A DNA stretch of 20,000 nucleotides from an uncultured virus (IMG/VR IMGVR_UViG_3300009183_004450) (IMGVR_UViG_3300009183_004450), one strand, 5' to 3'. Shown: positions 1 through 20,000, counted from the first letter of the stretch. Notes: generated by a model from the sequence alone, not told the origin. Translations and numbers: made by a program.

Positions 1-434
1 TCCTTGCGACGATCGCCAACTAGGTCTTGTGCACCTGCGACATCTTTGAGTTCACCGTCTAGTAGCAATGCACCTTCATGGTCTTTACCATAGGCTTCTG
101 CATAATCATTCTGCTCTGCTTGTTGTTTACCATATACACATACCCACTCGGCTTGCATGCCAGTACGCTCACGCAATAGTTGAGCAATTTGTACTGAGGT
201 AGTAGGGTATGCCACAGTGGCTTCGAACTGCCAGCATTCGCATGCACCCCATTTTGGGAATTCTCTGTGTTCCATAACTGGAAGACTTTTAGGAGTAGTA
301 ACACTCACCAACTCGTATGCATCTAGTGCATTCTTAATTTCTTCCATTATGTCTTTGGGATTTTGTTTAGCGACTTTAATCCTAAACTCGTAGTTTGTGT
401 TTCGTTCTGCGATGTAAGCGTGTAGACTTTTCAT
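1..434 (-). CDS. Hypothetical phage protein (3'-truncated by window), probable virion/head-internal protein
   Basis: Absent from the ORF track. Manual translation from ATG 434 is open to the window edge: MKSLHAYIAERNTNYEFRIKVAKQNPKDIMEEIKNALDAYEL...FEATVAYPTTSVQI...GDRRK. SD AGGA at 443-446 and TAAATA at 457-462 lie upstream. Confidence 0.88.
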   Translation of the reverse strand, partial: MKSLHAYIAERNTNYEFRIKVAKQNPKDIMEEIKNALDAYELVSVTTPKSLPVMEHREFPKWGACECWQFEATVAYPTTSVQIAQLLRERTGMQAEWVCVYGKQQAEQNDYAEAYGKDHEGALLLDGELKDVAGAQDLVGDRRK

Positions 435-456
435 AGGTTTTATCCTGTTTATAGAG

Positions 457-462
457 TATTTA
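457..462 (-). promoter_or_regulatory. T4-type late promoter core (CA-TAAATA-C)
   Basis: TAAATA overlaps the TAA stop of the upstream gene and is followed by an SD and ATG 434. The same motif recurs in nearly every intergenic gap. Confidence 0.75.
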
Positions 463-954
463 TGTGTTTTTGTTCTTTTGGAGAATCTGCTCTAGTAGAG
501 CATTACGATCTAGTACGATTCCTTGTCCTTCAACTGCACGACTTCCGGGATCATCTTTACTCATTTGATGATCTAGTCTGGCTTTTTGTAGCTGCAGGCT
601 GACCATGCGTAGCTTCTTGTCCATTTTAGCAGTTTTAGCAGTAATGGCATGCCCCAGTAATGTACCAGCAGTTTGGAATACTACTCCACCAAATCTGGGA
701 TCCATGTTCATCCCAAGATCCATTAGATCTTCGAATTTTTCTTTGGCTAGATTTGCAAGCTCGTCCATTTCTTCGTCGCTGGCTTCTAGGTCGCGCACTG
801 TGGGCAATGCTAGATCAATTTTATCTATAGCATCATCCACTTGGGCTATTATGTCTTGCTGGTCTTGTATGGTTTGAAATGCTTCGCTGGTTTCTGCTGA
901 GGCATCTGCAGGAACTTCAGGGAGATCAAATAGTTCGGCTAGTTTCTTGGTCAT
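460..954 (-). CDS. Putative terminase small subunit (T4 gp16-like)
   Basis: 164 aa, acidic and helical. The central DLGMNMDPRFGGVVFQTAGTLLGHAITAK segment, a coiled coil and the C-terminal IVLDRNALLEQI resemble the layout of T4-like TerS. Morphogenesis context supports it. Confidence 0.6.
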   Translation of the reverse strand: MTKKLAELFDLPEVPADASAETSEAFQTIQDQQDIIAQVDDAIDKIDLALPTVRDLEASDEEMDELANLAKEKFEDLMDLGMNMDPRFGGVVFQTAGTLLGHAITAKTAKMDKKLRMVSLQLQKARLDHQMSKDDPGSRAVEGQGIVLDRNALLEQILQKNKNT

Positions 955-959
955 GCTCG

Positions 960-965
960 TATTTA
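960..965 (-). promoter_or_regulatory. Late promoter core (GG-TAAATA-C), 5 nt before ATG 954
   Basis: Minus strand reads GGTAAATACGAGCATG. Overlaps the TAA stop of the gp4-like gene. No SD between motif and ATG. Confidence 0.7.
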
Positions 966-1400
966 CCGAGCTCGACCTTGATGGAAGATATCATTTTCTG
1001 TTAGGACTCGAAAACGCAATCCATTTTGATTACACCAGGCTTGTGCTGCTTGCCACTTGTACATGTTCAATACTGCTGCTGCTTGGTCACGAGGGCTTTT
1101 ACCTGCTGCTTCTAGTGTAGTTTGTTTTGAAGGTTTAATTTCAACCAGTTCACCAAACTTTTCACCGTTTTTGTTTACATACATAATCATAAAATCTGGT
1201 ACATAAATGGTATTTTTATTTGTAAAAGGATTCCGATAAGGAATGTGTATTGCTTCGCTAGCCCATTGTAGTACTGCAGGATTTTCATCACAGAAGCGCA
1301 TAAAACTATGTTCCCAACTGCTACGAAACTGAGGAACTTTTTTACCCACATACTTGTCGGCATTGACAATTTGATAAAAACCGTTAGCGTATTTGCCCAT
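963..1400 (-). CDS. Head completion nuclease (T4 gp4-like; TnsA-N-like PD-(D/E)xK fold)
   Basis: Motifs KYVG..FRSSWE..FMRFCDENPAVLQWASE, YVPDF, LVEIKP..QT, KWQAAQAWC and FRVLTE are characteristic of gp4-like proteins. Confidence 0.9.
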   Translation of the reverse strand: MGKYANGFYQIVNADKYVGKKVPQFRSSWEHSFMRFCDENPAVLQWASEAIHIPYRNPFTNKNTIYVPDFMIMYVNKNGEKFGELVEIKPSKQTTLEAAGKSPRDQAAAVLNMYKWQAAQAWCNQNGLRFRVLTENDIFHQGRAR

Positions 1401-1798
1401 TATGATATTATAGTACGTTGAATATATTTGTTCAATTGAGGAGTGTTGTTAATGCCAAGGTAACTAGTTCCCACACGTTCAAAATTCAAAAACATCGCTG
1501 TGTATGCATCCAGTTCACCAGCACTTAATTTTTGAAACTCTTTTAAAGTAATCATCGGATCTAGTCCTTGTTTAAGACTAGTGTAGATTACCGCGCTGGC
1601 CAATGCTTTGGCACTTTCTTTATTAGATGTTATCTGTTCAAAATACGCAACTATTGCACTATCTACATTGCTACTTACGTTTATTGGTATATCAAAATAG
1701 TTATTAAAATATTTTTCCACATCACGTGTTGTTAACGGATTGGTATTAATCTCACTTAAATTGGTAGGATAGATCGCTCTTGTAATTAATTTAGCCAT
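1400..1798 (-). CDS. Hypothetical phage protein (132 aa)
   Basis: Coupled to the gp4-like gene by a TAATG overlap at 1400 and overlaps the upstream ORF by 8 nt. Plausible helical protein with no recognised motif. Confidence 0.8.
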   Translation of the reverse strand: MAKLITRAIYPTNLSEINTNPLTTRDVEKYFNNYFDIPINVSSNVDSAIVAYFEQITSNKESAKALASAVIYTSLKQGLDPMITLKEFQKLSAGELDAYTAMFLNFERVGTSYLGINNTPQLNKYIQRTIIS

Positions 1799-1985
1799 TA
1801 TTCTTATCCTTGGCTATACCTTGATTACTAGGCACTTTAGGTAACGTTGCTCGCATGTTTGCTATTCCACTTTGAAGTAAGTATGTTTCTTGAGTTTGTG
1901 TTTGTAAGACAGCAAGTTCTTCTCTGGTATAGCTGCTGCTATTACCAAATACGGTTGTTGTGAATATTTTGCTATTACTATCCAT
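1791..1985 (-). CDS. Small hypothetical protein (64 aa)
   Basis: Exactly fills the gap between two co-directional genes, starting 2 nt after the upstream stop. Confidence 0.65.
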   Translation of the reverse strand: MDSNSKIFTTTVFGNSSSYTREELAVLQTQTQETYLLQSGIANMRATLPKVPSNQGIAKDKNNG

Positions 1986-1987
1986 AA

Positions 1988-3667
1988 TTAACTTCTAGCC
2001 GGCACAGTCGATCTACCGCCTGTGTATTTTCCTGGAGTACCTTCAACTAGAGTTTGTACGTTAGTGCCAGTAGTAAAGTTTGCTGCATCTCTATTGGCCA
2101 GTGCCGTTTCTGGAGGAATATATGTTGATGACCAAGGTGTCTGTAATAAAGGATTTGTATTTTGCACAGTGGCGTTCGTGCCTGTGGTGAACAACGGAGC
2201 CTGACTCACAGTGGCAATAGATTGCGATCCAGCAAATGATTGACTTGATAAAATATTTTGACTATTGGGAGCAGATTGCGATGCTGTTGCTTTTGTTATT
2301 TGTTCGTTTTTAACTCGTTCAGCTGATGCTGCTGCTGATCTTGTAGCGACTATATCGTTAAGTGCTTTGTTATATGTAAAGTCATCTTCTGGTGATGTGC
2401 TGCTAACCGCTACTAGCGGTGAATTATATGCTATGTTCACTACTTTATTCAATGAGCCTCCTGTTACAGAACCTTGACTATTAACTGCTACTCCAGCCAA
2501 GGCTAAGCCAGCACCTAATGCAGGTTTTCCTGTAACAGCAAGTACAGTTCCGGCAGTAGCTAGTATTTTTCCTAATCCAATACCTGACCCATTACTTGAA
2601 ACACTTCCAGCACTGGCACCAGATGTAAAGTTTGATATTCCACCGGGTGCTGATGGTTTGTCTGCTAGTGATCCCGAGTACGGAACATAGAATCTATCGC
2701 GAGGATCTTTGCCATTTATAATATCTTTACCTGCTGTTAGTAGCTCTTGTGCAGCTAGGCCTTTGAGATCAACGTTTTTATTATTTTGTGTTGCTCTCAA
2801 CAATTTAAAGGCAGCAGATCCAAAATTACCAGCTCTTCCGTCTTGTGTTATTTCATCTGCTGCTGCTAGAATACCACCAGGTCCCAAAATGCTGTTTGTA
2901 CCGCCACCAGCTACAGTCAATGGACTAGGTGCTTTATCGTAGTGCAGGTCTGCAAAACCTTTAACAGTGTTAACAGATACACGACCACTAGAATACAACA
3001 CAGTCTCGTAGCTGATGGTCATCGATGACTCTAATCCACCCTGAGTACTAACATCATGATTGCCGTGACTAAAAGCAGTAATTGTGGGATTAATTAAAGT
3101 GTATTCGCTAAATTTTTTCTGATGCAAACTATAGATTCGTATAGATTGTATGTATTGTGTAGTGAGTGAAGATGTTCGTGGACTATAACCAAAGTTATTA
3201 AGTCTATCTCTTTGTCCTAATGTATATTTGTTAGGTGCTTGATATACAGGATTGATTCCTCCACTGTTGTTATCATATCCAGCATCAGTGTCTCTATAAT
3301 AATAATTGTAATAGTCAAACCATAATTTTCTAATCACGTTGGATTGATCGTCGTGAAAGGTTATGTTAATGGAGTCATAGTTAACTTTATTCTGTACAAT
3401 ATTTGGTCTATTGTAGTTGTTTAAAGTTTTTGTATTAATTGTAAATTTAGGTAAATCAACACCTTTAACTAGCATACCTGCTTCTAGATTTTTATCTCTA
3501 TCAATTCTAGCCAAGGTTGGATTTAAATCAAAGAACACATGGAATAGCCAAGAGTATTTGGGGCTTAGTGCATAATTATTATCTACAAATAAGCGCGAGG
3601 CATGTTGATAGTCTTTTATTGTATCGCCGCGGCCTAATTGTGGAAAAAAATTATCAAAGATGTTCAT
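1988..3667 (-). CDS. Tail-tube-fold baseplate/tube initiator protein (gp48/gp54-like) with long low-complexity C-terminal extension
   Basis: The N-terminal ~225 aa align by eye with the adjacent tube protein (PKYSWLFHVFF/PKLKYRFRAIF; VKGVDLP/VASISRP; INITFHDD/VNVTLRDD; MTISYE/LTIMYD). The remainder is G/S/A/T-rich. Confidence 0.7.
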   Translation of the reverse strand: MNIFDNFFPQLGRGDTIKDYQHASRLFVDNNYALSPKYSWLFHVFFDLNPTLARIDRDKNLEAGMLVKGVDLPKFTINTKTLNNYNRPNIVQNKVNYDSINITFHDDQSNVIRKLWFDYYNYYYRDTDAGYDNNSGGINPVYQAPNKYTLGQRDRLNNFGYSPRTSSLTTQYIQSIRIYSLHQKKFSEYTLINPTITAFSHGNHDVSTQGGLESSMTISYETVLYSSGRVSVNTVKGFADLHYDKAPSPLTVAGGGTNSILGPGGILAAADEITQDGRAGNFGSAAFKLLRATQNNKNVDLKGLAAQELLTAGKDIINGKDPRDRFYVPYSGSLADKPSAPGGISNFTSGASAGSVSSNGSGIGLGKILATAGTVLAVTGKPALGAGLALAGVAVNSQGSVTGGSLNKVVNIAYNSPLVAVSSTSPEDDFTYNKALNDIVATRSAAASAERVKNEQITKATASQSAPNSQNILSSQSFAGSQSIATVSQAPLFTTGTNATVQNTNPLLQTPWSSTYIPPETALANRDAANFTTGTNVQTLVEGTPGKYTGGRSTVPARS

Positions 3668-3676
3668 AGTTAAAAA

Positions 3677-3682
3677 TATTTA
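3677..3682 (-). promoter_or_regulatory. Late promoter core (CA-TAAATA-T)
   Basis: Lies just after the terminator U-tract and 9 nt before ATG 3667. Confidence 0.7.
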
Positions 3683-3686
3683 TGCC

Positions 3687-3717
3687 AAAAAAATACCCGG
3701 TCAAAGCCGGGTATTTT
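3687..3717 (-). terminator. Intrinsic terminator after the tail tube gene
   Basis: Perfect 11-bp inverted repeat AAAATACCCGG (3690-3700) / CCGGGTATTTT (3707-3717) with a 6-nt loop. A run of 7 U ends it on the minus-strand RNA. Confidence 0.9.
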
Positions 3718-3734
3718 AAATAACAACTGTTTAA

Positions 3735-4358
3735 TTATGTTATACCAGTAATTAATGTGCCTAAAGTTCTTCCAACTGCTGTTCCAATACCAGTTCCAAT
3801 TGGTGATTGGATAGCATTATCATACATGATTGTTAATGCAATAGTAGCTGGTTCATTGCTGCTATAATCCATTTCGCCGTAGTTCACAGTCTGTACTAGC
3901 GCACCATACAGTTCCCAAGTTTCTAGTACATTGGGTTGATTTGCACCGTTACCGCCATCGAGCATTTCGAACTTTAACAAGAATTTGTAATCAATACCAG
4001 AACTTGCACTTGCTTGCTCAGCAAAATCAAATTGTTTCTGAATTTGTTCGCCAACCAATTTACTAATATTACCACCTGCGTCATCACGCAATGTAACGTT
4101 AACCGCTTCCCAAGATGGCTTGCCAACTAGGTTTACTTTACTGTTATAAACATCAATGGTAAATGGGTTAAAATTTAAATTTGGGCGACTAATTGATGCA
4201 ACTTGCTTAGTTAGCTCAACTTTGTCTGTACTTACACCGAAGTTTTCAAATATTGCACGGAAGCGATATTTTAGCTTAGGCATTAACAAGCCTTGTGTGC
4301 TAGCACTCTGGTTAGTTGCTAATGGTACTGTAAATTTGTTCAATGAGGCTATTGCCAT
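3735..4358 (-). CDS. Tail tube protein (T4 gp19-like)
   Basis: 207 aa, directly downstream of the sheath. Motifs PKLKYRFR, GKPSWEAVNVTLRDD, ETWELYG, GEMDYSS and LTIMYDNA. SD AGGAGA at 4365-4370. Confidence 0.92.
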   Translation of the reverse strand: MAIASLNKFTVPLATNQSASTQGLLMPKLKYRFRAIFENFGVSTDKVELTKQVASISRPNLNFNPFTIDVYNSKVNLVGKPSWEAVNVTLRDDAGGNISKLVGEQIQKQFDFAEQASASSGIDYKFLLKFEMLDGGNGANQPNVLETWELYGALVQTVNYGEMDYSSNEPATIALTIMYDNAIQSPIGTGIGTAVGRTLGTLITGIT

Positions 4359-4378
4359 TTATATTCTCCTGTTATAGG

Positions 4379-4384
4379 TATTTA
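4379..4384 (-). promoter_or_regulatory. Late promoter core (GA-TAAATA-C) for tail tube
   Basis: Minus strand reads GATAAATACCTATAACAGGAGAATATAAATG. Confidence 0.8.
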
Positions 4385-4407
4385 TCAAATTTTTTCCAAA
4401 ATTTTCT

Positions 4408-4428
4408 AGGGGGTATTTTACACCCCCT
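4408..4428 (-). other. GC-rich hairpin just after the sheath stop codon (3'-stabiliser or atypical terminator)
   Basis: AGGGGGT (4408-4414) / ACCCCCT (4422-4428), with no adjacent U-tract on either strand. Confidence 0.55.
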
Positions 4429-4436
4429 TACCCATA

Positions 4437-7400
4437 TTATATTCCTGCTGCTATATCACCTGGGTTTTTTAAACGAATCGGAATGTAGATGAATTCAACA
4501 TCCTTCATTGGTTCAATAGCAATATCAACGTACAACTCATTTCTAGCGATGCGTGTTGGTGTATTATTTGTTTCGTCGCATACAACTAGATAATCGTAAA
4601 TACCGCGTTTTGCTATTAAATCGTTAATTGCACCACTGATGATATTCTTAATCTGATCACGTGTGATCTTGTCGTTTGGTTCAAACAAGAATCCGTTACC
4701 AACGCTGGCAAGTATTGTACGAATGTAGTTAACTAAACGTGCTACATTGATACGATCCAATGCACTTGCAGTACCGTTACGTGTTTTTTGTCCCCAAACA
4801 ACTAAACCAACTCCAGGTAAGTTAGTAATAGGATTGATTCTGTTCTCGTACAATGTATCGCGTAGTCCTTCTCTAATAGAATTAAAGTTGTACTCGCCTG
4901 TGGCAGCATCAATGAAACCAATGCTACTTGCATTATCCACTAGACCACGACGTGTGCCAGCCGGAGCAAACCACTGATATGCCACGTTGTCGTTGTAAAT
5001 CATTGTACGTAACGCCATATGACTTGCCGGAACAGTAATTGTATTACCTGATAAATCACTTGTTTGTCCACTTGGGTAATAAACACCCAAGTAAGGATCA
5101 GCTGTCGCTAAACCATCACCGTTAGTGTTATTGCTCCAGTTAGCAATATCAATTGCATTAGGTGCTAGACGCATTGGAGTATCGCCAATGATAAACGCTG
5201 TATTGGCACGATCATTGTTTAGTGAAACCATTTCGTCAATCAACTCAGGGTAACCAGGAGCACATATAATATTAAATTGATACTGCTCTTCACGTACTTC
5301 TGTGTTAGCAATAATTGCTGCTTGCATTGCGGCAGTAATCATTCTACGCTGTGCTTGACGACCCATGTATGGACTGCCGTTATCTTTCAACCCACTGGCT
5401 GTTTGCCAAGTATTTTTAATAGTTGGTAACGAGCTAGGTGCGCCAGCCGACGGTGATGTAGGTAAGTCAGGATATGCATTTGCATTAAACTTGTTACTTA
5501 CATATTGTTTTACGTTGTATCCGGAGCGACGTGTGTTGAATAACAACATGCCACGTGGATATAATCTATAATCCGGAGCATCAACGTCAATGTAATCGCT
5601 GGCTATTAGATCTGTTACTGCCGGTAATGAGCCAGTGATAATGTCTGTGGTACCATCAGTGTCCCAACGAGCATCAGCAAACAAAATACCATTCTGACTA
5701 ACTTGGTCGGTATTGTCAATCAAGCCCCAAGCACTGCCATCATAACGATATAAGGCTGGATAGTTTTCTAAATCTCCAGTATCTAACCAAAGGTCGCCAC
5801 CTACTAATGCAGTAACGCCATCGCTTTGATATTCTGGTTCACTGGCACTAACTATAACGCCTTCGGGATCAGTGGAACCTAGATCGTAACCACGTGCATC
5901 TGTTTTAGTTGCGCTACCATCATAGTATGATGTATTTCTATAACCTCTCCAGCCGCCAATTTCGTTGACCATGATATCAACAGTTGCAGGATCACTATAG
6001 TACCATAACGTACCATCTACAGGAGCTTGGTAAGGCTCGTTTGCACTGAAAGTGTATGTTAATGCTTCCCAGTTAGTTAATGCCAAAGTAGTACCATATG
6101 CAATTGTACCAGTGGTACTGGTGCTAAATCCGGCCTCTACAGTTGGAGTCCCGGTACTGTCAGTTAGGTAAATATCGCCACCATAAATGTGAGTAAATGT
6201 AATAGCATTACCTGTACCAACAGAAATATTCAATTCAGGAATATTTTTTGCTAAAACATCACTAACAAAGCTGGCAGGACTAGATCCTGTTAATGTAACT
6301 GAATATTCTGTAATTGTTGCGCTGCCAATGGAGGTAACACCAATTACAATAACGTCAGTCGCGGTTAAAGCAGTTGAACTAAGTGCAGTACCAGTTACGA
6401 TCGTTTGACCAGCAACTCTTCTACGGAATGGTTTGAATCCGCCTGTGTCTGTACGCAATGGATCGTAAGCGACCCATACTGTACCTGCTGCAATTCCGTT
6501 TCCGCCGCCAGCTGGATCTAATCCGTATAACGCATCTTCTGCTCTATTGTAAAAAGGAGCTGCTAAAGTGGCAAATGATTCTGTACTTGAATTATAGCGT
6601 TTGATAACAACATCAGATCCGCTACCAGTTGCTCCTAATTTTGCAAATATACTTCCACTTGGACGAGGCACTGTATCGGTGCTTCTCCAACTTGGTACTT
6701 CAGCAAATGTACCGTATGTTAATAATGGATTTGCATATGTTCCAGCAACAACACCCAATGTAGCTAACGGTGTACCAACCCCATTTGCAATAGTAATCTT
6801 ACCATCGGCTGTGCTACCATTGCTTTCTGCCAACGATGATGCATAAATTTCTAATTTACCATTAACTGCTGCAGAGGTTACACCATCAATTGTTGCGGCA
6901 TTAATTAATGCAGCCACTTGTGCTACTGTTTTAGTAGTTGCGGTATTACCTAAACTAACTGTTGTTCCATTGATAACTATGGTCCATTGTGGGCTAGCAA
7001 CAGGAATAGCAGTAGTTGTTGTACCTTTAATGGTAGGCCATGAAATCTGCCAGGCTGTGGTTCCTAAACGAACCCAAGTATTACTTCTGTTCTTGTAAAA
7101 TAACAATGCATTGCTGCCAGTATTAAAAGCAACTGCATAACTACCAATCTGACCAACATCTGAATCTGGTACTTCAATGCTACTGCTAATAGTACTGTCA
7201 TCAGTGGAAGTAACTAGTATTGGACTTTTAAGACTAAAGGTACCTGTAACTGCATCCCACTCGTTGATACCCCAGGCAGATTCTGTTAAATCCATCCAGT
7301 GTGTATTGTTGGCAACTGCACCAGTAGGACGAACACTAGTTCCGACTAGTTCGTCTAGGTTAATATCTGCACGAATAGCGTACAGTCTATTAACATTGCC

Positions 7401-7700
7401 AAGTGCGCTATAAGCAGCCATTAAACCGTATTCGTTGCGCTCATCGCCGTGCAACGGTGTACCAGCCGAGCTTTGTTTAAAGCTTGGATAACCCATTGCA
7501 GTAATTAATTCTCTTTGGCTACTATAAGCCAGTAGTTTGCCTGCTCTTGAAGCAGTAGTGTCAGCAGCTACAGTGCCTGCTGGGCTTAGTTTATCTTGTC
7601 CAGTAGCAAGAATAACTAGTGGTACAGTTCCGACCGCGCCCGGTACGTATTGACTTTCGTCAGTGACTGTAATTTGTAAACCTGGGGATACTAGTGCCAT
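4437..7700 (-). CDS. Contractile tail sheath protein (T4 gp18-like) with large inserted domains
   Basis: N-terminus MALVSPGLQITVTDES. C-terminal sheath motifs WFAPAGTRRG, RDTLYENRINPI, VVWGQKT, ALDRINVARL, FLFEPND and VVCDETNNTP..I..NEL. SD AAGGA at 7708-7712. Confidence 0.97.
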   Translation of the reverse strand: MALVSPGLQITVTDESQYVPGAVGTVPLVILATGQDKLSPAGTVAADTTASRAGKLLAYSSQRELITAMGYPSFKQSSAGTPLHGDERNEYGLMAAYSALGNVNRLYAIRADINLDELVGTSVRPTGAVANNTHWMDLTESAWGINEWDAVTGTFSLKSPILVTSTDDSTISSSIEVPDSDVGQIGSYAVAFNTGSNALLFYKNRSNTWVRLGTTAWQISWPTIKGTTTTAIPVASPQWTIVINGTTVSLGNTATTKTVAQVAALINAATIDGVTSAAVNGKLEIYASSLAESNGSTADGKITIANGVGTPLATLGVVAGTYANPLLTYGTFAEVPSWRSTDTVPRPSGSIFAKLGATGSGSDVVIKRYNSSTESFATLAAPFYNRAEDALYGLDPAGGGNGIAAGTVWVAYDPLRTDTGGFKPFRRRVAGQTIVTGTALSSTALTATDVIVIGVTSIGSATITEYSVTLTGSSPASFVSDVLAKNIPELNISVGTGNAITFTHIYGGDIYLTDSTGTPTVEAGFSTSTTGTIAYGTTLALTNWEALTYTFSANEPYQAPVDGTLWYYSDPATVDIMVNEIGGWRGYRNTSYYDGSATKTDARGYDLGSTDPEGVIVSASEPEYQSDGVTALVGGDLWLDTGDLENYPALYRYDGSAWGLIDNTDQVSQNGILFADARWDTDGTTDIITGSLPAVTDLIASDYIDVDAPDYRLYPRGMLLFNTRRSGYNVKQYVSNKFNANAYPDLPTSPSAGAPSSLPTIKNTWQTASGLKDNGSPYMGRQAQRRMITAAMQAAIIANTEVREEQYQFNIICAPGYPELIDEMVSLNNDRANTAFIIGDTPMRLAPNAIDIANWSNNTNGDGLATADPYLGVYYPSGQTSDLSGNTITVPASHMALRTMIYNDNVAYQWFAPAGTRRGLVDNASSIGFIDAATGEYNFNSIREGLRDTLYENRINPITNLPGVGLVVWGQKTRNGTASALDRINVARLVNYIRTILASVGNGFLFEPNDKITRDQIKNIISGAINDLIAKRGIYDYLVVCDETNNTPTRIARNELYVDIAIEPMKDVEFIYIPIRLKNPGDIAAGI

Positions 7701-7728
7701 GTTTTTATCCTTTTATAAACATTTCTAG

Positions 7729-7736
7729 TATTTATA
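7729..7736 (-). promoter_or_regulatory. T4 late promoter TATAAATA for sheath
   Basis: Perfect T4 late consensus 28 nt upstream of the sheath ATG. Confidence 0.85.
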
Positions 7737-7767
7737 AAAGGGTTTACATTTTTAGTGGTTACAGGTG

Positions 7768-7779
7768 CCTTTCGAAAGG
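7768..7779. repeat. Perfect 12-bp palindrome CCTTTCGAAAGG
   Basis: Read directly. Lies between two divergent TATAAATA promoters. Confidence 0.8.
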
Positions 7780-7785
7780 TTTCGT

Positions 7786-7793
7786 TATAAATA
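7786..7793 (+). promoter_or_regulatory. T4 late promoter TATAAATA, 5 nt before ATG 7799
   Basis: Plus strand reads TATAAATAATACTATG. Confidence 0.8.
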
Positions 7794-7798
7794 ATACT

Positions 7799-8143
7799 AT
7801 GACTAGGCCACTTTGCACCGCATGTAACGGTAATCCTGCTGCTATAAACTATCACTCAGGCGACAAAATACGATATAGGCGCATGTGCGCCGGCTGTATT
7901 CGTAAAGGAAAGAAAGTAAGGACAATACCCGGATGGGTAAAAGCAGGGTATAAGAAAAAAACAATCTGCGAGCGGTGTAACTTCAAAGGAAAACTAATCA
8001 ATCAGCTATTTGTATTTCATATTGACGGAAACTTAAAAAATAACGATTGGCAAAATCTTAGATCTGTGTGTGCAAACTGCAGAATAGAATTAAACACCGG
8101 AAAAACTACTTGGCGTGAAAGTCCGCTGGTAGCAGATTTTTAA
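7799..8143 (+). CDS. Zinc-finger / HNH-like protein (114 aa; start corrected from 7694)
   Basis: Four CxxC motifs (CTAC, CAGC, CERC, CANC) and HIDGNLKNNDWQNLRSVCANC. The promoter position supports the MTRPLC start. Confidence 0.85.
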   Translation: MTRPLCTACNGNPAAINYHSGDKIRYRRMCAGCIRKGKKVRTIPGWVKAGYKKKTICERCNFKGKLINQLFVFHIDGNLKNNDWQNLRSVCANCRIELNTGKTTWRESPLVADF

Positions 8144-8765
8144 TTTGAGTATACAGTTGTTGTACTGTTCCATTATTGTCTACAGTGTAGTTAAATGTCT
8201 GCCCAATCCAGGCCCACTCTGATTGATGTATATTGGGATACTTTTGAGGCATAAGTTGGTGTGCATCTTCTAATAGCCATTGTCTATCAGTTGGAGTAGT
8301 GTTTTCTGTTAATGCACAATCATACCATTCGGGAAGTTCTCCTCGCTGCACCCAAACACATACGCCACCTGCCTTGCGTATTGCTGCAATTTCGTTAGGA
8401 AAGCGCACATCGCTAATAACAATATCATCTACTGTTTTACGCAGTCTATTTTCCATGCTAGCAATCCAAATATCATCATGGAATCCTTGCCTGCACACTT
8501 CTGTTCCCCATAGTTGCAGCATATACCTTGGAGTAAGACGTGGCATATCTAATCGTTTGGCCCACCATGGATCCACTTGTTCGCGCCATTCACGGGCTTC
8601 GGGTGTAAGTCCTTCTAGCAGTTCACGATCCCAACCAAACACTTGTGCTACTGCATCTTTGAGTGTGCCAGCAAAACTGTCACGTCTAAATCCATGCTGT
8701 GCTACAAGATAATTGGCTGCGGTGTCTTTGCCGCTTCCAATAAATCCGGTGATTCCTATAATCAT
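8106..8765 (-). CDS. Deoxynucleoside monophosphate kinase (T4 gp1-like; start corrected from 8816)
   Basis: MIIGITGFIGSGKDT P-loop, SFAGTLKD, TPRYMLQLWGTEVCR, DIW, VISDVRFPNE and HQSE. Confidence 0.95.
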   Translation of the reverse strand: MIIGITGFIGSGKDTAANYLVAQHGFRRDSFAGTLKDAVAQVFGWDRELLEGLTPEAREWREQVDPWWAKRLDMPRLTPRYMLQLWGTEVCRQGFHDDIWIASMENRLRKTVDDIVISDVRFPNEIAAIRKAGGVCVWVQRGELPEWYDCALTENTTPTDRQWLLEDAHQLMPQKYPNIHQSEWAWIGQTFNYTVDNNGTVQQLYTQIKNLLPADFHAK

Positions 8766-8792
8766 AAAAAATGCCCCTTGTAGGAGCATTTT
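8766..8792 (-). terminator. Terminator-like hairpin that also sequesters the dNMP kinase SD
   Basis: Minus strand reads AAAATGCTCCT-ACA-AGGGGCATTTT-TT-ATG: an 11-bp stem with one G.U pair and six U ending immediately before the ATG. Confidence 0.75.
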
Positions 8793-8816
8793 AATATAGT
8801 TGTGTGTGAAAGTCAA
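8788..8816 (-). promoter_or_regulatory. Sigma70-type (early) promoter for dNMP kinase
   Basis: TTGACT (8816-8811), 17-nt spacer, TAAAAT (8793-8788). Confidence 0.75.
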
Positions 8817-9190
8817 ACACCGTACTTGTTTGTTTTCTTTTTGGCAACCGGACTTGCAGTATTTGTGCTTTTTAACTCTTGGCTTCGCATGTCGCCTTTG
8901 TTAACATCTTCGTAGTCGGCACCCACTGCTTGATAGGCTTTTTTGAGCATTTCTTGATCAAGCTGACTGTAAGGTGCGGTTACTTTCCATTTACCCACCC
9001 AGGATTCTTTATCTGTGTCAGGAACTGTTTTGCCATCTGTACTAGCAACTGCTAGTCCCAAACGATACAATGTGTAATCACTGTTCCGGTGATCACCATC
9101 AGTAAACTTGTTTAAGCCACGAGTTGGCTGCTGTTGGCGCTTTGTTATTTTGCCCGCTGATGCTTCTGTAATAACTTCGTTAATTTTCAT
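8813..9190 (-). CDS. Hypothetical protein (125 aa), probable head-internal protein; start corrected from 9205
   Basis: TAATG overlap with the gp13 stop. Begins MKINEVITE and has a basic C-terminus. Confidence 0.8.
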   Translation of the reverse strand: MKINEVITEASAGKITKRQQQPTRGLNKFTDGDHRNSDYTLYRLGLAVASTDGKTVPDTDKESWVGKWKVTAPYSQLDQEMLKKAYQAVGADYEDVNKGDMRSQELKSTNTASPVAKKKTNKYGV

Positions 9191-10110
9191 TATCCAATTA
9201 CCCAAGTTAATGGCAGCGATCCGTCAACATAATTTTTTAGCTGCTGTTCTAGATCTTTCATTTCTGCAATGGATTCTGCTTTTAAACTAGCACCATTTAA
9301 CTGTGTTCCGCCCTGCGGCCCTGCAATACTGGCAAACTTTTCTCTAGCTTCTCCAAGAATGCTTTTGGCGAATGCATAAGCGTAATCTTGTAACCAAGGA
9401 TATGCCTGATAGTCATTGAACAACATACTGTCAGGTTTATAATTGTAGATATGCAACATGCAGTCTTCCATTTGACTTTCTTGCATGTTAACGCCAGCAA
9501 AAGGTATCTTACGTATTAGTGTAAGCTTTTTTGTGGTTTTGTTAAAGTGGAAGTTTAAGTATCCGCCAAACATTTTCATGCTCAATTTTTGATAATCTAC
9601 AAATAGTTCGTAGCTTAACAAGCCACCAACTCGTCCTGCCACTAACATGTAAGTGTTTAAGTAGCCGGAACTGAACGGTTCAAATTGGCTAGCAGTTGTA
9701 CCAGTTACTGATCCAATGCCCCGACGATATGCAGCACGTACTTCCATGACAGTGTTAGGCAGTATGTATTCTTGCGTTTCAGGTTTGAGTTTTAGGAATG
9801 CGTAACTTTCTTCTTGGCTGTTGCTGGCCAATTGTCTGTAGCGATTTAGTGCCTGGTCAATCGAAAGTTCGTAATGTTCTTTGTCAAGTTCCACATCAAC
9901 AATGCCATCTGCTAAACGTAATCTGATATAATCAATTATGTCTTTGCGATGAGAATTATCCGTTTGTAGAGTTGGTGCAGTGGTGTCGCCCAATTCCTCA
10001 GTAGGATCGTATGCAATGTGACCCGAACCCGTGCCTGTTGCAGGGTTATATAAACTGTCTGTTATTAGTACGCCGTTAGCGTAAAATGAAGTAGTATCTG
10101 CTGTAGCCAT
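9190..10110 (-). CDS. Neck protein / head-tail adaptor (T4 gp13-like)
   Basis: IIDYIRLRL..GIVDVELD..H...IDQAL at the N-terminus and WLQDYAYAFAKSILGEAREKF..IAGPQGGTQLNG..LK.E at the C-terminus. Confidence 0.9.
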   Translation of the reverse strand: MATADTTSFYANGVLITDSLYNPATGTGSGHIAYDPTEELGDTTAPTLQTDNSHRKDIIDYIRLRLADGIVDVELDKEHYELSIDQALNRYRQLASNSQEESYAFLKLKPETQEYILPNTVMEVRAAYRRGIGSVTGTTASQFEPFSSGYLNTYMLVAGRVGGLLSYELFVDYQKLSMKMFGGYLNFHFNKTTKKLTLIRKIPFAGVNMQESQMEDCMLHIYNYKPDSMLFNDYQAYPWLQDYAYAFAKSILGEAREKFASIAGPQGGTQLNGASLKAESIAEMKDLEQQLKNYVDGSLPLTWVIG

Positions 10111-10113
10111 TTA

Positions 10114-10144
10114 GGTGTCCTAGTAATGTATTTACCAGGACACC
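10114..10144 (-). promoter_or_regulatory. SD-sequestering hairpin containing a late promoter (TAAATA 10129-10134)
   Basis: Minus strand reads GGTGTCCTGGTAA-ATACA-TTACTAGGACACC-TAA-ATG: a 13-bp stem with one G.U pair. The SD AGGA (10118-10121) is in the 3' arm. Confidence 0.88.
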
Positions 10145-10150
10145 GTGGAC

Positions 10151-11341
10151 TTAGTTGATTCGGAGCAGGATCATATCAGCGTTAATACGCCCGTTCCCGA
10201 TGGTTTCTGTTGCTTTAATCTCCTCCAAGAACTTGCGTAGCTGTATTTTAGTGGCTTTTGCAAATTCTTTGAGTTTTTCGTCGGGCTTGCGTAATGTTTT
10301 GCCCACACTCTTTGCTAGGTCAAAGCCTGTTAAACTAGTGCCTTTGATGCCTAACGGTCCAGTTAAACTGTCAGCAATGTATTTGTAGAGCTTGCGTGTC
10401 TTGGTGTTATAGCACCAGACTTCCTGTGCGCCAATAATGTCCACAGGATTAATGCTTACTAACTTCAGCGTCTTTTCTTCACGCATGTATTTGAGCTTGC
10501 CAACAAGTTTTTCTTTGTTAGGAGCACGTTTTACACGTAATTTTTTAGTTGCTTTCTTGACTCCGCGATACTGTTCTAGTGCATCCAGTACGGCATCCAA
10601 AAACGCATAGTGACGTTTATAGTCTGCCGCTTTGAAATGTTTATAAGATTCAACATAGTCTTCAAACAGTTTGCCTTGTGCTGCGCCTAGTTCTGCTTTA
10701 CGAGCACTAAACAGTTCTACAAATTTGTTAATCTGACTTTGCGGTACTGTATTAGCAGTCAAGTAATCAAATGCCTTTGGATCAACGGTTCCGCCCGATA
10801 CAACTTCGTCATACAAGCCTTCAAAGTGTGCCAAGTGCTCACTTGTTTTTTCGTTAAGTCGATCCTGGATAGTGGGTGCTCGTACTGTGGCTTTTTCAGC
10901 TGCTGGCATTGGTGCGCCAGTTGAACTTTCTACTACATCTCCGTCGTCTTGTAGCAATGCTATTTCAATACGCTCTCGAAGATAACCAAGTTCTTTTTCA
11001 CGTAGCGGCATGCCTTGACGATTTGCCATAAGCAAGCCGTATGCTGTCATTGGGACTGCGCGATCTGGGCTGCGGATAAATGCACTAACTTGCTGTTTTG
11101 TATATTTGTTATCCTGCATCCATTTAACCAGATGCTTTTTTAGATCTTTTTGGCTGTAGTAATAATTGTAATACGAAAAACTTTTACGCAAGAAGTGATC
11201 AAATTCGTCCTGGCTCATTGCTGTTGCACGTTCTGTATCCCAGACTGGTTCACTCCCGGTGTACTTCTCATCAGAGAACATGGGATCTCGAGATTTTTTG
11301 GCTACTTTTTTGGGTGCCTTTACACTTTGCTGTAATGCCAT
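10151..11341 (-). CDS. Hypothetical phage protein (396 aa), predicted early, with basic C-terminal domain
   Basis: Long ORF with SD AAGGAG at 11348-11353 and its own consensus sigma70 promoter. C-terminal motifs SINPVDIIGA, YNTKTRKL, KTLRKP and NGRIN look like a conserved family, but I cannot assign a function. Confidence 0.9.
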   Translation of the reverse strand: MALQQSVKAPKKVAKKSRDPMFSDEKYTGSEPVWDTERATAMSQDEFDHFLRKSFSYYNYYYSQKDLKKHLVKWMQDNKYTKQQVSAFIRSPDRAVPMTAYGLLMANRQGMPLREKELGYLRERIEIALLQDDGDVVESSTGAPMPAAEKATVRAPTIQDRLNEKTSEHLAHFEGLYDEVVSGGTVDPKAFDYLTANTVPQSQINKFVELFSARKAELGAAQGKLFEDYVESYKHFKAADYKRHYAFLDAVLDALEQYRGVKKATKKLRVKRAPNKEKLVGKLKYMREEKTLKLVSINPVDIIGAQEVWCYNTKTRKLYKYIADSLTGPLGIKGTSLTGFDLAKSVGKTLRKPDEKLKEFAKATKIQLRKFLEEIKATETIGNGRINADMILLRIN

Positions 11342-11370
11342 TTTTCGCTCCTTGTTACTTAGAATATAAC

Positions 11371-11399
11371 ATTATACTACTCTTCGGGTTTTGTGTCAA
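11371..11399 (-). promoter_or_regulatory. Perfect-consensus sigma70 promoter
   Basis: TTGACA (11399-11394), 17-nt spacer, TATAAT (11376-11371). Confidence 0.92.
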
Positions 11400-11658
11400 G
11401 TAGTGTTGCAAACACGAGCCATTGTTGCAACTCTGCTAACTCTTGTTTACATTTAGCTAACTGTAGATTGTGTTGTATATAATTGTTCGTTCTACGGGCA
11501 TCAATTTCTGCTTTACTTAGCTCTGTTACACTATTATAAAGATTGTCGTGCATTTTGAGCAACTGGCGACGATGTTGTATATTGTACAACTCCCGTACAT
11601 TACGGCGTAGTTGCTGATCTAGCAACGCCCAGTCGTCTAAAGAGTTAAATGCATTCAT
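11377..11658 (-). CDS. Small helical hypothetical protein (93 aa; start corrected from 11763), predicted early
   Basis: MNAFNSLDDWALLDQQLRR... ATG 11658 lies 7 nt after a TATAAT box. The sequence is coiled-coil-like. Confidence 0.8.
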   Translation of the reverse strand: MNAFNSLDDWALLDQQLRRNVRELYNIQHRRQLLKMHDNLYNSVTELSKAEIDARRTNNYIQHNLQLAKCKQELAELQQWLVFATLLDTKPEE

Positions 11659-11665
11659 AACCATA

Positions 11666-11694
11666 ATTATACTATTTTTGGTATTTACTGTCAA
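11666..11694 (-). promoter_or_regulatory. Perfect-consensus sigma70 promoter with TAAATA nested in its spacer
   Basis: TTGACA (11694-11689), 17-nt spacer GTAAATACCAAAAATAG, TATAAT (11671-11666). Confidence 0.9.
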
Positions 11695-11696
11695 AC

Positions 11697-11702
11697 TAAA
11701 TA
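11697..11702 (+). promoter_or_regulatory. Late promoter core (AC-TAAATA-C) for the gp14-gp15-NUDIX unit
   Basis: Plus strand reads CTAAATACTAGATACGAGGATTTTATTGTG, with SD GAGGA at 11711-11715. Confidence 0.78.
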
Positions 11703-11722
11703 CTAGATACGAGGATTTTATT

Positions 11723-13105
11723 GTGCCAAGATTATCACTTTGGAAAGACGGAAAACACAGCAACGATTATAAGTTTATGGATCGTCGCATGAGCGAGATG
11801 TTTACTGTTGGCGGTACTGGAATTTATATCCACAAATATCTTGGCGTAAATGAACAAAATTTAGTTAAGACTACCAGTGCTGCTCAAGGTAACACTAGCC
11901 CGACATTGACATTTACAAGCACATCCGACATTGATTTAGGAATGTATGTGGTTGGTACCGGAATATCAACAGGTGCTACTGTTACCGCAAAAACTGCTAC
12001 CACTGTTACACTAAGTGCTAACACTATTTCAGCTAGATCGTCAGGTTCTACAATTAAGTTTTATACTGAAGCAAGTAAACCAAGTTACATTAACGAAAGT
12101 GCTTCAAACATCCAAGACCTATTTTTCTTAGAAAATAGAGATAGAAAATATGATACCAGTATATACTCATTACGTGGAGTTTATCAAGTACAGGACGTAA
12201 CATTTGATTTGAGTCAGTTTGGTATGTTCTTGCAAACTGGTACGCTGTTTATGGTATTTCATATCAACGATATGATAGAGACTGTTGGGCGCAAGCTAAT
12301 GTCTGGTGATGTAATTGAACTTGCGCATCTCAAAGATTACAATCCATTGGACGACACTTTACCTGTTGCACTGAAACGTTATTATGTAATCAGTGATTGT
12401 CAAAATGCAGCCGAAGGATATAGTGCTACATGGTGGCCACACTTGTGGCGTTGTAAAATCAACCCATTGACTGATAGCCAAGAATACAAAGATATACTGA
12501 ATCAAATTACTTTAGATAACGAACTTGACCCCACAGGAGGTAATGTAACACTGGGCTCAGTAAGTAGTATCATTAACAAGTATCAAACGATCAATGATGC
12601 TATAATTAAAGAAGCCGAACTTAATGTTCCGTACTCGGGATATGATACTTCTCACATGTATATTAAACCGTTGGAGCCAACAGGTGCTGTAGGTGATCCA
12701 ATTGGAACTACTGCCGACTCGGGCAACATATCAGCTGATTCTGGTAATATTAATTCTTCGTCGGGCGTAGTAACTCCTGACGCTACAGTTGCAGGATATT
12801 TAACCGGAGACGGATTAACTCCAAATGGATTGCCTGTCACTGTTGGTATTGCTTTCCCAACTGGCCCAGCAGTAGGAGATTACGCATTAAGAACCGATTA
12901 CTTGCCAAATAGATTATTTAGATACGACGGACGTCGTTGGGTCAAGATTGAAGATAATGTAAGAACTAACTTGACTCCAGGTTCAACCAATCAAACACAA
13001 CGTAGTAGCTTTGTTAATAATACAGAAACGTATTCAAACAACTCCGGTAATGTCACAGTTAGACAAAGTTTAAGCAAGGCATTAAAGCCTCAGGCGGATA
13101 ATTAA
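11723..13105 (+). CDS. Neck protein / head closure (T4 gp14-like), extended; GTG start corrected from 11678
   Basis: MPRLSLW..., IQDLFFLENRDRKYD, FDLSQFGMFL..TLFMVFH, GRKLMSGDVIEL and HLWRCK. Directly upstream of the gp15-like gene, with an SD 7 nt before the GTG. Confidence 0.8.
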   Translation: MPRLSLWKDGKHSNDYKFMDRRMSEMFTVGGTGIYIHKYLGVNEQNLVKTTSAAQGNTSPTLTFTSTSDIDLGMYVVGTGISTGATVTAKTATTVTLSANTISARSSGSTIKFYTEASKPSYINESASNIQDLFFLENRDRKYDTSIYSLRGVYQVQDVTFDLSQFGMFLQTGTLFMVFHINDMIETVGRKLMSGDVIELAHLKDYNPLDDTLPVALKRYYVISDCQNAAEGYSATWWPHLWRCKINPLTDSQEYKDILNQITLDNELDPTGGNVTLGSVSSIINKYQTINDAIIKEAELNVPYSGYDTSHMYIKPLEPTGAVGDPIGTTADSGNISADSGNINSSSGVVTPDATVAGYLTGDGLTPNGLPVTVGIAFPTGPAVGDYALRTDYLPNRLFRYDGRRWVKIEDNVRTNLTPGSTNQTQRSSFVNNTETYSNNSGNVTVRQSLSKALKPQADN

Positions 13106-14460
13106 TGGCACAACAATATTTTTACGACGGGCAAATTCGAAGATTTCTTGTTCAGTTTATCAGGGCAGTAAGTAACTTTGAAGTTGAATTTGGCAAGGAC
13201 CGTGACGGTACTCGCACGTTACAACGTATTCCTGTGTACTACGGTGATGCCAGCAGACAGGCACAAACAATCTTAAAAGGTAACAGCGAAAATGTAATGA
13301 ACGCTGTGCCAGCAATGAGTGCTTATATCACTGATTTGACTTACGAACAAACACGAACACAAGAGCCTACATTCGTTAGCAAGATGCATTTGCGAGAAAG
13401 AGAATACGATTCTGCCACTGGCTTGTATGGTACTCAGCAGGGAGATGCATATACCATTGAACGTTTAATGCCTGTTCCCTACAAGCTGACAGTTAAACTT
13501 GATATATGGACTAGTAACACTGAGCAAAAGATGCAGATCATTGAACAGATTGCTGTATTGTTTAATCCAAGTTTAGAAATACAAAGCACAGACAATTACA
13601 TCGACTGGACCAGTTTAACTTTTGTACAACTTACAAACGTGACGTGGACATCAAGAACTGTGCCAGCGGGATCCGAGGAACCAATTGATATTGCTACATT
13701 AACGTTTGATATGCCAATTTGGATTAGTGCCCCAGCTAAAGTCAAGAAGCTTGGTGTCATACAAAAGATTATTAATACCATTTACGACGAGCAAGGTGCA
13801 TTTGACGAAAATTCTTTATTGACTGTTGATGTAGGCAAGCGTTACAATACCCCTGTACAATACGGAGTTTATTATTCCGGCAATCAATTAAAATTGATCA
13901 AACCGCAAGAGGTCGAAGTTGCTGGTAGTCTAATTAAAATTAATCCTCCAGAAACTTGGAAGTCTGTAGTGGAAATCTATGGTACCTTGGTAACTGGTCA
14001 AACTGAAATTAGACTTCAACTACCTAACGGCAACGAACTGATAGGGCAAGTTACTTACCATCCAACTGATCCAAAAATACTGTTGTTTACACCCATCGAA
14101 GACACAATGCCTGTAAGTACGTTGACAGCAGTTGATGCTATTATTAATCCTATCAACGTTACAGTCGACAGTAACTTACTAACTCCTACCACTGGCGCTA
14201 GATACCTATTAACCGATGATATTGGCAGTGATATTAACGTAGTAGGTAGCACAGTCTGGGGTTCGGTGGTAGCTGTAGCGAACGATATTATTCAGTTTGA
14301 TGGAGCACAATGGATAGTGTCATTTGATAGTCCGAACAGTCATGATGTAGAGTACATAACCAATACCAATACTGGTGTTCAATATAGATGGACCGGAACA
14401 GAATGGGTCCGTAGTGTAGAAGGTGTCTATCGAGGCGGTGAATGGTCAATCGTAATATAG
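13105..14460 (+). CDS. Tail sheath stabiliser / tail terminator (T4 gp15-like) with C-terminal extension
   Basis: YFYDGQIRRFLVQF, RIPVYYG, PAMSAYI, PVPYKLTVKLDIWT, QIIEQI..LFNP, LTFDMPIWI and GVIQKI. TAATG-coupled to gp14. Confidence 0.92.
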   Translation: MAQQYFYDGQIRRFLVQFIRAVSNFEVEFGKDRDGTRTLQRIPVYYGDASRQAQTILKGNSENVMNAVPAMSAYITDLTYEQTRTQEPTFVSKMHLREREYDSATGLYGTQQGDAYTIERLMPVPYKLTVKLDIWTSNTEQKMQIIEQIAVLFNPSLEIQSTDNYIDWTSLTFVQLTNVTWTSRTVPAGSEEPIDIATLTFDMPIWISAPAKVKKLGVIQKIINTIYDEQGAFDENSLLTVDVGKRYNTPVQYGVYYSGNQLKLIKPQEVEVAGSLIKINPPETWKSVVEIYGTLVTGQTEIRLQLPNGNELIGQVTYHPTDPKILLFTPIEDTMPVSTLTAVDAIINPINVTVDSNLLTPTTGARYLLTDDIGSDINVVGSTVWGSVVAVANDIIQFDGAQWIVSFDSPNSHDVEYITNTNTGVQYRWTGTEWVRSVEGVYRGGEWSIVI

Positions 14461-14888
14461 GTTGTGGTGCATTAATCTATAGTAAATCAACCAAGCGTTA
14501 TCTATTTTTACTACGTAATCAAAAGCGTCATGCCGGATCGTGGGGATTGGTTGGTGGCGGTGTTGAACATGACGAAACTCCTGCTCAAGCATTACAAAGA
14601 GAAATTGTAGAAGAAATTGGTCCTATTGCTTTTGAAAAAATTATACCGTTAGAAAAATTTACAGCAGACAACAAACCATTTGAATATCATACTTATCTTA
14701 TAACAGTCGAGTCAGAATTTGTACCTATACTAAATGACGAACATCGAGGATATGCGTGGACGCAATTGAGTGATCATCCAAAACCTTTACACCCAGGTGT
14801 CTGGCGAACATTTAGTTTTAAAAGTATAGTTGATAAGATTAAAACAGTTGAAACAGTTATACATCAGCCTCAAGAACAAAATCTCTAA
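14442..14888 (+). CDS. NUDIX hydrolase
   Basis: Complete Nudix box GGVEHDETPAQALQREIVEEIG (GX5EX7REUXEEXG), plus LNDEH..YAW and LHPG. Confidence 0.95.
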   Translation: MVNRNIGCGALIYSKSTKRYLFLLRNQKRHAGSWGLVGGGVEHDETPAQALQREIVEEIGPIAFEKIIPLEKFTADNKPFEYHTYLITVESEFVPILNDEHRGYAWTQLSDHPKPLHPGVWRTFSFKSIVDKIKTVETVIHQPQEQNL

Positions 14889-15630
14889 AATCAATGACTC
14901 TATAATTTAAAAGATATTTCCATGCTTCGGGTGATCTAAAGGTTCTTGTTGGCGCTACTCTTATAAATTCAGTGTCCGAATAAGTCTTCATTAAATTTTC
15001 TAAACTTAACACCCAAAAGTCTTCTAGTATATTATCTGTTTTTGCAGGATAAGATGGTGTTCCGGCATAAACATTATAAATATCTGTAGGATTGTCTATA
15101 CCATCAAATCCTAACATATAAACTTTTTTATGTCCGTCAAATGCTGCCATATATGCAGCAACAGCACCAGCGTTCCAGTTTGGATCTTGCGGAATGTATT
15201 TAAATACTCCTGGGTACTTTGTTAAATGAAATTTTGAAGCATACACAATGTTATTTGCAGAATACTCATTGACAGCAATTTCTTTAATAAATTCATCGCC
15301 GGCTGCAATTAAAAAATCAACCTTATAGTCTCTATAGAGAGCGTTACATCCATAGGTATTAAATTTTTTAACTTCGTGTAATGCTGGTTTCCACTCAGTT
15401 TGTTCGCCCCATGCTGTAGTTTCTCGCCATGGTAAACATAACTTAAGATTAAAATCCTGTCTTGACATTCCGTTGCCAATTACCACTGCTTTATCAGAAA
15501 CAGGCTGATATTCAACGGAAAGAGGAATAAATTCTTTTTGGTAAGTCCATTGTGCATCAATGTAAAGTCCAACTGCGGAAACATCTTCGCCGGCAACATC
15601 TTTGCGATATATTTTTTTAATTATTTCCAT
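14857..15630 (-). CDS. Rossmann-like protein resembling the DUF115/Maf and sialyltransferase-type glycosyltransferase superfamily
   Basis: AVVIGNGMSR, YGCNALYRDYKVDFLI, WNAGAVAAYMA..GHKKVYMLGFD. Confidence 0.6.
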   Translation of the reverse strand: MEIIKKIYRKDVAGEDVSAVGLYIDAQWTYQKEFIPLSVEYQPVSDKAVVIGNGMSRQDFNLKLCLPWRETTAWGEQTEWKPALHEVKKFNTYGCNALYRDYKVDFLIAAGDEFIKEIAVNEYSANNIVYASKFHLTKYPGVFKYIPQDPNWNAGAVAAYMAAFDGHKKVYMLGFDGIDNPTDIYNVYAGTPSYPAKTDNILEDFWVLSLENLMKTYSDTEFIRVAPTRTFRSPEAWKYLLNYRVIDFRDFVLEADV

Positions 15631-16229
15631 TAGAATCTCCCAACAGCTATTTCTATAGTCTTGACCAAGCTATCGTCAATTGTTTCTAAACTTTTTCCAA
15701 TTACACAACCTGGACGATATTGACTTTCATCTATCGCTTGTGCTACACCAGGTATACTACTAGTTACTAACAAAGTACCTTTGCTTACTGGGCCTAGTAC
15801 TTGACAAGGAACACGCCCTGTTAGTGCAACAGGAAGACCGTTGGCTGCATTATTCATAAGATAGGCAGGGTTAGTAGAAATTACGCCAGCAACTCGAGTA
15901 TCATGCGATACTCCAGTAACAGTGATTTCGTTATTGCCACCAAATACAACCACAGTACCAGAATTATACAGTGCATCAGGCAGATAGTTTTCTGCCAAGT
16001 CAGCATATTGTGCGCTAGTGGCCGTTGCATTTAAAACTCCGGTTGACGGAGTGAATGTAAATGTTGATGTCACATATGCCAAAGCAGTTGTTCCGCTAGC
16101 TGCAGATTGCATGGCAATATAATACGGAGTTGCGCCCGAGGCAGTGGCCAATGTTAGTGCGGCACTACTCCCGCCGCCACTTGCCGAAGTAGTTCCACTG
16201 CTAACTGTCCTTGGCGAAATTGGGATCAT
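15630..16229 (-). CDS. Short fibre-type protein with C-terminal Peptidase_G2-like intramolecular chaperone/trimerisation domain
   Basis: SAQYADLAENY, GTVVVFGG..EIT, VAGVISTNPAYLMN, VALTGRVPC, KGTLLVTS and VIGKSLE, preceded by a ~70-aa S/T/A-rich segment. Confidence 0.75.
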   Translation of the reverse strand: MIPISPRTVSSGTTSASGGGSSAALTLATASGATPYYIAMQSAASGTTALAYVTSTFTFTPSTGVLNATATSAQYADLAENYLPDALYNSGTVVVFGGNNEITVTGVSHDTRVAGVISTNPAYLMNNAANGLPVALTGRVPCQVLGPVSKGTLLVTSSIPGVAQAIDESQYRPGCVIGKSLETIDDSLVKTIEIAVGRF

Positions 16230-16232
16230 ATA

Positions 16233-19200
16233 TTACGCTTGTGCCTCGGTCCAGGACATACGAGCAAACACGTTAGCGCCACCAATACCAATGTTACGTG
16301 CAACAACCGTAATAATATCTGGGCCGTCTGGGTAAATTGCTGCCTGTACATTACCTTGTCCACCGCTTAAGATACTGGTACCAAGATCACGAACCAGCAC
16401 TAAATCTTGTTGTGTTGACTGATAGTTTGTTCCGCCGCCGCCGGTATTTAAGTAGAAACCAAATATAGTTTCACCACCTGTAACAATAGTATTACCGGTA
16501 TGATTGACATATTGTGCAAGACTTGATCCGCCAACACTGGTCCAGGACGGTGTAGCAATGTTTGGTAATCCGTTCAGTACAATAGTCATTAGGAAGTTAC
16601 CGTTAGTTAATACGTCCATCTGTCGCAGAACCATCTGCATACGATTTATAATTTCTCTGCTGCCTAAGGTAGATCCAGAAATACCGTTACTTACTACTGG
16701 TGCAATACGGAAACTTTGTAATGCTACGGCTTGCCCTGCTCCGGCCGATGCAACCCCAAGTAGTGTGGTCATACCCTGTGTGAAAACCAAGGATTTGTCA
16801 TCGTCGTAACGTCCATCCATGATAACCGAAGTACCCCAGTGACTAATACTAGGAGCAAAACTTGGTGCATGAGATTCTACCACTACTGGTGCAGTAGCGG
16901 AATATGTCCAAGTTTGTGGTGCTTGGCCCATTGGAGCAAATATCATTGCTTGTGTAGTAGACGAAGTGGGTGCTTGGCTTAATAGTATACTTGTGTTTGT
17001 TATTACGCTGTATACAAATGTATTTTCCGGTATACCTGTACCAACTACATACATACCTTGCTGAACATTGGTAGTGTTTGCTGTAGTAACTGTAGCAATG
17101 TTAGCTGTTTGTGTGACTGTTTGTGTAACGCCGGGACTACCACGTGTAACGCCAGTCAATGAAGGAGCAAATTTAACCGACTGTGTGCTAGTAAAAGTAG
17201 CAGGTTGGCTTAATAAAACTGATGACCCTGCAGTTACGCTTACTACTGTTGTACTAACCGGAATGCCATTTGCTTGTACAAACTGTCCAGCAACTACACC
17301 CGTGGTACTGGTACCAGTTATTGTTGGGCTACCAGCAGTCAAGCTCATTGTTAATGTTGCAGTGGCACTTAATCCTGTGTAGTTAATATATTCACTTTGG
17401 CTAGCATTTCTGATCCATGCTGCGCCCGACGGAGGCCAATTTGTAGTGTCTGTCAGATTGATGGTAGTATCTGTAGTAGTCGCATTGGCAGTTAATATCG
17501 CATTCTTAGCAAAAGTATTTGTTTCATATCGTGCAGGTAAGTTTCCTGAACGCATGTATGCTTCATAGTTAATGTTGTTATTAGGTAGTTTATGGCAATA
17601 GATAATATCGCCAGTTGGTCCACGGAATCCCCAACGAATAAATCCGGCACCGTACCATGAATAGTCCATGTAAAACATCTGCATGCGGCTTAGATCTAAG
17701 GTGAATCCACTTGGTCCTGTACCGTCGCAGCGATCAATGTTCCATTGCGATTGCGGAATACGAGTATCAATGGTTTTACTTACAATTGTCAAGTTGGCAT
17801 TAGTCAACCCTCTGTACTGTGGGGTAATATTAGCTGATGTGTCGCTGGTTATATTTAAAATACGATATGATTGGCCTTTAATAACAATATAGTCGTTTGG
17901 TTGTAACTGTTTAGTAAACAGAGTACCAACACCATTATTGGTAGCACCAGACAGTACTGTGCTGCCAGTGGCCACATTAGCAAATCCGGCAAGTTGATAT
18001 GTACTGCTACGTCTCATTGTAAACAACGATTGTCCATCAAATTCAAAGAGGATGCCATTCTGATTATCAAACATGCCCAGACGAGTAGTTGATCCGTACC
18101 AATTGGTAACTGCTAAAGTTGGCGTTCCGGATGCCACAGTGGCACTAGGGACGGCTGCTGCATTGTATGTAAATCTATAAGGATCAATTACACTGGATAC
18201 TGCAAAGGTTCCGTTGTAAGCAGTTTCGTTGCATCCTGAGATTGCAATGTTAACCCCAGGGTTAACATTATGTGAAACTTTTGTATATACAATTACTTGC
18301 GTATTGGCAGCAAATCCTTGTAAGTAATCAATATTGATATTTGGTTTTAAAATAGTACCCGTTGACATCTGGATACCTTTACCAGATTGATAACGGAAGT
18401 AACGTCGAGTCTGACGAATCAATTGATGATTATGGCTCTGAGCAAATGTACTAAACTGTACTCCGCCGTCAAATGAACGATGTAAGAATTGCCCAACTGG
18501 TCGTGCATATAATGTACCACCAGTGACTGATCCAGTTGGAGTATTTGTTACATAAAAATTAAATGACGTACTATTACCAACTGTGGCAACAACCCATGAT
18601 CCGTTTGGTGCATTAGTTGATGCACTTGTGCCTGCCAAGGCTACTTCATTGCCTACGGCCAACCCGTGCGGAATACTAGTTACGCAGTTTACGTTATTGC
18701 CGTTGAAACCAATGCTACCAATTGTAATGGCAGCATTACTAAAGAAGTTACCAACATAACAAATTGTTCTAGTAGAATCGTAAATTGACCCAGATGCGCC
18801 AGTATATTGTAATCTAGCTGTATATGTGAAACTTGTACCAGCACTGACAGAGTCAACTACATAAACACCGTCGGCTGCTGCCCATAGGCTATCTTGTATA
18901 TAGACAATTGATCCTGCCCCTGGAGGAGAAGTAGTTGCAACTGTTACTGTTCTAGACGCATTAGTAACACTGATGTTAGTGATTGTTAGTGGACTAGTTG
19001 TATTGTAAAATCCCAATGGACGATTATTAATCATCGTCAAACTTTCCCACTTAGTACTTTGTGTACCGTATTCAAAGTCAGTATCAATTAGAGCTTGCGG
19101 CGTAGATACTCGGAATTTATTTACAGGGTCTGTGTATAGTTCACTGGGTTTAAAAGTTTCTTCAAATTCATCAATGACAATTTGTAGTTTGTCAGTAGCA

Positions 19201-19439
19201 GACATTGAGGCAGTATTGTAAGTTAATACCACTGTGGTTAGCGTGTTACCTGCTGCGTCAGTTGCAATACCAAAACTAGTAAATTTTAGTGAAGGGTCAG
19301 AAAAGTTATAAATTACTTGATTTGTACTAACATTAGTAATTAATACTATTCTTTCTCTATTAACAGCTCTGGGTATTACTATAGTTTTAGTTGACGGTGT
19401 AAATGTGTAATACGTGTCTAGAATCGTTTTTCTTGCCAT
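16233..19439 (-). CDS. Large modular virion structural protein (fibre/baseplate appendage)
   Basis: 1068 aa, T/S/G/N-rich beta-type sequence. Aromatic core blocks (RQTRRYFRYQSGKG, QSQWNIDRCDGTGPSG, DYSWYGAGFIRWGF, YMRSGNLPARYE) are interrupted by repeated small domains. SD GGAGA at 19444-19448. Confidence 0.8.
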   Translation of the reverse strand: MARKTILDTYYTFTPSTKTIVIPRAVNRERIVLITNVSTNQVIYNFSDPSLKFTSFGIATDAAGNTLTTVVLTYNTASMSATDKLQIVIDEFEETFKPSELYTDPVNKFRVSTPQALIDTDFEYGTQSTKWESLTMINNRPLGFYNTTSPLTITNISVTNASRTVTVATTSPPGAGSIVYIQDSLWAAADGVYVVDSVSAGTSFTYTARLQYTGASGSIYDSTRTICYVGNFFSNAAITIGSIGFNGNNVNCVTSIPHGLAVGNEVALAGTSASTNAPNGSWVVATVGNSTSFNFYVTNTPTGSVTGGTLYARPVGQFLHRSFDGGVQFSTFAQSHNHQLIRQTRRYFRYQSGKGIQMSTGTILKPNINIDYLQGFAANTQVIVYTKVSHNVNPGVNIAISGCNETAYNGTFAVSSVIDPYRFTYNAAAVPSATVASGTPTLAVTNWYGSTTRLGMFDNQNGILFEFDGQSLFTMRRSSTYQLAGFANVATGSTVLSGATNNGVGTLFTKQLQPNDYIVIKGQSYRILNITSDTSANITPQYRGLTNANLTIVSKTIDTRIPQSQWNIDRCDGTGPSGFTLDLSRMQMFYMDYSWYGAGFIRWGFRGPTGDIIYCHKLPNNNINYEAYMRSGNLPARYETNTFAKNAILTANATTTDTTINLTDTTNWPPSGAAWIRNASQSEYINYTGLSATATLTMSLTAGSPTITGTSTTGVVAGQFVQANGIPVSTTVVSVTAGSSVLLSQPATFTSTQSVKFAPSLTGVTRGSPGVTQTVTQTANIATVTTANTTNVQQGMYVVGTGIPENTFVYSVITNTSILLSQAPTSSTTQAMIFAPMGQAPQTWTYSATAPVVVESHAPSFAPSISHWGTSVIMDGRYDDDKSLVFTQGMTTLLGVASAGAGQAVALQSFRIAPVVSNGISGSTLGSREIINRMQMVLRQMDVLTNGNFLMTIVLNGLPNIATPSWTSVGGSSLAQYVNHTGNTIVTGGETIFGFYLNTGGGGTNYQSTQQDLVLVRDLGTSILSGGQGNVQAAIYPDGPDIITVVARNIGIGGANVFARMSWTEAQA

Positions 19440-19478
19440 TTTATCTCCAGAAACCCTTGTATGTTGGTTTTATCAATG

Positions 19479-19484
19479 TATTTA
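19479..19484 (-). promoter_or_regulatory. Late promoter core (GC-TAAATA-C)
   Basis: Lies in the 50-nt gap upstream of the 1068-aa gene. Confidence 0.72.
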
Positions 19485-19489
19485 GCAGA

Positions 19490-20000
19490 TTATGCACCCA
19501 GCATTACATCTAATGGTTTGAACGGATAAATTGAGGGGGTTTGGGTTGGGGTTCCTACTATAGTTCTTGCTGTTATTGTAGATCCAATGTATGGGCTATC
19601 GCTGAATACTACATTACCGTTTATCACAGTGTAGCCCATTTGGGACGATAGACAATGGCCAAGCCATACTGTATCGTAATTTGCTAAAAATGCTGGCTGC
19701 ACTGAGCCGTCAAGCATAACTAAAAGTTGGAACGGATTTGTTAATGTTAGTGTTTGATTGTTTCTACTCAGCTGAAATTCTCTGTTAATACCATCAGTGC
19801 TTATGGGATCACTCTCGTATATTTCAGCTAAAAATGGTTGTCCATTGGCAGTCCAGTTCAGATTGCTACCTACATTGATGTTACCACTGGCAGTGATATT
19901 ACCTGCAATAGAAATATTTGTTAATACTTGTCGTTTCCATGCATTGTTTGTAGAGTTGTAAACATAAGTAATACCGTTTACTATTGTTGTTTGGCCGTTA
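19490..20000 (-). CDS. Virion structural/fibre-type protein (5'-truncated by window)
   Basis: The frame of track ORF 19490-19717 stays open to the edge: NGQTTIVNGITYVYNSTNNAWKRQ...TDGINREFQL...NPFQLLVMLDGSVQ...VVFSDSP. Confidence 0.8.
   Translation of the reverse strand, partial: NGQTTIVNGITYVYNSTNNAWKRQVLTNISIAGNITASGNINVGSNLNWTANGQPFLAEIYESDPISTDGINREFQLSRNNQTLTLTNPFQLLVMLDGSVQPAFLANYDTVWLGHCLSSQMGYTVINGNVVFSDSPYIGSTITARTIVGTPTQTPSIYPFKPLDVMLGA

What the first reader, a model, noticed from the sequence alone, without database searches (positions are those of the whole stretch)
8763..11702. Mirror-image promoter-in-hairpin insulators at both early/late boundaries
Seen: the minus strand runs sigma70 genes (93 aa, 396 aa), then late genes (gp13, 125 aa), then a sigma70 gene (dNMP kinase). 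At each class switch a ~30-nt element has the same design: a hairpin whose 3' arm holds the downstream SD and whose 5' arm or loop overlaps that gene's own promoter. In both, the single mismatch is a G.U pair only on the transcribed strand, which argues for selection at RNA level. Known: T4 uses the early-to-late form for e, soc and I-TevI. Inference: this phage uses the design in both directions, so only transcripts from the correctly timed promoter are translatable and early and late genes can be interleaved on one strand. I do not know a described example of the reciprocal pair.
Basis: partly seen in the sequence, partly recalled or inferred. Interest (0 to 1): 0.8.

Follow-up and report, generated by a model that had tools for sequence, protein, structure and literature searches.

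The report
Promoters nested in RNA hairpins
In this uncultivated freshwater giant phage, two neighbouring genes each have their promoter placed inside an RNA hairpin that hides the gene's ribosome site (and, in one case, stops transcription) on RNA arriving from upstream, a two-way version of a trick known from phage T4 late genes.

Summary
Both elements exist as described. Element 1 (10144..10114, minus strand) is a 12-13 bp hairpin. A T4-type late-promoter motif spans its 5' arm and loop, and the neck-protein (gp13-like) Shine-Dalgarno lies in its 3' arm. In 34 distinct relatives 92% of cells pair, 4 of 12 pairs show compensatory changes, and another clade buries the same ribosome site with an unrelated fold. 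Element 2 (8792..8768 plus a T6 run) is the window's top terminator-like site. The -10 box of the dNMP-kinase sigma70-type promoter overlaps its 5' arm, so the predicted start lies in the loop. It is highly conserved but shows little covariation.

Among 43 promoter-proximal ribosome sites in 157 kb, these two loci are the extreme outliers for masking in read-through RNA. Relatives without the upstream co-oriented gene lack both hairpins, and others use leaderless starts instead.

Element 2 is first of all a terminator that its own promoter bypasses. The design is local, not genome-wide. No transcript data exist.

By folding, T4 and an RB69-like phage show a late-to-middle mask at the same gene junction. 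Earlier notes of this scan report early-promoter masks in T4-like phages. Verdict: new variant of a known kind.

The parts
11666..11694 (-). sigma70 consensus promoter (12/12, 17-bp spacer) of the 93-aa ORF. The ATG follows the -10 box by 7 nt, a leaderless-type layout.
   Evidence: The same layout (5-8 nt, no SD) is seen in 25 of 25 distinct relatives (counted by eye).
11377..11658 (-). 93-aa ORF with no family match
11371..11399 (-). sigma70 consensus promoter (12/12) of the 396-aa ORF
   Evidence: It is conserved in 43 of 44 distinct relatives by eye.
10151..11341 (-). 396-aa ORF (phrog_11903, function unknown). Its transcript would read into element 1.
   Evidence: A homologue sits next to the neck gene in PA5oct. 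No terminator-like site is listed on the minus strand between 11371 and 10144.
10114..10144 (-). Element 1: RNA hairpin with 12-nt arms, a 7-nt loop and one G.U pair
   Evidence: covariation
10128..10134 (-). TAAATAC late-promoter-type motif spanning the 5' arm and loop. The predicted start is about 10124-10123, in the first bases of the 3' arm.
   Evidence: TAAATA is invariant in A1. Start position is inferred from the T4 rule, not measured.
10118..10121 (-). Shine-Dalgarno AGGA of the gp13-like gene, inside the 3' arm
   Evidence: The cost to open the site is 18.2 kcal/mol in long RNA and 2.7 in short RNA.
9190..10110 (-). gp13-like head-tail adaptor (phrog_211)
8813..9190 (-). 125-aa ORF with its start overlapping the gp13 stop and no promoter of its own. 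Its stop codon lies inside the -35 box of the next promoter.
8788..8816 (-). sigma70-type promoter of dNMP kinase (TTGACT, 17 bp, TAAAAT; 10/12). The predicted start is about 8781, the first loop base.
   Evidence: TTGAC and the T, A and final T of the -10 box are invariant in 30 distinct relatives while the spacer varies.
8766..8792 (-). Element 2: hairpin (8792..8768, 11 pairs, one U.G) running into a run of six T, which gives intrinsic-terminator anatomy. The run ends at the dNMP kinase ATG.
8774..8777 (-). Shine-Dalgarno GGGG of dNMP kinase, inside the 3' arm
   Evidence: The cost to open the site is 13.0 kcal/mol in long RNA and 2.3 in short RNA.
8106..8765 (-). dNMP kinase (phrog_139, Pfam DNMK)
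7709..7741 (-). Third, weaker AU-rich hairpin of the same design before the tail sheath gene. TATAAATAC lies in the 5' arm and loop, and AAGG of the SD in the 3' arm.
   Evidence: -10.1 kcal/mol sense, -7.8 antisense. The long-minus-short cost is 3.1 in the window and 6.4 in G002.

Best explanation
The locus carries two RNA switches that depend on where a transcript starts. They let genes of different promoter classes sit head to tail on one strand.

(1) RNA started at the sigma70 promoter of the 396-aa gene runs through 10144..10114, because there is no terminator in between. It folds the 12-13 bp hairpin, which buries the gp13 Shine-Dalgarno, so gp13 and the coupled 125-aa gene are not translated from it. 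RNA started at the TAAATAC late-type promoter begins inside the hairpin, about 13 nt before the ATG. It lacks the 5' arm and is translatable. This is the T4 e/soc/49/I-TevI mechanism.

(2) RNA of the gp13-125aa operon meets 8792..8766, a hairpin followed by U6. Most of it terminates there, and any read-through keeps the dNMP-kinase Shine-Dalgarno paired. The dNMP-kinase promoter has its -10 box on the 5' arm, so its RNA starts in the loop. That RNA cannot form the hairpin, is neither terminated nor masked, and carries a 16-nt leader.

Shown by the calls: the structures, their conservation, covariation for element 1, motif positions and thermodynamic contrasts. Inferred: the transcription start sites, the early and late timing, actual termination and actual translational repression.
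For: Structure
- Both hairpins are far more stable than shuffles (z = -4.6 each, 0 of 200 shuffles as good).
- Both are 3.4-3.9 kcal/mol more stable in the gene sense than in the antisense.

Element 1 in relatives
- In 34 distinct relatives, 92.4% of 408 cells pair, against 34-53% when the partner column is slid.
- 4 of 12 pairs change on both sides (for example GC in 21 and AU in 12), and 0 of 500 shuffles reach the covariation score.
- Clade L066-L081 has a different long-range fold. It pairs the 3' coding end of the 396-aa gene with the gp13 SD and ATG, and 3 pairs are compensatory.
- The long-minus-short cost to open the gp13 ribosome site is at least 8 kcal/mol in 34 of 45 distinct sequences with the co-oriented 396-aa gene upstream. 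It reaches that in 0 of 2 rearranged lineages, which score 5.9 and 4.4.

Element 2 in relatives
- 30 of 44 distinct sequences carry the hairpin with the T-run (6 T in 29, 5 T in 1).
- 21 of the 29 computed reach at least 8 kcal/mol.
- L003 and L005 carry a hairpin of different sequence at the same place.
- The 2 rearranged lineages have an ordinary leader, scoring 3.2 and -1.4.

Specificity
- Of 43 promoter-proximal ribosome sites in the window plus a 137-kb relative, the top four values are these two loci (15.5 and 18.4; 10.8 and 10.3). The next value is 6.4.

Promoter classes
- TAAATA motifs sit 5-40 nt before the sheath, tube, adaptor and virion-protein genes.
- An ATAAATA late motif and a gp55-like sigma are reported for the distant relatives CBB and GAP32 (PMC5259590, passages read).
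- A gp55-like ORF was found in 2 of 4 related records (E = 5e-7 and 2e-6).

The T4 mechanism was taken from PMC3014915, section 29, passages read.
Against: - No transcript ends, timing or translation data exist for this phage or its close relatives.
- Element 2 is almost invariant, so covariation is not significant (88 of 500 shuffles reach the score; 1 of 11 pairs changes on both sides). Its conservation could come from the -10 box, the SD and the U-run alone.
- 11 of 45 gp13 sequences with the same gene order score below 8 kcal/mol.
- Sigma70-like matches at 9/12 or better are no commoner than chance in the window (69 found against 59 expected). Only the strongest and conserved ones carry weight.
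- One virion-type gene (head closure, start at 1400) is preceded by a 10/12 sigma70-like site. Promoter type therefore need not equal timing.
- No obvious harm from early gp13 or late dNMP kinase is known.
- In the distant cultured relative PA5oct the neck-gene site shows only a weak effect (6.1 against 3.7).
Confidence: 0.55

Rival explanations
1. Element 2 is only an ordinary intrinsic terminator of the gp13-125aa operon. It is squeezed into a 47-nt gap together with the next promoter. The overlap with the SD and the -10 box is a by-product of compaction and has no translational role.
For: It is the top terminator-like site of the window. The T-run is kept in 30 of 30 hairpin-bearing relatives (6 T in 29, 5 in 1). 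Other operons of the window and of G002 end in hairpin plus T-run sites placed just before the next promoter. The stop codon of the 125-aa gene lies inside the -35 box, so there is no room upstream. Covariation is weak.
Against: A terminator placed after a promoter only works if the start lies inside it, so the nesting itself is functional. The SD is always in the 3' arm, in 30 of 30. Relatives without the hairpin use leaderless-type starts, which also tie translation to the local promoter (11 of 44).
Confidence: 0.25
2. The hairpins serve the upstream messages as 3'-end protectors or RNase processing sites. Their overlap with the next ribosome site is secondary.
For: Both lie directly after stop codons. 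In clade L066-L081 an inner hairpin encloses only the stop codon and late motif.
Against: In that clade an outer helix still pairs the SD and ATG. Three unrelated folds in three clades all include the gp13 ribosome site. Both hairpins vanish where no co-oriented upstream gene exists, although those genes still need 3' ends elsewhere.
Confidence: 0.1
3. The motifs are not the active promoters, or the starts lie upstream of the 5' arms. The hairpins then act on the genes' own transcripts as attenuators or constitutive translational dampers.
For: No start site has been mapped. The dNMP kinase promoter matches only 10/12.
Against: TAAATA is invariant in 47 of 47 distinct gp13 upstream sequences. 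The TTGAC and TAnnnT positions are invariant while the spacer drifts. The same motifs precede many genes at fixed distances.
Confidence: 0.07
4. The inverted repeats are chance.
For: The sequence is AT-rich, and SD-like and promoter-like words are short.
Against: z = -4.6 for both. There is conservation and covariation across up to 80 loci. Both loci are outliers among 43 sites.
Confidence: 0.02

Closest known systems
T4 genes e (lysozyme), soc, 49 and I-TevI; also mobE of Aeromonas phage Aeh1: ribosome-site hairpins with a nested late promoter (PMC3014915, section 29, passages read)
   Same: Element 1 has the same layout. Early read-through RNA forms a hairpin over the SD. A TATAAATA-type late motif sits in the 5' arm and loop, so late RNA lacks the 5' arm.
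   Different: The phage group is different (about 40% protein identity to Rak2/GAP32/PA5oct-type jumbo phages). The gene is different: a neck protein rather than a lysis, decoration, nuclease or homing gene. No experiment exists for it. The motif core here is TAAATAC.
Junction of T4 gene 3 (late tail protein) and gene 1 (dNMP kinase), with middle promoter PM1 as annotated in record X03016.1
   Same: It is the same gene junction, a late structural gene followed by dNMP kinase on one strand. Read-through RNA folds a 13-bp stem over the start codon with the -10 box inside (z = -4.2; sense -21.4 against antisense -11.5 kcal/mol; long-minus-short 9.0). JN02 (Mosigvirus) has the same design with different letters (z = -5.5).
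   Different: The T4 5' arm lies in the promoter spacer and pairs with the ATG and first codons, not mainly the SD. There is no U-run, so there is no terminator. The stem is not among the features annotated in X03016.1. I found no paper describing it. In six other T4-type genera sampled, gp3 and gp1 abut or overlap and no such element can exist.
Intrinsic (Rho-independent) terminators
   Same: Element 2 has a stem with G-C pairs at its base, a short loop, an immediate run of six U and a matching upstream A-run.
   Different: A promoter is nested in it, so the terminator is invisible to the gene it precedes. Its 3' arm and U-run double as SD and spacer. Elsewhere in the window and in G002 the order is terminator first, then promoter.
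Leaderless mRNAs such as lambda cI from PRM (PMC10491246, abstract seen in the listing)
   Same: Relatives of this phage replace element 2 by a -10 box followed 6 nt later by the ATG with no SD. This also restricts translation to RNA from the local promoter.
   Different: It needs no RNA structure. In this window it applies to the 93-aa gene and others, not to dNMP kinase.
Lambda sib retroregulation of int (recalled, not checked in any call)
   Same: An RNA structure forms only in transcripts of one origin and decides expression.
   Different: It acts at the 3' end through RNase III and decay, not at the ribosome site or by a nested promoter.

Membership tests
T4-type ribosome-site hairpin with nested late promoter | A stable hairpin includes the SD and/or the start codon of the regulated gene. 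| tested here: met
   Element 1 has AGGA in the 3' arm. The hairpin folds at -19.7 kcal/mol. Opening the site costs 18.2 kcal/mol in long RNA.
T4-type ribosome-site hairpin with nested late promoter | A late promoter of the TATAAATA type is placed so that late RNA starts inside the hairpin and lacks the 5' arm. | tested here: inconclusive
   The motif TAAATAC lies at 10134..10128 in the 5' arm and loop. It is invariant in relatives and recurs before virion genes. The start at about 10124 is inferred from the T4 spacing and has not been mapped.
T4-type ribosome-site hairpin with nested late promoter | Earlier-class transcription reads through from upstream. | tested here: inconclusive
   A 12/12 sigma70 promoter lies at 11399..11371, and no terminator-like site is listed between it and the hairpin. 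Timing has not been measured.
T4-type ribosome-site hairpin with nested late promoter | Translation is repressed on long transcripts and allowed on short ones. | not testable with these tools
   Only a thermodynamic contrast is available: 18.2 against 2.7 kcal/mol.
T4-type ribosome-site hairpin with nested late promoter | The structure is kept in relatives by compensatory change. | tested here: met
   4 of 12 pairs change on both sides and 0 of 500 shuffles reach the score. One search shows a different fold in another clade.
Intrinsic terminator (element 2) | A stem-loop with G-C pairs is followed at once by a U-run of 5 or more. | tested here: met
   One search gives 11 pairs, of which 4 are G-C, and a 3-nt loop. 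Six T follow in 29 of 30 distinct relatives and five in 1.
Intrinsic terminator (element 2) | RNA 3' ends fall in the U-run. | not testable with these tools
   No RNA data are available.
sigma70-type promoter (dNMP kinase) | -35 and -10 hexamers lie 17 bp apart, with the key positions conserved. | tested here: met
   The match is 10/12. TTGAC and the T, A and last T of the -10 box are invariant in 30 distinct relatives while the spacer varies. Activity has not been measured.
gp55-dependent late promoter | The phage encodes a gp55-type sigma factor. | tested here: inconclusive
   A gp55-like ORF was found in 2 of 4 related records (G003 and G004; E = 5e-7 and 2e-6). All four records are fragments (6-37% complete). 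None was found in G001 or G002. The window's own genome is not held.

The most novel reading that the evidence does not exclude
T4-superfamily phages, from T4 itself to this freshwater jumbo lineage, may use a general grammar that ties translation to the local promoter in both temporal directions. The grammar would have three forms: promoters nested in ribosome-site hairpins, promoters nested in terminators, and leaderless starts. The late-to-early direction at the dNMP kinase junction would be an undescribed and recurrent case. The promoter-inside-terminator form would be a new kind of one-way insulator.
Probability: 0.35. Interest if true: 0.65.

Novelty: new variant of a known kind. Interest (0 to 1): 0.5.

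Why it matters
If the mechanism holds, it explains how a phage can place an early nucleotide-metabolism gene and another sigma70-driven gene in the middle of a late virion module on one strand without cross-expression. It extends the classic T4 lysozyme trick to a structural gene of a distant jumbo-phage lineage and to the opposite temporal direction.

The promoter-inside-terminator layout is a compact, about 50-nt one-way insulator: it stops incoming transcription and starts new transcription that is blind to the stop. That may interest people who design genetic circuits.

The hypothesis can be tested directly in T4, because the gene 3 to gene 1 junction shows a comparable fold.

Tried and rejected
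- A near-identity DNA search of the phage collection found nothing. The window's own assembly is not held, so no scan of its whole genome was possible. I used the 137-kb contig of a relative instead.
- Public sequencing runs: no RNA holder is listed, so I laid no reads.
- An Rfam scan of 7500..12000 at E up to 1 gave 0 matches.
- Notes on this genome from the scan: none.
- The PA5oct supplement (one xlsx file) holds promoter and mass-spectrometry tables, but I found no per-gene timing for the homologues with my terms. Its pptx and pdf supplements could not be read and may bear on timing.
- Three literature searches for a promoter nested in a terminator, or for a described hairpin at T4 gene 1, found nothing relevant. 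Most older T4 papers are not in the library, so this is weak evidence of absence.
- A search of IMG/VR for T4 gp1 relatives gave only 3 near-identical loci, useless for covariation.
- My crude class-boundary script on G002 flagged 4 sigma70-to-late and 4 late-to-sigma70 transitions. Several rest on weak motif matches, so I draw no rate from it.
- In one search the start codon of clade L066-L081 was misplaced. Those 10 rows were discarded and recomputed.
- In one search the script picked a wrong promoter for L005, which has the same architecture as L003. That row has no energy value.

Full report
**What the window is**

The finding lies in a virion-gene module of an uncultivated phage. Proteins match PHROG families for tail sheath, tail tube, head-tail adaptor Ad2 (gp13-like), head closure and virion structural proteins, plus dNMP kinase and an HNH nuclease. 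The gp13-like protein is only about 40% identical to those of Rak2, GAP32, CBB, PA5oct and Atu_ph07-type jumbo phages. No near-identical phage record exists in the collection. The window's own assembly is not held; a 22-kb IMG/VR record is 99% identical over the region. A related 137-kb contig is estimated at 37% completeness, which fits a genome of several hundred kb.

**Observation**

On the minus strand the order is:
- a 93-aa ORF,
- a 396-aa ORF,
- gp13-like (306 aa),
- a 125-aa ORF whose ATG overlaps the gp13 stop,
- dNMP kinase.

The consensus scan gives 12/12 sigma70 promoters before the 93-aa and 396-aa ORFs and a 10/12 one before dNMP kinase. Weaker matches are no commoner than in shuffles (69 against 59 expected), so only these strong and conserved sites are used here.

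Each 71-nt context has z = -4.6, and 0 of 200 shuffles fold as well. The bare hairpins are -19.7 and -11.9 kcal/mol in the gene sense, against -16.3 and -8.0 in the antisense, because the one odd pair is G.U only in the sense RNA.

In element 1, TAAATAC spans the 5' arm and loop, and AGGA is in the 3' arm. In element 2, the -10 box TAAAAT overlaps the 5' arm and GGGG is in the 3' arm.

**Promoter classes**

TAAATAC occurs 12 times in the window against 6.2 expected (6 of 200 shuffles reach 12). TAAATA-type motifs sit 5-40 nt before the starts of the sheath, tube, tube-like, adaptor and two virion-structural genes.

The CBB paper (PMC5259590, passages read) reports an ATAAATA motif before structural genes of CBB and GAP32, a gp55-like sigma, and likens the motif to the T4 late promoter. 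With T4 gp55 as query I found a matching 301-aa ORF in 2 of 4 related records (E = 5e-7 and 2e-6). There was none in the two records nearest the window, and all four are fragments.

PA5oct depends on the host polymerase and has TTGAC/TATAATA promoters (PMC7318152, passages read). The labels "early" for sigma70-type and "late" for TAAATA-type are therefore reasonable, but they remain inference.

**Comparative evidence, element 1**

A scan of IMG/VR found 269 relatives of the gp13-like protein. The best 80 loci were kept (72-99% identity). TAAATA is present in all 47 distinct upstream sequences.

For the alignment I left out the 3 rearranged loci and the 16 loci of clade L066-L081, which left 34 distinct rows. 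On these rows:
- 92.4% of 408 cells form standard pairs, against 34-53% when partners are slid.
- 4 of 12 pairs change on both sides (for example GC in 21 and AU in 12).
- 0 of 500 shuffles reach the covariation score.

The shuffle control ignores relatedness, so this is supportive rather than a probability.

Sub-clades carry visibly different stems (GGTGTCC/GGACACC, GGTATCC/GGATACC, ATTAGTA/TACTAAT). Clade L066-L081 lacks this hairpin. Instead it has a long-range fold in which the 3' coding end of the 396-aa gene pairs with the gp13 ATG and first codon, and a TCCT-type word pairs with the SD, with the late motif enclosed. RNAalifold finds 16 pairs, 3 of them compensatory.

**Comparative evidence, element 2**

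Of 44 distinct dNMP kinase upstream sequences:
- 30 carry the hairpin with the T-run (six T in 29, five in 1),
- 11 have no hairpin and no SD, but a -10 box followed 6 nt later by the ATG (leaderless-type),
- 2 rearranged lineages have an ordinary leader with a strong SD,
- 1 follows an inserted gene.

The hairpin sequence is nearly invariant, so covariation is not significant (95.5% of 330 cells paired; 1 of 11 pairs with a double change; 88 of 500 shuffles reach the score). L003 and L005 carry a hairpin of different letters at the same place, but MAFFT aligns it out of register, so it counts against the structure. The -35 TTGAC and the T, A and last T of the -10 box are invariant while the spacer drifts.

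**Energetic contrast and specificity**

For each promoter-proximal ribosome site I computed the free energy needed to open positions -15 to +4. I did this in a long RNA (90 nt upstream of the predicted start) and in a short RNA (from the predicted start). The start was taken as 6 nt after TAAATA or 7 nt after the -10 box.

Among 43 such sites in the window plus the 137-kb relative, the top four differences are gp13 (15.5 and 18.4 kcal/mol) and dNMP kinase (10.8 and 10.3). The next is the sheath gene (6.4), and the rest are 6.3 or less.

Across relatives:
- gp13 reaches at least 8 kcal/mol in 29 of 35 plus 5 of 10 distinct sequences that keep the co-oriented 396-aa gene upstream.
- gp13 scores 5.9 and 4.4 in the 2 rearranged lineages.
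- dNMP kinase reaches at least 8 in 21 of 29 computed hairpin-bearing sequences, and scores 3.2 and -1.4 in the rearranged ones.

The gene and start calls on the relative are my own simple ORF-based calls. The starts are predictions.

**Mechanism**

The most economical reading has two parts.

Element 1 works like the T4 e/soc/49/I-TevI hairpins reviewed in PMC3014915 (section 29, passages read). Read-through RNA from the sigma70 promoter hides the gp13 SD. RNA from the nested late promoter starts at about 10124-10123, lacks the 5' arm and is translated.

Element 2 terminates the gp13-125aa transcript at the U-run and masks the SD in whatever reads through. The dNMP kinase promoter, whose -10 box lies on the 5' arm, starts RNA at about 8781 in the loop, and that RNA can form neither structure.

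The stop codon of the 125-aa gene lies inside the -35 box, which explains why the terminator sits after the promoter rather than before it. Elsewhere in the window and in G002 the usual order is terminator, then promoter.

A third, weaker AU-rich hairpin of the element 1 type precedes the sheath gene, the next sigma70-to-late transition (7741..7709; -10.1 kcal/mol). By eye it is present in roughly two thirds of 36 distinct relatives. I did not count this formally.

**Limits**

- There are no RNA or protein data.
- The design is local. The other 39 sites examined show nothing comparable.
- My crude class-boundary listing is too noisy to give a rate.
- One virion-type gene (head closure, start 1400) has a 10/12 sigma70-like site 6 nt before its ATG. 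Promoter type may therefore not map cleanly onto timing.
- PA5oct keeps the 396-aa homologue next to its neck gene, with a sigma70-like site and an ATAAATA-type motif, but only a weak AU stem (6.1 against 3.7 kcal/mol).

**Comparison with T4 and with earlier notes of this scan**

T4 has the same junction: late gene 3 followed on the same strand by gene 1, dNMP kinase. Record X03016.1 annotates middle promoter PM1 in the 49-nt gap and no stem-loop there.

Folding the read-through RNA gives a 13-bp stem that buries the start codon, with the -10 box inside (z = -4.2; sense -21.4 against antisense -11.5 kcal/mol). The long-minus-short cost is 9.0 kcal/mol. JN02, a Mosigvirus, has the same layout with different letters that match its different second codon (z = -5.5).

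In six other T4-type genera sampled (KPV15, LHE83, VR26, CIP9, Apostate, Aes508), gp3 and gp1 abut or overlap, so no such element is possible.

Earlier notes of this scan describe early promoters nested in SD-masking hairpins at regB, denV, alc and other genes of T4-like phages. Those are unchecked AI notes on other genomes. My T4 gene 1 check is a separate site and agrees in kind.

I found no paper describing a late-to-early or late-to-middle mask, or a promoter nested in a terminator. The library lacks most older T4 literature.

**Verdict**

Element 1 is a new member of the T4-type class in a distant lineage, with good comparative support.
- Element 2 is best read as a terminator with a nested promoter that also masks the SD. 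This is a new variant, though its structure is supported by conservation more than by covariation.
- The reciprocal pairing is real at this locus but is not a genome-wide rule, and a related reciprocal mask seems to exist in T4 itself.

Noticed in passing
window 11658..11666 (minus strand); relatives: The 93-aa gene has no SD, and its ATG lies 5-8 nt after the -10 box in 25 of 25 distinct relatives (counted by eye). This is a conserved leaderless-type start from a consensus sigma70 promoter. In clade L038-L065 the 396-aa gene shows the same layout.
   Followed up: partly
window about 7785..7801 (plus strand), ORF to 8143: The HNH nuclease ORF on the opposite strand starts at an ATG 5 nt after a full TATAAATA motif. 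This is a leaderless-type late start for a homing-endonuclease-like gene lying between dNMP kinase and the sheath gene.
   Followed up: no
window 971..955 (minus strand), gene 954..460: A small 5-bp hairpin has TAAATA in its loop, and the ATG follows directly after the 3' arm (-6.8 kcal/mol). The same arrangement is seen in G002. Several other genes in G002 show TAAATA plus 5-7 nt plus ATG.
   Followed up: no
window 1400..1435 (minus strand): The head-closure gene (phrog_218) is preceded by a 10/12 sigma70-like site whose -10 box ends 6 nt before the ATG. This is odd for a virion gene, or it may be a chance match.
   Followed up: no
window 11666..11703, both strands: The sigma70 promoter of the 93-aa gene (minus strand) and a CTAAATAC late-type motif for the plus-strand virion protein gene overlap back to back. 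The pairing is conserved in relatives.
   Followed up: no
window about 7756..7770 (minus strand): A palindrome of the CCTTTCGAAAGG type, about 60 nt before the sheath gene, is kept with small changes in all 36 distinct relatives, whatever the neighbouring genes are. Its function is unknown.
   Followed up: no
loci L034, L035, L037: In these relatives dNMP kinase is inverted and lies upstream of gp13, and the 396-aa gene lies downstream on the other strand. Both hairpins are absent there.
   Followed up: partly
L093 2376..2424 (T4) and L098 248..300 (JN02): The gene 3 to gene 1 junction of T4 and of an RB69-like phage folds, in read-through RNA, into a stem that buries the dNMP kinase start codon, with the PM1 -10 box inside. 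It is not among the features of record X03016.1.
   Followed up: partly
L091 (G003) and L092 (G004): A 301-aa ORF matches residues 23-115 of T4 gp55 at 32-37% identity. It is longer than T4 gp55, which is 185 aa.
   Followed up: no
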